Part shown: positions 1-64,000 of the stretch, one piece after another | How positions within the stretch are numbered: the first letter of the stretch is position 1 | Layout: every line of letters starts with the position of its first letter | Assembly: GCA_001783065.1 (NCBI GenBank) | Contig: MFQN01000004.1 | Location: 22,836 to 86,835 of the forward strand | Direction of reading: 5' to 3' | DNA length: 64,000 bases | Source: Candidatus Magasanikbacteria bacterium RIFCSPLOWO2_12_FULL_43_12 | GTDB taxonomy: Bacteria > Patescibacteriota > Patescibacteriia > Magasanikbacterales > UBA922 | Translations under genes and position numbers: made by a program | The notes under the pieces: generated by a model | The model's input: only the letters and a program-made list of their open reading frames with translations | Database searches by the model: none | Told to the model about the DNA's origin: nothing

Positions 1-56
1 TCAAGTTGATTAAAATCCTGCGCCACGGTTTCAATGTCAAAAACAACTGTGTTCAT
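1..56 (-). CDS. 5' end of a CDS running off the window (N-terminus MNTVVFDIETVAQDFNQL; possibly DEDD-type exonuclease/polymerase-like)
   Basis: Reverse complement of positions 1-56 begins ATG AAC ACA GTT... The FDIET motif resembles the Exo I motif of 3'-5' exonucleases. This is only an 18 aa partial. Confidence 0.3.
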   Translation of the reverse strand, partial: MNTVVFDIETVAQDFNQL

Positions 57-157
57 ATTATTCTGTTCTTATTTAATTAATCTAATATAACAAACTAACC
101 GACAAAAAACAATAAAAAAACCGCGTTAGTGGATTTTTTTAATGGAGAATTTTATAA

Positions 158-559
158 TTATTTTTTTTCTTCTTTCCTCACATATCCTTTTCCAGGCACC
201 TCTTTCATTCCTTTTACATCAATAACCCTTGCTATTTCCGGATCCCAATCCTTTTTAGTTTCACCTTCCGCAACGGAAGCGCCGCCCAGTGCCGCTTCCA
301 ATGCGCCGAGGTCATAACTGCCGGTTGGGTCCGGATCAACTGCTGAACTAACGCTTTTGGATACCCCGTCCGGTTCCTTAATTATAACCTTTCTATTTTG
401 TGCGGGTAACATTTCTGTCTTTTTTCTAAGTTTGACTCCGCAAGACTGACAAAAATTGCCCGGAGCTTTTCCTTCTTCCGCGGCAGACTCGCCACAACTG
501 GAACATAAACCGCCGCTTTTAATTTCGGCTGAATGTCTCCTTGGTGCTTCTCCGCTCAT
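158..559 (-). CDS. zinc-ribbon domain protein (CxxC...CxxC)
   Basis: 133 aa ORF with two Cys pairs (CSSCG, CQSCG) at the N-terminus and a charged, disordered-looking C-terminal region. The overlapping plus-strand ORF 129..317 is likely spurious. Confidence 0.5.
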   Translation of the reverse strand: MSGEAPRRHSAEIKSGGLCSSCGESAAEEGKAPGNFCQSCGVKLRKKTEMLPAQNRKVIIKEPDGVSKSVSSAVDPDPTGSYDLGALEAALGGASVAEGETKKDWDPEIARVIDVKGMKEVPGKGYVRKEEKK

Positions 560-577
560 ATTTTTAAATTATCTGAT

Positions 578-1774
578 TTATAACTGACTATTAACGGTTG
601 TATCCACAGCCCCGCCAACTGGCGCTGGCTGGTTCTGAAGTACTGGCTTGATTATCTCTGGTTTTATTTTTTTAACCCCCTCGTTCTCATTTTCACCATC
701 GTCTTTGATCTCTTTTTTAATTCCAGCGCTTTCTTCTTTAAATTCGTTTTTCAATTCTTGTTTTAACGCTTTAAGTTTAATAACCGCGCCCGGCTTATTT
801 ACCGGCAACGGCTTGACCGCCTCGCCATTTTTAATTTTTTCTAATTTGTTTTCTAATTTTTCTTGTTTAATTTCTTGTTTAAGTCCTTGTTTGTTTTCCA
901 AACGCTCCTCGCGTCTGTCTCCAAGCATCTCAACGCGATCCTGCCGCAATTCTTTAATTTGTTCTTTCGCCTGCTCTTTCACTGTTTCATCGCCCGCTTT
1001 AAATTCCTGCATCAATTCTGCTCTGCGCTCGCGATATTGTTTAACTTCCTCCGCGTGAGCTTCAATCCGGTCTTTTACCGCTTGCAAATGTTCGCGTGTC
1101 TCGGCTGGCGCGTTTTCATTGTTAATCGCGTTTAACAAACGACGCTCTTGAGCCGCGGCTTTTTCGCGCAGTTCATCAAACTTTTCCACCGCCCCCTCGG
1201 GAAGTTTTTCCTCTATCCTGTCCATTACCGCCTCGCGCCTGATTTGGTGCGTCGCGATATTGCGCAATAAACGCTGTCCCTCTTCATTTTTTTGCTCTAA
1301 AAGCCGTTCGCGGCGAGCCTCAACTTTTTCCATCATCTTCTGCGCCTGACCGATCACGCGATGAATGCGCGCTTGCACTTTTTGGTCTTCGGATTTCTGC
1401 GCCATCAACTCCGCTAATCGCATGCGCTCTTCCGCGAATTGCAATTGCTTTTCCGCTTTTTTAACCGGATTAAAAGTTAAACCGATTGAAACTTGTTCTT
1501 TCAGACCTTTCCACCATAAACCAAAACCTGATGGCACTTCTTTTGGCTCTTCTATCTTCATTCCTTCCAACTCTTCACTGACAACCGGCGTAGTCGGATT
1601 AACCGCGGTTACCGGAGTCGTAGCATCTGTTGTCGGCTGAACCGCGTCTGGGATCACGACTGTTGTCGGCTGATCAGAAGCAGGCAAAGCTGTCTCGCCC
1701 TGCGCCATAACCGGCGCGAACCACAAAACGACTAATATTACTAAAAAAATTAACCAATATCTCATAAAATACAT
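578..1774 (-). CDS. secreted coiled-coil protein (E/K/R/Q-rich), hypothetical
   Basis: N-terminal signal peptide (MYFMRYWLIFLVILVVLWFAPVMAQG), then a long charged low-complexity region with heptad-like repeats. Confidence 0.55.
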   Translation of the reverse strand: MYFMRYWLIFLVILVVLWFAPVMAQGETALPASDQPTTVVIPDAVQPTTDATTPVTAVNPTTPVVSEELEGMKIEEPKEVPSGFGLWWKGLKEQVSIGLTFNPVKKAEKQLQFAEERMRLAELMAQKSEDQKVQARIHRVIGQAQKMMEKVEARRERLLEQKNEEGQRLLRNIATHQIRREAVMDRIEEKLPEGAVEKFDELREKAAAQERRLLNAINNENAPAETREHLQAVKDRIEAHAEEVKQYRERRAELMQEFKAGDETVKEQAKEQIKELRQDRVEMLGDRREERLENKQGLKQEIKQEKLENKLEKIKNGEAVKPLPVNKPGAVIKLKALKQELKNEFKEESAGIKKEIKDDGENENEGVKKIKPEIIKPVLQNQPAPVGGAVDTTVNSQL

Positions 1775-1863
1775 TTAAAAATTATCCGCCCAATCAGGCT
1801 ATCTATAGTATAGGCTAAAAAGAAAAGCGGGGCAACCCGCTTGTCCACATGTCTGGTTTTCCA

Positions 1864-1995
1864 TCATCCTGCCGCCACTCGCGGCAAGAATAAAAAAACA
1901 GACACCAACAGCGCGATGCCTGCCAACAAGTAATAATAAACCAAAAAAATCGCGGAGTTTGACTGGGGCTCCGCCCCCGTATTTTTGTTTCGCAT
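1864..1995 (-). CDS. possible small membrane protein (43 aa, one TM helix)
   Basis: Minus-strand ATG at 1995, ORF MRNKNTGAEPQSNSAIFLVYYYLLAGIALLVSVFLFLPRVAAG, followed by a hairpin GCGGGttgCCCCGC plus a T-tract at about 1825-1850 on the minus strand. Below the ORF-track size cutoff. Confidence 0.25.
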   Translation of the reverse strand: MRNKNTGAEPQSNSAIFLVYYYLLAGIALLVSVFLFLPRVAAG

Positions 1996-2063
1996 ATTTT
2001 TATTTTGATTTTTGATTAATTACATTATTTTTATGTAATCAATGTTAATAGTATAGCACAAAT

Positions 2064-2092
2064 TTGACCTTTTGTCAATAGTGTCGTACAAT
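2064..2092 (+). promoter_or_regulatory. sigma70-like promoter (TTGACC-17-TACAAT) upstream of the recombinase gene
   Basis: TTGACC at 2064-2069, 17 nt spacer, TACAAT at 2087-2092. Confidence 0.45.
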
Positions 2093-2096
2093 ATAA

Positions 2097-2207
2097 TATG
2101 CGAACTTACGAATACTTACGAAATTACGAACTACGAAACATGGCTTCGATCAACGTTTTTTCTAAATTTTCGTAGTTCGTAATTTCGCACCCTTTTCGTA
2201 TGTTCGC
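2097..2207. repeat. inverted pair of the 'TTCGTAGTTCGTAATTTCG...TTCGCA' repeat family (family B)
   Basis: atgcgaacttacgaatacttacgaaattacgaactacgaaa ... tttcgtagttcgtaatttcgcaccc ttttcgtatgttcgcatat. The same 40-45 nt unit recurs at 13919, 16439, 16922, 20011, 20101 and 20770. Confidence 0.7.
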
Positions 2208-2209
2208 AT

Positions 2210-3175
2210 ATGACCAAGACTCTTAGCAAATACCTCATCGACTTCCTGGAATATTTGGAAATAGAAAAAAACCGCAGCCAGCAGACGGTGCGGAATTATG
2301 ATTTTTATTTAAAAAGATTCATTGGTTGGTTTGGCGACAAAAGTCCGAAAAAACTGGAAGCGGAAAATGTGCGTCAATATCGCCTCTGGTTAAACCGGCT
2401 GGCTGACGCGCATGGGGATTCTTTGAGAAAAAACACACAAAATTATCATTTGATTGCTTTGCGTTCGTTTTTGAAATATCTAGCCAAACGCGATGTGAGG
2501 ACTCTGGCGGCGGAAAAAATTGAACTGATGAAAATGCCGGACCGCGAAGTAAGTTTTTTGGAAGGAAGTGATTTGAATAGACTGTTGGAAGCACCCTTAG
2601 CGAATAAGATACAAGATACAAACAACGAGACACAAACGACCGGAGATGCGGTATTGATTAAATATAGAGACAAGGCGATATTGGAGATGTTGTTTTCCAC
2701 CGGGTTGCGCGTGTCAGAGTTGGTTGGGTTAAAAAAAGATAAAGTTAATCTGGAAAAAGAAGAGTTTACCATCATGGGTAAAGGCAGAAAATCCCGCGTA
2801 GTTTTTTTGTCAGAGCAGGCGAGATATTGGCTGAAAAAATATTTGGAAACAAGGCAAGATATGAATCAATATTTATTTGTGTCGCATGATAAAAGAAGCG
2901 GCAAAACATTGGAACAGCCGCTGACGCCGAGATCGGTGCAGAGATTGGTGCAAAAATACGCGCGCGCGGCGGGAATTACTAAGCCGGTAACACCACATAC
3001 TTTGCGGCATTCCTACGCGACGGATTTATTGCAAAACGGCGCGGATATCCGCAGCGTGCAGACTATGCTTGGACACTCGTCAATTACCACCACGCAAATC
3101 TACACGCATATCACTGATAAAGAGCTGAAAAATATCTATAAAAAATTTCATGGCAAACAGAGGGGCAACAGTTGA
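2210..3175 (+). CDS. xerD: site-specific tyrosine recombinase, XerC/XerD family
   Basis: 321 aa. N-terminal SAM-like domain (LIDFLEYLEIEKNRSQQTVRNY). C-terminal catalytic motifs HTLRHSYATDLLQNGADIRSVQTMLGHSSITTTQIYTH with Tyr. Confidence 0.85.
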   Translation: MTKTLSKYLIDFLEYLEIEKNRSQQTVRNYDFYLKRFIGWFGDKSPKKLEAENVRQYRLWLNRLADAHGDSLRKNTQNYHLIALRSFLKYLAKRDVRTLAAEKIELMKMPDREVSFLEGSDLNRLLEAPLANKIQDTNNETQTTGDAVLIKYRDKAILEMLFSTGLRVSELVGLKKDKVNLEKEEFTIMGKGRKSRVVFLSEQARYWLKKYLETRQDMNQYLFVSHDKRSGKTLEQPLTPRSVQRLVQKYARAAGITKPVTPHTLRHSYATDLLQNGADIRSVQTMLGHSSITTTQIYTHITDKELKNIYKKFHGKQRGNS

Positions 3176-3234
3176 CAATAATGAGTTTCTGGGCTAAAAT
3201 ATCGGCACAATTGTAAACTGAAAATTAATCGTAT

Positions 3235-3306
3235 GGCCCCGTAGTTCAATGGATAGAACACCCGCCTTCTAAGCAGGTAATCTTGGTTCGATTCCAAGCG
3301 GGGTCA
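3235..3306 (+). tRNA. tRNA-Arg (anticodon TCT)
   Basis: Cloverleaf: acceptor GGCCCCG/CGGGGTC, D-stem GTTC/GAAC, anticodon loop CTTCTAA, T-arm CTTGG-TTCGATT-CCAAG, discriminator A. CCA is not encoded. Confidence 0.8.
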
Positions 3307-3362
3307 CATAGAAAAAATTTTCAATTTGTAATTTATAATTTTTAATTATTGACATTAATTTT

Positions 3363-4109
3363 ATGTCAGAAATCCTAACTCCCGTCGCTATCGCGATTGG
3401 CATTCTCGTCATCATAAGCGTCCGGCAAGTAAATCAGTATCAGCGAGGCGTAAAATTCATGCTGGGAAAATATATCACCACCGCTGAACCGGGCTGGCGT
3501 TTGATAATTCCGATTATTCAAAGCTTGATCAAAATTGACATGCGCACCAAAGCTGTGGATGTGCCTCTGCAAGAAGCAATCACGAAAGATAATATCTCGG
3601 CTAAAATCAACGCGGTGATTTATTACAAAGTCGTTGACGCGGCCAAAGCGGTGCTGGAAGTGGAAAATTTTTGGAACGCGGTTTCCCAATTGGCGCAAAC
3701 GACGATGCGAAATGTCGTCGGCGAATTAGAGCTGGATGAATTGCTGGCCAACCGCGACACCGCGGCGCAGAGAATAAAAGAAATTATTGAAAATGCCGCC
3801 AGTCAGTGGGGAATCAAAGTGGAGGCGGTTGAACTGAAAGACATTGTCTTGCCGGAAAATATGCAGAGAGTAATCGCCCAGCAAGCCGAAGCCGAACGGG
3901 AAAAAAGATCAGTGATTATCAAAGCGAGCGGAGAAGTGATTGCCGCGGAAAACATCGCCAAAGCCGCCGCCATTCTGGCGCAATCACCCGGCGCGCTTCA
4001 CTTGCGGACATTGAGCACGATCAATGATTTAAGTTCAGACCAATCAAACACTGTTATCTTCGCGGTGCCGCTGGAAGTATTGCGGGCGTTTGAGCGACTG
4101 GGGAAATAA
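3363..4109 (+). CDS. SPFH/band-7 (stomatin/prohibitin-like) membrane protein
   Basis: 248 aa with an N-terminal TM helix and a conserved SPFH core (QYQRGVKFMLGKY...AKINAVIYYKVVD...VELKDIVLPENMQRVIAQQAEAEREKRSVIIKASGE). Confidence 0.85.
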   Translation: MSEILTPVAIAIGILVIISVRQVNQYQRGVKFMLGKYITTAEPGWRLIIPIIQSLIKIDMRTKAVDVPLQEAITKDNISAKINAVIYYKVVDAAKAVLEVENFWNAVSQLAQTTMRNVVGELELDELLANRDTAAQRIKEIIENAASQWGIKVEAVELKDIVLPENMQRVIAQQAEAEREKRSVIIKASGEVIAAENIAKAAAILAQSPGALHLRTLSTINDLSSDQSNTVIFAVPLEVLRAFERLGK

Positions 4110-4117
4110 ACGAATGG

Positions 4118-4607
4118 TGATCTTGCGTCTCCCCCCTACGAAGGGGAGAACAAGGGGGGTGTTCGCCAATCGCGGCTCACTTGTGTGGTGTTTGAAAATC
4201 GATAATATAATTTTCTATTTCTACTAATATACTTTCTAAATCCTCCCTCACCCGCTCGTCATCAAACCGCAAAACCGTTAAACCCAAATCTTCTATATAA
4301 TCCACCCGTCTCCTGTCATACGCTTCTTTCCCCTCGTGGCTGATGCCGTCTATTTCAATAACTAATTTTAATTCAAAACAAAAAAAGTCGGCAATGAAGT
4401 TACCGATTGGCTTCTGTCGCATAAACTTGTAACCTTGAAGGCGTCTATTTCTTAAACAATGCCACAACATCCGTTCAGCATAAGTGCGGCCTTTGCGTCG
4501 CAATTTACTGGCATATGATTTTAACTTGGGGTTGTATTGTATTTTCATGGTAGTGGTTTTGACACGAGCGAACACCCCCTCTGTCTCCCCCTTCGTAGGG
4601 GGAGGAC
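4118..4607. mobile_element. DUF559-endonuclease cassette bracketed by about 38 bp terminal inverted repeats
   Basis: Left arm CTCCCCCCTACGAAGGGGAGaacaaGGGGGGTGTTCGCC (4118-4156). Right arm GCGAACACCCCCTCTGTCTCCCCCTTCGTAGGGGGAG (4571-4607) is its reverse complement. They enclose one DUF559 gene. Confidence 0.5.
4177..4548 (-). CDS. DUF559 (Vsr-like endonuclease domain) protein
   Basis: Conserved DUF559 core YKFMRQKPIGNFIADFFCFELKLVIEIDGISHE...LGLTVLRFDDERV. The ORF-track N-terminal extension up to 4617 is read-through of the flanking repeat. The likely start is MKIQYNPK at 4548. Confidence 0.75.
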   Translation of the reverse strand: MKIQYNPKLKSYASKLRRKGRTYAERMLWHCLRNRRLQGYKFMRQKPIGNFIADFFCFELKLVIEIDGISHEGKEAYDRRRVDYIEDLGLTVLRFDDERVREDLESILVEIENYIIDFQTPHK

Positions 4608-4700
4608 GCGCGCTCACTATTTATATTTTTAAATAGACTTTCAATTGACAAAAGAAAAAAAATTTAATATAATAGTCGCGTTTTATTAAGGAAGCATTTG

Positions 4701-4775
4701 GGTGACCATAGTTTAACGGTAAAACTGCGGATTGTGGATCCGCTATCGAGGGTTCAACTCCCTCTGGTCACCCCA
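4701..4775 (+). tRNA. tRNA-His (anticodon GTG) with genomically encoded G-1 and CCA
   Basis: G-1 at 4701 opposite discriminator C. Acceptor GTGACCA/TGGTCAC, anticodon loop TTGTGGA, T-arm GAGGG-TTCAACT-CCCTC, 3' CCA encoded. Confidence 0.85.
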
Positions 4776-4785
4776 ATGCTTCTTT

Positions 4786-5529
4786 TTATTCCCTTATATC
4801 CTTATACTCCTTCGTAAACGGTCTCTTGAAGACTAAAATCCAAAAAAAATTAAGGGCGTAGCGATAGCCGGTGATGAAAGCGCCTTCTTTGGCTAAACGC
4901 CTGCCGGAGCTTAAAATCGGCAGACTGAAAGTAAATTTAACCGGACCGACCGCGCGAATCCTGCGCGCGATGTCCGTATCTTCGCCGTAAAAACTTATGC
5001 TGGTGTCAAAACCGCCTATTTTTTCCAAAGCCGTTCTCCTAACGATAAAATTTCCGCCCTGCAACATCGCGCCCTTTTTAAAAAAAATCTCATTAAAAAT
5101 ATAAATCAAATAACCCAAACCATAAAAAATTTTTGTCTGGATTTTTGTCCACCGCGGCAAATCATAAAATACGCATGGGCCGGATAGAGCCGCCAAGTTT
5201 GGATTACCAGCAAATTCAGTGAAAACTTTTTTTAACCAACCTCCTGGCATTATATTATCCGCGTCGATGTTGGCGATCAAATCTCCCTTAGACGCCAAAA
5301 AACCCGCTTGGCGGGCAAACACTATTCCTTTTTTATTTTCATCAACAACTTTCACGCGTGGAAACGATAGCGCGATTTCTTTTGTCTTGTCAGTGCTCGC
5401 GTTGTTGACAACAATAATTTCCGCTTCGTAAAAATTATTTTTAATCTCTTTCAAAACCGATTCCAAACACCGGCCGATATTGGCTTCTTCATTGTGGGCG
5501 GGAATGATAAACGAAATAGCAAAACCCAT
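4786..5529 (-). CDS. family 2 glycosyltransferase
   Basis: 247 aa. FIIPAHNEEANIGRCLESV...IIVVNNASTDKT...NIDADN motifs typical of GT2. Confidence 0.75.
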   Translation of the reverse strand: MGFAISFIIPAHNEEANIGRCLESVLKEIKNNFYEAEIIVVNNASTDKTKEIALSFPRVKVVDENKKGIVFARQAGFLASKGDLIANIDADNIMPGGWLKKVFTEFAGNPNLAALSGPCVFYDLPRWTKIQTKIFYGLGYLIYIFNEIFFKKGAMLQGGNFIVRRTALEKIGGFDTSISFYGEDTDIARRIRAVGPVKFTFSLPILSSGRRLAKEGAFITGYRYALNFFWILVFKRPFTKEYKDIRE

Positions 5530-5605
5530 AACCCAGCTAACAAAACACAGAGAATTGGCGATTTGGCTCGTTGTGTTTTGTTAATTGTGTTATGAGTTCT
5601 GAAAC

Positions 5606-6118
5606 TCACCAAATCGTCCCTTCGTTTATCGTCTCGTTCAGTGGATCGGAATTATAATATTGGCTCGTATCTTCGTCCACTGTAAATTCCGAACCGGAAT
5701 AGAGCGGTGTCGTCGGCTTGTTGTATTGTTGCGCCTTCAGCAAATATTTGTTGACAAATAAAGTTATGCTGAACGCGCTGAAAGTTATCAGCAGGCCGAT
5801 GACGCAATAACGAATTACTTTCTTCCCCTTTTCAACTTTTTCTTCCTCGCCGGCGGATAAAGTAATCAAAAAACCGGCGTAAACCATATAGAGTGTAAAC
5901 AAAACTCCCACTGTTCCAAGCATCACCTGAACCACCAGCGCCGCCACCTCTCTCGGGTCGCGAGCGTTGCCATAGTTCGCGCCCTTTGTCCCCGCGGCGG
6001 ATTGCAATTGGGTTTGCAGGTCGGTGGTGTAGTCGGCGGATGCTGGAAGAGCTGGCAACACGAAGGCAGACAGAATGATGATTGTAAAAAATAGTTTATA
6101 CATGGATTTAAAACACAT
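5606..6118 (-). CDS. two-helix pilin-like membrane protein, paralog 1 (VirB2/TrbC-like topology)
   Basis: Signal peptide, then a hydrophobic helix ...LYMVYAGFLITLSAGEEEKVEKGKK... and a second helix VIGLLITFSAFSITLFV, then an acidic C-terminal tail. It shares the family motif (L/F)xxY(A/G)G(Y/F)xWMTARGEEE...K....I..IG..I...Y.IT.FV with 11 downstream paralogs. Confidence 0.6.
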   Translation of the reverse strand: MCFKSMYKLFFTIIILSAFVLPALPASADYTTDLQTQLQSAAGTKGANYGNARDPREVAALVVQVMLGTVGVLFTLYMVYAGFLITLSAGEEEKVEKGKKVIRYCVIGLLITFSAFSITLFVNKYLLKAQQYNKPTTPLYSGSEFTVDEDTSQYYNSDPLNETINEGTIW

Positions 6119-6221
6119 AACACAATTAACAAAACACAGAGAATTGACGGTGGACTATTTTCCTGCTTCTTTGCTTTTCTCTAAGCCGTTTATCAGACTC
6201 CACAGCATCGCCCCCACTTCG

Positions 6222-6515
6222 TCAAGGAGGCCCATTGTCTCTTGGTACTCTTTCTGGTTTATCCACTCTCTCTTTTAAACAGAAAAATATTAAATATTTA
6301 CACTCCTTACAAGAACCATACGCGGTTTCAAAAAACTGTATCTTTACTCCTGTCTTAAACCGCGCATGTCCCTCAACAAAATTTAACATTATTGAAATTA
6401 TTGCTCTTCTCAACTGGCTGGTGATGCCATAAATCTCTTCACGGGGAAACTTTTTTGTTAAATCATATACCAACATTATCAAATCGTGCGCTTTCCTTTT
6501 AAAAATTACGCCCAT
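6222..6515 (-). CDS. four-helix-bundle protein (23S rRNA intervening-sequence protein family)
   Basis: KRKAHDLIMLVYDLTKKFPREEIYGITSQLRRAIISIMLNFVEGHARF...AYGSCKECKYLIFF matches the TIGR02436/PF05635 pattern. Confidence 0.7.
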   Translation of the reverse strand: MGVIFKRKAHDLIMLVYDLTKKFPREEIYGITSQLRRAIISIMLNFVEGHARFKTGVKIQFFETAYGSCKECKYLIFFCLKERVDKPERVPRDNGPP

Positions 6516-6610
6516 CCCGTCATTTCCCATATTTTATTTGTTGTGTGTTTTGTATTTTATCGCTCGTCGTGGTTGTGTTTTGTTAATTGTGTTTTGTGTT
6601 CTGAACAACA

Positions 6611-7027
6611 TCACTTCGCAACATCGCCACCCTCTGTCACCAGCGCCGGCAGACGCGAGCCGATAAACAATGTAATACTGTAGGAAAATAATATTATTAT
6701 CAACCCGATAATCGCCATTCTCATTATCTTTCCGCCTTTCTCGGCTTTTTCTTCCTCGCCATGAGAAGTGAAATAATTATACCCGCCGTAGAATATTAAA
6801 ATTGTAAAAACAATGCCGGTTACCGCGAGTATCATCCTTACCACCCCCATTATCGCCAAACGCGGATCAATTGCTTCGGAAAACTGCGCTGTCTCTGCCC
6901 CGGCTTTCACCTGCCCCATCACATTTTCAGTAAGGTCGGCGGAAACCGGCGCCAAACCAAAAATTAAACTCAAACCCAAAGCAAATAGGGCTGTTAAAAT
7001 TAATTTGTGTTTTAGGAAAAAATACAT
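6611..7027 (-). CDS. two-helix pilin-like membrane protein, paralog 2
   Basis: Likely start MYFFLKHKLIL at 7027. The ORF-track N-terminal extension reads through a hairpin repeat. Core ILIFYGGYNYFTSHGEEEKAEKGGKIMRMAIIGLIIILFSYSITLFIG. Confidence 0.6.
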   Translation of the reverse strand: MYFFLKHKLILTALFALGLSLIFGLAPVSADLTENVMGQVKAGAETAQFSEAIDPRLAIMGVVRMILAVTGIVFTILIFYGGYNYFTSHGEEEKAEKGGKIMRMAIIGLIIILFSYSITLFIGSRLPALVTEGGDVAK

Positions 7028-7030
7028 ATT

Positions 7031-7125
7031 ATTTAAGTCATTGCGAGGAACGAAGCCGAAGCGTAGTGACGAAGCAATCCAGAACGATCGCGATGGATTG
7101 CTTCGTCGTCTGCGGACTCCTCGCA
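7031..7125. repeat. long hairpin repeat (family D: ...CTCGCAATGAC / TGGATTGCTTCGTCG...)
   Basis: gtcattgcgaggaacgaagccgaagcgtagtgacgaagcaatcca...tggattgcttcgtcgtctgcggactcctcgcaatgac. A second copy lies inside holA at 25561-25655. Confidence 0.65.
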
Positions 7126-7150
7126 ATGACAGAATGCGTAATCGCTTATA

Positions 7151-7741
7151 TTATTTAAAATCGCTCGCCGAACAAACAGCGCCCGTGGTTTTCGTAATCT
7201 CTTTTGGCGTCGCTTTACAACCCAAATAGCCTTCACATTTCGCTATACATACCTCCCAAGATTCAACAGAATAATCGCAGTCTTTACCGGTCTCCCAAGG
7301 ATCGTCGCCGACTTTTTCACACACCTGGCAACAAATCACTTCCTCTCCTTCATCTTCTCCAGTAACGTCCGTCAACCTTGGCACCACAAAAGTGGTAATG
7401 CTGTATGCTCCGACTAAAATTATAAAACCGATAATTGAAGAAATAATAATTTTTTGCGCTTTTTCCACCGGCTCTTCCTCGCCGCGAGCTGTCATCCACA
7501 GCCAGCCGGCATACACCATCAGGACTAAAAAAATCACGCCGGTAAAAGATAGTATTATCGCGATAATAGAACCGACTGTTTCCGCGAACGTAGTTTCCGT
7601 TGTGTTTGGATTATACCCGGCGTCTTTTGCCGCTTTCTGCGTCGCGCCACTGCCGAAATCTAAAGCAAACGCGCTTGACGCGGCGCTAAATAGTAACACT
7701 GATATCAGACAGAAAAATAAAATTTTGCGAATCTTTGGCAT
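7151..7741 (-). CDS. two-helix pilin-like membrane protein, paralog 3, with a Cys-rich C-terminal domain
   Basis: Likely start MPKIRKILFF at 7741. Core FLVLMVYAGWLWMTARGEEEPVEKAQKIIISSIIGFIILVGAYSITTFVVP. The roughly 70 aa tail has 8 Cys (ICCQVCEK...CDYSVESWEVCIAKCEGYLGCK...CSASDFK). Confidence 0.65.
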   Translation of the reverse strand: MPKIRKILFFCLISVLLFSAASSAFALDFGSGATQKAAKDAGYNPNTTETTFAETVGSIIAIILSFTGVIFLVLMVYAGWLWMTARGEEEPVEKAQKIIISSIIGFIILVGAYSITTFVVPRLTDVTGEDEGEEVICCQVCEKVGDDPWETGKDCDYSVESWEVCIAKCEGYLGCKATPKEITKTTGAVCSASDFK

Positions 7742-7872
7742 AGCGGAGTTCACAGATTCCCTCCTCGGAGGAGGGCGAGGGAGGTGTTCGCCAACCTTCG
7801 CGAACACACCCCCTGCCCCTCTCCGAGAGGGGAAGTTACGAGTTCCCTCCTCGGAGGAGGGCGAGGAAGGTG
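7741..7872. repeat. REP-like triple-hairpin repeat (family A: CCTCCTCGGAGGAGG / GGTGTTCGC..GCGAACACACC / CCCCTCTCCGAGAGGGG)
   Basis: Tandem units. The same element recurs at 8251-8390, 13791-13908, 24083-24203, 32259-32336 and 41093-41176. Variants are at 4118-4156/4571-4607 and 9661-9745/10150-10262. Confidence 0.8.
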
Positions 7873-8265
7873 TTATCCCTCTTTATGATGTTTAATCCAA
7901 TCATTAATAACTTCCCACACACCTTCCATATGACACTTAACTTGGTTCTCGGTAAATCGTAAAAACTTTATATCATTGCTTTCTAAAAACTTTTGTCTTT
8001 GGTTGTCGTAATGAATTTTTCCATCATGACTTATGCCATCCACTTCAATTGCCAACATCAGTTCGGAACAAAAAAAGTCTACAATATAGCGATACAGCGG
8101 TTTTTGACGGTGAAATTTATAACCCTCCAATTGTTTGCCACTTAAGTATTTCCACAAAAGAATTTCGGCCAGTGTAGAATTTAAACGCAAATTTCTTGCC
8201 CGTTCTTTCAGTTTCGGATCGTAAGGAATAAATTTTTTTATCATATTTTTTACCCCAGCGAACAC
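7873..8265 (-). CDS. DUF559 (Vsr-like endonuclease domain) protein, copy 2
   Basis: YKFHRQKPLYRYIVDFFCSELMLAIEVDGISHD...IKFLRFTENQV. Flanked on both sides by family A repeats. Confidence 0.75.
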   Translation of the reverse strand: MFAGVKNMIKKFIPYDPKLKERARNLRLNSTLAEILLWKYLSGKQLEGYKFHRQKPLYRYIVDFFCSELMLAIEVDGISHDGKIHYDNQRQKFLESNDIKFLRFTENQVKCHMEGVWEVINDWIKHHKEG

Positions 8266-8390
8266 ACCCCTTGCCCCTCTCCGAGAGGGGAAGTTACGAG
8301 TTCCCTCCTCGGAGGAGGGCGAGGGAGGTGTTCGCCAACCTTCGCGAACACACCCCCTGCCCCTCTCCGAGAGGGGAGTTGTTGAACTAC
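8251..8390. repeat. REP-like triple-hairpin repeat (family A)
   Basis: cccctctccgagaggggaagttacgagttccctcctcggaggagggcgagggaggtgttcgccaaccttcgcgaacacaccccctgcccctctccgagagggg. Confidence 0.8.
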
Positions 8391-8968
8391 TTACACTCGC
8401 TCGCCGGCTTCAGCCCAATATATTTATATTCCAAACTAAGACATTCTTTTTCTGTCATTGGTTTTTGGGGACATTCTGTCTTGAACCAACCGGACATCCC
8501 TGTTTTGCACAATTTGCAACACTCAACTTTCGTTCCTCCGACTTCTTCGCTCGCGCCGCTGCCGCCGGTTTTGTTCAAAATCTTCGGCACAACAAAAGTT
8601 GTAATACTGTACGCGGCGACGACAATGACCATGCCAATGACCGCGGCGATAATTATTTCATGCGCTTTGCTAATCTGCTCTTCCTCGCCGCGCGCTGTCA
8701 TCCATAAATAACCGGCGTAAACCATTAAAATCAAAAACACCACGCCGAGCATTGATAACACGGCTTGAATCAAAAAACCGATGTTGCCGGAAAAGGTCGT
8801 TTCTGTCGCCGTGTCATATTTAGCTTGAGTTGCCGCGGTGTCCGCTTTTTCCCAGCCCAATAAACTTTGGGCTTTGACATTAGCGGTTGGAAAGAAAGAT
8901 AAAAACAAAACCGAACAAAAAAGAACAAAATTGAACGAAATTAGATTAATTCTTTCTACTCTGTTCAT
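8387..8968 (-). CDS. two-helix pilin-like membrane protein, paralog 4, with a Cys-rich C-terminal domain
   Basis: Core FLILMVYAGYLWMTARGEEEQISKAHEIIIAAVIGMVIVVAAYSITTFVVP. Tail ...VECCKLCKTGMSGWFKTECPQKPMTEKECLSLEYKYIGLKPASECK. The start was chosen at an internal Met to avoid overlap with paralog 5. Confidence 0.6.
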   Translation of the reverse strand: MNRVERINLISFNFVLFCSVLFLSFFPTANVKAQSLLGWEKADTAATQAKYDTATETTFSGNIGFLIQAVLSMLGVVFLILMVYAGYLWMTARGEEEQISKAHEIIIAAVIGMVIVVAAYSITTFVVPKILNKTGGSGASEEVGGTKVECCKLCKTGMSGWFKTECPQKPMTEKECLSLEYKYIGLKPASECK

Positions 8969-8982
8969 AACTAAATTATATC

Positions 8983-9618
8983 TCACTTTATCCATTTACA
9001 CACATTCTTACTACACATTTCTTCCGTATAAACAGAAGCGCAGATATCAGCCACCGTACTTACTTCAACCTCACATTCAACGTCTATGGAACTCCAATCA
9101 CAGACCGCTTCCCCGTCTACCTTCTGTTGGTCGCATTGTTCCGAGTCACTCTCTTTAATTTTTCCGCAATAATCCGCCGCTTTTGTCGCATCAAATGCGC
9201 ACCCAGCTTTTATTGATGTCTCATTTGTCTGTTCTGTGCTACCCCCGCCCAACTTCCCGCTGACAAAAGTCGTAATCGCGTAAGCGCTGGCGACGATGAA
9301 AAATCCGATTAGCGCCGCGGTGATTATTTTCTGCGCTTTGTCAACTTGTTCCTGTTCGCCGCGAGCCGTCATCCATAAATAACCGGCGTAAACCATTAAG
9401 ACCAAAAATATCATGCCGACCAAAGTTATCGCCGCGCCGATGCCAACGCCGATAACATCTTCGGGGTTCTCATAAACATTCGCTTTGGCGCCGTCTGACC
9501 CGGCGACTTTGTCAAATTTGCTCGCCGCGTCTTTCAACCCTTGCGCGTTAACCGCGACGGTTGTTAAAACCAAACCGGCCGAGATAATGAGAATTGTGGT
9601 GAGAATGGATTTTTTCAT
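8983..9618 (-). CDS. two-helix pilin-like membrane protein, paralog 5, with a Cys-rich C-terminal domain
   Basis: Signal peptide MKKSILTTILIISAGLVLTTVAVNAQG. Core FLVLMVYAGYLWMTARGEQEQVDKAQKIITAALIGFFIVASAYAITTFV. The tail has 9 Cys. Confidence 0.65.
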   Translation of the reverse strand: MKKSILTTILIISAGLVLTTVAVNAQGLKDAASKFDKVAGSDGAKANVYENPEDVIGVGIGAAITLVGMIFLVLMVYAGYLWMTARGEQEQVDKAQKIITAALIGFFIVASAYAITTFVSGKLGGGSTEQTNETSIKAGCAFDATKAADYCGKIKESDSEQCDQQKVDGEAVCDWSSIDVECEVEVSTVADICASVYTEEMCSKNVCKWIK

Positions 9619-9660
9619 ACTCTGTTTTTTTACGCAAGCTGAACGTTAATCCGCTCGCCG

Positions 9661-9745
9661 AGACCTCATCCTTTGTCCTTCTCCTACGAGGAGAAGGAAA
9701 CCGCCCACTTCCTCTCTCCTCGTAGGAGAGGCGGGGTGAGGTCTC
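9661..9745. repeat. palindromic repeat variant (GAGACCTCATCCTTTGTCCTTCTCCTACGAGGAGAAGGAAA)
   Basis: A 41 bp unit present at 9661-9701 and again at 10162-10202 in direct orientation, with additional internal hairpins. Confidence 0.7.
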
Positions 9746-10136
9746 AACGGGCGTGTGTTAATTCCGCTATTTTTGTGTTAATAACTTTTAAGACTGTCTC
9801 TGCGTTATAAATGCAATCTTCATTCATTACTCTCATTATATTATATCCTTGTTTTTTAAGCCACGCTTCGCGCCGATTGTCATATTCAATTTGATCGTTA
9901 TGTATTCCACCGTCAACTTCAATTATTAACTTTAATCTGTGGCAGTAGAAATCAACCACAAAACCGCCGATACTTACTTGCCGTCTGAATTTGTAATTTA
10001 ATTCGCGATTCCGTAGTAATTGCCACAACGCATACTCCCCATCAGTAATATCCCGACGAAGCGACCGACGGCGGCGTTTGAGATAATCGCTTGGACGATT
10101 CCTGTCCCGAGGTTCGGTGGTTTTATTAGCTGGCAT
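9744..10136 (-). CDS. DUF559 (Vsr-like endonuclease domain) protein, copy 3
   Basis: YKFRRQVSIGGFVVDFYCHRLKLIIEVDGGIHND...GYNIMRVMNEDC. Bracketed by 41 bp direct repeats. Confidence 0.75.
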   Translation of the reverse strand: MPANKTTEPRDRNRPSDYLKRRRRSLRRDITDGEYALWQLLRNRELNYKFRRQVSIGGFVVDFYCHRLKLIIEVDGGIHNDQIEYDNRREAWLKKQGYNIMRVMNEDCIYNAETVLKVINTKIAELTHAR

Positions 10137-10149
10137 GTTCTATTTATGT

Positions 10150-10262
10150 CAGTTCCGATGAGACCTCATCCTTTGTCCTTCTCCTACGAGGAGAAGGAAA
10201 GTGATTGGAGACCCTCTCCTACCTCCCCCTACAAGGGGGAGGGCTGCACAACTACCCCTCTC
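10150..10262. repeat. palindromic repeat variant (direct partner of 9661-9745)
   Basis: gagacctcatcctttgtccttctcctacgaggagaaggaaa plus CTCCCCCTACAAGGGGGAG hairpins. Confidence 0.7.
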
Positions 10263-10270
10263 TCCCGCAA

Positions 10271-10933
10271 TTAATTCGTCTTTTTCCCTTCCGCCAGCGC
10301 CCAGCATTCGTCCGCGTCGGTGATGTTGTCATACCACGCGCCGTTATGCGACTCGCACAACTGATCTTCTTTGGTGCAGGTCTTAATATTTGTAACGCAA
10401 GTTTCCTGATCGGTTATTTCGCTATTCCACCAATGCGTGTTGCCAACATCCCAAAAACCGCCGACCGCTTCCACCTCATTCAAACAACACCCCAACGGCC
10501 CCTTCGGTTCAGCGGCAGGACCGCTTGTTGCCAGAGGGCCACCCCCTCCGCTTATCATCCTGCTCAAAACAAAATTCGTAATCGCGTAGGAGCCCACCAT
10601 AATAAACAAACCAATAATCGCTCCGATGATTATGTTTTGCGCTTTGGTTATTTGTTCTTCCTCGCCCCTTGCCATCAGCCAGGTGTAGCCACCGTAAAAT
10701 ATCAAGAGAAAAAATATAATGCCGCCGATACTGAACGCGGCTTTGGCGATTCTGCCTGCCAGCGGTTCAATATCAATCTCTTCAGCGCCGATTTTGGTGT
10801 TGGCGTCCGCCGCGAAGCCAGCGGCGTTTTGGGCAGTAAATTTTTCGGCAAAAACGGTTGATGCGGAAAATAAAAAAACAAAATATAACAAAATTGGACA
10901 AAATTTAACAAAATTTTTATTGGACAAAGACAT
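10271..10933 (-). CDS. two-helix pilin-like membrane protein, paralog 6, with a Cys-rich C-terminal domain
   Basis: Core FFLLIFYGGYTWLMARGEEEQITKAQNIIIGAIIGLFIMVGSYAITNFV. The tail has 6 Cys and many Trp/Asn. Confidence 0.65.
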   Translation of the reverse strand: MSLSNKNFVKFCPILLYFVFLFSASTVFAEKFTAQNAAGFAADANTKIGAEEIDIEPLAGRIAKAAFSIGGIIFFLLIFYGGYTWLMARGEEEQITKAQNIIIGAIIGLFIMVGSYAITNFVLSRMISGGGGPLATSGPAAEPKGPLGCCLNEVEAVGGFWDVGNTHWWNSEITDQETCVTNIKTCTKEDQLCESHNGAWYDNITDADECWALAEGKKTN

Positions 10934-10944
10934 ATTTTTGCGTA

Positions 10945-11553
10945 TTACTCGTTACACGAACAGTGCGGACCGATTTTGGCTTCATCCTCTTCATGAAATT
11001 GACAAGTGCCTGATTTAGTCTCTGGGGAATCTGTAAGTGCCCCCCATGTAAAAGTACATGTTGAACCAGTCTGTTTGCCACCACAATCATTTTCATCAAG
11101 ACTCTCTTTAAATGGACAACAATTATTAGCTTTTGTGCATTCTACTGCGGTGTTGTTGTCGCCACCCCCCGACGATGCCGTTCCGGGACCAATACTCTTA
11201 AACACAAAATTTGTAATCGCGTAGGAGGCGAGGACAATGACAATGCCGATGATAGCGGCGGTAATAGTATCAAGCGCCTTGCTTTCCTGTTCCGAATTTC
11301 CGCGCGCGAGCATCCAAGTTAAACCGCCGTATAACATTAAGGCAAAAAACAAAACGCCTACCAGAGACAGGCCGGTGCCGAGTACACTGCCGATGAGGAC
11401 CGGGAGCTGTCCGGGGGCTGTTTTGTCCAACTTGGCCGCGCCAGCGGTTTCCTCAAGACCATATCCTGCCAAAACGATGGTTGGGGCGAAGATGAAAAGA
11501 CAGATGAGAAGAGAGAATAAAAATTTTTTGAAGGACATATTGTTAATTTTCAA
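10945..11553 (-). CDS. two-helix pilin-like membrane protein, paralog 7, with a Cys-rich C-terminal domain
   Basis: Core FFALMLYGGLTWMLARGNSEQESKALDTITAAIIGIVIVLASYAITNFV. Tail ...VECTKANNCCPFKESLDENDCGG...CTF...CQFHEEDEAKIGPHCSCNE. Confidence 0.65.
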   Translation of the reverse strand: MKINNMSFKKFLFSLLICLFIFAPTIVLAGYGLEETAGAAKLDKTAPGQLPVLIGSVLGTGLSLVGVLFFALMLYGGLTWMLARGNSEQESKALDTITAAIIGIVIVLASYAITNFVFKSIGPGTASSGGGDNNTAVECTKANNCCPFKESLDENDCGGKQTGSTCTFTWGALTDSPETKSGTCQFHEEDEAKIGPHCSCNE

Positions 11554-11589
11554 TTTTCAATTTCTAATTTTCAAACAATTTTTAATGAA

Positions 11590-11952
11590 TTAATTTTTAA
11601 TTCCGCCGTTTTTGCGTAATGATGAAGAAATCTTATTGAATATCAAGGTCAGTTGATGTGCTTCGCTCCATAGCGGTCTTAATGTGGCTTTCAATTCTGT
11701 GTTTGTCGTTGCCAGCATCTCCAGCCAATACTTTGTTTCCTGAATTTCTTTGCGGCAGATAAAAATTTTATTTGCAAAATCTTTACGTGAGCTGGCCGCG
11801 TTCGCTTCGCAATAATTAGCCGCCACACTGGTTACTGATCTCCCTAATTGAATGATAATATTTCGATTTAAATCTTTAATTTTGATGGTGGCTAACAGTG
11901 CCATGACATCTTTACTGAATTTTTTAGTTCTTCCCTCCAAATCATACTGCAT
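11590..11952 (-). CDS. four-helix-bundle protein (23S rRNA intervening-sequence protein family), copy 2
   Basis: FSKDVMALLATIKIKDLNRNIIIQLGRSVTSVAANYCEANAASSRKDFANKIFICRKEIQETKYWLEML. Confidence 0.7.
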   Translation of the reverse strand: MQYDLEGRTKKFSKDVMALLATIKIKDLNRNIIIQLGRSVTSVAANYCEANAASSRKDFANKIFICRKEIQETKYWLEMLATTNTELKATLRPLWSEAHQLTLIFNKISSSLRKNGGIKN

Positions 11953-12012
11953 AATTGATTAATTCGGTAATTGAAAATTGTTTGAAAATTGGTAACTGAA
12001 AATTGAAAATTC

Positions 12013-12438
12013 TCAGTACATATCTCCGGTCGTAGAATAATCATACCCGGTCGTGGCTTTGAACAACTGCGACATCACAAAGCGAGTAATGGAATAGGCG
12101 GCGAGGATAATAATCAGGCCAATAACCGCGGCGTAAAGAATCTTTTTCGCGTTGCCGGCTTTTTCCTCATCGCCTCCGGCTGTCATCCAGGTGAATCCGG
12201 CGTAAAGAACCAAAACAAGGGCGATGGTGCCGAGCAAGCCCAACGCCGCGCTGATAATCCGCGCGGTCGTGAACCGCACGTCTGTTTCGCCAAGCCCGGT
12301 TGCCTTGCCGTATTCCATACCGAGATAGGGGCCGGTTTCTTCAACTTGAGCATACGCGTTATTGCCCAAAAGGGTCAAGGCAAAAACCGCGAGAGTGATG
12401 ATGGGAAAAAGTTTTTTCATAATAATTAAATATACCAA
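12013..12438 (-). CDS. two-helix pilin-like membrane protein, paralog 8 (short, no Cys-rich domain)
   Basis: Core LVLVLYAGFTWMTAGGDEEKAGNAKKILYAAVIGLIIILAAYSITRFV. Short tail ending TTGYDYSTTGDMY. Confidence 0.6.
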   Translation of the reverse strand: MVYLIIMKKLFPIITLAVFALTLLGNNAYAQVEETGPYLGMEYGKATGLGETDVRFTTARIISAALGLLGTIALVLVLYAGFTWMTAGGDEEKAGNAKKILYAAVIGLIIILAAYSITRFVMSQLFKATTGYDYSTTGDMY

Positions 12439-12545
12439 TATACTAATGTACTAATGATACTAATGAATACGAATATTTAACATCAGGGGGTATTAGTATA
12501 CATTAGTATCATTAGTACTCTATTTGTATATTAGTATTATAAATT
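12425..12545. repeat. MITE-like palindromic element (family E: TATACTAATGTACTAATGATACTAATG ... CATTAGTATCATTAGTAC)
   Basis: Long inverted repeat with a central acgaatatttaacatcaggggg. A second copy is at about 46700-46830. Confidence 0.7.
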
Positions 12546-12635
12546 AATATTGTTACCGAGAAGCAGCCATCAAAACCGCCGATGGCCGCTTTAACGCTAA
12601 CAACATTCCCTCGAGGGGGTGTTGATTTTGTATGG

Positions 12636-13148
12636 TTAGTCTAGGGTTTCTTGAGTGGAATAATCTCCGCCTGTTGTGGCAGTATATAGCTGTTCAAGCA
12701 CGAACCGAGCTATCGCGTAAGCGCTCAAAATAATCGCCAGGCCCAAAATGCCGGCAAAAATGCGTTTTTTCGCTGTGCCAACTTTCTCATCATCGCCTCC
12801 GGCTGTCATCCATTCAAAACCGCCGACCAACATTATCACGACCGCGACGATACCCAGCAAACCCAACGCTACTCTAATAATGTTTGATATGGTTGTCCTC
12901 ACATCCTGCTTTCCCAAACCAGTATCTTTGACATAGTCTAAACCAACAATGAAATCGCCCTCTTCTTTACCGACATACACACATGCCTCATTCGTACAGC
13001 TGTACCCATCGCCGCAATCAGCATCTGTGGCACAAGTCTTTGCAAAGACCGTGGCTGGCGCGGACGGCAACAATATCAAACCAAACACAATAGAAGCGAG
13101 AACGGTCAGTAACACTTTATGCTTCGTAATTTTCGTTAACCAATACAT
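12636..13148 (-). CDS. two-helix pilin-like membrane protein, paralog 9, with a Cys-rich N-terminal domain
   Basis: Signal peptide, then KTCATDADCGDGYSCTNEACVYVGKEE. Core VIMLVGGFEWMTAGGDDEKVGTAKKRIFAGILGLAIILSAYAIARFV. Confidence 0.6.
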   Translation of the reverse strand: MYWLTKITKHKVLLTVLASIVFGLILLPSAPATVFAKTCATDADCGDGYSCTNEACVYVGKEEGDFIVGLDYVKDTGLGKQDVRTTISNIIRVALGLLGIVAVVIMLVGGFEWMTAGGDDEKVGTAKKRIFAGILGLAIILSAYAIARFVLEQLYTATTGGDYSTQETLD

Positions 13149-13215
13149 ATTCTCACCCCCTTTCTTGTTTAAAATGATTCAAAACACAGAACACAATTAA
13201 CAGAACACATTGCGA

Positions 13216-13785
13216 TTACGACCCGTTCAGTTTTTCCTCCCATTTGCAGTTAGCGCCGCCGGATTGATTATTTTGTTCGCAGTCTTGCTGATCAATGGCT
13301 GCTTTAACGCTTGACTGATTGTTCTCCTCGCACAAACATTGATATTCTTTCTCTTTTTCCGGAACTTCCGACATTATTGGCGCAACAGGCGAAGGCCCTC
13401 CCGTGGCTCCAATCGCTTCCAAAACTAAATTCAGTATAGCATAAGCGCCAAAAATTAAAAATAGCCCGATTGCCGCCCACATCATTGTGTCTAAACCTTT
13501 CTTCACTTTTTCCGTATTGCCGGCTGAAGTAAGCCACAAAAACCCACCGTAAACAAAGGCCATTAAAACTAATGAGCCCACAACCCCCATCGCGCCCGCG
13601 ATGATATTGCCGATAAGCACCCGTATATCAGTCAATCCTTGCGGTTTTTCCGCGGTCCCACCCAAAGGATTGATTAGAGTAACGGTGGTTACGGGAGGAT
13701 CGGTTGGGCCGGCGGCAACAGTGATGGGAAATAGGACTGAAAATGAAAGTAAAATAATGATTAAAAATTTTTTCATATTAAACAT
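13216..13785 (-). CDS. two-helix pilin-like membrane protein, paralog 10, with a Cys-containing C-terminal domain
   Basis: Likely start MFNMKKFLIIILLSF at 13785. The ORF-track extension reads into a family A repeat. Core LVLMAFVYGGFLWLTSAGNTEKVKKGLDTMMWAAIGLFLIFGAYAILNLV. Tail ...YQCLCEENNQSS...CEQNNQSGGANCKWEE. Confidence 0.6.
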   Translation of the reverse strand: MFNMKKFLIIILLSFSVLFPITVAAGPTDPPVTTVTLINPLGGTAEKPQGLTDIRVLIGNIIAGAMGVVGSLVLMAFVYGGFLWLTSAGNTEKVKKGLDTMMWAAIGLFLIFGAYAILNLVLEAIGATGGPSPVAPIMSEVPEKEKEYQCLCEENNQSSVKAAIDQQDCEQNNQSGGANCKWEEKLNGS

Positions 13786-13790
13786 AGTAA

Positions 13791-13908
13791 CCTCCCCTCT
13801 CGAAAAAGGGCGGGTTGTAAATTCCCTCCTCGGAGGAGGGCGCGGGAGGTGTTCGTCAACACTCGCGAACACACCCCCTGCCCCTCTCCGAGAGGGGAGG
13901 TTACGATT
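13791..13908. repeat. REP-like triple-hairpin repeat (family A), solo copy
   Basis: ccctcctcggaggagggcgcgggaggtgttcgtcaacactcgcgaacacaccccctgcccctctccgagaggggagg. Confidence 0.8.
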
Positions 13909-13962
13909 GTTGTGTTTATTTTCGTAGTTCGTAATTTCGTATTCTTTTCGTATGTTCGCACA

Positions 13963-15048
13963 TCACTTTATCCCTCTAAACTCCGTATTCACATTCAAAA
14001 TTTCCAGCATCAAATCAATCGCCGCGTAAGCGACCATGGCGACCACGAGTCCGAGCGCGGCCGCGATCATTGTTTTCTTCCCGGTCTCCACCATTTCCGC
14101 GTTGCCCATAGAGACAATCATCTTGAAACCGCCATAAACGAAAAACGCGAATGCGAATGTGCCTAAAATCGCGAACATGCCGCTGGCGAAATTTATTATT
14201 AATTCCAATAAATTATTCACACTCCGGCAAGTCCCGGAAAACGCGCAGTCAGGCAAAGCGCCAGCATAGTCCTTCGGTTTTCCGTACTGGTTTTCTATCC
14301 AAGCGTCAACGGTGGAGGTGGTCTGCACCGGCGAAACGCCGGTGACGGAAAAATATATACTTCCATCAAGAGTTTGTGATTCTACTCCAGCGACAGGAAC
14401 AGATGCCTTTACTTTCAATTCATAAACTTTTGTTATCAGTTGTTCCGTTGATGTGTCCCAAACAATCTTTGCTTTTCCGCTTCCATCTTCATTTTTTAGC
14501 TCCGCGCTTAATTCCTCGCAATTAACGCATTTTATCTCAATTTCTTCTTTGGTGCCGACGGCCTCAATCTCCGCTGTGCCAATTTTCCCTTCTGTAACTG
14601 GGATCGGATTGCTTTTACTTCCTACATTTGTATTCCACTTCAAATTATACCATTTCACCCAGTCATACATTGTTGCTCCGTTAGTATCTGTGTAAGTTAC
14701 CGCATGATACAACTGACATTTTGGCGTGTCAGCTGTAACGCATACTTTTTTTTGATCAACCGCAAACTGTAAAAGATTTTCACAATCCTCTGTTTTTAAA
14801 AATTTGATAGTCTCATCAACATCCTTAAACGATATCTCTTCGGCCTCGGTTTCACCCAGCCCAATCTCCAATTCCTCCTCTGTATAATAACATCCTCCAT
14901 CTGAAGTCTGTTGAGAATATTTGCAATAACACTTATCACTATACGTCAAAAAAGCCGCGTTTTCTGAAGCATAAACATTTTGTACGTACACCAACACAAT
15001 CGCTAAACCAGCAATGATAGTGATTAGATATTTAATCTGATTCCGCAT
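13963..15048 (-). CDS. two-helix pilin-like membrane protein, paralog 11, with a large (about 270 aa) Cys-containing N-terminal ectodomain
   Basis: Signal/TM MRNQIKYLITIIAGLAIVLVYV. Long variable domain. C-terminal core FAFAFFVYGGFKMIVSMGNAEMVETGKKTMIAAALGLVVAMVAYAAIDLM. Confidence 0.55.
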   Translation of the reverse strand: MRNQIKYLITIIAGLAIVLVYVQNVYASENAAFLTYSDKCYCKYSQQTSDGGCYYTEEELEIGLGETEAEEISFKDVDETIKFLKTEDCENLLQFAVDQKKVCVTADTPKCQLYHAVTYTDTNGATMYDWVKWYNLKWNTNVGSKSNPIPVTEGKIGTAEIEAVGTKEEIEIKCVNCEELSAELKNEDGSGKAKIVWDTSTEQLITKVYELKVKASVPVAGVESQTLDGSIYFSVTGVSPVQTTSTVDAWIENQYGKPKDYAGALPDCAFSGTCRSVNNLLELIINFASGMFAILGTFAFAFFVYGGFKMIVSMGNAEMVETGKKTMIAAALGLVVAMVAYAAIDLMLEILNVNTEFRGIK

Positions 15049-15057
15049 ACTATAAAC

Positions 15058-16431
15058 CTACATCGTCTGTTGAATTAACTTCGCCGCGTTGGTTAAAAGC
15101 TGGACATCTTTTTGATTCTCGCTCTTAGTGGAGCCTGACGGCTGTAAACTGTTGTGCAGCATTTCAGTAAATACTTTCGCGGCCGCTTCTTTATTTTTGC
15201 CTCTATACCAACTCTCGGCTTGCAAGATCGTGCTGACAAACGGTTTCAGCATCTCATTAGCTTCTTGATCTTTAATCTGCGAACGCAGAGGCGTGGGCCG
15301 CTTGGTCGCGTCAGTATATTTTTTTATATTATCCGGCGTAGTCATGAATCTTACGAAATCCCACGCTTCATCCTGATGTTTAGATTTTTTTACTACTGTT
15401 TCCAGCCAATAATTCGCCACATTCGTCGGCGAGGCTTCGTTCAGTTGCAAAATCGGCATAATTTCCAAATCCATTTGCGGAGCGCGGGCTTTGATAAGCG
15501 GGTAATCGTAGGCGAAACCGAAATAAAATACACTTTTGCCGGACGAGAAGTTTTCCAGCGCGTCTTTCATTGTTTCATTCCAGCTATAAACCTCTTTTGT
15601 CGGACGGGCGAAGTCGGTATAAAAACGCAACGCGACTAATGCCGGATGATTTGGTTTGCCGGCAGTGAGCCCGTCGGCAAAACTAACGCGGTTGCCCGAC
15701 GCCATTTTGGCTCCGCTTTGCGACATAAACAAAGAAAGAATATCAAACGCGCGGTCAATATTATTTCCGGTTCCTAAAGCAACGCCGGACTGAACAATGT
15801 CGCCTTTTTCATTGAACCGCGTGCTGGTCTTAACCGCGGCCATAAATTCATCCCAGGTCTTTGGCGCTTCCGCCACGCCGGATTTATCTAACAGTTCTTT
15901 ATTATAATATAAAGCCATGGTATCAAACGCGAGCGGTAGACCGTAAATTTTATTATCAATCACCGCGTCATCATAAACCGCGTTGACAAAGCTGTATTTA
16001 ATCGCGCTGACCGACGGCATTTTATTCTCTTCAATGGTAACGACCTGTTCTTTTGTATATTGACTCTTGATGTAAACATTCGCGACTTTCACGCTCGCGG
16101 GCATCGGCGCGAGCCAAGAAACATACCTGCGCAAATCGCGCGGACTCACAGAAATAATATCCGGCGGCACATCGTCGGCAAGAGCGCGCAATAATAATTG
16201 TTCAAGTTCCTCGCCGCGCACTTTACGGATGTTTATTTTTACATACGGCCTCTGCGCCTCGTATTCCTTCTTGAAAACGTCAAGCTGATCCAGATCATTA
16301 TAAACTGTCCAATAATTTAACTTGACCGGCTTAACCGCGGCGGCTTGCTCGGCGGAAAGACCCTTGCAACCGAAACCAAGCATGGTAACGAGGGTTAACA
16401 AAGAGAAAAGGGTTAGGTATTTTTTTAGCAT
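15058..16431 (-). CDS. ABC transporter extracellular solute-binding lipoprotein (sugar-type, family 1)
   Basis: 457 aa. Lipobox LGFGC. Overall SBP_bac_1-like composition. Confidence 0.7.
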   Translation of the reverse strand: MLKKYLTLFSLLTLVTMLGFGCKGLSAEQAAAVKPVKLNYWTVYNDLDQLDVFKKEYEAQRPYVKINIRKVRGEELEQLLLRALADDVPPDIISVSPRDLRRYVSWLAPMPASVKVANVYIKSQYTKEQVVTIEENKMPSVSAIKYSFVNAVYDDAVIDNKIYGLPLAFDTMALYYNKELLDKSGVAEAPKTWDEFMAAVKTSTRFNEKGDIVQSGVALGTGNNIDRAFDILSLFMSQSGAKMASGNRVSFADGLTAGKPNHPALVALRFYTDFARPTKEVYSWNETMKDALENFSSGKSVFYFGFAYDYPLIKARAPQMDLEIMPILQLNEASPTNVANYWLETVVKKSKHQDEAWDFVRFMTTPDNIKKYTDATKRPTPLRSQIKDQEANEMLKPFVSTILQAESWYRGKNKEAAAKVFTEMLHNSLQPSGSTKSENQKDVQLLTNAAKLIQQTM

Positions 16432-16495
16432 ATTAATTATGTGCGAACTTACGAAAAGAGTACGAAATTACGAACTACGAAAACTTGCTTTTTAT

Positions 16496-16906
16496 TCAAT
16501 ACTCGTTAATCACTCTTTTTATAACCACGCCGCTGTGGGTAAAACAGGCGACGATGGCCAGCTTCAAATTCAATGCCACCAAATACTGTTTTGTTTGCGC
16601 TATCACTTGCGCCGACACAAACTGACCTCTCTTTAACTCTAAAACAATTTTATCATCAATCAAAAAATCTAAATAATATTTCCCTACCATGCTATCAAAG
16701 CACTTCAACGGCACATAATATTGCTCTTCAAATTTTAACGCTTCTTTTGTCAAACCGGCAGCCACGCCTTTCTGATAATAACTTTCCCTGTGTCCGCCGC
16801 CAAGTTGTTTAAACACCTCTATCAAAACTCCATTAATTTTAAAACTCAATTCCGGATACAGCAAGTCTTTCCTGCGCACAACATATTCCCTCCCCTGATA
16901 TGTCAT
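16496..16906 (-). CDS. GxxExxY family protein
   Basis: LYPELSFKINGVLIEVFKQLGGGHRESYYQKGVAAGL contains the GxxExxY motif (GHRESYY). Confidence 0.7.
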   Translation of the reverse strand: MTYQGREYVVRRKDLLYPELSFKINGVLIEVFKQLGGGHRESYYQKGVAAGLTKEALKFEEQYYVPLKCFDSMVGKYYLDFLIDDKIVLELKRGQFVSAQVIAQTKQYLVALNLKLAIVACFTHSGVVIKRVINEY

Positions 16907-16988
16907 AAATTTTCATTCTAAATTTCGTAGTTCGTAATTTCGTACTCTTTTCGTATGTTCGCACATTCCATAGTTCGCACATCCCACA

Positions 16989-17651
16989 TTACTCTACTGC
17001 AGAAAAGATGAACGATACTATCGTATAACTCGCGAAAATAACGAACAAACCGAGCGTGGCCCAGACGACGATGTTTTTCGCCTGCGTGGATCTTTCCGCG
17101 TTTCCGCCGGCCAGCATCCAAAGCACTCCGGCGTAGGCGAATAGCGCCAAAGCGATACTACCCATCAATCCCATCGCGACTTTGATAATATTGCCCAAAA
17201 CATTCTTTATATCAGTGTCCTCTAATGTATTTAGACCACTAACTGGTGGAATGTCCAATGCGGGCGCGGCATCAGAATCTTCGGCTGTATCTGTTTTTGT
17301 TATATTCCCCTCCCATTTGCAATTAAAATTCTCGCCATCTTTTTCTTGTAAAGGCAAGCAGCCAATCTCTGTTGTCTCTATGCTGAAACCTCCGCCTTTT
17401 TCACCATCACAATTACAGGCGGCTGTTTTTTCTTCTCCTGATGACCATTCACACTCATAACCAATATTACTGTCCGTCTCCGCGCAACCTTCCTCGTCAG
17501 CCGACGATTCCATGGTAGTCTTGCCGCCATCGCTGTCGGTGATTGTGCAAAAACACGTGCCATTATCCGCTAACGCTGTGTTTAATGAAAAAAACAAAAG
17601 ACCTGACGCTAAAAATATAAATAACAGTGAAAATAAAAACTTATTCTTCAT
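16989..17651 (-). CDS. two-helix pilin-like membrane protein, paralog 12, with an acidic Cys-rich N-terminal domain
   Basis: The N-terminal domain has 8 Cys (CFCTITDSDGG...CAETDSNIGYECEW...CNCDGEKGG...CLPLQEKDGENFNCKWEG). Core ALALFAYAGVLWMLAGGNAERSTQAKNIVVWATLGLFVIFASYTIVSF. Confidence 0.6.
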   Translation of the reverse strand: MKNKFLFSLLFIFLASGLLFFSLNTALADNGTCFCTITDSDGGKTTMESSADEEGCAETDSNIGYECEWSSGEEKTAACNCDGEKGGGFSIETTEIGCLPLQEKDGENFNCKWEGNITKTDTAEDSDAAPALDIPPVSGLNTLEDTDIKNVLGNIIKVAMGLMGSIALALFAYAGVLWMLAGGNAERSTQAKNIVVWATLGLFVIFASYTIVSFIFSAVE

Positions 17652-18478
17652 ACTCTGTTTTTAAAAAACGACGCGGCATCCAAAAGAGCGTCCTGATTAC
17701 CGGTATCTAAATATTTTCCTTCGTATTCATAAGCGAAAAAATCTTTCTGGCGCGCCAATGTGTTGGCCGCTTCCGCGAGCCAAATTTCTCCGCTCCGGCC
17801 TCTCTTCTGTTTTAATAAAATCGGCCAAATGTCCGGAGTAAAAATATAGCGCATGCCGCCGACTATCAATCCCAACGGCGACACCAAATCAATTGCCGGC
17901 TTTTCAACAAACTCTTTCACTTTATAAGTCCGCTTATCAACAGTCGGCTCGCCATACACATTGCCATATTTAGTCATCATGTTTTTGTCCGCAATTTTCT
18001 GCACTCCGATCACCGACGCGGAAGTCTGTTGATAAACTTCCAACAATTGTTTAACTGCCGGAATCTTGCCGCTGATAATACTGTCAGCGTCAGAACAAAC
18101 AAACGGCTCTTTTCCAATCAACTCGCGCGCCATCAACAAGGCGTGGCCATTTCCGAACGGTCTTTCCTGATACACGAAACTAAATTTAACTTTTTTAAGC
18201 AAATCTATCAGCCCAGCTATTCTATCATACTTTCCGCATTTTTTTAATTCTTTTTCAAATCTCAAGTCGCGGGTGAAATAATGTTTGATCGCCTGCTTCT
18301 CGCGGCTGATGACAATAATAATATTTTTAATCCCGCTATCCGCCATCTCTTCCGCTATATACTGTAAAACCGGCTTATTCAAAACCGGCAGCATTTCCTT
18401 TGGGATGGATTTGGTAATCGGCAAAAAACGCGTGCCCAAACCGGCGGCGAGAATTATGCCTTTGTGTACTTTTTTCAT
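17648..18478 (-). CDS. galU: UTP--glucose-1-phosphate uridylyltransferase
   Basis: GIILAAGLGTRFLPITKSIPKEMLPV...IAEEMADSGIKNIIIV. Confidence 0.8.
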   Translation of the reverse strand: MKKVHKGIILAAGLGTRFLPITKSIPKEMLPVLNKPVLQYIAEEMADSGIKNIIIVISREKQAIKHYFTRDLRFEKELKKCGKYDRIAGLIDLLKKVKFSFVYQERPFGNGHALLMARELIGKEPFVCSDADSIISGKIPAVKQLLEVYQQTSASVIGVQKIADKNMMTKYGNVYGEPTVDKRTYKVKEFVEKPAIDLVSPLGLIVGGMRYIFTPDIWPILLKQKRGRSGEIWLAEAANTLARQKDFFAYEYEGKYLDTGNQDALLDAASFFKNRV

Positions 18479-18608
18479 ATACCATTATTCTACCAAAAAT
18501 TAAAAATTTTCACCAGCATCTAATTCATAACTCATAACACAATTAACATAACACAACGGACCCGAACGCCAATCCTCTGTGTTTTGTTAATTGTGTTTTG
18601 TGTTCTGT

Positions 18609-20024
18609 TTAAAGTTCTTCCCAGCTGATTAAATCATACACCGTTCCCACCGGAAAACCGGGCGGCGGGTAGTATTTCAGATTGCCGTCGTAGATGTGAT
18701 AGGTGTCAACAAAACCGGAAACCACATTGCCCCAGCCATTGACATATTTCCAACCGCCGCCTTGATAAGAAATCTGCGAGCCGAATATCGTCAAACTATC
18801 TTTCAAGCCATTATAATAATATGGATGGTAAAGTTTACTAAATTGCGACAGCATGGCGGCGTTAATTTCCATGTCGTTTGGCACATCATGCGGTATAACA
18901 ACATCGCCTTGCGCCAAAATGCCAACAACATCGTCGCTGGATTTTTCCGCGTAAAGTAAATTGTTGTTTATATACGCTTTTTTATACGGCTCCTGCACTG
19001 GAAACTTCCCCACTCCGACACTTACCCGGCCGTCAACCGTGCCTTCTATCCAAACGTCGTCTTCCACAAAAATCGCGCCTGTGGTCGGTATTGAGTAGGT
19101 GCCAACAAGCTGTTCATTACCGATATCATAACAATAAGTATTGCCACTCCAATACCACCCTTTCCATTTTTTATAAAGCCACTTGCCTTCGCCATAGTAA
19201 CAGTCGCGGCTGGTGACTTTATATAGTTTGTAAGTCGCGCCGGTGAAGACAATGTGCCAACCTTCTTTGCCGGAAGCAGTATAATGTGTCCCCGACTGAT
19301 CAGCCAAATCGCGGATATCAGATAAGTCCGCGGTTACGGAAAAAAAATCTATTTCCGGAACAGGATACTGCCAAAATGATTTCGGTCCGCCGCCGCCCCA
19401 AACACCGTTATGGGTTTGGTTTTGATATTTATATGTCTCTTTAGCGCTCTTTACCCAAGAATCTGTTGTGCCATCAAATCTTATTCCGCCATTGGAATGG
19501 GTGGTGCCGTGGACTTCCGTGGTAAAACTAAAATTCATGTTGGCGTTGGAGAGGAATGTATAGTCGGTCAACGCCGCGAATCCCAATCTGACTTGAAGCT
19601 CGCGTTTGGTCTGTGGTTCGGCGGTGGTCCAGCCGGTGGAACGGACAATCACCACGCTGCTGCCGGCCAGCGGCTCATCAATTTCCAAAGAATAATAGCC
19701 GATTACCGTCCCATTTTTATCTTCATAATCGTGCTGATATGGTCCGGGTTCGCCTCCGGTTCCGTCCCAATAATCCGTCGGCGAGTGCGCCAAATGCCAG
19801 CGGTAATAATTTATTCCGGCCTCGGCGATCTGAAACGCCAAGTCGCGATTGTGCTTGCGATTTGACGCTTTATTTTCAAAAATCGCGTAGCTCGCCACGC
19901 CGGAAATTATCATCATGCTTGCCACCGCGCCGAAAACCAAAACAAACATAAGGATGCTGCCACGATGCTTTGATGTGGATTGTTTATTTTTTTTGGATAA
20001 CATAGTGTGCAGATGTGCGAACAT
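18609..20024 (-). CDS. hypothetical membrane-anchored protein, possibly pilus-associated (PilX-like N-terminus)
   Basis: 471 aa. N-terminal TM helix (ILMFVLVFGAVASMMIISGVASYAIF). W/Y/G-rich extracellular domain. Sits directly downstream of two prepilin-type genes. Confidence 0.4.
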   Translation of the reverse strand: MFAHLHTMLSKKNKQSTSKHRGSILMFVLVFGAVASMMIISGVASYAIFENKASNRKHNRDLAFQIAEAGINYYRWHLAHSPTDYWDGTGGEPGPYQHDYEDKNGTVIGYYSLEIDEPLAGSSVVIVRSTGWTTAEPQTKRELQVRLGFAALTDYTFLSNANMNFSFTTEVHGTTHSNGGIRFDGTTDSWVKSAKETYKYQNQTHNGVWGGGGPKSFWQYPVPEIDFFSVTADLSDIRDLADQSGTHYTASGKEGWHIVFTGATYKLYKVTSRDCYYGEGKWLYKKWKGWYWSGNTYCYDIGNEQLVGTYSIPTTGAIFVEDDVWIEGTVDGRVSVGVGKFPVQEPYKKAYINNNLLYAEKSSDDVVGILAQGDVVIPHDVPNDMEINAAMLSQFSKLYHPYYYNGLKDSLTIFGSQISYQGGGWKYVNGWGNVVSGFVDTYHIYDGNLKYYPPPGFPVGTVYDLISWEEL

Positions 20025-20146
20025 ACGAAAAGGATACGAAATTACGAACTACGAACAGCGAATTGGGGTAAAAAATAAAAATATATATATCATCATGATA
20101 TTTCGTAGTTCGTAATTTCGTAATTGTTCGTAAGTTCGCACATAAC

Positions 20147-20812
20147 TCAATTCCCTTTCAAATTCCTTATCATCGCCGCGCTTTCCACTTCCAGCGGCAC
20201 CGGGCTTTCGGTTGGGTCTTCTTCAAGCTCAAGACGCACGCGAATCATTCGCGCGTCAACCTCGTCAATCGGTTGGACCAGCGCGGCTTCAGTGCCGGTG
20301 TAATCTTCGTCATAATACAAAAACACTGGTTCGCTCTCTTCAAAATTCACCACGCTGTGCGCGATTTCAACCGTTTGCTCCGCGCCGGAATAGCTTAATG
20401 GACTACCGCTCGGTTTTATCACGCCCTTTTTTAATGTTGTCCCATCCAACCAGAACCTTACCCGTTCCCGCAAACTATCGTCATCAACGTTGGCGTAAAC
20501 AATCAGTTCATAATCACCCGCTTCTGCCAGCGGATAGCCGCCAATGCTGGATTCTTCCGCCTTTCTAACAACATCAACTACTTGCTGTAAAACTTTGCGG
20601 CCGTCGTTTTGGGTTTGCAATTGTCCAAAAATAATATCGCTGTAACGCAAACCATCAATAATCAACCAAACTACTGTTATGGCAATCATAGCGGAAATTC
20701 CCAAAGCCACCGATAACTCCACAATAGTAAATCCCTTGTGTTTCTTTGTGTTTTTTCTACGTATCATATTTTCGTAGTTCGTAGTTTCGTAATTGTTCGT
20801 AAGTTCGCACAT
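20147..20812 (-). CDS. prepilin-type N-terminal cleavage/methylation domain protein (type IV pilin/pseudopilin-like)
   Basis: KGFTIVELSVALGISAMIAITVVWLI class III signal. Confidence 0.7.
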   Translation of the reverse strand: MCELTNNYETTNYENMIRRKNTKKHKGFTIVELSVALGISAMIAITVVWLIIDGLRYSDIIFGQLQTQNDGRKVLQQVVDVVRKAEESSIGGYPLAEAGDYELIVYANVDDDSLRERVRFWLDGTTLKKGVIKPSGSPLSYSGAEQTVEIAHSVVNFEESEPVFLYYDEDYTGTEAALVQPIDEVDARMIRVRLELEEDPTESPVPLEVESAAMIRNLKGN

Positions 20813-20814
20813 AA

Positions 20815-22608
20815 TTATTCACTCGTCATCTCCGCCCCAAAAATCATATCGCCGGAAACACTCACCGTCTGGGTATTGGTTTGATAGCCGGTCTTCGTTA
20901 TTTCAACCGTGTAATCTGTCGCTGACAAACCGCCAAAATATGACTGACCGGGCGGGGTGCAGGCATTGGTATAGGTGACCATCAAATCTGAAACTGTCGG
21001 TGTAACCGCGGTTGACGCAGTGCTTAAAAATAATTTATAGCGAAAATATCTATCGCCATTGTGTGTGCTGTTGATTGCGATGTTCTCGGCATCATAATAT
21101 GTCGCGGCTGTGCCATCCGGTCCCAAATAATTCCACGACGCGGGCGCTGAAACATCACTGGTGGCAATCTGCCAGCGGACAGAATCCGCGCCTGTCTCTG
21201 CCGGCTGGCCCAGCGGCTCCCAGATTAAATTAACAAAATTAACCGCGACGCCCAAATCAAACACTGATGATTCAAGCTCGCCGCTGGTAAGATAGTTTTG
21301 TCCGATTTTCGCGAGAACAATATCGCCGGCATTGTTCCCGTTAACATCAACTTTCCCATCATCGCTCCAATACTTTGTTTCGTCAACATAAGAAAGCTGG
21401 CCTGAACCGCCAGACCAGTCGGTCTGTCGCGTAAAACCGATTCCGGTGGTCTTGGTCTGGTCATAACTCCCGGCATAAGCGCGCACGCTCGCGTTGGAAA
21501 TCGGCTGATTCGTGGTATTATCAACGACATTAACCAACAAAGAATTACTCGTGTTGGCGCCGACTAAAAGTTGAACAGGTTGTGTGACGCCGGCAGGCAA
21601 ATCAATCGGTAAAATCGGGATTGACCCGATTAAATCATAACCGGAATTAACGCTCAAGCCATAAGAGTCCCACTCTAAATCAATTAAACTGCCAGCTCCA
21701 CCGGCATCAGTGGAAAAATCGTCGTCAACCTTGAAAACATCGGGTTCAACGCCAAATAGTTTCGTTCCTAAAACATGCAGAGAAACATTCCCAACCGCGG
21801 AACAATACGCGTTGGTGGTGGAAATATCCATTTGCGAAACCCTATCTATGGAAAAACTAATCTCGGTAACATTCTGCGCCTCCACTGATGCCGGCTCTTT
21901 CACCGGGTCCGGAATTGCCTCGCTCGGCGCTATGGTTTGGTCTATGGTGTATCCGTCTTTAGACACGGTGATACTATAGACGCCGATGCCCGCGCCCAAA
22001 TCAACCAATTTTAACATACCATCGTTGTCCGTCGTGTCTGTCAAATCAATGGTCGGATTAGTTTCAGTGGCGACAATATGAACATCCGCGCCGGAAACCG
22101 GATCGCCGTCAGCGTCAAACACTTCAATAAACAACGCGCCATGCGTCGGATCGCCTTCTAAAAGTTTCGGCGAAACATAGGTCGCCTCGCTCACTTTTTT
22201 TGTTTGGTTGCATTTGTCACAGATTATTTCCACCTCAACTAATTTATAGTCAGCCGGCGCGAGATCGTTGGGGTCGCCGCCGATAGTGCCATCAAATTCG
22301 TCGTCAATGTTTCTAATCGTGCGCGTAATTTCAAATTCAATTCCACTGCGGGTGGTTGTTACTGTTCTTTCTAACACGCCTGACGGACTGCCGTTGATAA
22401 TGCCGACATCTTCAAACGGCAGGTTGCGAATAATTTCCAGTTGTTCGTTCAAAAGCGCGGTTTCCAAAATTTTCATCCGCGAATAATAAACCGACTTGAA
22501 AACAAACTGAATGCCGGAATAAATTCCACTCATGAATAACAAAAACACGCCGAGCGCGACGACAATCTCGATAAGGGTGAAACCGCGGTGTGTATTTTTA
22601 TCTGCCAT
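20815..22608 (-). CDS. large prepilin-type N-terminal domain protein (minor pilin/pseudopilin-like)
   Basis: RGFTLIEIVVALGVFLLFMSGIY class III signal, followed by a 570 aa beta-rich domain. Confidence 0.65.
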   Translation of the reverse strand: MADKNTHRGFTLIEIVVALGVFLLFMSGIYSGIQFVFKSVYYSRMKILETALLNEQLEIIRNLPFEDVGIINGSPSGVLERTVTTTRSGIEFEITRTIRNIDDEFDGTIGGDPNDLAPADYKLVEVEIICDKCNQTKKVSEATYVSPKLLEGDPTHGALFIEVFDADGDPVSGADVHIVATETNPTIDLTDTTDNDGMLKLVDLGAGIGVYSITVSKDGYTIDQTIAPSEAIPDPVKEPASVEAQNVTEISFSIDRVSQMDISTTNAYCSAVGNVSLHVLGTKLFGVEPDVFKVDDDFSTDAGGAGSLIDLEWDSYGLSVNSGYDLIGSIPILPIDLPAGVTQPVQLLVGANTSNSLLVNVVDNTTNQPISNASVRAYAGSYDQTKTTGIGFTRQTDWSGGSGQLSYVDETKYWSDDGKVDVNGNNAGDIVLAKIGQNYLTSGELESSVFDLGVAVNFVNLIWEPLGQPAETGADSVRWQIATSDVSAPASWNYLGPDGTAATYYDAENIAINSTHNGDRYFRYKLFLSTASTAVTPTVSDLMVTYTNACTPPGQSYFGGLSATDYTVEITKTGYQTNTQTVSVSGDMIFGAEMTSE

Positions 22609-22796
22609 CTTACGGTTTGATTTGAATATATTATATCATAAAAGAAAGACAGAACACAGAACCCAGTTAACAAAACACAACGAATCTCATCGTTAGTTCT
22701 ATGTGTCATGCTAATTGTGTTCTGTGTTTTGATGGCGACCTTGACTTTTCTCCATAAATCCACCATACTACACCAACTTAATCTTTAACACACTCT

Positions 22797-24071
22797 ATGC
22801 CCCACACCGCCAAAAAACTGGAAAAATCGCAGATTGAATTGACGATTACCGTCGCGCCGGCTGAATACCAAAAACATCTGGAAAGAGCCGCGCAGAAAAT
22901 ATCAGAACGGGCAGCCATCAAAGGCTTCCGCCCGGGCAAGGCGCCGTATGAAATGATAAAAAAAGAAATCGGCGAAATGAAAATAATGCAAGAAGCGCTT
23001 GAAGCCATTGTTCAGGCAAGTTTTTATGACGCGATAAAATCTGAAGGCGTAGAAACTGTGGGAATGCCGCAAATCAGCCTGGAAAAAATGGCGCCGGACA
23101 ATGACTTGACCTACAAGGCCACGGTTGCTTTGATGCCTAAAGTCAAGTTGTCTAATATAAAAAAGGTGTCTGTTAAAAAAGAAGTAAAAAAAGTTGAAGA
23201 CAAAGATATAGAAAAAACGCTGGATAGTTTGCGCGAAACGCGAGCAAAAGAAGTGATAAAAACCGGCAAAGCCGAAAATAATGACATGTTACTAATAGAT
23301 TTGGAAATGTTTTTAGACAAAATTCCGGTTGAAGGCGGGCAAGCCAGAGATTATCGCGTGTATTTGGGCGAGGATCATTATGTGCCCGGGTTTAATCAAC
23401 AGGCGGCTGGACTGCAAAAAGGCGATGAAAAAGAATTCGCCTTGGACTTTCCACCGAATCACTATCAAAAAAATCTCGCTGGCAAAAAAGTTAATTTCAA
23501 AATTAAAGTTAAAGATGTTTTTGAGCGGCAACTTCCGCCGGCTGACGATGAATTCGCGAAAATCCTCGGGCAAGAAAGTTTTACCAAACTGCAAGAGTTG
23601 ATGCGCCGCAATTTAACCGAAGAAGCGAAAAAACATGCCGAACAAAAATACGAAATTGAACTGCTGGACAACATGGTCGCCCAATCAGAATTTGAAGAAA
23701 TTCCGGAAGTTCTGCTTAACGCGGAACGGCAAAAAATGTTTTATGAATTAAAATCCGATCTGGAACATCACGGCATCACGATTGAAAAATATTTGGAAGA
23801 TATTAAAAAAACCAAGCAGGAAATGTTTGAGGAATTCCGCGCCCAAGCGGAAAAACGCGCCAAAGCCGCGCTGGTCTCCCGCCAAATCGCGAAAGAAAAT
23901 AACATAACCGCGGGAGATGAAGAAATTGATAAAGAGATAAAAATGATGGAAGATGTTTATAAGGACAACAAAGAGCGCGTGGAACGGTTGAAATTCCCCG
24001 AGGTCCGCAATGCCATTGCAATGTTAGTGCAAAACAGAAAGACGATTGAATGGATGAAGAGAGAGACATAG
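22797..24071 (+). CDS. tig: trigger factor
   Basis: 424 aa. N-terminal ribosome-binding domain with GFRPGKAPYEMIKKEIG (the GFRxGxxP signature). Confidence 0.85.
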   Translation: MPHTAKKLEKSQIELTITVAPAEYQKHLERAAQKISERAAIKGFRPGKAPYEMIKKEIGEMKIMQEALEAIVQASFYDAIKSEGVETVGMPQISLEKMAPDNDLTYKATVALMPKVKLSNIKKVSVKKEVKKVEDKDIEKTLDSLRETRAKEVIKTGKAENNDMLLIDLEMFLDKIPVEGGQARDYRVYLGEDHYVPGFNQQAAGLQKGDEKEFALDFPPNHYQKNLAGKKVNFKIKVKDVFERQLPPADDEFAKILGQESFTKLQELMRRNLTEEAKKHAEQKYEIELLDNMVAQSEFEEIPEVLLNAERQKMFYELKSDLEHHGITIEKYLEDIKKTKQEMFEEFRAQAEKRAKAALVSRQIAKENNITAGDEEIDKEIKMMEDVYKDNKERVERLKFPEVRNAIAMLVQNRKTIEWMKRET

Positions 24072-24082
24072 GGTTTTTAAAC

Positions 24083-24203
24083 TCACCAACGAACACCTCC
24101 CTCGCCCTCCTCCGAGGAGGGAAATTATAAACTCCCCTCTCGAAGATGGGTGAAGAAATTTACAACCTCCCCTCTCGGAGAGGGGCAGGGGGTGTGTTCG
24201 TAC
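24083..24203. repeat. REP-like triple-hairpin repeat (family A), solo copy
   Basis: gaacacctccctcgccctcctccgaggaggg...cccctctcggagaggggcagggggtgtgttcg. Confidence 0.8.
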
Positions 24204-24272
24204 GATGTTAGCTTGACTTTCTTGCCATATTATAATATACTCTACCCACACTTAATTTCCTCTTAAAATACT

Positions 24273-24539
24273 ATGCCAAACCTAAAAAACGCGAAAAAGG
24301 CGTTACGTCGGGCGAAAAAGCGGGCGCTCGGCAATGCCGTTGCCACAAAAATCTATAAAGACGCGGTGCGGATAATAAAGAAGGCGGTAGTTGCCGGAGA
24401 AACCGAACTGAAAGAAAAGCTCCGTTTAGCGCAAAAAGCGCTGGACAAGGCTGCTAAACGCGGAGTTATCAAAAAAAATACCGCCGGACGACGCTTCTCT
24501 CGCCTCATGGCGCAAATCAACAAAGTTGCAAAAAAATAA
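24273..24539 (+). CDS. rpsT: 30S ribosomal protein S20
   Basis: MPNLKNAKKALRRAKKRALGNAVATKIY... Basic, helical, 88 aa. Confidence 0.85.
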   Translation: MPNLKNAKKALRRAKKRALGNAVATKIYKDAVRIIKKAVVAGETELKEKLRLAQKALDKAAKRGVIKKNTAGRRFSRLMAQINKVAKK

Positions 24540-24556
24540 AAACGTAGTAAAATAAA

Positions 24557-24590
24557 TCCCAGTTAAGACTGGGATTTATTATTTAATAAT
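24557..24590 (+). terminator. rho-independent terminator after rpsT
   Basis: AAATCCCAGTtaagACTGGGATTT followed by a T-rich tract. Confidence 0.55.
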
Positions 24591-25136
24591 ATGTCAGAAT
24601 TAAAAGAAAATTTTCTCTCCGAAGTGGTCCGCGGCGATTACCTGCCAAACGCGGTTGGGGTTCCTCTCTCTCATATTCAAGGATGTGTGGCTGACAATGC
24701 TTTGGAAGACATTCTTCTTGAAGATTGGACGCTCCCGATGTTTTATGAACAATACAAAAACGGCGGCGCTAAGGGTTGGTTGTTAAAAGGTTGGGTTGTA
24801 AAAAATTTACCTGGACAATTTGCGAAGGTGGTGGAAGTATCACCGAAAAATACAGAGGCTGATTGCTTAAAAATTGTTGAGGGGGTCCCGGAGTTGAAAA
24901 AATGCCTTGAATACGCCGACTATTTGCGGAATCTGTTTCAGCGCAAAATTGATAATATCCGCGGCAGATTATCAACAGAAACCAACGAATTGTTGGCTAA
25001 GGAGCTTGGTGGTTTGTTAAACGATTTTAACGAACTGCGCCAGACCACCCGTTTTGATCCGGAAAAAGATCCTGAATACGAAAAACAAAAAGAGACTATT
25101 GAAGCGCCCCCAGAACCGCCAACTGACCGAAGATAA
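24591..25136 (+). CDS. hypothetical protein
   Basis: 181 aa ORF with no motif I recognise. Confidence 0.4.
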   Translation: MSELKENFLSEVVRGDYLPNAVGVPLSHIQGCVADNALEDILLEDWTLPMFYEQYKNGGAKGWLLKGWVVKNLPGQFAKVVEVSPKNTEADCLKIVEGVPELKKCLEYADYLRNLFQRKIDNIRGRLSTETNELLAKELGGLLNDFNELRQTTRFDPEKDPEYEKQKETIEAPPEPPTDRR

Positions 25137-25138
25137 AC

Positions 25139-26185
25139 CTACGCCGTCCCCACAAAAACATCCAACAATAACGACTGGTCGCCTTGGCCGGTCTTTGTTT
25201 TTACATCTAAATCCAACAAACGCTGATAAACGGTTTTTAATTTAGCCAAAGAATATTTTTTAACGAACACCAAAGACTTTTTTACGACAAACGGATGCAG
25301 ATTGAGTTTTTTCGCCAGCTGTTCACTCGGTAGATTATCTTCGCGGTCGTATAAATCCCGCAGTTCCAACAAAATTCTAAATTGCCGCAGAAGCATCGCA
25401 AAAACAAACTGCGCGTCCTCCCCCAATCGGTACTGCTCGCGAATCATTTTATACGCCTCTTTACTTCTCCCTGCCACCACCGCGTCAACGAGGTTGAAAA
25501 TGCTATCGTCGGCTTTTTCGTCAAGAAACAATTGAACATCGGCAAGCTCAATTTCGCGCCCTGTCATCGCGAGCCCCGGCACAGGGGCGTGGCGATCCAG
25601 CCCGTCGCCACTGGATTGCTTCGTCGCTCGTTCCTCGCTCCTCGCAATGACATATGCTATCAGTTGGTTTATAAGCGAATTCAGTCTCCACATATCCCCG
25701 CCAACATTCCGCGCCAAATATTGCACCGCTTGCTGGTCAATCTTTCCACCCCGTTCTTTAACTTCCTGCGTTATCCAACTATTTAATTTCACCCCAACCA
25801 ACAAATCAAACTTCTGACAAAACTTTTCTTTCGCCAAACACTTGAATAAATTTTCGGCTTCTTTGCCTTTGAATTTATCAGCGCCTTCCCAAAAAACCAA
25901 TACGGTCGCGTCCGACAAACTCTTCTTTTCTATTTTTTCTTGAAGTCCCGCCAACAAATCCTTATTTTTTGATAATAATAAATTTTCCAAAATAACCATT
26001 CGCTTCTCCGCCAAAAACGGCGTGGCTAAAATCTGCTCCCAAATTTTTCCATCTTCCTCTTTTTGACAATCCAAAATAGCCGCGTTATATCCACCCGGAT
26101 CGCGGTCTTTCTTGAACTTTTCTATCATTTTTTTTAGTTGTTGCCGGCTCCGGAACGTATCCGCGCCGTAGAGGAATATGATCAT
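25139..26185 (-). CDS. holA: DNA polymerase III delta subunit (carries an in-frame hairpin-repeat insertion)
   Basis: N-terminus MIIFLYGADTFRSRQQLKKMIEKF, typical of HolA. Codons ...KQSSGDGLDRHAPVPGLAMTGREIE... are encoded by a family D repeat at 25561-25655. Confidence 0.7.
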   Translation of the reverse strand: MIIFLYGADTFRSRQQLKKMIEKFKKDRDPGGYNAAILDCQKEEDGKIWEQILATPFLAEKRMVILENLLLSKNKDLLAGLQEKIEKKSLSDATVLVFWEGADKFKGKEAENLFKCLAKEKFCQKFDLLVGVKLNSWITQEVKERGGKIDQQAVQYLARNVGGDMWRLNSLINQLIAYVIARSEERATKQSSGDGLDRHAPVPGLAMTGREIELADVQLFLDEKADDSIFNLVDAVVAGRSKEAYKMIREQYRLGEDAQFVFAMLLRQFRILLELRDLYDREDNLPSEQLAKKLNLHPFVVKKSLVFVKKYSLAKLKTVYQRLLDLDVKTKTGQGDQSLLLDVFVGTA

Positions 26186-26234
26186 AATAGCCCACTAATT
26201 GAGCGGCCACTAATAAAACTAATTTGCCACCCTC

Positions 26235-26492
26235 TTAGATTTTATTCCGTTCTACGATCGTGTTTTCAACCACAAAATCAATAAAATACCTGCCCATCCG
26301 CCTGCCATTATACATCAATACGCATTTTTGCTCTTTTTTATACAACTTTTTTCTATCTAACAGTTCCATCTCGTATGCTCTTTGATAATATTTCTCTTGA
26401 TAACCAAAACCCAATCTATTACTGACATTAAAAGCTAAACCTACCAACTCATAGCTTAATTCCGGATACAAAAGATCACCCTCCTTATTCAT
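26235..26492 (-). CDS. GxxExxY family protein
   Basis: LYPELSYELVGLAFNVSNRLGFGYQEKYYQRAYEMEL contains GYQEKYY. Confidence 0.7.
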   Translation of the reverse strand: MNKEGDLLYPELSYELVGLAFNVSNRLGFGYQEKYYQRAYEMELLDRKKLYKKEQKCVLMYNGRRMGRYFIDFVVENTIVERNKI

Positions 26493-26529
26493 ATTGGTGG
26501 CAATTAGTGGTCGCTTAATTAGTGGGCTG

Positions 26530-27135
26530 TTATTTCAACTCCCCCCACCTTTTCCCCACACCGTCTTGGGGGGTATATTTCCGCAGAGATGGAAACGCTT
26601 TTAAAACCAAAACATACAAAAACACAACGACGGCCGGAATCACCAACATAAAAGAAATGGCCAGCCAAATAAACTGATAATTCTTCCTCACATAAAACAA
26701 ATAGCCAACCCCAGCGCCACAACTCATTGCGGCAAACATAATTAAAAGCGCCGACGACGCAAAGCTGTCCAAGACGAGTTTGCCAAAAACAGTGCGGCCT
26801 TCTGAAAGAACAATTGAATTAAGCAGGTTGCTTAACAGGAAGAACAACAAGACAAAAAAGAAAACCTTAACAATTTTGATGGTAAACTCAAAAATCTGTA
26901 GCGGCACCGAAAAATCATCATATTTTGTCAGTACTCGAGAACGACGAACAGCGATGATAAAACCCAACAATGGCGAAATTATGACCTGAAAACTGCGAAG
27001 TATTATAATGTCCATCCACCCATCTCTGGTGTTCCCCATCCAAAATGCCCCGAGACTCCAAAATTTTGTGGCGCCAGTAGTCCGGTTGTCCGCTGCAGTA
27101 AAACTTTTATTCCAAAATAATTTTATAACTTTCAT
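26530..27135 (-). CDS. hypothetical integral membrane protein
   Basis: 201 aa with several hydrophobic segments. A repeat overlaps its 3' end. Confidence 0.4.
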   Translation of the reverse strand: MKVIKLFWNKSFTAADNRTTGATKFWSLGAFWMGNTRDGWMDIIILRSFQVIISPLLGFIIAVRRSRVLTKYDDFSVPLQIFEFTIKIVKVFFFVLLFFLLSNLLNSIVLSEGRTVFGKLVLDSFASSALLIMFAAMSCGAGVGYLFYVRKNYQFIWLAISFMLVIPAVVVFLYVLVLKAFPSLRKYTPQDGVGKRWGELK

Positions 27136-27186
27136 ATCGGTTCAATAATAGTTAAACAAAAATTTAATTTGAATTAACTGTTGTTT

Positions 27187-28365
27187 CTACATAGTAAAGT
27201 CAAGCCCCGTCTTTCCGCCATACGGATCGCAGTCTACTGGAAAGCAGTCAAGCTTGTCTGATATTAAATTTAATTCTGCCTTATGACAATCCTCTGTTCT
27301 GTTTTCTTCAAATCCGGAACGTGCTGAAATGCTGATCCCACCATACGTATTAAAGTCAATACCTTCGGCGGTGTATCTATTGTCCCAATTAGCAATCTTA
27401 AGGTGTGAATCGCAACTCCTTAACAATGAAATCATTTCCACGCAATCCCTGCCCTGTTCCAGTATTCTGTGCTTTTGCGCAATCACAACCCCTGAAAAAT
27501 CCTTAAACTCGGCGACATTGGTCGGTCCGGTCCGGTCTCCACCCCAAAAACCACTCCATGTCTTATGTTGGGTATCACCAAACAAATCCCCAGTTTTGCT
27601 AAACCGGTCATAAGCGGCAACGGCGTCCTTGGGAATTTTTAACAACTGGCTTCTGTAGGTGGTTTTCTTTATTGCCTCTATTAACGATTTATAATCGCTC
27701 TCTTTGACAACAACCCAATTAGCGCCGGCCCAGTTAGTAAAATTACCAACCTCATGCCTATACCAATCACCCATCCTCACGCTGTAACTTATGTGAAAAC
27801 CTAAATATTTTTCACCTTTAGCTGTTGTCTGCTCCTCTTTCTCAATCCAAACCGGAATAATATGTTTCTTAAAATAGCCGTTGTCCGCATCATAAGTAGA
27901 GTAAGTAGAGCAAGTGGAGACTGCCCCATCACAAGTAAGGCCCGCCCACCTACCATCTTCATAATAAAACACCGGATCATTAAAAATGGTGGACCACAAA
28001 TCAATAATCAATTTTTGTTCTTCCGTGATTATTGAATTAAGGTATTCAACTGACTTTTCTATCTTTTCTTTGTGCTCTATATTTTTCCTATCCCACTCTT
28101 CGCATACGGACACAACAGACTGTGGATCTTTTTGATACACACAGCGGCCTTCATATGGAAAATAAACGCCCCCGTCTTTTTCGCACAATTCCACTTTATT
28201 TTGAGTTATCTCAACTGCTCGCTCATTTGCTCGCTCCTCGTTGTTTCTTTCGACAAAACCCAGAATTGGCCTAATCAAAGATATGGCGGCAAAAAATAAA
28301 AACACCACAATGATTATTATACCAAAAATATAAGAGATTTTGCCGAGAATTCGTTTTTCACTCAT
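27187..28365 (-). CDS. hypothetical membrane-anchored secreted protein
   Basis: 392 aa. N-terminal TM helix (YIFGIIIIVVFLFFAAISLI). W-rich ectodomain with Cys pairs. Confidence 0.45.
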   Translation of the reverse strand: MSEKRILGKISYIFGIIIIVVFLFFAAISLIRPILGFVERNNEERANERAVEITQNKVELCEKDGGVYFPYEGRCVYQKDPQSVVSVCEEWDRKNIEHKEKIEKSVEYLNSIITEEQKLIIDLWSTIFNDPVFYYEDGRWAGLTCDGAVSTCSTYSTYDADNGYFKKHIIPVWIEKEEQTTAKGEKYLGFHISYSVRMGDWYRHEVGNFTNWAGANWVVVKESDYKSLIEAIKKTTYRSQLLKIPKDAVAAYDRFSKTGDLFGDTQHKTWSGFWGGDRTGPTNVAEFKDFSGVVIAQKHRILEQGRDCVEMISLLRSCDSHLKIANWDNRYTAEGIDFNTYGGISISARSGFEENRTEDCHKAELNLISDKLDCFPVDCDPYGGKTGLDFTM

Positions 28366-28526
28366 ATGATATAAAAATTAAACACGCACAAAATCTGCGT
28401 GCATTGTTTTAAATAACAAAAAGTTCTGCTCATATTCTATCATGACGCGCGCTTTTTGTGAAACTAAAAAATCAGTGGTTTGCCTTATTTATATTAGTGG
28501 CAATTAGTGGTCGTCAAATTAGTGGA

Positions 28527-31241
28527 CTATAATTTCAAACCCCCCCACATCTTTCCCACACTTACACGCGCCTCCACCGGCACGTTTAATTTTACCACAT
28601 TCTCCATCGCGTCTTTTACTAATTTTGATGCTTCTTTTTCCAAACCCTTCTTAACCTCCAATACCAATTCATCGTGCACCTGCAAAATCAATCTCACATC
28701 GCTCTCGGACTTTATAGACTTTATGACTTTATGGACTTCAATCATGGCGAGCTTCATCAAATCCGCCGCTGTGCCCTGAATCGGCATATTGATCGCCATC
28801 CGCTCGCCGGCGGAACGCAGTTGAAAATTATCGGATTTTAATTCCGGAATATATCGCCGCCGGCCAAATAGCGTTTCAACATAACCTTCTTTCTTGGCAA
28901 ATTCTAAAGTTTGGTCAATGTATTTTTTCACGCTGGAGAATTTTTCAAAATATTTTTTTATAAAATCTTTCGCCTGCCACTGTGGCATTTTTGTTCGCCA
29001 TGCCAACCCGTAAGAACCCATGCCGTACAACACGCCGAAATTCACGGCTTTCGCCGCGTAGCGCATTTCTTTCGTTACTTTATCTAATGGGACATCATTG
29101 ATCGCCGCGGCGGTTGCTTGGTGAATATCCTCTCCGCGCTTGAACACTTCAATCATTGTTTTGTCTTTGGCCAATGACGCGACAATGCGTAATTCAATTT
29201 GAGAATAATCCGCCGCGATTAAATTGTTCCCGGCTTCGGCGACAAACGCGTTGCGAATTTCTTTGCCTAAATCAGTGCGAATCGGAATATTCTGCAAATT
29301 CGGTTCAGAGCTGGAAAGCCGTCCCGTGGTTGTTACCGCTTGATTAAAAGTCGTATGAATACGACCGGTTTTTTTGTTTACAAGCGTTGGCAAAACATCA
29401 ACATAAGTATTCTGCAATTTCGCCAATTCGCGATAATCGCGAATCATGCTGATAATGGGATGTTCGTCAATCAATTTCTCCAGTTCGGCGTCAGCGGTGG
29501 AATATCCGGTCTTCCCTTTTTTAATTTGTTCGCTCGGCAATTTTAATTTATCAAACAAAATATCGCGCAGCTGCGTCGGCGACGCGATATTAAATTCTTC
29601 GCCAGCCTCTTTTTGAATTTGTTTGTCAATTTTATTTATTTCTCCGGCGACATCTTTGGATAATTTTTTTAACACAACAGTGTCAATCGCGATGCCATTC
29701 AATTCCATCTCAGCCAAAACCGGTATTAATTTCATCTCCACTTTTTCAAACAAACCAAAATCTTCCATATCCGCCAGCTTTTTCTTTTGTATTTCGTAAG
29801 CTTTTAAAATCAGCTGTAATTCTTCGGCCACTTGTTTTGGATTAGCGCCAAACAAACTGCTTTGGTCTGATCCGCCCTGAATCTCCTGCCCCAGCTCGCG
29901 CAAAATAATGCTTTTTGCGTCATGGGCGCGGGTACTGGAGTTGATCAGGTAGGATGCGATCATGGTGTCAAACAGGTGAGCGAAGTCTGTAAAGTCTATA
30001 AAGTCGTAAAGTCTATAAAGTACTTTGATGAGTTGTTTGAGGTCGTGGCCAACGAGGATCTTGTCTTTTGAATAGAACACGGATTTAACGGATTGAACGG
30101 ATTTGGACGGATCAGAGAGAAAATAACCGGACGAGCCGACGACAAAAACCAATCCTAACAAGTCGCTGTTTAAAATGTCCGTCCCGCTCAAAATTTCCTT
30201 GCAGGCAAAAACATCCGCGCCATTTATCGCTTTCTCTAATTCACCAATGTTCTTCTCATCAATCTCAATCATTCTCATCTCGTTCTTTCTCGTCTTCGCT
30301 CCTACATCCTCCACCCTACGTCCTCCGCCCTCGCTCTCCCCGCCCGGCAACCTCTTAATCAACGAGAAAAACTCAAACTTCCTCAACAAATCAACCACGC
30401 TCTGTCGGTCAAAATCTTTCATCGCGCAGTCTTCCAGCTTAAAATCTAATCCAGGCACGTCTCTCACCACTGTCGCCAATTTTTTACTCATCATGGCGCT
30501 GTCTTTTCCATCTAAAAGTTTTTTAATCACGCCCTCTGTAAAAAACTTTCGGACTTCGGACTTCGGACTTCGGACTTGCGCGTATATCTCCATAATTCCG
30601 CCGATTTTCTCAATCAACTCCGTCGCCGTCTTTTCCCCAATCCCCGGCACGCCCGGAATATTATCCGACGCGTCACCGCACAAAGATTTGTAATCAACAA
30701 TATGTTCGGGCCCAAAACCATATTTCTTTTGGACTTCATCAATATCATACATCACAATATCGCTCATGCCTTTTCTTAGCGCGTAAACACTGGTGTCCTC
30801 ATCAACCAACTGCAGAAGGTCCATATCGCCGCTCACTACAATATTTTTCATTTTGATTTTTTCATTTTCAACTTTAGCCACGATAGTGGCGATAACGTCA
30901 TCGGCTTCGAAGCCTGCTTGTTTTAAAATCGGCAGACCGAACGCCTCAACAACTTTATGAACCAATGGAATTTGATCATACAGTTCTTGATCCGCTTTCA
31001 CCCGTTTGGCTTTATAACCATCATAAATTTTATCGCGAAAAGTTCCGCCGGCAACATCAAAGCTAACCGCCAAATAATCCGGTTTTAAATCTTTAATCAC
31101 TTTCAACAGCATTGAAGTGAAACCATACACCGCGTTCACCATCGTGCCTTTGACCATCATCGGCGGCAGGGCGTGGTAAGCTCTGTGTATTATTGCGTTG
31201 CCATCTATAATAACAAACTTTTTGGTATCCATACCCAACAA
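28527..31241 (-). CDS. polA: DNA polymerase I
   Basis: 904 aa. 5'-3' exonuclease N-terminus (FVIIDGNAIIHRAYHAL), 3'-5' exonuclease region, polymerase motifs (RRAAKAVNFGVLYG, LQVHDELVLE). Contains in-frame low-complexity repeat insertions. Confidence 0.9.
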   Translation of the reverse strand: MLGMDTKKFVIIDGNAIIHRAYHALPPMMVKGTMVNAVYGFTSMLLKVIKDLKPDYLAVSFDVAGGTFRDKIYDGYKAKRVKADQELYDQIPLVHKVVEAFGLPILKQAGFEADDVIATIVAKVENEKIKMKNIVVSGDMDLLQLVDEDTSVYALRKGMSDIVMYDIDEVQKKYGFGPEHIVDYKSLCGDASDNIPGVPGIGEKTATELIEKIGGIMEIYAQVRSPKSEVRKFFTEGVIKKLLDGKDSAMMSKKLATVVRDVPGLDFKLEDCAMKDFDRQSVVDLLRKFEFFSLIKRLPGGESEGGGRRVEDVGAKTRKNEMRMIEIDEKNIGELEKAINGADVFACKEILSGTDILNSDLLGLVFVVGSSGYFLSDPSKSVQSVKSVFYSKDKILVGHDLKQLIKVLYRLYDFIDFTDFAHLFDTMIASYLINSSTRAHDAKSIILRELGQEIQGGSDQSSLFGANPKQVAEELQLILKAYEIQKKKLADMEDFGLFEKVEMKLIPVLAEMELNGIAIDTVVLKKLSKDVAGEINKIDKQIQKEAGEEFNIASPTQLRDILFDKLKLPSEQIKKGKTGYSTADAELEKLIDEHPIISMIRDYRELAKLQNTYVDVLPTLVNKKTGRIHTTFNQAVTTTGRLSSSEPNLQNIPIRTDLGKEIRNAFVAEAGNNLIAADYSQIELRIVASLAKDKTMIEVFKRGEDIHQATAAAINDVPLDKVTKEMRYAAKAVNFGVLYGMGSYGLAWRTKMPQWQAKDFIKKYFEKFSSVKKYIDQTLEFAKKEGYVETLFGRRRYIPELKSDNFQLRSAGERMAINMPIQGTAADLMKLAMIEVHKVIKSIKSESDVRLILQVHDELVLEVKKGLEKEASKLVKDAMENVVKLNVPVEARVSVGKMWGGLKL

Positions 31242-31266
31242 TTTTACATCTTAATGAGAGAATTGG

Positions 31267-31295
31267 CAATAAAAAAAGCTCCTATGTAACATCGG
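31267..31295 (-). terminator. rho-independent terminator (minus strand)
   Basis: Minus strand reads GCTCCgatgttacatAGGAGC then TTTTTTT. Confidence 0.55.
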
Positions 31296-31502
31296 AGCGG
31301 AGTTTATTTTATGGGAGTTTGGGAGGGCGAAATCAGAGCAAGTCTGTTTCAACCCTCCCAGTGAAGCTTTTCCAAAGACCAGCCCCACACTGGGGCTATT
31401 CCGAGTTTTACCTCGGTAAAAAGAACAACTAGTTTTGAGACCGGACGCATGGTCCGATCACGAACCTTCCGGGGGCGACCGCTCCCGAGGATCCGCAACG
31501 GT

Positions 31503-31853
31503 TCAGCCGACGCTGGTGATGCCGCAGTATCCAGTGATGTTGGGAGGTGGAGGGGAGTGGATGAACGCGACGCGCAGCGCCGGCTGATCCTCGCCCATGA
31601 AGATGGCGACGTTGCGGAATATCACGCCGATGTCTCCCGCGACACTTCCGCGGTTGAGCAGGACGACGAGGGCCACGTTGTCGAAACAGATTGAAATGTC
31701 GCAGGCCGCAACCCCACCGTCGCTAGCCAGCGTGTCGCCCGAGCGGGCAGAGTTTGCCGACTGATCGGTCGGCGGGCCGGTCGTCCGCTCGTTCGCCGAA
31801 GCGGTCGCTCCGGCGAGAACGAGCACAACCGCAATGCCAAGAATTTTCTTCAT
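31503..31853 (-). CDS. hypothetical secreted protein encoded in a GC-rich island
   Basis: Signal peptide MKKILGIAVVLVLAGATASA. The coding region has clearly higher GC than its surroundings and abuts the 3' end of tRNA-Cys. Confidence 0.45.
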   Translation of the reverse strand: MKKILGIAVVLVLAGATASANERTTGPPTDQSANSARSGDTLASDGGVAACDISICFDNVALVVLLNRGSVAGDIGVIFRNVAIFMGEDQPALRVAFIHSPPPPNITGYCGITSVG

Positions 31854-32109
31854 GTCTTCCTCTGTTGGTTGCGCACTATTGTAATCGCTGTCCGACTCCC
31901 CAAACCAGACACTCTTGTCTCATTCCTTGGATTCACCAAAATTCGTCTGCCGTCCTCCTTTGCCGACAGCCAAGGTAGAGAAAGATTCCCCACAACAGCA
32001 CCCCCATGCCGTATATGGTGTGTCTGCCTCGGTTCGCCGAGACGTGGAATTAATTATAATTATTTAGAAACAAAAAGTCAAACAAAACCAGCCGATTAGG
32101 CTGGTGTTG

Positions 32110-32181
32110 AGGTACCGATGGGAATTGCACCCATGCATAGAGGTTTTGCAGACCTCTGCCTTACTGCTTGGCTACGGTACC
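32110..32181 (-). tRNA. tRNA-Cys (anticodon GCA), atypical T-loop
   Basis: Minus strand: acceptor GGTACCG/CGGTACC, D-arm GCCA..GGC, anticodon stem GAGGT/ACCTC with loop CTGCAAA, T-arm ATGGG-TGCAATT-CCCAT, discriminator U (as in bacterial tRNA-Cys). Position 55 is G, which is unusual. Confidence 0.6.
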
Positions 32182-32258
32182 GCGATTTAATTTTCAATTT
32201 GTAAATGCCGATTTCATTGAGCGCCCCCGACAAAGTCGGAACAATTTTGTATCTAAAT

Positions 32259-32336
32259 CTCCCCTCTCGGAGAGGGGCGGGGGGTGTGTTCGCAAAGGTT
32301 TGCGAACACCTCCCTCGCCCTCCTCCGAGGAGGGAG
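32259..32336. repeat. REP-like triple-hairpin repeat (family A), solo copy
   Basis: cccctctcggagaggggcggggggtgtgttcgcaaaggtttgcgaacacctccctcgccctcctccgaggaggg. Confidence 0.8.
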
Positions 32337-32468
32337 TTAACCTGTGATTGTTTAAAATTAAAAATTCGCTAATACTATACCACAAATAAACCCGCACTTC
32401 AAGACCACAAACCCGCCTCGTTGGCGGGTTTTTCGTGTGGGTTTTGTTAATTGTGTTTTGTGTTCTGT

Positions 32469-33005
32469 TTAGTAAATATCCATCTTCACCCTCTTCACTC
32501 CAAACTCTTTTGCCATTTCCCGCGTCGGCATCCAGACATCAATCCGGCCATAGCCATAACGCTCATTCATGCGGTCGCGGACCACGAAAGTTTTATCGCC
32601 GAACAATTCCGGCAGTTTTATATGCTTATTTATTGTCAAAAAATTCGCGGCAATGGTATTGCCTTCGCCGAATTGAGCATATGCCTCGCATAAGTCAAAA
32701 CCTTTGGCGGCAATACATGGTGTGCTGTCGGTTTGGTCTGGTGTGCTGGAATAAGCCGTCACTACCACCAAAATTGTCCGCACCGGCTCGCGGTCGGAGG
32801 ATGTCGGCAGTTCAGACGGCTCAATCGCATTGACAAAATCCAACCTAAGCAAGTCAACCAGAGACACGGCTTCAGCCAATTGCGGTTTGCCTGCAGATAC
32901 AACAAAACTGATTATTGCCAACACGGCAACCGCTCTTTTTATCCAAGTTTTTTGGCTTTTGTTAAGTAAACTCATAACCGCGACATTATACCACAAATTG
33001 GCCAT
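32469..33005 (-). CDS. 3D-domain protein (MltA-like cell-wall-binding/lytic domain)
   Basis: N-terminal TM helix. C-terminus TAYSSTPDQTDSTPCIAAKG...FGDKTFVVRDRMNERYGYGRIDVWM fits the 3D-domain pattern. Confidence 0.65.
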   Translation of the reverse strand: MANLWYNVAVMSLLNKSQKTWIKRAVAVLAIISFVVSAGKPQLAEAVSLVDLLRLDFVNAIEPSELPTSSDREPVRTILVVVTAYSSTPDQTDSTPCIAAKGFDLCEAYAQFGEGNTIAANFLTINKHIKLPELFGDKTFVVRDRMNERYGYGRIDVWMPTREMAKEFGVKRVKMDIY

Positions 33006-33073
33006 TTTGTCAAGGTGTGATATAATGTAAAAAGACTGATTTTACACACAAAAATAGCTTAAATAGGCCAAAT

Positions 33074-35908
33074 ATGAGTAGTGGGGATAACCGCCGCCGA
33101 GTTTACGGCTATACGACAAAAAACCACCATTCGGTGATTAGAAAGGCCGGCGGCCGGTTTTGGAGAAAGCTCGGCTGGTTGGCGCTGGTTGGGTTGGTTT
33201 TTGTATTTTTAATTGGCACGATTATGGTTGCTTGGGCCAGCCGCGACCTGCCGGACCCTGACAAACTAACAGACCGGAAGGTCGCCCAAAGCACAAAAAT
33301 ACTTGACCGCACCGGCGAACACCTGCTTTACGAAGTTTACGCGCAAGAAAAAAGAACTTTGGTTGAACTGGATCAGGTGCCGCAGTTTTTGATCAATGGG
33401 GTTATCGCCACCGAAGACACGGAGTTTTTCCAACACAAAGGCATCAGGCCGTTAAGCATTTTGCGCGCGGTTGTTTACGGCGTGTTCACCAACAAACGAA
33501 TCGGCGGCACCTCAACCTTAACTCAACAATTGGTGAAGAACGCCGTGCTGACCAATGAAAGAAAAATCACCCGCAAAATTAAAGAAATTATTTTATCCAT
33601 CCGCTTGGAACAAAAATACACCAAGGAACAAATTTTGAAAATTTATTTCAATGAAATTCCTTACGGCTCAACCAATTACGGCGTTGAGTCCGCCGCGCAA
33701 AGTTATTTTGGAAAACATGTTTCAGATGTTACGCTTGCCGAGGCCGCGACGCTCGCCGGTCTGCCAAAAGCGCCGTCGCTTTATTTGAACGACCCGGACA
33801 AATTAAAAAACCGCCGCGATTTTGTTTTGGAAAGAATGGTCGCGGAAGATTATATTTCCCGTGAAGAAGCTGACGCGGCGCAAGCCGAGCCATTAAAAAT
33901 CAAACAAAAAATTGAAAACATTCAGGCGCCTCATTTTACGCTTTATGTCAAAGGACAGCTGGTGGACATGTTCGGCGAACAACTTGTTGATACTGGCGGA
34001 CTGAAAGTAATCACTTCGCTTGATTGGGAAAAACAGCAGGCCGCGGAACTGGCGATAAAAGAAAATGAAAAAAGCTTATTGGAAGCGGGCGCCAACAACG
34101 CGGCGCTGATGGCGATGGATCCAAAAAATGGACAAATCTTATCAATGATCGGGTCGCGGGATTTTTTTGATGAAACAATTGACGGCCAATTTAATGTCGC
34201 GACTCTTGGCAAACGCCAGCCCGGATCGTCTTTCAAACCGATTATTTACGCCGCGGCGTTTGAAAAAGGATATACTCCGGATACTGTTCTTTTTGATGTG
34301 CTGACGAATTTCGCGGTTTCCGGAAAACCCTATCAACCGGTTGACTATGACTCCAAAGAGCGCGGGCCGGTAAGCATGCGGCAGGCCTTGCAGGGCTCGC
34401 TGAATATCCCCGCGGTGCAAACAATGTATTTGGTCGGGCAAGACAAGTCGGTTGAATTTGCCAAAAAAATGGGTTATACGACCTTGAGCGACGGCGAGTT
34501 TGGTTTGACGCTCGTATTGGGCGGCGGAGAAATAAAACTGCTTGATCATGTTCGCGCTTACTCTGTCTTTGCCGCTAACGGAAATAAATTTGAACCGGTC
34601 AGTATTTTACGCGTGGAAGACAGTGTTGGCGGCACTTTGTTTGAATGGAAAAAAACCAAAGGCGAAAAGGTCCTGGATGAAAAAATTACCGCGACAATTT
34701 CCAATGTCTTGAGCGATGACGCCTCTCGCGCGTATATGTTCGGCGCCGGCGGGACGCTGACACTGCCGAATCGTTCTGTGGCCGCAAAAACCGGCACCAC
34801 AAACAATTATGTTGACGCGTGGACAATCGGTTACACCCCGAGTTTTGTCGCCGGGGTCTGGGCCGGCAACACGGACAACACACAAATGAAACAAGGGTAT
34901 GGCGGCAGTAAAGTCGCTGGCGTTATCTGGAATAAATTTATGCGCGAGGCGTTAAAAAACGCGCCGGTGGAGGCTTTCCCGGAAGCGCCGCCAAATGACG
35001 CGGAGAAGCCAATTTTACGCGGCTCAACCGGCGGGGCGATTACACTATCAATAGATAAATTAACCGGCAAACTCGCGTCCAGTTCAACGCCGGAAAAATA
35101 TATTATCCAACGCTCTTACTTGCCGGCGCACTCAATTTTGCACTATGTAAACAAAGACGACCCGCGCGGACCGGCGCTTGAAAATCCAGCTGATGACCCG
35201 CAGTATCAAATCTGGGAAAACGCGATTCAAGACTGGATAAAAAGAACCAAAGAAAAAAATCCTGATTGGCAAATCAGTTTTGAAGACCCGCCAACTGAAT
35301 ATGACGACACACATTCTTCAGAATTGGCCCCGACAATAGAAATTATTTATCCAACTGACGGAGCAGTGTTATACTCGCGGCAAATTGATACTAATTTTCG
35401 CTTTGGCGCGCCTCGCGGAGTAACTCGGGTGTCATACAAAATTGACGCGCGTTATGTTGGTGTGATAAAAGCCCCGCCGTTTAACTTAAACTACTACGCG
35501 AAGTGGTTGGAGTCCGGAGCGCACACTTTAATTATTTTGGCGGAAGATGATATTGGAAATAAAACCGAACAAACAATTAATTTTACTTTGCAGGCCGGCG
35601 AAGAGCCGCCGAGCGTTTCTTGGGTGGAAAAAAATAAAACCGTTTCGCAAAATAATTTTCCTATCCGGCTCGCGTTAGAACCTTTTAAGTTGGAACAAAT
35701 TAAAGAGATACTAATTTACCAACAAAAGTCCGGTGAAGAAAAAACTATTTTAACAACAATAACCGACTTTTCAAATCTTTTTAACAACCAAATTCTTTTT
35801 ACCTGGAGCTCCGCGCCGGAAACAGGTGTTTGGACTTTAATCGCGGAAGTAAAACCAAAAAACGGCGGACAAACCAAATCTGAAGTGGTGGAAATACTTG
35901 TGAAATAA
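33074..35908 (+). CDS. mrcA: class A penicillin-binding protein (bifunctional glycosyltransferase/transpeptidase)
   Basis: GT51 motifs (ATEDTEFFQHKGI, GGSTLTQQLVKN, RKIKEIILSIRLEQKYTKEQILKIYFNEIPYG). Transpeptidase motifs (SSFKP, SLN, KTGTT). About 250 aa C-terminal extension. Confidence 0.9.
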   Translation: MSSGDNRRRVYGYTTKNHHSVIRKAGGRFWRKLGWLALVGLVFVFLIGTIMVAWASRDLPDPDKLTDRKVAQSTKILDRTGEHLLYEVYAQEKRTLVELDQVPQFLINGVIATEDTEFFQHKGIRPLSILRAVVYGVFTNKRIGGTSTLTQQLVKNAVLTNERKITRKIKEIILSIRLEQKYTKEQILKIYFNEIPYGSTNYGVESAAQSYFGKHVSDVTLAEAATLAGLPKAPSLYLNDPDKLKNRRDFVLERMVAEDYISREEADAAQAEPLKIKQKIENIQAPHFTLYVKGQLVDMFGEQLVDTGGLKVITSLDWEKQQAAELAIKENEKSLLEAGANNAALMAMDPKNGQILSMIGSRDFFDETIDGQFNVATLGKRQPGSSFKPIIYAAAFEKGYTPDTVLFDVLTNFAVSGKPYQPVDYDSKERGPVSMRQALQGSLNIPAVQTMYLVGQDKSVEFAKKMGYTTLSDGEFGLTLVLGGGEIKLLDHVRAYSVFAANGNKFEPVSILRVEDSVGGTLFEWKKTKGEKVLDEKITATISNVLSDDASRAYMFGAGGTLTLPNRSVAAKTGTTNNYVDAWTIGYTPSFVAGVWAGNTDNTQMKQGYGGSKVAGVIWNKFMREALKNAPVEAFPEAPPNDAEKPILRGSTGGAITLSIDKLTGKLASSSTPEKYIIQRSYLPAHSILHYVNKDDPRGPALENPADDPQYQIWENAIQDWIKRTKEKNPDWQISFEDPPTEYDDTHSSELAPTIEIIYPTDGAVLYSRQIDTNFRFGAPRGVTRVSYKIDARYVGVIKAPPFNLNYYAKWLESGAHTLIILAEDDIGNKTEQTINFTLQAGEEPPSVSWVEKNKTVSQNNFPIRLALEPFKLEQIKEILIYQQKSGEEKTILTTITDFSNLFNNQILFTWSSAPETGVWTLIAEVKPKNGGQTKSEVVEILVK

Positions 35909-35969
35909 TTAATTCTTTGATAAAATTCGTTATTTTTATAGACTTTACAGACTTTTGGACTTTATGGAC

Positions 35970-37094
35970 TTATTGTCGTATCGGCATCACCACATAAACA
36001 TAGTCGTCTTTGTTTTTTGCCCTAAACACACAGGGCGTGTCGCTGCTGTTTACTCCGAACTCACCGTCTTCGCTGTTTAAATTTTGCAGCCCGTCCAACA
36101 CATACCGGTGGTTTAATAAAATTGAATTTTCTTCACCAAGCACTTCTGATTCTATTTCCGAGGAGTGTTCGCCTGTTTGCGTACTAGTGGAAGAAAGCCC
36201 GATTGTTCCTTGGCTTGCGTTTAAATCAAATGAAACCGCGTTTACCCCGGAAGCAGTGAACAGACTGGCGGTTTTTATTTTATTAACCATAAGACCAACC
36301 GGGAAGCTCGCGGTTGTTTTTGTTTTTGTTGGAATAATTTGCGCGTAATCAGGATACTTACCCTCAACCAAACGAGAGCTTACCTCAAAATCATCGTAAC
36401 GCGCCGCAATTTGTCCTTCGCTTAACCAGAGTCTGATTTTTGTTTCTCCTTGTTTGTTTTTTGCCAAAGACACCAGTCGCGCCAATTCATAAACCGTGCG
36501 AGAAGGAACAATCGCCCGCGCCTCTTCTGTTCCCTGCTCAACTTCAAGTTTTTTTTCCGCCAAACGATAGGAGTCCGTCGCCGCCACTAATAGTCCTGGG
36601 TAGCGCTCGGTAAACAGGCCAAAATAAACCCCGGACAATTCCGGCCTAATTTCATTTTTCGCGCAAGCCAAAACAACCCGAGACAAAGAATCTTTAAACA
36701 TCTCCGCGTTTACTGTGTACGCGTGTTTTTCTTCAATCTCCGGCACAACCGGGTACTCGTCTGCCGGCGTTCCTTTAATTTTTGTTGAGGAGTTTCCACA
36801 TTTGATAAAAACCTCGTTTTCTTGCAGACTTACTTCTACTTGTTCGTCTGGTAAAAGATGAACAAAGTCAGTAAGTGTTTTGGCTGGCACGGTAAACGAC
36901 CCCGCCTCGTCAACCTTGGCGCGCAAGGATGTTTTTATCGCCATTTCAAGGTTTGTCGCCACCAAACGAACACCGGCTGCTTCGGCTTGAATTAAGATGT
37001 TCATCAAAATCGGCAGGCTGGCATGGCGCCCGGCAACGCCACTCACCAAATCCAACGAATACGACAGGTTTTCTTTAGTACAAATAAATTTCAT
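35970..37094 (-). CDS. dnaN: DNA polymerase III beta subunit (sliding clamp)
   Basis: 374 aa with three-domain clamp architecture. MKFICTKENLSYSLDLVSGVAGRHASLPILMNILIQAEAAGVRLVATNLE. Confidence 0.9.
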   Translation of the reverse strand: MKFICTKENLSYSLDLVSGVAGRHASLPILMNILIQAEAAGVRLVATNLEMAIKTSLRAKVDEAGSFTVPAKTLTDFVHLLPDEQVEVSLQENEVFIKCGNSSTKIKGTPADEYPVVPEIEEKHAYTVNAEMFKDSLSRVVLACAKNEIRPELSGVYFGLFTERYPGLLVAATDSYRLAEKKLEVEQGTEEARAIVPSRTVYELARLVSLAKNKQGETKIRLWLSEGQIAARYDDFEVSSRLVEGKYPDYAQIIPTKTKTTASFPVGLMVNKIKTASLFTASGVNAVSFDLNASQGTIGLSSTSTQTGEHSSEIESEVLGEENSILLNHRYVLDGLQNLNSEDGEFGVNSSDTPCVFRAKNKDDYVYVVMPIRQ

Positions 37095-37348
37095 ATCGTT
37101 GTTTGTTACTATTAATCGATTTGTTTATTATATTTATATATAGTAGTAGATAGTAGGGGCGGTGAATTTGGTGTAGAAGTCGTTTTTTGCGCCGAACTAA
37201 AACAAATTTTAGGTGGACAAGTTTGTTGTTGTTTTGTTATCAAACTGTTGTTGTTTTTAGAAAAAGTTTTTTATCGGTGGAAAAACTGTGTATGTTTGTT
37301 GCGAATAATAACAATGTTCGAACAAGTAAAACACAACTTTTACACAGC

Positions 37349-38752
37349 TTATCCAGCGTTTGTGAACAATTTTTGTCTGATTACTTCAATATCTTGTTTT
37401 AATTTTAAATCATTTTCCATTTCAATGCCGATTTTGGTGTGCGCGTGCATGGCGGTGGTGTGGTCTCTGCCGCCCAGCTCATCACCAATTGCCGGATAAG
37501 ACATTTTTAATTCTTTGCGCAACAAAAACATAATGATTTGGCGCGGCCCGGCCAAGCGTTTTTCCCTGCTCTTGCCGGCGATGTCGTCAAGACCAATACC
37601 ATAAAAATCAGCGACAACACCAATAATATCTTTCGGTGTGGCGGAGCGCTTTAGGTTTTGCGCTTCAAGTGTGGATAAAACCGAGCGAACAGACTCTTTG
37701 TCCGGCGCAAGGTTTTTTAATTGGTGATAGGCGATTATTTTATTAAGCGCGCCCTCAAGCTCTCTAATGTTGCTTTGAATTGACGCGGCAACCATTTGGA
37801 CAAGCTCCGGATCAATAATAAATCTCTTCTCTTGGCATTTTGATTGTAAAATCGCGGCGCGAGTTTCCATATCCGGGGCGGCAATATCAACAATCATTCC
37901 CCACTCAAAACGGCTGCGCAAACGATCTTCCAAAGACGGAATCGCTTTTGGCGGACGATCCGAAGTCATTACCACTTGTTTGCGCTGTTGGTGGAGTTCG
38001 TTGAAAGTGTGAAAAAATTCTTCTTGAGTCTGCTCTTTGCCGCCAATGAACTGGATGTCATCAATTAAAAGCAAGTCAACATTGCGGTAGCGATCTTTAA
38101 ATTCTTTTCCTCGCCCCTCTTTAATTGAAGAAACAAAATCATTGGTAAAACGTTCGGAACTTACATAAAGTATCTTTGTTTGCGGGTTTTTCTCTAAAAA
38201 ACCATGACCAATGGCCTGTATAAGGTGGGTTTTACCTAGACCAACACCACCATAAACAAAAAGCGGATTATAAGCATCACCTGGCCGGTTCACCACCGCT
38301 TGCGCCGCCGCATGCGCCAATTCGTTTCCCTTCCCGACAACAAAGGTGTCAAAAGTGTATTTTTGATTCAAACCAAATTTGATACCATTTTGGCCGCCCG
38401 GCTTGTTTGTTTGGGGCGGTGGTGTGGTGTTGATAGGTTGTTGGCCGGTTATTTGTGTTATCACGGCGGGAGCAACCACACATTCGTGTTCAACCGCATT
38501 TTTTATGTTTTCAACTCGGTACTCAACCCTTTTTAATGGTTTTCCAGTCACTTTTTCCAGTATTTTTACCACATCAGAGTGATGTTTTTTCTCCAACCAG
38601 TTTTTAGCAAAAGCGCTTGGAACACAAATAACCACCTGGCCGTTTTCATATCCAGAAATGCCAGTATGGTGGAACCAAGTGGTAAAATTGGCTTTAGTTA
38701 GCTTTAATTCAAACTCCGCCAACACCGCTTGCCAGATTTCGTGGGTAGTCAT
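37349..38752 (-). CDS. dnaA: chromosomal replication initiator protein DnaA
   Basis: AAA+ motifs (NPLFVYGGVGLGKTHLIQAIG, DLLLIDDIQFIGGKEQTQEEFFHTFN). C-terminal DNA-binding domain (MSYPAIGDELGGRDHTTAMHAHTKI). Confidence 0.95.
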   Translation of the reverse strand: MTTHEIWQAVLAEFELKLTKANFTTWFHHTGISGYENGQVVICVPSAFAKNWLEKKHHSDVVKILEKVTGKPLKRVEYRVENIKNAVEHECVVAPAVITQITGQQPINTTPPPQTNKPGGQNGIKFGLNQKYTFDTFVVGKGNELAHAAAQAVVNRPGDAYNPLFVYGGVGLGKTHLIQAIGHGFLEKNPQTKILYVSSERFTNDFVSSIKEGRGKEFKDRYRNVDLLLIDDIQFIGGKEQTQEEFFHTFNELHQQRKQVVMTSDRPPKAIPSLEDRLRSRFEWGMIVDIAAPDMETRAAILQSKCQEKRFIIDPELVQMVAASIQSNIRELEGALNKIIAYHQLKNLAPDKESVRSVLSTLEAQNLKRSATPKDIIGVVADFYGIGLDDIAGKSREKRLAGPRQIIMFLLRKELKMSYPAIGDELGGRDHTTAMHAHTKIGIEMENDLKLKQDIEVIRQKLFTNAG

Positions 38753-39064
38753 ATTTTTTCTTTTGTTCTATTCTATCACACATTTTATAAAGCAAAAATG
38801 GCTTAAAATAAGCCAAAAGTGAGTAAATTGTGGACAAACTGTGGATAGTGGGGATAAAAGAGCGAAAATTCACCCAATTCACCTAATTCCTAATTCACCT
38901 AATAAAACACCAAATTTTAAAATTTTACATTTAGATTTGGAAATTTTATTAGAAATTAGGTGAATTAGATCTTAGGTGAATTGCTTATTGAGATTTTGTC
39001 TCAACTTCTTGACTTGTCATTTAATTTGTATTATACTTACTTCACTCTTAATACTACAAACCCT
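38753..39064. promoter_or_regulatory. putative oriC / dnaA control region: DnaA-box cluster plus AT-rich palindromic unwinding region plus rpmH promoter
   Basis: TGTGGACAA, TGTGGATAG and TGGGGATAA 9-mers at about 38828-38860. A roughly 110 bp AT-rich imperfect palindrome of TTCACCTAAT / ATTAGGTGAA repeats at about 38870-38985. TTGACT-17-TATACT at about 39003-39032. Confidence 0.6.
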
Positions 39065-39241
39065 ATGCCAAAACGCACTTACCAACCAAACAAGCGTCGG
39101 AGAGCGAAAAAACATGGTTTTCGCTCCAGAATGAAGACCCAAGACGGCCGCGCGGTCTTGAAAAGACGTCGAGTCAAGGGCAGAAAGAAACTTACCGTGA
39201 GCGACGAGCGCAAAGGCAAACGCACCAAAAGGACACATTAA
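39065..39241 (+). CDS. rpmH: 50S ribosomal protein L34
   Basis: [43 protein letters not shown]. The ORF-track upstream extension is not needed. Confidence 0.85.
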
Positions 39242-39307
39242 AACTTATAAACATTTAAACAAAGGCGGCGTGTGTCGCCTTTTGTGTTTTTATGTTAGAA
39301 TGTTAAT

Positions 39308-39691
39308 ATGATCCCGCAAGAAAATCGTCTAAAACACATGAAAGATTTTGAAATACTCTTTAAAGAGGGCAGATTTTTTGCCGGCAAATTTATTACCGCG
39401 AAAGTTTGGAAAATAGAGCCGGAAAAGTATCCTCGGCGGAAATATAACGCGGACGATTTGAAAATTGGTTTTGTTGTCAGCGTTAAGGTTAGCAAAAGCG
39501 CGGTTAAACGCAATCGAATTAAACGGCAAATGCGAGAAGTTGTTCGTTTGTTGTTGAAAGACGGGAAGCTGAAAACCGGTTTTCATGTTTCTATTATGGC
39601 GAAGCCTGGGACTGTTGGGGTGGAGTATAAAGAGATAGAGAGAGATATTAAAATGGTGTTGGAGAGAGCGGGGGTGGTGGGGGTAGATTGA
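39308..39691 (+). CDS. rnpA: ribonuclease P protein component
   Basis: Basic 127 aa protein with KHMKDFEILFKEG...RNRIKRQMREVVR, immediately downstream of rpmH. Confidence 0.8.
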   Translation: MIPQENRLKHMKDFEILFKEGRFFAGKFITAKVWKIEPEKYPRRKYNADDLKIGFVVSVKVSKSAVKRNRIKRQMREVVRLLLKDGKLKTGFHVSIMAKPGTVGVEYKEIERDIKMVLERAGVVGVD

Positions 39692-39759
39692 GATAGGTGG
39701 AGATAAATGGAGATACATAGATGAAGAATATTTAGATTATAGTTTTTAACTAAAAATAT

Positions 39760-40317
39760 ATGTCACAAATTTGGAAAAGTATCATTATTATCATTATTAT
39801 GGTGGTCGTGGTTGTTGGTGGGGTTTACTTTTGGCAACAAAACAAAGAGGTTAAAAATCAATCAGCTGCGCGACAAGAAACAAAAGACCAAGAAGTATTT
39901 AAAGGAAGCGGATTTTCATTTGTTTATCCTTCTAAGTATGTTGCTGACGAGAAAGGGTTATGGACGGAAGAGGGGTATGAATGGCATCTTAATCCACCGG
40001 AAACTTGTAGCTTTTGTCACACGCCATATATTGCGGTAAAAGCAGAAGCCACGAATCAAACATTAACACAATATATTATTACCAACCTCGCGTTACCAGG
40101 GAATAGTCTGAAAGAGGCGTTTCAACAAGGGGGTATATCGTATGAAGAAATAAAAATTGGCGGCAGAGAATATATAAAAATTACCACAGACGAGATGGTT
40201 TTAACAACAGGGTACTATCTAAAAAATAAAAACACAGTTGTTTCTTTTCAGGTTTTTGGGGAGGGACAAGATGAAAACGAATTAAAAGAAATTGTTGGAA
40301 GTTTGGTGTTTGAGTAA
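39760..40317 (+). CDS. hypothetical membrane-anchored protein
   Basis: N-terminal TM helix (IIIIIIMVVVVVGGVYFW), 185 aa. Confidence 0.45.
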   Translation: MSQIWKSIIIIIIMVVVVVGGVYFWQQNKEVKNQSAARQETKDQEVFKGSGFSFVYPSKYVADEKGLWTEEGYEWHLNPPETCSFCHTPYIAVKAEATNQTLTQYIITNLALPGNSLKEAFQQGGISYEEIKIGGREYIKITTDEMVLTTGYYLKNKNTVVSFQVFGEGQDENELKEIVGSLVFE

Positions 40318-40561
40318 AAATGTGAAATTACGTTTTATTCTCCTTCTTCTTATCCGTCTCTACCAAAAAACCCTCTCTCCCGATCATGGTTGGTTTAAAT
40401 TTTTACACCCGCGCGGTTACTGCCGGTTTTACCCCACCTGTTCCGAGTACGCCTATCAGGTAATAAAAAAAAGAGGAATCATGATTGGGATTCCGAAAGC
40501 GATTTGGCGGGTGTTGAGGTGTAATCCATGGAGCGGTGGCGGGATTGATTCGCCGAAGTAA
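40292..40561 (+). CDS. yidD: membrane protein insertion efficiency factor YidD
   Basis: LIRLYQKTLSPDHGWFKFLHPRGYCRFYPTCSEYAYQVIKKRG...RCNPWSGGGIDSP. The true start is probably an internal site just after the upstream stop. Confidence 0.8.
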   Translation: MLEVWCLSKNVKLRFILLLLIRLYQKTLSPDHGWFKFLHPRGYCRFYPTCSEYAYQVIKKRGIMIGIPKAIWRVLRCNPWSGGGIDSPK

Positions 40562-40569
40562 TTTGAATC

Positions 40570-40810
40570 ATTTGATGTTAGTCATTCATTACGCCCCGTA
40601 GGGGCGGTTGATAGTAGCCAGGCCTTTTAAGGCCTGGAAAGGATAAAATAAGTTTCAAAAGTCCCGTAGGGACGACAGAAACGGTGGCGCTTCAGCAAGG
40701 TTCTGTCGTCCCTACGGGACTGGTGTTGTTTGACTGGATTACCAGGCACTAAAGTGCCTGGCCACTGTCGAGCGTCCCTAACGGGACTTTTGCGCGAGCG
40801 TTTGTTTTTC
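40570..40810. repeat. multi-hairpin repeat element (family F: GTCCC..GGGAC and CCAGG..CCTGG modules)
   Basis: agtcccgtagggacgacagaa...ttctgtcgtccctacgggact long inverted repeat. ccaggccttttaaggcctgg and ccaggcactaaagtgcctgg hairpins. A second copy is at 49130-49345. Confidence 0.7.
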
Positions 40811-40841
40811 ATCAATGATGGGTGTATTCCGCAATTAATTA

Positions 40842-41075
40842 TCACCTATCATCTATCTCTATTATTTTTTTCCTCCCCGTCTTTCCGCTAATAATTTTCA
40901 CACCATCTTTTTTTACCCCAAACTCTTTCGCCAAAAATTTCACCAACTCCTCATTCGCCTTGCCGTCAACCGGCGGGGCTTTTAGTTTTATTTTCAACGT
41001 GCCATCCGCCAGCTTACCGACAATTTCATTTTTGCCGGCGTGCGGGATGACTTTAATTTTTATTATTTGGGGCAT
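40842..41075 (-). CDS. DUF167 (YggU-like) protein
   Basis: MPQIIKIKVIPHAGKNEIVGKLADGTLKIKLKAPPVDGKANEELVKFLAKEFGV...IISGKTGRKKIIEI. The ORF-track N-terminal extension reads through a family A repeat. Confidence 0.7.
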   Translation of the reverse strand: MPQIIKIKVIPHAGKNEIVGKLADGTLKIKLKAPPVDGKANEELVKFLAKEFGVKKDGVKIISGKTGRKKIIEIDDR

Positions 41076-41092
41076 AGAAATTTGGCGCCGGT

Positions 41093-41176
41093 CAGCTCCC
41101 TCCTCGGAGGAGGGCGGGGGAGGTGTTGGTGGTGGGACAGCGAACACACCCCTCGCCCCTCTCTGAGAGGGGAATT
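41093..41176. repeat. REP-like triple-hairpin repeat (family A), solo copy
   Basis: ctccctcctcggaggagggcgggggaggtgttggtggtgggacagcgaacacacccctcgcccctctctgagagggg. Confidence 0.8.
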
Positions 41177-41219
41177 TTCGAACCATTGGATCCACAATCT
41201 CTCCGAGAGAGAGGTTTTG

Positions 41220-42311
41220 TTATAAATCTATTGATGGTTTTTCCAGTTGCATCGGCTCAACCGTCCGCTCGCCTTCCGTGATTTTCACCACATCTTTCTC
41301 TATTTTAGCAAACTCTTTGTAAGAAGTATTGTAGTGATTAACGACCGTGCCCAAACTTACGCCTAATTTTTTCATATATTCTTCGTAAGATAACAAATGT
41401 TTTCCCAACTGTTCCACCTGTTGGCGGATCTCTTTGGCCGACTCCTCAATCTGTAAGGCGCGCAGGCCCTGCATTACTGTTTGAAGGTAAGCGAAGAACG
41501 ATGTCGGCGACACGATTATCACATGTTTTTCTTTGAAAGCGTATTCAATCAGGTCTTGGGTGTTGAGTTTTATCGCGCCGACCTGATTAATCAACAAATC
41601 GTAATAAATCCCTTCCGCCGGAATAAACATAAACGCGAAATCCATCGTCCCCTCTTTTGGTTTGATGTATTTGCTGGTTTCGTCAATCCGTTTTTTCAAA
41701 TCTTGTTTAAACAGTTTTTCCAACTCTTCGTGCCGGGCGGTATCTTTTTCTTCCAAAATGCGATTATAATTTTCCAAACTGAATTTTGAATCAATCGGGA
41801 TTATCTTGTCTTTAATGAAAATCGCCGCGTCAACAATATCGCCGTCGGAAAATTTGTACTGCATTTCATAAGCGCCTGGCGGCATCACGTTTTTCAAAAC
41901 ATTTTCCAAATAATATTCGCCCAGCACCCCGCGGTGTTTCGGATTTTTCAAAACATTCTCCAGACCCTGCAACTGTTCAGCGACCCCGACCACCTGCTTG
42001 TTGGTTTCATCCAATTTGGCGAGTTTTTCTGTTATGTCCGTAATGATTTTGACCGACTGGCCGAATTGTTGTTGAATTGTTTTGTGCATGTTTGCTTGCG
42101 TGTCATTAACAATTTTATGCGTGTCAGTCATTTTTTGATCCATTACACGCGACAAATCTTGGATTTGATTTTGCAGCATCACAAACAAATTTTGCTCGCC
42201 TTCTTTGGGTTTTTGCAAGGCGGAGAGTTTTTTGTATAACAAGACGAAACCGATCAGCAGGGCGATTGACAAGGCAGATAAGAAGAGGATTAAGAGTGTT
42301 TGCATAACCAA
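41220..42311 (-). CDS. rmuC: DNA recombination protein RmuC
   Basis: 363 aa. N-terminal TM helix. Long coiled coil. C-terminal RmuC nuclease-like region (FAFMFIPAEGIYYDLL...HVIIVSPTSFFAYLQTV). Confidence 0.75.
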   Translation of the reverse strand: MVMQTLLILFLSALSIALLIGFVLLYKKLSALQKPKEGEQNLFVMLQNQIQDLSRVMDQKMTDTHKIVNDTQANMHKTIQQQFGQSVKIITDITEKLAKLDETNKQVVGVAEQLQGLENVLKNPKHRGVLGEYYLENVLKNVMPPGAYEMQYKFSDGDIVDAAIFIKDKIIPIDSKFSLENYNRILEEKDTARHEELEKLFKQDLKKRIDETSKYIKPKEGTMDFAFMFIPAEGIYYDLLINQVGAIKLNTQDLIEYAFKEKHVIIVSPTSFFAYLQTVMQGLRALQIEESAKEIRQQVEQLGKHLLSYEEYMKKLGVSLGTVVNHYNTSYKEFAKIEKDVVKITEGERTVEPMQLEKPSIDL

Positions 42312-42444
42312 TCATTTAATTTTTTGTTAAGCTCTCCCAACATTTTAACATATGTTAAGCGCTTCGTGAATACTTAACAAAAAGAAAGGAAACCTGATAT
42401 TTTTATTATTTTCCTGTTCTTCCCCACGCCATTTCAAAAATAAT

Positions 42445-42945
42445 TTAGCCCCCCACAAACTCCAATGACATTTTTACCGAGGCATTGTTTGATGGAAGCA
42501 AAACCACTTGTTTTGGATATCGTTTTTTTAAAGAGGAAATAAATTCGTCGGCCCAGCCGGGGCACAACACTTGGACGCCGGCGAAGTCAATAAAAATTTT
42601 TTCTTTACCCGAAATTTTTTTTGCCAATAAGGGCTGAAGAGCAAGCCACGTTTGTTGTCCATATGGTCTGGCGCTTAAAAAACGTCCAAACTTTTTTAAA
42701 TGAATAGTAACAGAGAGCGCTTCTGAGACATTATTTATTTTCGGCAAATTTTTTTCCAACGGAAGGTGGTAGTAGACTCGCGGTGGTTTGCCGGTTTTAG
42801 CAAGTAGTCCCCTATTTTGCAGTTTTTTTAATTGCCTAAAAATTGCTGGCGCGCCAAAGCCAGTGTAGTTAACCAGTTTTTTCGGCGATGCCTGTCGGTT
42901 TTTCTTTATGAAGTCCAGTATTTTTTGGCTGGTGTCTGTTTTCAT
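42445..42945 (-). CDS. hypothetical protein with N-terminal winged-helix and possible STAS-like (DUF4325-type) C-terminus
   Basis: ILDFIKKNRQASPKKLVNYTGFGAPAIFRQLKKLQNRGLL (HTH). C-terminus IFIDFAGVQVLCPGWADEFISSLKK. Confidence 0.35.
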   Translation of the reverse strand: MKTDTSQKILDFIKKNRQASPKKLVNYTGFGAPAIFRQLKKLQNRGLLAKTGKPPRVYYHLPLEKNLPKINNVSEALSVTIHLKKFGRFLSARPYGQQTWLALQPLLAKKISGKEKIFIDFAGVQVLCPGWADEFISSLKKRYPKQVVLLPSNNASVKMSLEFVGG

Positions 42946-43203
42946 AGTTTATGATATATAATATATAGTATATAGTATAGGGTAAGTTTTGTCAAGTAAT
43001 TTATCCACAAGGCTTCGTCTCGCCATGGCGGGACTACGCCATTGCAAGCAAGGCGCCAATCGATCCTTCCTGTTATTCTGCAGGCTGTGTGGCGGTTTTT
43101 TGTTATTGACAAAATTAGTTTTTAGTTCTAAATTATACCCTATCTGCCAAGTGCATGGAGACCATACCATGTGTTCGTGGATAAGTAAAGAAAGGAGTTA
43201 ATT

Positions 43204-43470
43204 ATGAGATCCGGGCCGCCACCATGTTATAATGGTAACAACAAGATGTGCATTGCGGCGATTTCACCGTCCACATGTCCCGGCTATGATGTGTTGGTCT
43301 GCGGTGATCAACTAAGCCCATCGGTCGTGGCCAGGGATCAAAAAAGCACAAAACGAGTCGCGTCAAGTGCGAGAACAAACAACAGCAACAAACCCACTCC
43401 CACCACTCCGCTCGGTCAGCACCCGCTTTGCCCACGCCACGATTTCGGCGAAGGCTCGGACGACACTTAG
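43204..43470 (+). CDS. small Cys-rich hypothetical protein in a GC-rich island
   Basis: Strong RBS AAAGGAG 6 nt upstream of the ATG at 43204. 88 aa with CYNGNNKMCIAAISPSTCPGYDVLVCGDQ. The antisense ORF 43202..43474 is the alternative reading. Confidence 0.35.
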   Translation: MRSGPPPCYNGNNKMCIAAISPSTCPGYDVLVCGDQLSPSVVARDQKSTKRVASSARTNNSNKPTPTTPLGQHPLCPRHDFGEGSDDT

Positions 43471-43614
43471 GCATGCCTGCTCTTTTCTCGCGGGGGTCTT
43501 GGTTTCTACACCATGACCCTCGCGCCTAAATCCATTGTCAAAGGATGGCTATTCAAGGGCCTTGCAAAAGTTTTTATTTTCGTGTAGAATTATTGAGAAA
43601 GCAAAATAAATTTT

Positions 43615-43689
43615 GCCCCCATAGTTCAACGGATAGAACAGGCCCGTCCTAAGGGCAAAATGTGTGTTCAATTCATGCTGGGGGCACCA
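43615..43689 (+). tRNA. tRNA-Arg (anticodon CCT)
   Basis: Acceptor GCCCCCA/TGGGGGC, D-arm GTTC-AACGGATA-GAAC, anticodon loop GTCCTAA, T-arm GTGTG-TTCAATT-CATGC, CCA encoded. Confidence 0.75.
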
Positions 43690-43722
43690 AGTAATTGAAA
43701 ATTATAAATTAAAAATTAACGA

Positions 43723-43796
43723 GGGCCTATGGTCTAGTGGTATGACATCGCATTCGCATTGCGGGGGCGGCAGTTCGATTCTGCCTAGGTCCACCA
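43723..43796 (+). tRNA. tRNA-Ala (anticodon CGC)
   Basis: G3:U70 wobble in the acceptor stem (GGGCCTA/TAGGTCC). Anticodon stem TCGCA/TGCGG with loop TTCGCAT. T-arm GGCAG-TTCGATT-CTGCC. CCA encoded. Confidence 0.75.
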
Positions 43797-44068
43797 AAAA
43801 ACACCAAAAAACGAAAAATAGTGTAGAGTGTTGTATACTTTCGTGATAAAAATGGAGCACGGAGCACGTAACATGGAACAACGATTGAGTGGTGAGGGAA
43901 GAGATAAAAGTCAGTTCCATATGGAACTGGAAAATATTAGCGAGGCAAGGAAAAATATTAAGATTGAGCAGAGAAAACGTGTCGTAAAATATTTTTAGTA
44001 TAATTTAGCAAACCACCATGTGTTTTATTGACAAGTTTTAGGAGTAGTGATACAATTTCGTGGTCTGA

Positions 44069-44142
44069 GGGCCGTTAGCTCAGCTGGCTAGAGCGTCTCG
44101 ATGGCATCGAGAAGGTCGCTGGTTCAAGTCCAGTACGGTCCA
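44069..44142 (+). tRNA. tRNA-Ala (anticodon GGC)
   Basis: G3:U70 (GGGCCGT/ACGGTCC). D-arm GCTC-AGCTGGCTA-GAGC. Anticodon stem TCTCG/CGAGA with loop ATGGCAT. T-arm GGTCG..GGTTCAAGTCC. Confidence 0.8.
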
Positions 44143-44217
44143 CAAACAATGGTCTCACCAAGGGGCCTTTTTGTATTATGTTGCTCGTGTAGGAGATCTG
44201 TGGTATAATGATCTTGT

Positions 44218-44886
44218 ATGGATGACCACACAAAAGAAAAAATAAAAGAACTTCGTGAGAAAGGCATGACCTATGGAGAAATAAAAAAAATACTGGGTCT
44301 TTCTGTACCAAAGAGCTCTTTGTCTTTTTACTGTAAAGGTGTTGGTGTGCCGGCTGATTACCAAAGTAAAATTAAGAGATTAAATATTGAAAATTTAAAT
44401 AAAGCTCGCGTATTGGCCAAAAGACAACAACAGGAAGCCAGGAACAGGTATTTGAAAAGTCTTTACTCAACCAACCAGCATCTTAGGAACAAGATTGATG
44501 TTCCAGATACAGCAAAATTACTACTTGCCTCATTGTATTTGGCAGAGGGTGGAAAAACTCAAAGAGGATCGTTGGTTTTTGGCAATTCAGATCCGAAAAT
44601 AATTAAACTTTTCTTGTTTTTACTTAGAAAGGCGTACACAATTGATGATAGGAAGTTTCGTTGTACTGTTCAGTGTCGCGCCGATCAAGATACTGAGAGG
44701 TTAAAAAATTTTTGGTCCAACATAACTCGAATACCCACTGGACAGTTTTACAAAGCACAGGTTGATAAACGGACGGTGGGCAAAAAAACACTAAAGCAAG
44801 GCTATTCTGGTGTCTGTCGCATAGATTACTTTTCTGCCGGTATCTTTAACGAATTGGGGGTAATTGGGACAATAATGACCGAATGA
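44218..44886 (+). CDS. hypothetical HTH protein with a possible LAGLIDADG-like endonuclease domain
   Basis: N-terminal HTH (GMTYGEIKKILGLSVPKSS). LLASLYLAEGGKTQRGS resembles a degenerate LAGLIDADG motif. Sits immediately downstream of a three-tRNA cluster. Confidence 0.35.
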   Translation: MDDHTKEKIKELREKGMTYGEIKKILGLSVPKSSLSFYCKGVGVPADYQSKIKRLNIENLNKARVLAKRQQQEARNRYLKSLYSTNQHLRNKIDVPDTAKLLLASLYLAEGGKTQRGSLVFGNSDPKIIKLFLFLLRKAYTIDDRKFRCTVQCRADQDTERLKNFWSNITRIPTGQFYKAQVDKRTVGKKTLKQGYSGVCRIDYFSAGIFNELGVIGTIMTE

Positions 44887-44941
44887 TCAGTGTTCATAAA
44901 CAGCAACTTTATTTGAGGTTTTAAATTTAAGATTTTATTTT

Positions 44942-46039
44942 ATGTTATCAATCGGAATAGTCGGCTTGCCAAATGTCGGTAAATCAACGCTATTTAACGC
45001 TCTGACGCGCAGTAAACAGGCGGATGCGCAGAATTACCCTTTTTGCACGATTGAGCCCAACGTGGGCGTTGTAGAGGTCCCAGACGAGCGTTTAGCCCAG
45101 CTTGCCGAAGTCTCAAAATCAAAAAAAGTCATCCCAACCGCGATTCAGTTCGTTGACATCGCCGGTTTGGTTAAAGGCGCTTCCGAAGGCGCCGGTTTGG
45201 GCAATAAATTTTTATCTCACATCAGAGAAGTTGACGCGATTGTTCAGGTTGTCCGCGCGTTTTCCGACAGCAACGTTGTTCATGTGCAAAATCGCGTTGA
45301 TCCAAAAGAAGACGCGGAAATTATTAATTTAGAGCTAATTTTAGCGGATTTACAAACAATTGGAAAAAAGTTGGATACTACAAAAAAAGGCGCCAAAGGC
45401 AAAGTTGATGATAAAATTAAGGCTGAAATTGAAGTTTTGGAAAAGGTGTTGGATAGTTTGCAAGTTGGCAAGTTTGCAAGCGCGCAAGTGTATAGCGATG
45501 ATGAGGTGGCTATTGTGAGAGACTTGCATTTGTTGACGATGAAACCAGTGCTTTATGTGGTGAATGTGGACGAGAGTCAAAAGTCCATAAAGTCTTTAAA
45601 GTCAGTAAAGTCCGACGAATTGAATTTTGGTGATGCGGTTGAACACATAGAAATCAGCGCCAAAGTGGAAGCTGAGGTGGCGGAGTTGTCGCCGGAAGAG
45701 GCAAGGCAGTATTTGAAAGAGTTGGGGATTGAAAAAACCGGCTTAGATAAGCTAATTTTGGCCGGTTACAAGCTTCTGGATTTAGTTACTTTTCTTACTT
45801 CCGGCGAGCCGGAAACCCGCGCGTGGACTGTAAAACGCGGCACAAAAGGCCCGGAAGCCGCAGGCGTCATTCACACCGACTTTATCAAGGGTTATATCAA
45901 GGCCGATGTCTGCGATTGGCAAGATTTTGTCCAGTTTGGCGGTTGGAGCGGGATTAAAACATCAGGGAAGTTAAGATTGGAAGGGAAAGAATATGAAGTG
46001 AGAGATGGGGATGTTTGTTACTTTCATATAGCAACTTGA
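44942..46039 (+). CDS. ychF: ribosome-binding ATPase YchF
   Basis: GIVGLPNVGKSTLFNALT, DIAGLVKGASEGAGLGNKFL, C-terminal TGS domain. Contains a small KS-repeat insertion (SQKSIKSLKSVKSDE). Confidence 0.9.
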   Translation: MLSIGIVGLPNVGKSTLFNALTRSKQADAQNYPFCTIEPNVGVVEVPDERLAQLAEVSKSKKVIPTAIQFVDIAGLVKGASEGAGLGNKFLSHIREVDAIVQVVRAFSDSNVVHVQNRVDPKEDAEIINLELILADLQTIGKKLDTTKKGAKGKVDDKIKAEIEVLEKVLDSLQVGKFASAQVYSDDEVAIVRDLHLLTMKPVLYVVNVDESQKSIKSLKSVKSDELNFGDAVEHIEISAKVEAEVAELSPEEARQYLKELGIEKTGLDKLILAGYKLLDLVTFLTSGEPETRAWTVKRGTKGPEAAGVIHTDFIKGYIKADVCDWQDFVQFGGWSGIKTSGKLRLEGKEYEVRDGDVCYFHIAT

Positions 46040-46274
46040 TTTGGTTCGTCTTTTTGTTATTGCATCGATTTTAAATTTTGATTTTTCAATTTTAAATTCG
46101 CAATAGTATACAACACTCTATACTATTGTGGATAACTCTGGGGAAAACTTGGCTAAAATGTGGATAACTTTTCATTTTTTAACCCAATAGTATACACTAG
46201 TGTATACTATTTTTATTTAACAAGATTATTTTTTTGCTAAAATTAGCTTAAAATTATAAAAACAGCCCAAACCC

Positions 46275-46303
46275 TTGACAAGTGTTGAAAAATGTGCTAT
46301 ACT
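46275..46303 (+). promoter_or_regulatory. near-consensus sigma70 promoter TTGACA-17-TATACT
   Basis: TTGACA at 46275-46280, 17 nt spacer, TATACT at 46298-46303. Preceded at 46100-46215 by two perfect DnaA boxes (TGTGGATAA) and two perfect palindromes. Confidence 0.6.
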
Positions 46304-46309
46304 ATTAAT

Positions 46310-46700
46310 ATACTATAAAAATTGTTCTTTAAAAGTCAGGATTTGTTCCTTCTGAATTTATTCAGGTGGAGCACTTCCCTTTTTACTACTTAAAATTTCG
46401 AGCTTACCATTTATTAGCTCCCGACTCAATCGGGCAAAACAAAAACAAAAGCCAAAAATTAATGGCTAGCTCGAAACGGTGACTTCCCATTTATGCGCTT
46501 TGTGCCTTCGGGCCGAATCGTAGGGAATGTCTACCTTATGGCGGTAGAAAGGAGACTACTGTCCCCAAGGACAGTCGCGTTTCAGGTATTCTAAGTGTAT
46601 TTTAAACAAATACCTTTAGATTACCTGAAAGGCGTATCCTGGGGATACTGAGGCGGCACGCCGTTAAGTTATTTACCTAGGGCGCTTGACCGCCTTTTTT
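46310..46700 (+). ncRNA. candidate structured ncRNA of about 390 nt (unclassified), promoter- and terminator-bounded
   Basis: No ORF of 60 aa or more. Multiple stable hairpins (TCGAGCTTACCATT/AATGGCTAGCTCGA, ACTGTCCccaaGGACAGT, GTATCCtggGGATAC, GCCttcgGGC). Terminal GGCGcttgacCGCC plus TTTTTT at about 46676-46700. Confidence 0.45.
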
Positions 46701-46830
46701 AATATACGAGTTTAACATACGAATATACTAATGTACTAATGATACTAAATGTATACTAATCCCTTTGATGTTAAATATTCGTATCCATTAGTATCATTAG
46801 TACTCTATATCGTATATTAGTATTGTTGCT
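46700..46830. repeat. MITE-like palindromic element (family E), second copy
   Basis: acgaatatactaatgtactaatgatactaa...ccattagtatcattagtactctatatcgtatattagtatt. Compare with 12425-12545. Confidence 0.7.
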
Positions 46831-46930
46831 ACTCTTGACAGCGGTGCGTTATTATTTTATACTGTCAGCCCTTGCGTTAGTTGCGGTTTTTATTTATAAT
46901 ACTATCGTATTATTCGGTAATGTTAATTAT

Positions 46931-47323
46931 ATGACCAAGAAGATTAGCGCGTTCAGCAAAGATTTTTTGGACAAGATCAACGGTTTGCTTTTGTCGGAAA
47001 AAACCAGACTGGAAAGCGAGTTATCAAAATTTACCACAAAAAACAAGCATATCAAAGGTGATTACGATGCGGAGTTTCCTGAATATGGCGATAAAGATGA
47101 CGAGAACGCTCAAGAGATCGCGCAATATACCGCGGACAAACCGATGGAGATCGCGTTGGAAAAAGAATTGCGCGACGTAAATAAGTCTTTGGAACGTCTA
47201 AAGAAAGACGATTATGGTGTCTGCAAATATTGTGATAAGCCGATTGATGAAAAGAGGTTGTTAGCTCGACCGACATCAGGCGCGTGTGTGAGCTGTAAGA
47301 AGGCGTTGACGGACGAAATTTAA
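46931..47323 (+). CDS. DksA/TraR family C4-type zinc-finger protein
   Basis: Coiled-coil N-terminus, then CKYCDKPIDEKRLLARPTSGACVSCK. Likely start MTKKISAF at 46931. The upstream part of the ORF-track ORF overlaps the family E repeat. Confidence 0.7.
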   Translation: MTKKISAFSKDFLDKINGLLLSEKTRLESELSKFTTKNKHIKGDYDAEFPEYGDKDDENAQEIAQYTADKPMEIALEKELRDVNKSLERLKKDDYGVCKYCDKPIDEKRLLARPTSGACVSCKKALTDEI

Positions 47324-47389
47324 GCCCACTAATTTGGCGACCACAAATGCCCACCAATTCGGCGACCACCAATCAACACTAATAAAACT

Positions 47390-47881
47390 ATGTTGAGAAA
47401 CGATTTCCGTCTATTTGTTTGCATACTGATAGGCGGATTTTTTTTATTGGCAGACCAGCTGTTGAAGTCGGTGGCGAGGAGCAATCCGGATTTTGAGTAC
47501 TACATCATTGGCAAGTGGCTGGGATGGGAATATATGGCTAATCCCGGTATCGCGTTTTCTCTGCCGTTTCCAAATTGGTTGTTGGTTTTAATCACACCGT
47601 TGATTATTTTCGGATTGATTGTTTGGTTAATTAAATTATCCAGCAAGAAGTCGTCTATCTCTTATCTCTTATCTCTTATATTAATCATTTTCGGCGCGTT
47701 ATCTAATTTTATAGACAGGGTATTGTTTGCGGCCACGATTGATTATCTACGCGTTTTGACAGGGGTGATAAATTTGGCGGATGTGGGGATTGTGGCGGGA
47801 GCGGGGATGTTGGTGGTAGAAGGTTGGGGGACGAAGAGACAAAATGGTGGCAAGAGGTTGTTTTTTGGGAAAAGAGTTTAA
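47390..47881 (+). CDS. lspA: lipoprotein signal peptidase II
   Basis: Four TM segments. Conserved NPGIAFSLPF and FIDRVLFAATIDYL motifs. Confidence 0.75.
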   Translation: MLRNDFRLFVCILIGGFFLLADQLLKSVARSNPDFEYYIIGKWLGWEYMANPGIAFSLPFPNWLLVLITPLIIFGLIVWLIKLSSKKSSISYLLSLILIIFGALSNFIDRVLFAATIDYLRVLTGVINLADVGIVAGAGMLVVEGWGTKRQNGGKRLFFGKRV

Positions 47882-48365
47882 AGAAAAATGCGTGGGGCGG
47901 AAAACAACCGAAGGTTTTGTTATAATATTAAAAGAGAATGGGATTGAAGCAGATGAAAGTTTGGCGGTCAAGCTGCAGGTGGAAAAGGATGGAATTTATA
48001 AAAAAATAATAAAGAAAAAATTAAAAAGCGTGTTTAGAAAAAAGATAACAGATATCATTTTACAACTTGTTGAGAGAAAAAAGGTTCTGGCGGTGGCGAC
48101 ATCAGGGTCAAGAGAAGAAGTGGAGATTATTTTAGGCAAAGACGGGCTGGACTTGAAGAAAAATTTTAGTTATATTGTTACCGGGGAAGATGTGAAGAAA
48201 GGGAAACCGCATCCGGAAATTTATAGAAAAGTCGCCAAGATCGCTCGGGTGAAACTTAATAAATGTTTAGTTTTTGAAGATACAGGGGTTGGGGTTGTCT
48301 CGGCTTTTAGAGCGGGGATGAATGTGGTGGCCGTGCCCAGTGAATTTACCAAAGGGCAAGATTAG
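47844..48365 (+). CDS. HAD-family hydrolase, apparently lacking the N-terminal DxD motif (possible truncation or misassigned start)
   Basis: Motifs II/III/IV present (VAVATSGS, KKGKPHPEIY, LVFEDTGVGVVSAFRAGM) but no DxDGT motif I. The 5' end overlaps lspA by 38 nt. Confidence 0.45.
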   Translation: MVARGCFLGKEFKEKCVGRKTTEGFVIILKENGIEADESLAVKLQVEKDGIYKKIIKKKLKSVFRKKITDIILQLVERKKVLAVATSGSREEVEIILGKDGLDLKKNFSYIVTGEDVKKGKPHPEIYRKVAKIARVKLNKCLVFEDTGVGVVSAFRAGMNVVAVPSEFTKGQD

Positions 48366-48546
48366 AGAACTTAGGGTGGATTTTAGCAAAGATAAACACA
48401 GGATTTTTTATTTTACTATGATTGGCAAGAAAATAATTTTGTTACATGCTTTTAGAAAAAACACAAAAAAGACACCGCTATCAGAAATTAATACAGCGAT
48501 TAACAACTATCATGATGTTATAAATAATTTCCGATTGTATGACTAA
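48322..48546 (+). CDS. type II toxin, HigB/RelE (Gp49-like) family
   Basis: IRELRVDFSKDKHRIFYFTMIGKKIILLHAFRKNTKKTPLSEI. Followed by an XRE-HTH gene. Confidence 0.6.
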   Translation: MWWPCPVNLPKGKIRELRVDFSKDKHRIFYFTMIGKKIILLHAFRKNTKKTPLSEINTAINNYHDVINNFRLYD

Positions 48547-48826
48547 AAATATTAGTAATGATTTTGGTCAATACTTAAAAAAGGAATTAAAAAATTCCAG
48601 ATTTAAAAAGATGTTTGATGAATATGGCGAGCAATTGGAAGTGGCTTACCAGATTTTGCAGTTGCGCAAAAAACAAAAAGTGTCGCAATGCCAATTGGCC
48701 AAAAAAATCGGTACTACTCAAAGCAATGTGGCAAGGATGGAGGCCGGTAAACAGAATTTTTCAACAGATATGCTGGTGAGGGTGGCTTCGGCGTTAGGAA
48801 AGAAGTTGGAAGTGAGGTTTGTGTGA
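48539..48826 (+). CDS. XRE-family HTH antitoxin (HigA-like)
   Basis: LRKKQKVSQCQLAKKIGTTQSNVARMEAGKQNFSTDMLVRVASALG. Confidence 0.65.
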   Translation: MTKNISNDFGQYLKKELKNSRFKKMFDEYGEQLEVAYQILQLRKKQKVSQCQLAKKIGTTQSNVARMEAGKQNFSTDMLVRVASALGKKLEVRFV

Positions 48827-49129
48827 GACGACCAACAAGGAGGGGAATAAATTTTGTTAAACAAAAAATACTCTTAAAGAGTATTTTTATTTTAGTAAGG
48901 AAAATGGGCTGGTTAGCGCTATTGTCCTCACCCTTGCGGGGGGCTGCCGTTCGAAGTTGTTTTGTTGGTTTTTACTTTATATTATTCCACAAAAAATTAA
49001 ATAAAAAACCACCCATAATTTTCTATTAGTTGTATTTTTGGAAACCAAGCTTAATCTATCATAACCCTAAGATAATTTCAAGCCTAACTCACTGTTTAAA
49101 CACGGCCTTTAAAAAGAGTAAAATAAAAA

Positions 49130-49345
49130 TGACCGTCGGGTCATTTAAAAATTAATTTCACAGTCCCATCAGGGACGATAGATAATAGCCAGGCACTTTA
49201 GTGCCTGGAACCAGAATCAACAAACACTCAAAGTCCCGTAAGGACGACACAAAGCACTTCTGCCGTCCCTACGGGACTACGATTTAAATATGAATTTTTT
49301 CCAGGGCATAAATGCCCTGGCTACTATCTGGCGTCCCTATCGGGA
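49130..49345. repeat. multi-hairpin repeat element (family F), second copy
   Basis: agtcccgtaaggacgacacaaagcacttctgccgtccctacgggact, ccaggcactttagtgcctgg, ccagggcataaatgccctgg, cgtccctatcgggac. Confidence 0.7.
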
Positions 49346-49397
49346 CTTTGGTAGACATATTTCATGCTCAATATTCCATGTTCCGTCTCGCGCCGCC

Positions 49398-50918
49398 TCA
49401 CTCCACCTTCGCCCTATACTGCAACGCCTCTGCCACATGTTCAGTCGCGATATCGTCAACGCCGCCGAGGTCGGCGATGGTGCGGGCGAGTTTGAGGATG
49501 CGATGATAGCCGCGGGCCGAGAGATGCATTTGGGTTACGGCCTGGCGGAGAAGATCAATTGATTGGTCGTTTAATTTGCAAAACTCCCTGATATCTTTGT
49601 TTTTCATTTCGCTGTTCGCTTGATACGGCGAATTTTTTAATCTGACTCTCTGCCGTTCGCGCGCGGCCTCAACCCGTTCGCGAATTTTTTCCGAAGATTC
49701 GGCCAGTTCTTCTTTAGCAAGTTTTTCAAATTTCACTCGCGGCACTTCCACGTGCAGATCAATGCGGTCCAACAGAGGGCCGCTGATTTTTTTTCGGTAG
49801 CGCGAGATTTGCATCGGCGAACAAGCGCAGGTTCTATCCGGGTCGGTCGCGTAACCGCACGGACAGGGATTTTGGCTGGCGACAAGAGTGAAGCTGGCCG
49901 GAAAAGTAATCGTTCCTTGGGCGCGAGAGATAGTGACAACGCCGTCTTCCAGCGGCTGGCGCAAACTTTCCAAAACCGTGCGCGGAAATTCCGGAAATTC
50001 ATCTAAAAACAAAACCCCGCGATGGGCAAGAGAAATTTCTCCGGGCCGCGGAAATTTTCCGCCGCCGACAAGCGCGACATCTGACGCGCTATGGTGCGGC
50101 GCGCGAAATGGGCGTTCGGTGATTAACGGCATTTCTTCCGGCAACATGCCGGCAACGGAATAAATTTTTGTTACTTCAATCGCTTCGTCCGCGGTCATTT
50201 GCGGCAGAATTGACGGCAGGGTTCTCGCCAGCAAAGTTTTGCCAGACCCGGGCGGGCCGGAGAGCAAAATGTTGTGCGCGCCGGAAGCCGCGATTTCCAT
50301 CGCCCGCTTAACATATTCCTGTCCTTTTATATAGGCCATGTCCATTTCGTAAACAGAGCGGGAAAATAATTTGCTGATTTCTTGCGGTGGAAGCGGGGCG
50401 ATTTGTTCGAATTCAGACAAGTGGTTGACGATCGCGCGAAAAGACTCCACCGGATAGATTTCAATACCGGAAATCAGTCCGGCCTCTCTCGCGTTGCTCG
50501 CCGGCACAAAAATTTTTTGGTACCCGGCCTGTTTCGCGTAAATCGCCAACGGCAAAATTCCAGTGGTGCGCCGAAGTTTTCCGTCTAACGCCAACTCGCC
50601 GATGAATATTGAATTATTCAAATCCAATTCCGGCAATTCTAGCGCGGTGTACATGCCGACAGCCATCGGCAAATCAAAAGACGATCCTTCTTTGCGCACA
50701 TCCGCCGGCGCGAGGTTAATTAAAATCCGGTGGCCGTTTGGAAAATGCAATTCGCTATTTTTCCACGCCGCCCGGATTCTTTCTTTAGCTTCTTGTATCG
50801 CGGTGTCAGGCAAGCCCACGATTTGAAAATTCGGGAAACCTTTGCCAAGATCAATCTCCACGGTAATCGGCGCGCAGTCCAATCCGACCGTGGTGGAGGA
50901 ATTTATTTTTGTGTACAT
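49398..50918 (-). CDS. comM: YifB/ComM family Mg-chelatase-like AAA+ ATPase
   Basis: 506 aa. Lon-like N-terminal domain. Walker A LLSGPPGSGKT. Arg finger and DEFPEF motifs. Confidence 0.8.
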   Translation of the reverse strand: MYTKINSSTTVGLDCAPITVEIDLGKGFPNFQIVGLPDTAIQEAKERIRAAWKNSELHFPNGHRILINLAPADVRKEGSSFDLPMAVGMYTALELPELDLNNSIFIGELALDGKLRRTTGILPLAIYAKQAGYQKIFVPASNAREAGLISGIEIYPVESFRAIVNHLSEFEQIAPLPPQEISKLFSRSVYEMDMAYIKGQEYVKRAMEIAASGAHNILLSGPPGSGKTLLARTLPSILPQMTADEAIEVTKIYSVAGMLPEEMPLITERPFRAPHHSASDVALVGGGKFPRPGEISLAHRGVLFLDEFPEFPRTVLESLRQPLEDGVVTISRAQGTITFPASFTLVASQNPCPCGYATDPDRTCACSPMQISRYRKKISGPLLDRIDLHVEVPRVKFEKLAKEELAESSEKIRERVEAARERQRVRLKNSPYQANSEMKNKDIREFCKLNDQSIDLLRQAVTQMHLSARGYHRILKLARTIADLGGVDDIATEHVAEALQYRAKVE

Positions 50919-50920
50919 AC

Positions 50921-52288
50921 TTATTTTACGTATTGGAACGGGTTGACGCGGCGGCCGTTGACGCGGACTTCAAAGTGAACATGGGGACCGGTTGAGCGTC
51001 CGGTAGATCCCATAGCGGCGATGGTTTGGCCTTGCGAAACCGATTCGCCGACCTTAACATACAAACGCGAATTGTGGCCGTAAAGAGTGATTATTCCGCC
51101 GCCATGGTCAATTATAACATAACAGCCATAGCCGCCATTCCAGCCGCACTGCGAGCGGGTAACTGTCCCCCCCCGCGAGGCATAGATTGGTATGCCAACC
51201 GGGCCGGCAATATCTATGCCAGTATGCCGCCAGGTAAAGTATTGCGTAATTCTGCGCACGGTTGTCGGCCATAAATAACCCGAACCAGCCGGCAGGTTAA
51301 TTGAAGAGGGTGGGGCCGAGATACTGCCAAACTGGGTGTAAACACGGCTTGGAGCGTAAACAGGCTGTGGTTTTAATCCATCAGGAATTACCAAACCTTC
51401 GCCAACAACAACATCAGACCCATCTTCTTTTAATTTATTGAATTTAATTATTTTTTCAACATCGGATTTGTAGAGTTTGGCGATTTTCGCGATCGTGTCG
51501 CCTTTCTTGACAGTATGAACAAGTCCGGACACCGGCAAGATTTTTAATTCATTTCCCGGCCGGATGTATGAACGTTCGGTTAAGTTGTTAGCCCAAAGCA
51601 CGGTGAGCACGCTAATGTGATATTTTTCCGCGATACTGCCGATAGTGTCGCCGGTTTGCACAACATGCAAGACAATTTGTGTTCTGGTCGGACCGGAAGT
51701 TGAGCCGGGGATAATCGCGCCGGGCAAGATGGTTGGTTTTGATAAAGCGGTTCCGCCCGCGCTGATAGACGCGATGTCTTGCGGCTGAATTGGTTGGATA
51801 GCGGCGCCGGTTGTTACTCCCGGTTGCGCGCCAACCGCGCCTTCTTTCCAGTTTGGCGCCGTAGTTCCTTGGTTAGAAACAGAAACCGTTTCAAAGGTTA
51901 TTTCTTCAAGACTGAAATCTTGTTCGCCCGGGCCGACAATCTTGTAGAGCAGTGTTTTTTGGCCGGTGATTTCAGTCGTGTCGCGCGTGTAAAGGCGGCT
52001 GTGCGGGATCATTAAAAAGACAACGATCAAAAAAATAATTACTTGGAGCACTCCTCTGCTGCCAAAAAATTCAGCCGCCCGATTTCCTTGGGTCAAATGA
52101 AGCTTGTTAGTCAGTTTTTTTAAACGAAAGCCGATTTTTAAAATCCTAAAGCCAAAAAAGTTTTTCGCGGCAAGGCCGGTTTTTATAAACAAAAAAGAAA
52201 ACCGTGCTAACGACCAAATTAGGCCTCGTTTTAGGTAAACCAAAGTTTTTAGGCCAATCAGCAGTATTTTGTGGTAGTTGATAGGCAT
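50921..52288 (-). CDS. M23 family metallopeptidase with two LysM domains
   Basis: LysM repeats (VQTGDTIGSIAEKYHISVLTVLWANNL; TVKKGDTIAKIAKLYKSDVEKIIKFNKL). C-terminal M23 motifs (YGCYVIIDHGGG, GSTGRSTGPHVHFEVR). Confidence 0.8.
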   Translation of the reverse strand: MPINYHKILLIGLKTLVYLKRGLIWSLARFSFLFIKTGLAAKNFFGFRILKIGFRLKKLTNKLHLTQGNRAAEFFGSRGVLQVIIFLIVVFLMIPHSRLYTRDTTEITGQKTLLYKIVGPGEQDFSLEEITFETVSVSNQGTTAPNWKEGAVGAQPGVTTGAAIQPIQPQDIASISAGGTALSKPTILPGAIIPGSTSGPTRTQIVLHVVQTGDTIGSIAEKYHISVLTVLWANNLTERSYIRPGNELKILPVSGLVHTVKKGDTIAKIAKLYKSDVEKIIKFNKLKEDGSDVVVGEGLVIPDGLKPQPVYAPSRVYTQFGSISAPPSSINLPAGSGYLWPTTVRRITQYFTWRHTGIDIAGPVGIPIYASRGGTVTRSQCGWNGGYGCYVIIDHGGGIITLYGHNSRLYVKVGESVSQGQTIAAMGSTGRSTGPHVHFEVRVNGRRVNPFQYVK

Positions 52289-52291
52289 AAA
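52262..52291. repeat. 30 bp direct repeat copy 1 (covers the start codon of the M23 peptidase gene)
   Basis: cagcagtattttgtggtagttgataggcat. The minus strand encodes MPINYHKILL. Copy 2 at 53186-53215 is 28/30 identical. Confidence 0.7.
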
Positions 52292-52435
52292 ACAGAAGGT
52301 AGATATTATCTACCTATTTTGTCTCTCTGTCAACGATTAAAGTATAGCATAGATTGGGCCGTTGATTAAGTGTTTTGGGATTTTAAAACAAAACCACCCA
52401 CAAGCTGTGGGTGACTAAAGAAGCGCCGGCATTAT

Positions 52436-52696
52436 TTATTGGTAAATATCGTGATCTCCCACAGAATGAAAACACACCATATTTTTGTCTTTGGAGAATT
52501 CAAAAATTATTCGGTATTTATAGCTGACAGAAAAAGATAAAAAGCCGCTCAATTTGCCTTTTAGCCGGTGTGTTTTTAGTTTGGGATCAAATATGTTTTT
52601 GCGGAAAAGCGCTTCTTGCTCCTCGGCAATAGTTTTAATGGCGCTGGGCAGTTTTTTGTATTCCCGAGCGAATTTTGGGCTGTAAATTATCTCCAT
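52436..52696 (-). CDS. type II toxin, RelE/ParE family
   Basis: LKTHRLKGKLSGFLSFSVSYKYRIIFEFSKDKNMVCFHSVGDHDIY. Confidence 0.65.
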   Translation of the reverse strand: MEIIYSPKFAREYKKLPSAIKTIAEEQEALFRKNIFDPKLKTHRLKGKLSGFLSFSVSYKYRIIFEFSKDKNMVCFHSVGDHDIYQ

Positions 52697-52708
52697 ATCC
52701 GGCGGAGA

Positions 52709-52924
52709 CTACCTTAAATTTTTTAAAGATTTTAAAACTTTGCCCTTGCCAGCTGCGATTTCTAGACGGCTCTTGTTTAATTCTTTCAGAAGCTGGTTTT
52801 CTTGCCAGTCTCTTAGCAGTTCTCTAAAAAATTCACTGGTTGAAGAGTAGGATCCGGTTTTAACGGCGTTTTTAACCGTTTTGACCATGAGAGGGGGGAG
52901 AGACAGGTTGAGTACTTGACGCAT
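52709..52924 (-). CDS. ParD/RHH-type antitoxin
   Basis: MRQVLNLSLPPLMVKTVKNAVKTGSYSSTSEFFRELLRDWQE, immediately upstream of the RelE/ParE gene. Likely start at 52924. Confidence 0.55.
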   Translation of the reverse strand: MRQVLNLSLPPLMVKTVKNAVKTGSYSSTSEFFRELLRDWQENQLLKELNKSRLEIAAGKGKVLKSLKNLR

Positions 52925-53185
52925 AGGCGTAAAATTAATTGTATTACATTGTAATACAATAGTATCATGGAGCAAAAACTTTGTCAAGCGCTTGTGCAGA
53001 TCCAAATTATTTTCTCACCCCACAATCATTGTGTTGTGTCTCGCGTCAGTCCTGTCTGGAGAGCTGGCGCGGGATCACTTTCGTGTCTCCTTGTAGTTGC
53101 CGGGCTGAATAAGTTCACCCACATTCTGGACTCCTAATCAGGGTCTATATGAGACAATTTTGTATATATAAAGGTATCAACCAGC

Positions 53186-53215
53186 AGGATTTTGTGGTAG
53201 TTGATGGGCATTTTT
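53186..53215. repeat. 30 bp direct repeat copy 2 (orphan duplicate of the peptidase 5' end)
   Basis: cagcaggattttgtggtagttgatgggcat. The minus strand would encode MPINYHKILLVDTFIYTKLSHIDPD stop. Confidence 0.7.
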
Positions 53216-53284
53216 TGAATAGCGCTGATTTAGATAGATTTTGTCGGATTACACAGATTTTGGAACAACAGCGGATTATAAAAT

Positions 53285-54445
53285 TTAGTCAATAAACAAT
53301 GGATTGCTACTGTCAATGATTTTGACTTTCACGCGATATTGGTTTTCAAAAGCCCTGGTATTTATATTTTGTTTTTTCCATTTGATTTCATAAGCGGAAA
53401 TTCTTCCGCCTTCTTTTACGATCATGTCCACCTCGCTCTTTGCCTTTGAACGCCAAAAAAACAGATTTCTTTTTCGGCCAAAGAGCAAATTGTGTTTGGC
53501 AAATTCCGCCACTACCCAGTTCTCCCACAATTGGCCGATGTCGCTTCGCAACGGATTTAAAGAAAATTCATTCAAGATGGCGTTTCTGACACCAGTGTCA
53601 TAGAAATAAATTTTGCGGCTTTTTGAAATTTCCTTTCTCGGATTTGTGCTGAATGCCGGCAAGCGAAAAATTACAAAAGTTTCTTCCAGTAAGTCAAGAT
53701 ATTTGTTGATCGTAGCCTTGTTGATTCCCAAACCGCTCGCCAACTCGTTCACGGAGACCTCCGCGCCAGCTTGATGCGCCAACAGCATCAATAATTTTTT
53801 GATTAAATCCGGAGTTTTAATCAAGCCGAGCTGGAGCACGTCTTTTAGCAGGTAGTCTGACACCAGATTTAATAAATATTGCTGTTTATCCGCGGAATTA
53901 ATCGTTTCCGGATAATTGCCAAAAACCAGAGATTGGATCAACAGAGAGTTTATTTGCGGCCCGAAATTTTTATTCAAAGCGGCATTTTCATAGGTGGCGG
54001 AATACCACGGCTGGCTGGCGACGACCTCTTTAAATAAAAACGGAGACAGGAAAAGTTTTTCGTTCCGTCCAGTCAGGCTTTCCGCGGGTTGATTTATCAG
54101 GTCTAAACTTGAAGAACCAAGCAAAAAAATTTTTGGATTAACTGACGCGTCATACCAGCCTTTGATAATCTGGCCGGTATTTTTTAATCTTTGCGCCTCA
54201 TCAATGATAAGGTAGCTTGGCTCACCGATTGTTTTCATGGCCTGAAACGGCTCCAATGTTGACATGGCCAAAAACCTGTTCTTATCCACCTCAATATCCA
54301 AATTTAAAAACGCCGTCTTTTCATTGGCCAGAATGTGTCTTATTAACGTGGTTTTGCCAACCTGCCGCGCTCCTAAGATTATTAGAACCTTGCTATTTTT
54401 GAGCGTTTTTGACAGAATCTCTTCAGCGATCCTTTTTATATACAT
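53285..54445 (-). CDS. AAA+ ATPase with C-terminal DUF4143-like domain
   Basis: Walker A LGARQVGKTTL. 386 aa. C-terminal region typical of the AAA_14/DUF4143 family. Confidence 0.7.
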   Translation of the reverse strand: MYIKRIAEEILSKTLKNSKVLIILGARQVGKTTLIRHILANEKTAFLNLDIEVDKNRFLAMSTLEPFQAMKTIGEPSYLIIDEAQRLKNTGQIIKGWYDASVNPKIFLLGSSSLDLINQPAESLTGRNEKLFLSPFLFKEVVASQPWYSATYENAALNKNFGPQINSLLIQSLVFGNYPETINSADKQQYLLNLVSDYLLKDVLQLGLIKTPDLIKKLLMLLAHQAGAEVSVNELASGLGINKATINKYLDLLEETFVIFRLPAFSTNPRKEISKSRKIYFYDTGVRNAILNEFSLNPLRSDIGQLWENWVVAEFAKHNLLFGRKRNLFFWRSKAKSEVDMIVKEGGRISAYEIKWKKQNINTRAFENQYRVKVKIIDSSNPLFID

Positions 54446-54795
54446 AAAAAATAGATTATTCTATATACCGTAGTATATCAAATAATATATAATTTGTCAA
54501 TAGAAGTCTCTTTCTGTTGTATTTTGTTGTTGTGTCAACTTGCCCAAAGCGATTTCGGATCGATCGAAATGGAGTCGGTGGGTGGGTAGAGTATAGCACA
54601 AATTCAGTCCGGGATTAAGTCCAAGACGTATGTGGCCTTGTATATGGCATTATCCACATGTCATTTTATTTTTTAAAAAAAGGCGGCGTGTCTTGACTCT
54701 TTTAACATTTTATGTAAATATATTAACGTCAAGTTGCCGGGCATGGTGTCCGGAAATACTAGACGAGATGTCAAGAAAGATGAGGAGGATGGAAC

Positions 54796-55275
54796 GTGAA
54801 TACCAAGTGGACTCCCGGGCTGGTCAAAGATGTGCAGGCCTTACTGATCATCACTGGCTACGATAAGAGCGGCCGGCTGAACGCCGACGGCGACCTCGGC
54901 GAGCACACACGGAATGCCTTGTTGGCATTTCAGGCGCACGAGGAGCTCGAGCAGACCGGAGAACTGAACGAGGAAGTGCTTCAGCACATGGCCAACCATT
55001 TCTTCGACCCGTCGGCAGGTGGGGTGGATCCTATCAAGAGAATCCAGGCGGCCATGTTCCTTGAAGGCTTTGACTCCGGCGGCGAGCTCATCGTCGATGG
55101 CGTTCTTGGCGAGCACACACAGAAGATGCTTCCGCTCCTCACCGCACACTACTACGTCATGAACAGGAGCTACTGCATCGATCTCCCCGAGGCCGATGAG
55201 AAAGCGCCGGACGGTTGCCGCGCCGAGACCGTCGATGTGCCGCCGAACGGCGAGGGCGAGCGCAACCGGCTCTAG
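54796..55275 (+). CDS. peptidoglycan-binding-domain (PG_binding_1-like) repeat protein in a GC-rich island
   Basis: GTG start with strong RBS GAGGAGG. Two repeats of the LxxxGYDxxGxLxxDGxLGExTxxALxxFQ pattern. GC far above local background. Confidence 0.5.
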   Translation: MNTKWTPGLVKDVQALLIITGYDKSGRLNADGDLGEHTRNALLAFQAHEELEQTGELNEEVLQHMANHFFDPSAGGVDPIKRIQAAMFLEGFDSGGELIVDGVLGEHTQKMLPLLTAHYYVMNRSYCIDLPEADEKAPDGCRAETVDVPPNGEGERNRL

Positions 55276-55682
55276 CCGAATGCGGCTCGAACCATCCACC
55301 TTCCGTTTCTTCCACACGACATCCAATCTCTCGTTGGGTGCGCGCCGCAAGCCCATCCAACTCCCCAAGGTGACAACTTTTCACTTTAGGGAGATGGGTT
55401 TGCAAAAATAATAAAACCACCTATAGAAATATGGATGGTTTTTTGTTTTGTTTACACAGCCGTCTTTTTGCGGAGGATGTATATTTTGTTTATGAAATGT
55501 TAAACGGATTAAAATTTTGTTTTAGCAGATTTTGGACAGGGTAGATAAACTTGCTAACATTTTTTTATAGGGTTGGTACAAAATAAGTTTAACACTGATT
55601 ATTACAAAACACAATCTTGACTTTTATCGTCCGTCTTTCTATAATATACCCCGTTAAACCATCTAACTCTTAACTCAATATT

Positions 55683-57674
55683 ATGCTCGGAACATGGCTT
55701 TTGGTTCTTCTACCGGCAGTAGCGGCGATTGTTTACGGCATCGCGCTGATTTTTTTAATAAACAAGTTGCCGGCCGGCACGGATCGGATGCAAGCGATCG
55801 CGCGGGCGATTGAAGACGGCGCGAAAGCGTATTTAAAACGCCAATTTAGCACGATTGCTTTAGTCGCGGTGGTATTTTTTGCCGTGTTGTGGTGGTTTTT
55901 GGGTTGGAAAACAGGTTTGGGATTTTTGATCGGCGCCGCATTTTCCGGTTTAGCCGGTTATTTGGGCATGCGTGTTTCTGTTAAAGCCAATGTTAGGACA
56001 ACCGAAGCCGCGAAAAAGGGGCTTAAACAAGCGCTTGATGTGGCTGTTAAGGGCGGATCAATTACCGGTCTGTTAGTCGTTGGTTTAGGGCTTTTGGGTG
56101 TTGGTGGTTTTTATTTAATTTTTAAAGATATTAATTCTTTGATTGGTTTAGCCTTCGGCGGAAGTTTAATCTCTATATTTGCCAGAATTGGCGGCGGAAT
56201 TTTTACCAAGGCCGCTGATGTTGGCGCGGATTTGGTCGGCAAAGTTGAAAAAGGAATTCCGGAAGACGACCCGAGGAATCCGGCGGTCATCGCGGATAAT
56301 GTAGGCGACAATGTTGGCGATTGCGCCGGCATGGCCGCGGATTTGTTTGAAACTTACGCGGTTACGGCTGTCGCGGCAATGGTGCTCGGCGCCCTAACTT
56401 TCAAAGGTAATGAATCCGCGATTATGTTTCCGCTGATTTTGGGCGGAATTTCAATTATTGCCTCCATTATTGGAACATTTTTTATCAAACTTGGCAAAAA
56501 GAAAAACATCATGGCCGCGTTATATAAAGGATTGGTGGCGGCGGGAGTGTTGGCTTTCATCGGTTTTTATTTCGCCAGCCGCGCTTACGCTGGTGATTTG
56601 GGATTATCCGTTAAACAATTATTGGGAAGCGCGTTAGCCGGTTTAATTTTAACCGGACTAATGGTTTGGATTACCGAGTACTATACTTCAACAAAATACG
56701 GGCCGGTAAAATCAATTGCCAAAGCTTCTGAAACCGGACACGGCACAAATGTCATCACCGGTTTGGCAGTATCAATGAAAGCAACCGCTTTGCCGGTGAT
56801 TTTTATCGTGGCGGCAGTGCTTGTCGCGTTTAATTTAGCCGGAATTTATGGCGTGGCAATCGCGGCTATGGCAATGCTATCTTTGGCCGGAATAATCGTA
56901 ACAATTGACGCTTATGGTCCAATCACTGATAATGCCGGCGGCATTGCCGAGATGGCGGAATTGGGCGAGGAAGTTCGCGCGGTGACTGATCCGTTGGACG
57001 CGGTCGGCAACACAACCAAAGCGGTAACCAAAGGTTACGCGATTGCTTCCGCCGGTTTGGCCGCGTTGGTTTTGTTCGCGGATTTCACGCATAAATTAGT
57101 TGAGCGCGGAATTTCGTCAGTATTTAAAATTGACGACCCGTTAGTTTTGGCCGGATTATTTATCGGCGGTCTTCTACCATATTTATTCGGTTCGTTGTTA
57201 ATGCAGTCAGTCGGCAAAGTCGCCGGCAAAGTGGTGGAAGAAGTGCGCCGGCAATTTAAAGAAATTGCCGGAATTATGGATGGGCGCGGCAAGCCGGATT
57301 ACGCGAAATGCGTTGATATTGTTACCAAAGGCGCGATTGGTCAAATGGTTTTACCAGCATTGATTCCGGTTGTCGCGCCGATTTTAGTTGGGATATTTTT
57401 AGGCGCCGCGGCATTAGGCGGCCTTCTGGTTGGAACAATTGTCACCGGTTTGTTTGTCGCGATTTCCATGACAGCCGGCGGAGGCGCGTGGGATAACGCG
57501 AAAAAATATATTGAAAGCGGAAATTACGGCGGCAAGGGTTCGTTCGCGCATCAAGCCGCTGTGACTGGTGATACAGTCGGTGATCCATACAAAGACACCG
57601 CCGGTCCGGCGATTAATCCGATGATAAAAGTTGCAAATATAGTTGCGTTGTTGATAGTGGGGTTATTAAAATAA
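55683..57674 (+). CDS. hppA: membrane-bound proton/sodium-translocating pyrophosphatase
   Basis: 663 aa polytopic protein with [40 protein letters not shown] and [18 protein letters not shown] motifs. Confidence 0.9.
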
Positions 57675-57744
57675 AAAAATTGGAAGACTCAAAGATTGTC
57701 CCGCAGTGAGCGGGATCCAGCTGTGGCGGGAAAAAATTACGACA

Positions 57745-57775
57745 CCTCCGATTGCGGGGGGTGTTTTATTGACAA
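57745..57775 (+). terminator. rho-independent terminator after hppA
   Basis: ACACCTCCGattgCGGGGGTGT followed by TTTTATT. Confidence 0.55.
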
Positions 57776-57828
57776 ATATTTTAATATGGTGTACACTTAA
57801 GATACACCTTAATAAATAATAAAAATAT

Positions 57829-58080
57829 ATGGTTACCAAACTTGTCGGTGTGAAGGAGTTTCGCCAGAATATCGCTTCTTATTACCGTAAATCAATTAAG
57901 AATGATTGGCGGTTTTTAATCATGAACCGCAACCAGCCGATTTTTGAAGTCAAGCCAATCAGCCGCAAAAACGCCACTTTGGAAAAGTTGTATGCTGACA
58001 TTGCCAAAGCGCGCGATGATTATAAACAAGGTAGATACTATACAGCGGAAGAGGTAAGAAAACAGCTGGGGATTGATTAA
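57829..58080 (+). CDS. Phd/YefM-type antitoxin
   Basis: MVTKLVGVKEFRQNIASYYRK... Small gene immediately upstream of a RelE/ParE toxin gene. Confidence 0.5.
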   Translation: MVTKLVGVKEFRQNIASYYRKSIKNDWRFLIMNRNQPIFEVKPISRKNATLEKLYADIAKARDDYKQGRYYTAEEVRKQLGID

Positions 58081-58083
58081 AAT

Positions 58084-58353
58084 ATGATTTCTCTCCCGCA
58101 TTACACGACACAAGCCGCTGAAGATTTGAAAAGAATAGAAAAAATGACAGCGCAAAGAATTTTGGATAAAGTTGACTTCTACTGTCGGCAAAGCAATCCA
58201 TTGCATTACGCCAAAAAACTTACAAATTTTTCCGGCGGGCGGTACCGTTTTCGTGTTGGCGATTACCGAGTTATTTTTGATCTTGATGAAAGAGGGAATA
58301 TAATAATTTTGGTGATTTTGACGGTTCGCCATCGGCGGGAGGCGTATGATTAA
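58084..58353 (+). CDS. type II toxin, RelE/ParE family
   Basis: YRFRVGDYRVIFDLDERGNIIILVILTVRHRREAY. Confidence 0.65.
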   Translation: MISLPHYTTQAAEDLKRIEKMTAQRILDKVDFYCRQSNPLHYAKKLTNFSGGRYRFRVGDYRVIFDLDERGNIIILVILTVRHRREAYD

Positions 58354-58465
58354 TTCAATAAATAGTTTGTGGATTTAGAAAAAAATTGTTGTGCAATCCA
58401 GATCAATACGGTATACTATACAAAAGAAGGCCGTGGTTTAAATTAATTAATTAAATCGTAAAACT

Positions 58466-58849
58466 ATGTTAGAACAATTGGCGCAATACAACAACATCGG
58501 ACTTTTCGTTCTTCGTTTGGCAGTGGCAATAATTTTTATTTATCACTCCTTGCCGAAGTTTAAGAACACAAAAGGCATGGCGCAGATGATGGGCGCGCCA
58601 GCTGGAGCGATATTGGCGCTTGGCGCGGTGGAGTTTTTATCGGCCGTTGGGTTGGCGCTTGGCATCTACTCGCAATTTGCCGCGTTGTTTTTGGCGATTA
58701 TAATGGTCGGCGCCATGGGAATGAAAATAATGAAATGGAAAGTTCCGTTCGCGGCGATGGATAAAAACGGTTGGGAATTTGATTTGATTTTGTTTGCCGC
58801 CAGTGTCGCTATTCTGTTCGGTGGCGGTGGAACAATCGGATTATTATGA
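58466..58849 (+). CDS. DoxX family membrane protein
   Basis: IGLFVLRLAVAIIFIYHSLPKF... Four TM segments. Confidence 0.7.
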   Translation: MLEQLAQYNNIGLFVLRLAVAIIFIYHSLPKFKNTKGMAQMMGAPAGAILALGAVEFLSAVGLALGIYSQFAALFLAIIMVGAMGMKIMKWKVPFAAMDKNGWEFDLILFAASVAILFGGGGTIGLL

Positions 58850-59244
58850 CAGCCTATGCTTTGTTGTTTACTTTGGCAGCGGTTGGTTTAAGTGAAACAG
58901 TTTATCTTATCCGCAAAAGAATGGCCGCGGAAAAACCGGTTTGTTTGATTGGCGAAAGTTGTAGTTTGGTTCTGGAAAGCAAATACAGCAAGCTCTTCGG
59001 AGTTCATAATGATATTTTAGGTTTGTTGTTCTACATCACGGCCTTGTTTATTTCTGGATTTTTAGTAATTGGCGTTGAGCCGCTCATGTTTTGGAATTTT
59101 ATTTTTAAACTTTCAGTCGCGGTTGGATCGCTTCTGTCGCTGTTTCTTACCTATTTGCAATGGAGAGTGATTAAAGCGTGGTGTTTCTGGTGTTTGATGT
59201 CGGCCGTGACTATTTGGTTGATGGGGGTGATACTTATTCTATGA
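58846..59244 (+). CDS. vitamin K epoxide reductase (VKOR) family thiol-disulfide oxidoreductase
   Basis: Loop Cys pair PVCLIGESCS and active-site CFWC in a TM helix, 132 aa. Start overlaps the upstream stop. Confidence 0.65.
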   Translation: MTAYALLFTLAAVGLSETVYLIRKRMAAEKPVCLIGESCSLVLESKYSKLFGVHNDILGLLFYITALFISGFLVIGVEPLMFWNFIFKLSVAVGSLLSLFLTYLQWRVIKAWCFWCLMSAVTIWLMGVILIL

Positions 59245-59621
59245 ACAAAACCAGCTTTCACATTTTGCGAGTCGGGTTGGCAATCACTTTTTTGTGGGTT
59301 GGGGTTTTGATTTTGAAAAATCCGGAGGCGTGGGGCGGGTATTTACAGCCATGGGCGAATGAATTGCTGTTAGTTCCGATAGAACAAGCAATGATTGGCG
59401 CGGCGATTCTTGATATTGTCATCGGCGTGTTTTTGCTGGCGGATATTTTTACCTGGCTCGCGGCGCTTGTCGGCGCTGTCCATCTAATTATTGTGCTCGC
59501 GGTGAGCGGCATCAGTGATATAACGGTGCGGGATATCGGGCTTTTGGCCGCGGCGCTGGCGATATTCGTTGATTCTCTACCACAAGCAATTATCAATCGG
59601 ATTAATTTTTTAAAAAAATAA
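59241..59621 (+). CDS. DoxX-like membrane protein
   Basis: MNKTSFHILRVGLAITFLWVGVLILKNPEAWGG... ATGA start/stop overlap with the VKOR gene. Confidence 0.55.
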   Translation: MNKTSFHILRVGLAITFLWVGVLILKNPEAWGGYLQPWANELLLVPIEQAMIGAAILDIVIGVFLLADIFTWLAALVGAVHLIIVLAVSGISDITVRDIGLLAAALAIFVDSLPQAIINRINFLKK

Positions 59622-59622
59622 T

Positions 59623-60057
59623 ATGAATAAAATAATCATCACTATCGTCATTATTATCATTGTGATTTTTGGCGGGTATTTTATCTTCAGGGGGGCAGAC
59701 CAGCCGACACCATCAGCTCCCCCAATAATAAATCAGCCGGAGGCAGCCGTTCCAGTCGTTGAAGAAAAAATAATAACCTATACTGATTCCGGTTTTTCAC
59801 CGGCGACGCTTACGATCAAAAAAGGCGAAACAGTTGTTTTCAAAAACCAAAGCGCGCAGTCCATGTGGCCGGCGTCAGCTTTTCATCCGACCCACACCGC
59901 TTATCCAACCACCGGCGGATGTCTTGGCAGCACCCTTGACGCCTGTAAGGGCGTACAGCTTGGTGAAAGTTGGTCGTTTCAATTTGATTTTGTCGGCAAT
60001 TGGAAATATCACGATCACTTGAATCCAAGCAATTTTGGTACGATTGTTGTGGAATAA
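59623..60057 (+). CDS. hypothetical secreted cupredoxin-like domain protein
   Basis: N-terminal TM helix. ATLTIKKGETVVFKNQS...HPTH...C...C beta-sandwich-like pattern. Confidence 0.35.
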   Translation: MNKIIITIVIIIIVIFGGYFIFRGADQPTPSAPPIINQPEAAVPVVEEKIITYTDSGFSPATLTIKKGETVVFKNQSAQSMWPASAFHPTHTAYPTTGGCLGSTLDACKGVQLGESWSFQFDFVGNWKYHDHLNPSNFGTIVVE

Positions 60058-60142
60058 TTGACAATCGGCAACTGACAATTAACAACAAATGATTAACAAA
60101 AGGCAACAAAAAAATACCCCGACAACTTTGTCGGAGTATTTT

Positions 60143-60487
60143 CTATATTATTTTTATTCCGTATTTTAGTATCTCATGCGCCACGGGATTTATTTTCGGG
60201 TTAAATTGTCCGGGATGAAATCCGTGAGACTCAATCAGGCTAAAATCCATACGCATGGCACGGCTTAGTTTTTCTGTTTTTTTATCCCAAGTTTTAAATG
60301 CCGGCGAAATTATCGCGAGGTCAATATCACTGTCTTTGTGCTGCGTCCCTTTTGCCCATGAGCCGAAAAGATAGGCGTTTTTGATGGGAACACCCTGTTT
60401 TTCCAACATTGTCAAATAGCCCCAAATGCAGGAACTTACGGCAAGCGGGAGATTTTTTTTGCTTCGTTTTTTTATTTTTAAAGTCAT
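60143..60487 (-). CDS. nucleotidyltransferase domain protein (MNT-like)
   Basis: AYLFGSWAKGTQHKDSDIDLAII is the GS...DxD nucleotidyltransferase motif. Confidence 0.7.
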   Translation of the reverse strand: MTLKIKKRSKKNLPLAVSSCIWGYLTMLEKQGVPIKNAYLFGSWAKGTQHKDSDIDLAIISPAFKTWDKKTEKLSRAMRMDFSLIESHGFHPGQFNPKINPVAHEILKYGIKII

Positions 60488-60608
60488 ATATTTATGACAG
60501 GCTTGTATGAATAAAATGTATCATTTTTTGTTTTTTCGTCCGTCGTTCACTCAAAATTGGGGGGGGGGGCGAATTCGTCAATCACTGGTAGTATGAAAAA
60601 AACTATTA

Positions 60609-60848
60609 TTACTTCAATGCATCCCAAATTTGTTCTTCGTCAAAACCCCATTCTAACATTTTTTTGAAGATTTTCATGTTGATAAATTTGTGAAGATTGT
60701 TTTGGATGGTGTATTTATGTTCTGTGTTAGGATGCTTAATTAAAACATGGCTTCCTTTGCCATGTTTCGTTTCCACAATTAATCCTAATTTTGTACATGC
60801 CTTAATCCATTGAGATTGTGTAATGTCAGAAAAACTTCTACTAGGCAT
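60609..60848 (-). CDS. type II toxin, HicA family
   Basis: LGLIVETKHGKGSHVLIKHPNTEHKYTIQNN...FKKMLEWGFDEE. Confidence 0.55.
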   Translation of the reverse strand: MPSRSFSDITQSQWIKACTKLGLIVETKHGKGSHVLIKHPNTEHKYTIQNNLHKFINMKIFKKMLEWGFDEEQIWDALK

Positions 60849-61182
60849 AGACGTTTTGTTTTATTGTTATAGGTTCATTGTTTCCTCGTAAGAGGATATC
60901 GTTGCAAAGATAAGCAGGAATTTTAAAGTACGTAAAAATAGCATCCTTTATAGAAGAAGAGATGTTTTGGGTGCTAGTACCACCAGTTATAATGCCATCA
61001 AAATTTGTCGATTCGGCAGTCCACGATCCGTCGGGATATTGTTCAATTTTAAATTCTACACTGCCAATTGTGTCAATTTCTTTTTTCATTTTAATTACCC
61101 GTTCATCATTTGTTTCATTAAAATTATATCCCATTTTTCTAGCCAAAGTTGATAAGTTGTACATGTATCTATTTAGACGCAT
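60841..61182 (-). CDS. HicB-like antitoxin (UPF0150-type)
   Basis: FKIEQYPDGSWTAESTNFDGIITGGTSTQNISSSIKDAIFTYF. Overlaps hicA by 8 nt. Confidence 0.45.
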   Translation of the reverse strand: MRLNRYMYNLSTLARKMGYNFNETNDERVIKMKKEIDTIGSVEFKIEQYPDGSWTAESTNFDGIITGGTSTQNISSSIKDAIFTYFKIPAYLCNDILLRGNNEPITIKQNVYA

Positions 61183-61300
61183 AAATTTCGTTTATATTAA
61201 GTTGTTTATATTATATCACAGAGTTTGGTAATTTTATATATTAATATCTTGTTTGTCAAGGTTGAGTCTTGTACACATCCATGATAGTGGTAGCTGGTTT

Positions 61301-61480
61301 TTAGCTCAACTTTCTTACCACCCCAGCGTCTGCGTCCACTTCTATTAAATCGCCGTCATGGAAAATTTTGGTGGCGATTTTTACGCCGATGACGCAGGGT
61401 TTTTTGAGTTCACGGGCAACAATCGCGGCATGGCAGAGGGTGCCGCCTTCGTCAGTAACAATTGCCGCGGCTTTTTTGAT
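61301..61480 (-). pseudogene. C-terminal remnant of a PEP-utilizing-enzyme mobile-domain gene
   Basis: The minus strand encodes [59 protein letters not shown] stop. This is about 50% identical to the C-terminus of the intact gene at 61639..63102. There is no start codon or N-terminal part. Confidence 0.6.
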
Positions 61481-61638
61481 TTCACATCAATTTGTTGATT
61501 TTTTTGTTTTTGTATAAGGATATTTTTTAGGTACCCAACAAGGATTATTAAAAAGTCAACAAACCAACTCAACAAACCAAATTACATTGTAAAAATTAAA
61601 GAAATGATGTATTCTAATAATGGTTTAATAAGACGGAT

Positions 61639-63102
61639 ATGAAAATTTTGAAATGGGTAAAATTAGTAGAGCGGGAGTCCGATTTTTGGAAAAATTACAT
61701 GATGATATCCTCAACAGGAGACATTAAGAAAGTTTTTGATTGCACAATCAAAGAGAGATTAACTACTCGTAGGGGAATGACCTTTATACACAGCATGAAT
61801 CCAAAGGCGGTTTGGAATTGTAGCTTACAAATTGAAGAGAAACTAGAGAGTAATCCAAAATTTACAGAAAAAATGAATCGGGTATTTATTGAATCACAAA
61901 AAAAATTATTAGATATTAATAAACAGCTGGAAAAAGTAAGTCTTAGTAAATTAACCAATGAAAAATTAGTCGGACTTTATAATCAATTTTGTGAAGCATA
62001 CAAGGGGCTGTATGCCGCTTTTCACCTGGCTGTTTATATAGATAGTATAGAAGACAAGGCAAAAGGTTGGTTATTAGATGAATTAAAAAAGATCGGGCAA
62101 AATAAAGATTTTGATAATTATTTTATAAAACTTTCGGCTTGGCCAGAGCCCAGTTTACTGCAAAAAGAAGAATTATCATTGCTTGGGATAGCGGTTAAGA
62201 TAAAAACAAAAAAAGGAAACACAGACCAGCTATTAGACAAACACACCGTTAAATTCGCTGGATTACCAGTCGTCAACGACGAAACTAAACCATGGGACAA
62301 AAAATATTTTCAAGCCCAATTGGGCAAACTGTTAACCAAACCCCAAGGCAAGCTTATGAAAGATTTGATGGAATCGCACTCGTATCGCAGCCAAATTAAA
62401 AAAAATCAATTGACTTTATTTAAAGAATTGAAGGTGCCCCAATTAATACAAAATTTTTTTCATCTTATTGGGTTATCGACATGGATTAGACTAGAATCAA
62501 GGAATACATTTGCGCTGTCGCATTATGCCTCAAGAAGTTTATTTAGAGAGATTGGTCGTAGAAATAATTTAACATCGGAGGATATAAAATGGTTAATCCC
62601 AAGCGAGACCAAGACCCTGATATTTACTGGCAGGCTTCCAAGCGCCAAAAAATTAAACGAAAGAAAATTCGCATCCGTTTTGTTGTTCCGTAACGGGAAG
62701 CACATAATTTTTGAAGGTAGAAAAGCGGACAAATTTATAAAAAAAGAAGTTGAGGAATTACCACCACTTTCAATACCCGATTTTATCAAAGGTGCAATTG
62801 CTTATACTGGTATTGCGCAAGGGGTAGTGAGACTGATTCTTTCCCAAAAAGATGTCGCAAAAATGCAACAGGGCGATATTTTGGTTGCGCGCATGACTAC
62901 CCCTGAAATTGTACCGGCGGCGCGGCTGGCGGCGGCAATTGTAACCGATGAGGGTGGCATAACGTGTCACGCAGCTATAATTTCCCGCGAATTAAAAATC
63001 CCCTGTGTTGTTGGTACAAAATTTGCTACTAAAATGTTAGAAGACAACGATATGATTATTGTTGACGCAAACAGAGGTATTGTTAAAAAATTAAAAATGT
63101 AA
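61639..63102 (+). CDS. PEP-utilizing enzyme mobile-domain protein (PEP synthase/PPDK-like C-terminus, novel N-terminal region)
   Basis: C-terminus [49 protein letters not shown]. Confidence 0.6.
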   Translation: MKILKWVKLVERESDFWKNYMMISSTGDIKKVFDCTIKERLTTRRGMTFIHSMNPKAVWNCSLQIEEKLESNPKFTEKMNRVFIESQKKLLDINKQLEKVSLSKLTNEKLVGLYNQFCEAYKGLYAAFHLAVYIDSIEDKAKGWLLDELKKIGQNKDFDNYFIKLSAWPEPSLLQKEELSLLGIAVKIKTKKGNTDQLLDKHTVKFAGLPVVNDETKPWDKKYFQAQLGKLLTKPQGKLMKDLMESHSYRSQIKKNQLTLFKELKVPQLIQNFFHLIGLSTWIRLESRNTFALSHYASRSLFREIGRRNNLTSEDIKWLIPSETKTLIFTGRLPSAKKLNERKFASVLLFRNGKHIIFEGRKADKFIKKEVEELPPLSIPDFIKGAIAYTGIAQGVVRLILSQKDVAKMQQGDILVARMTTPEIVPAARLAAAIVTDEGGITCHAAIISRELKIPCVVGTKFATKMLEDNDMIIVDANRGIVKKLKM

Positions 63103-63104
63103 AT

Positions 63105-64000
63105 ATGCCAAGATCATCACTTGATCGCGAGCGTCCAGATTTTAGCGAAAGAACAGGAGAACAAAGGATTGAAGTGTTTGAAGGGGTAGAGGGAACACGC
63201 AAGGCCATTGAAAGAATTATTGAAGCCGGTAAAGATTATCAACATTTTATTGGCTATCCCAATACAAAGTGGGAAAAAGAGAATACAGAATGGGCGCGGA
63301 AAAATATTGTTCCCAAAAAGGTTGCCGCAGGAATACGATCAACAGGCATTTATTATCCCACAGAAACCATCAAAAATATTTGGCAATCAACAAGTAACAA
63401 CGAATTTCGTGATGTAAGTCTGTTGTCGGAAAATTTTCAGTTGCCTCTAAGATTCTATATTTATGGGCACACTGTTTTGTTTATTGAAGAAGTTGGGAAC
63501 GACTTCCGTTCCTTAGAAGTAACAGATCCACGTATTGCCGGAGAAATGAAAGAAATTTTTGAACGGTTTTTGACAAGTGCAGATGCCACAAAAGAAAAAG
63601 AAGGAAACGGACGCGAGATTGATTTATATCTTATTCGTCACGGTGAAGCAGAGTCACAAGAGAAAACAGCCAAACTATCTTCAAAAGGAAAATTACAAGC
63701 CGAAGTAGCCACACTGCGTATTCTATCGGATATTTGGAGCCAAGGTGGTGGACTGCTTAAGTTTCAAAATAGCCCGACTCTTCGTGCGCAAGAAACCTGC
63801 GATATTATGCGTACAACATCACAAAGAATTGTAGAAAGTTCTGAGCACAGCCCGATAAAACTTTATGATTCTCGTCAATCTAAATTTTTAGAAGCAGCTG
63901 GAGTCATTGGTCCTTTAATGAAGATGGGGGTACCATATGAAGAAGCTGTTGAACACTGGTTAACCAATCCGGAGGTGGTTGAAGGGAAAACGCCGCGAAT
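63105..64000 (+). CDS. histidine-phosphatase (phosphoglycerate-mutase-like) domain protein, 3'-truncated by the window end
   Basis: ATG at 63105. ...IDLYLIRHGEAES... carries the RHGE catalytic motif at about residue 170. Open to position 64000. Confidence 0.5.
   Translation, partial: MPRSSLDRERPDFSERTGEQRIEVFEGVEGTRKAIERIIEAGKDYQHFIGYPNTKWEKENTEWARKNIVPKKVAAGIRSTGIYYPTETIKNIWQSTSNNEFRDVSLLSENFQLPLRFYIYGHTVLFIEEVGNDFRSLEVTDPRIAGEMKEIFERFLTSADATKEKEGNGREIDLYLIRHGEAESQEKTAKLSSKGKLQAEVATLRILSDIWSQGGGLLKFQNSPTLRAQETCDIMRTTSQRIVESSEHSPIKLYDSRQSKFLEAAGVIGPLMKMGVPYEEAVEHWLTNPEVVEGKTPR

Follow-up and report, generated by a model that had tools for sequence, protein, structure and literature searches.

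The second start of the M23 peptidase gene in this Magasanikbacteria (CPR) genome, a short direct repeat lying beyond a toxin-antitoxin (TA) pair (copy B in Table 1), is most likely a largely ordinary genome scar, produced by recombination between versions of a variable spot. The specific reading that we favor, with a probability of about 0.5, is that copy B is the start of a peptidase allele stranded at the junction between two haplotypes of a variable region upstream of the gene. The evidence comes from the window (the whole 64,000-nt stretch of DNA analyzed) and from its comparison with other loci, designated here with L numbers; it points to recombination of divergent hotspot versions that leaves small scars, rather than to transposition.

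Table 1. Coordinates of the features around the two copies of the peptidase gene start, as positions in the window.
Feature	Position	Strand	Evidence
Intact M23/LysM peptidoglycan peptidase gene, 455 aa	50921–52288	-	Pfam Peptidase_M23 (E 2.9e-35) plus two LysM
Repeat copy A, functional start of the peptidase gene (its first 34 nt)	52255–52288	-	
Peptidase promoter TTGACA-17-GATAAT (11/12) and 5′ UTR hairpin	52297–52333	-	Promoter/hairpin scan
Intrinsic terminator downstream of the toxin gene	52392–52416	-	11-bp stem, then a T-run
Toxin gene, 86 aa, RelE/YafQ/YoeB-type	52436–52696	-	Profile matches below curated cut-offs (see text)
Antitoxin gene, 71 aa from ATG, ribbon-helix-helix	52709–52924	-	RHH_1 (E 7e-4)
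Cassette promoter TTGACA-17-TACTAT with TG, overlapping a 23-nt palindrome	52938–52987	-	
What remains of gene143, the ancestral upstream gene (final ~10 codons, PGNYKETRK*, and the sequence downstream)	53006–53105	-	
72-nt filler between copy B and the gene143 remnant, holding the tail of the orphan ORF	53106–53177	-	
Repeat copy B, orphaned start of the peptidase gene, matching copy A at 31/34	53178–53211	-	
73-nt spacer, from the DUF4143 stop codon to copy B	53212–53284	-	
DUF4143/AAA_14 ATPase cassette, with its own promoter at 54472–54500	53285–54502	-	Pfam DUF4143 (E 4.8e-42), AAA_14

The duplicated start of the peptidase gene

The first-pass annotation had described a 30-nt direct repeat, with 28 matches, at positions 52262–52291 and 53186–53215. 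Both the repeat and its match count stand, whereas the positions were 3–4 nt off, with the 30-mer sitting at 52259–52288 and 53182–53211. The likeness extends to 34 nt with ~9% divergence and starts exactly at the ATG; a second match was absent in 100 of 100 dinucleotide-preserving shuffles of the window. Two of the three differences between the copies are synonymous (CCC/CCT and ATC/ATA) and the third is a Val/Ile replacement (GTT/ATT), with Val also present at this position in L018; judging from this pattern the differences look allelic, and the surplus of synonymous codon changes lacks significance after allowing for selection on the intact copy. As had been reported, copy B heads a 25-codon orphan ORF (53134–53211, minus strand), which has the sequence MPINYHKILL in common with the peptidase and should be annotated as a pseudogene fragment, not as a gene.

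The arrangement is not an assembly artefact, because 16 contigs from ENA, JGI and Logan assemblies carry the same layout with 99.9–100% identity. Two Logan contigs, ending at positions 53135 and 53137, were considered as a possible alternative haplotype in the population and discarded, since their look-up gave the known arrangement alone. A second peptidase start was found in none of the 73 related loci examined.

Orthologues of the peptidase gene occur in 80 Magasanikbacteria-type loci, mostly between the genes for H+-PPase and ComM; ComM and pilin-like genes are also within the window. Upstream of copy A, 125 nt can be aligned to the region preceding the peptidase gene in L018, L017, L099, and L180. 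The 5′ UTR hairpin (GGTAGATAATATCTACC, 52297–52315) is conserved in L017, L018, L097, L098, and L099, and hairpins homologous to the terminator that follows the toxin gene are found in L018 (after an acetyltransferase gene), L099, L180, and L017, including relatives that lack the TA cassette. A promoter-like likeness between 52338–52371 and 54587–54620 was rejected as a further duplication, the simpler explanation being two promoters that share the −35 and extended −10 consensus. Likewise, we rejected a donor-derived mosaic within the peptidase gene, because in both sliding identity and dS the window behaves uniformly as an outgroup to L017 and L018, and no sharp boundary appears. Peptidase dS (0.74–0.79, against 0.71 for H+-PPase) is not raised above that of H+-PPase, so no donor mosaic is visible inside the gene, an observation that counts against the haplotype model.

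The toxin-antitoxin cassette and its neighbors

The TA pair had been labeled ParD-ParE, which proved half right: it is a TA pair in kind, whereas the toxin is closer to RelE/YafQ than to ParE. The toxin matches YafQ_toxin (Pfam; E 1.1e-5, 26.1 bits vs. a cut-off of 30), RelE_StbE (NCBIfam; 26.4 bits vs. a cut-off of 27.9) and ParE_toxin (Pfam; E 2.4e-4, 22 bits vs. a cut-off of 23), and also gives a HigB-like Pfam match. Additionally, a profile built from 35 toxin homologs matches the PDB chains YoeB and HP0892 (E about 1e-3). The antitoxin matches the ParD-family TIGR02606, also below cut-off (E 9.6e-7). There are 646 clusters related to the toxin, several of them named RelE/StbE or YafQ by their sources, and, because all profile matches fall below curated cut-offs, they appear to constitute a divergent, Patescibacteria-wide subfamily. 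The pair resembles type II TA modules that combine a RelE/YafQ/YoeB toxin with a ribbon-helix-helix (ParD/CopG-like) antitoxin in the order of the genes (antitoxin first, ending 12 nt ahead of the toxin start), their sizes, the promoter overlapped by a palindrome, the patchy, cassette-like distribution and the weak but consistent profile matches; it differs from them in that none of these matches reaches its curated cut-off.

Antitoxin and toxin are kept together in 9/9 aligned sequences from six genomic positions. The 23-nt palindrome (52938–52960) is the presumed operator of an autoregulatory promoter, and both promoter and palindrome are conserved in L180, L017, L182, L184, L188, and L190. 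Likeness between the different contexts of the cassette begins at the −35 box, and the cassette occurs with sharp boundaries, from this box to the toxin stop codon, at no fewer than five further positions in Patescibacteria genomes. Together with the finding of the same site empty in L018, L099, L097, and L098, this upholds the view of the pair as an accessory cassette. Carriage of the cassette on phages was rejected, as two scans of viral contigs yielded no relatives of it.

The interval between the copies had been thought to hold exactly the TA pair, which is not the case: it also contains a gene remnant, filler sequence, promoters with the presumed operator, a terminator and the 5′ UTR hairpin. 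The remnant comes from gene143, a 142-aa gene found upstream of the peptidase gene in L099 and L180, and intact in L180 ahead of the cassette; the remnant is 85% identical to positions 3,636–3,738 of L099 and colinear with L180 from position 1,184. The GC-richer segment at 52990–53130 was rejected as a structured RNA or tRNA, since it showed no Rfam match even at E ≤ 10 and no tRNA, and corresponds to the 3′ end of gene143. The adjoining filler has no match elsewhere in the window, in 175 fetched sequences, or in Rfam. On the other side of copy B, the 73-nt spacer is unrelated to the conserved peptidase upstream region, and no minus-strand promoter or terminator was matched within it. The ATPase cassette behind which copy B stands matches PADLOC PDC-S01 (E 2.7e-115) and would be a candidate phage-defense gene; it is 81–86% alike at the amino acid level to those in L100, L101, and L102, with the likeness spanning only from the promoter to the stop codon.

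Gene-start stubs, empty sites and insertion

The layout recurs on an unrelated contig. In L190, the start of a GluRS-like gene (tRNA-synt_1c, E 1.8e-106) is present both intact and as a stub, with a member of the same cassette family between the two. This stub spans 69 nt with 90% identity, reaching about +117 (up to about 120 nt) when an indel is admitted, and abuts the −35 box of the cassette family. Its ATG shares nucleotides with the stop codon of the gene upstream (ATGA), in what looks like a native operon junction, and its differences from the intact start include ACT/ACC, GGT/GGC and a TCT/AGT switch between serine codons. The window and L190 held the only bona fide gene-start stubs in 1.4 Mb of scanned sequence; other "gene-start repeats" flagged automatically were rejected, being spurious ORFs, members of paralogue families or of intergenic repeat families, or, in L141, a tRNA att site. 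No bracketing repeat was found at ten other TA loci, seven of them with this cassette family. The link between the cassette family and orphaned gene starts may be real, because L190 repeats the layout, with stub cases numbering two and L190 having been fetched for carrying the cassette. A possible cause would be that loop-out deletion is prevented by TA addiction.

In both L180 and L017 the cassette occupies the same site as in the window, and their peptidase start is not duplicated. The empty sites of L099 and L018 align continuously with the terminator, the promoter and the ATG on the copy A side; this continuity puts the insertion point in non-coding DNA about 100–130 nt upstream of the peptidase ATG, and outside the gene. 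These sites bear directly on the initial interpretation of the repeat as an insertion footprint, in which the cassette would be a mobile unit whose insertion makes a long target-site duplication of the gene start. Such an interpretation gains from the sharp cassette boundaries, conserved in every context, and from the presence of the cassette family between a stub and an intact gene start at two independent loci that hold all the bona fide stubs of the survey. However, the site can be occupied with no duplication, judging from the empty sites the insertion lies upstream of the promoter, these sites match the copy A flank only, instead of both flanks joined, and the 3′ end of gene143 and the host promoter would both be inside the supposed element. 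The repeats do not abut the conserved cassette either, with 188 nt (including the host-gene remnant) and 147 nt (host terminator and promoter) in between. Moreover, the duplication is not of fixed length (34 nt in the window vs. 69 nt in L190, where it reaches up to about 120 nt), identity between the copies is incomplete (91% in the window, 90% in L190), and a likeness starting exactly at the ATG is not expected of a staggered-cut duplication. No transposase, integrase or terminal inverted repeats were found at the interval, and the TA loci devoid of bracketing repeats and the viral contigs devoid of cassette relatives also argue against this interpretation, which we consider very improbable and, at this locus, already contradicted by L180 and L099.

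In comparison with transposon target-site and att-site duplications, the window is alike in having direct repeats that flank accessory DNA, one of them preserving an intact host gene, and differs in the lack of a recombinase or element ends, the variable repeat length, the divergence of the copies, the host sequences inside the bracket, and empty sites that are contrary to prediction. The idea of a recombination footprint keeps some merit in view of L190, where the same cassette family accompanies a duplicated gene start, while that of a target duplication by cassette insertion does not. A 7-nt motif (AAATAAT) at the true cassette boundaries was also rejected as a target duplication: it occurs in the window only, the right-hand junctions of L017 and L180 differ, and part of it is the context of the toxin stop codon.

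It is highly improbable that the copies are the attL and attR sites of an element integrated by site-specific recombination and carrying a replacement gene start, in the manner of tRNA-targeting islands. Elements that duplicate a gene end at integration are well known; additionally, the DUF4143 locus in L141 is bracketed by a duplicated tRNA 3′ end, and a tyrosine recombinase gene adjoins the cassette in the L182/L183 context. Nevertheless, no integrase exists in or beside the 923-bp interval, where matches were obtained for no ORFs other than the toxin, the antitoxin and the neighboring DUF4143 ATPase. The content of the interval is host-derived, as seen for the gene143 remnant and the native promoter, and the 73 relatives with no second peptidase start indicate that an att site is not recurrently used.

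We regard as quite doubtful a more general scenario in which the RelE/YafQ-RHH cassette spreads across Patescibacteria, in a stereotyped and recombinase-free way, into the 5′ ends of housekeeping genes, with regeneration of the start, a stub of variable length and retention enforced by the TA pair. If true, the cassette would be a mobile addiction module associated with gene starts, in genomes that carry few other mobile elements.

Probable recombination at a variable region

From 53105 to 50900, the window is colinear with L180, L099, and L017, and it is unrelated to these three left of 53105. The cargo between H+-PPase and the peptidase gene differs in every relative, and this H+-PPase/M23 region is a recombination hotspot. 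It includes a deletion junction with microhomology (AGAT) that removed a tRNA-Ile, two occurrences of GTCAAGA flanking a ~920-bp segment with a PG_binding gene, and, beside the H+-PPase upstream region, a relocated 44-nt piece whose place in L017 is downstream of tRNA-Ile. L017 also shows simple deletions, which left a 5′ fragment of gene143 and an antitoxin-toxin fusion. Toxin dS between the window and L017/L180 (1.1–1.7, estimated from just some 50 synonymous sites) is higher than in the flanking genes (0.5–0.8) and is therefore a hint that the cassette block was exchanged and not vertically inherited.

We infer a recombination between two haplotypes, with DNA uptake as its route and a stabilizing role for the TA pair. 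Haplotype 1 would be the clade-typical arrangement seen in L180 (142-aa gene, cassette, terminator, promoter and peptidase gene), and haplotype 2 would have the DUF4143 ATPase directly upstream of the peptidase start, thereby carrying the junction ...GCGCTATTCAAAAAATGCCCATCAACTACCACAAAATCCTGCTGGTTGG followed by the full-length peptidase gene. DNA of one haplotype would have recombined into the other through a homologous crossover on the peptidase/ComM side and an illegitimate joint 34 nt inside the peptidase gene; that is, by homology-facilitated illegitimate recombination or, equivalently, by a Campbell-type integration of a circularized fragment. This would leave a single complete peptidase gene under its usual promoter and, behind the ATPase, a stub with 34 nt of the other allele; the cassette would have come along as cargo of the recombined block. 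Two such haplotypes would share the gene but not its upstream DNA, so that the likeness would start exactly at the ATG. TA addiction would then penalize a loop-out deletion between the repeats, helping the stub to persist. The independent repetition of the layout in L190 counts in favor of this recombination, as do the variability of the hotspot and its AGAT junction, the colinearity that ends at 53105, the allelic look of the codon differences, the toxin dS, and the ComM and pilin-like genes in the window. Counting against it, the second parental haplotype (DUF4143, 73-nt spacer and full peptidase gene) was not found in genome, metagenome and exact-protein searches, and such a parent would be devoid of the 5′ UTR hairpin, which all the relatives examined have conserved.

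Homology-facilitated illegitimate recombination is known from experiments in Acinetobacter, Streptococcus pneumoniae, Pseudomonas stutzeri, and Escherichia coli (PMC3240628). The window resembles these cases in having one homologous side, an abrupt joint with unrelated DNA on the opposite one and a leftover piece of the recipient gene; it differs in that the event is deduced from metagenome assemblies of an uncultivated bacterium, with one parent type (L180) identified. We found nothing directly relevant in the literature that ties TA cassettes to this type of recombination and, to our knowledge, an association of TA cassettes with its footprints is undescribed. TA loci stabilize chromosomal regions such as superintegrons. 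Similarly, an addiction module located between direct repeats, as in the window, would penalize their deletion, although the window has no integron attC sites or integrase.

A local rearrangement within one genome is possible, if on the unlikely side. Here, an L180-type ancestor would lose most of the 142-aa gene and gain the DUF4143 cassette, either by tandem duplication followed by deletions or by template switching during replication, with the peptidase start as a patch in the joint and the cassette as a bystander. The hotspot does contain other small duplicated pieces and microhomology joints, such as the GTCAAGA pair and the relocated 44-nt piece, and the simple deletions of L017 in the same region also support it, as does the failure to find the second parental haplotype. 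Additionally, the known sequence nearest to copy B is copy A (31/34, vs. 30/34 for L099), which favors local copying. However, it would take a coincidence for the patch to start precisely at the ATG, and we reason that a single tandem duplication leads to the observed order only with several further events. As for L190, the ATGA fusion of its stub resembles a native gene start rather than a copied patch, and its serine-codon switch is unlikely under neutral decay of a young copy. A single large tandem duplication was also considered for both permuted pieces of the hotspot, and was rejected because their order is impossible without extra events.

Recombination between haplotypes, the reading that we prefer, would make copy B an instance of the shuffling of accessory modules, here a TA pair and a candidate defense ATPase, in uncultivated CPR bacteria, whose streamlined genomes have few classical mobile elements. 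If the link between the cassette and the stubs holds, it would represent a signature, in natural populations, of one-sided recombination, probably after DNA uptake, as well as a concrete case of an addiction module guarding repeat-flanked DNA against deletion.

The duplicated peptidase start

The first-pass annotation had described a 30-nt direct duplication at the start of the M23/LysM peptidase gene, and we confirmed it with 28/30 matches, at 52259-52288 and 53182-53211, 3-4 nt away from where it had been placed. The repeat extends to 34 nt (31/34 matches; copies A and B in the Table), and a second match within three mismatches arose in 0/100 dinucleotide-preserving shuffles. Similarity is confined to these 34 nt, its onset coinciding exactly with the ATG; copy A terminates at the ATG of the peptidase gene, while copy B opens, as already noted on first reading, an orphan ORF whose product has MPINYHKILL in common with the peptidase before diverging. 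Of the three differences between the copies, two are synonymous and fall at third positions; the other is an Ile/Val replacement, with Val also present in the related locus L018. Since the whole arrangement was found in 16 contigs of independent ENA, JGI and Logan assemblies, with 99.9-100% identity, an assembly artefact is ruled out.

Upstream, 73 nt without a match anywhere separate copy B from the DUF4143 stop codon. L008 and L009, Logan contigs assembled from separate sequencing runs, stop 2 nt apart at 53135-53137, inside the filler and ~40 nt short of copy B. These ends may reflect an assembly-graph branch (strain heterogeneity) or low coverage; our look-up found no alternative arrangement near this point.

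Table. Features of the window, with their positions.
Feature	Position	Strand	Remarks
Direct repeat, copy A	52255-52288		
Direct repeat, copy B	53178-53211		
M23/LysM peptidase gene	50921..52288	minus	455 aa; Peptidase_M23, E 2.9e-35
Orphan ORF	53134..53211		25 codons; copy B at its head
Antitoxin gene	52709..52924		71 aa, ribbon-helix-helix; RHH_1 E 7e-4, ParD-family TIGR02606 E 1e-6 (under curated cut-offs)
Toxin gene	52436..52696		86 aa; YafQ, HigB, RelE/StbE and ParE profiles (slightly under curated cut-offs)
gene143 remnant	53006-53105		
Hairpin	52297-52315		GGTAGATAATATCTACC; perfect, 8 bp, 9 nt upstream of peptidase ATG
GTCAAGA with A-rich lead-in	54690-54696; 55615-55621		~920 bp between
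PG_binding_1 gene	54796..55275		high GC (~0.6)
DUF559 gene	7873..8265	minus	Vsr-like endonuclease, E 5e-31; region 7760-8385
75-nt direct repeats	7800-7874; 8258-8332		97%
44-nt repeat family	13920-13963; 16923-16966; 20101-20145; 20770-20814		TTTCGTAGTTCGTAATTTCGTAAT..TTCGTA.GTTCGCACAT
Acido-Lenti-1 RNA motif (Rfam)	49162-49208; 40592-40637	minus	43.4 and 37.6 bits, above gathering score

The toxin-antitoxin pair and its point of insertion

A profile built from 35 homologues of the toxin weakly matched the solved YoeB and HP0892 toxins, and its close homologues carry the source names RelE/StbE or YafQ. Immediately upstream of the pair is a TTGACA-17-TACTAT promoter overlapped by a 23-nt palindrome. 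Judged by sequence, the pair appears to be a type II toxin-antitoxin system in which a toxin of the RelE/YafQ kind is matched with a ParD/CopG-like antitoxin; the initial ParD-RelE/ParE label therefore holds for the antitoxin, while ParE is not the best name for the toxin. Toxins of this family are widely distributed (646 clusters, 73-84% identical). The conserved unit spans ~555 bp, starting with the -35 box and ending at the stop codon of the toxin gene, and occupies at least six unrelated genomic positions.

Comparison with related loci locates this cassette with respect to the repeat. In L099, an empty site without the pair, the order is gene143 (the ancestral gene upstream of the peptidase), ~70 nt, terminator, promoter, hairpin and peptidase ATG; L018 is also empty, and its terminator-promoter-ATG stretch aligned to window positions 52413-52289. 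In L180, full gene143 is followed by the cassette and by the same terminator, promoter and ATG, with 1184->2022 colinear with window positions 53105->52247. In L017 the cassette is found at this site too (5580-5855), preceded by no more than the first ~40 codons of gene143 and in a decayed state: after a deletion, antitoxin codons 1-12 continue in frame at toxin residue 9 to give a 91-aa ORF. A second peptidase start was found in none of these four loci, nor in 73 related loci tested. In the window, 53105-53006 comprises the final ~10 codons of gene143 (PGNYKETRK*, identical to the comparison protein P0121) plus downstream sequence. From these comparisons and the gene143 remnant, it follows that the cassette entered non-coding DNA ~100-130 nt upstream of the ATG, that copy A and its 125 upstream nt are ancestral, and that copy B lies on the far side of the remnant of the old upstream gene.

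The bracketed interval was first thought to hold exactly the ParD/ParE pair. Read in the sense of peptidase transcription, it begins with a 72-nt filler and the remnant of gene143, continues with the cassette promoter/operator, antitoxin, toxin and terminator, and closes with the peptidase promoter and 5' UTR. Because the interval holds more than the pair and the insertion point is upstream of the ATG, not at the repeat, the proposed target duplication by cassette insertion is contradicted: the pair is an accessory cassette, as suspected, but the repeat is not its footprint. More generally, a transposon-like target duplication or a site-specific att duplication fails several defining tests, since neither a recombinase nor element ends are present, the repeats vary in length and their copies differ by ~9%, the bracket encloses host sequence, and the empty and occupied sites disagree with such an event. 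In contrast, a DUF4143 homologue in L141 resides in an island flanked by a 39-nt duplicated tRNA 3' end (887-925 and 2800-2838; 97%), a classical att-site signature.

Gene143 (L099:3238-3669) belongs to a conserved family of ~142 aa, without matches in Pfam or NCBIfam, whose members are from CPR bacteria and DPANN archaea (Woesearchaeota, Nanoarchaeia) by source names, with 45-90% identity. The hairpin, possibly a translational or transcriptional control element, is kept in L017, L018, L097, L098, L099 and L180, even amid differing surroundings; copy B lacks the hairpin found upstream of copy A.

A variable spacer upstream of the peptidase

This CPR/Patescibacteria groundwater genome belongs to Candidatus Magasanikbacteria, in whose relatives ComM is usually beside the peptidase gene and, in many, a divergent H+-PPase gene lies directly upstream. 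The spacer is hypervariable within the clade: it carries tRNA-Ile and an acetyltransferase-like gene in L017 and L018, four other genes in L097, an M49 peptidase in L098, NUDIX and the 143-aa gene in L099, and a PG_binding gene, a DUF4143 ATPase and the toxin-antitoxin pair in the window. Given this variable cargo and the match of the ATPase to the PADLOC defence candidate PDC-S01 (E 2.7e-115), the region behaves like a small accessory/defence hotspot. The closest relatives of the DUF4143 cassette (L100-L102; 81-86% aa) are similar only from promoter to stop. In a distant Magasanikbacterium (L100:1-6536; peptidase 38% and H+-PPase 64% identical) the cassette, 86% identical, occupies the equivalent spacer and points towards the H+-PPase gene, opposite to the window, suggesting that it moves between equivalent hotspots.

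The ~920-bp segment between the GTCAAGA copies holds the PG_binding_1 gene and a 44-nt piece that L017/L018 have downstream of tRNA-Ile. The window lacks the tRNA-Ile(GAT) gene, and AGAT microhomology is seen at the deletion joint.

Elsewhere in the window, the DUF559 gene lies exactly between 75-nt direct repeats, which are part of a hairpin-rich unit of ~86 nt (~1.5 copies per side) between two T4SS-pilin paralogues; it resembles a small selfish gene that either entered a repeat array or brings one with it. The 44-nt repeat family, made of TTCGTA-like units, may be a regulatory or 5' UTR element that several genes share, and at least two copies (20101 and 20770) adjoin type IV pilin-like genes. 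One Acido-Lenti-1 match, unexpected in a CPR genome, is directly downstream of ComM.

Origin of the second start and its recurrence

We consider that the repeat is most likely a recombination scar in this CPR accessory-gene hotspot. In the simplest reading, copy B would have begun a peptidase allele that belonged to another hotspot haplotype, with DUF4143 directly upstream. The two haplotypes would have been linked by a homologous crossover on one side and, on the other, by an illegitimate joint lying 34 nt inside the peptidase gene. Such an event fits the definition of homology-facilitated illegitimate recombination given in PMC3240628; integration of a circularised fragment through a single crossover would be equivalent. 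The window also carries ComM and pilin-like genes. Genome, metagenome and exact-protein searches did not retrieve the postulated DUF4143-peptidase parent haplotype. Between the window and L017/L018, dS was 0.71-0.72 for H+-PPase, 0.74-0.79 for the peptidase and 0.49-0.55 for ComM; the toxin values, from only ~50 synonymous sites, were 1.14 (L180) and 1.68 (L017), a hint that the cassette block may have been exchanged. Along the peptidase gene itself, we saw no mosaic boundary.

At an unrelated locus (L190:4601-5414), a cassette of the same family also lies between two copies of a gene start. Here the 69-nt repeat (4601-4669 and 5346-5414; 90% identity) comes from a GluRS-like gene (tRNA-synt_1c, E 1.8e-106), of which it covers -6 to +63. 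Apart from a 16-nt deletion, the stub carries on up to ~+117, at which point it adjoins the cassette -35 box; it has decayed from HIGG to HIDG in the class I synthetase motif. Its ATG overlaps the stop codon of an upstream 102-aa gene (ATGA), as would a native operon junction, and its differences from the intact copy, including ACT/ACC, GGT/GGC and a TCT/AGT serine-codon switch, are closer to those expected between functional alleles than to the decay of a recent duplicate. A complex rearrangement of purely local origin, by duplication plus deletions or by template switching, may have occurred instead; it would agree with the other small relocated pieces in the hotspot and with the microhomology deletion that removed tRNA-Ile, but it leaves unexplained both the onset of the stub at the ATG and the native-looking L190 junction.

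Bracketing repeats occurred in 2/12 toxin-antitoxin loci tested, the window and L190, which also hold the only bona fide gene-start stubs in the 1.4 Mb of fetched sequence; because L190 was fetched on account of its cassette, this recurrence is suggestive, no more. Retention could plausibly link stubs and cassettes: cells in which the flanking repeats recombined would lose the addiction module and pay a penalty, which would keep stubs in place beside toxin-antitoxin cassettes. The independent L190 case turns the scar into a testable hypothesis on the spread and persistence of addiction cassettes in these genomes.
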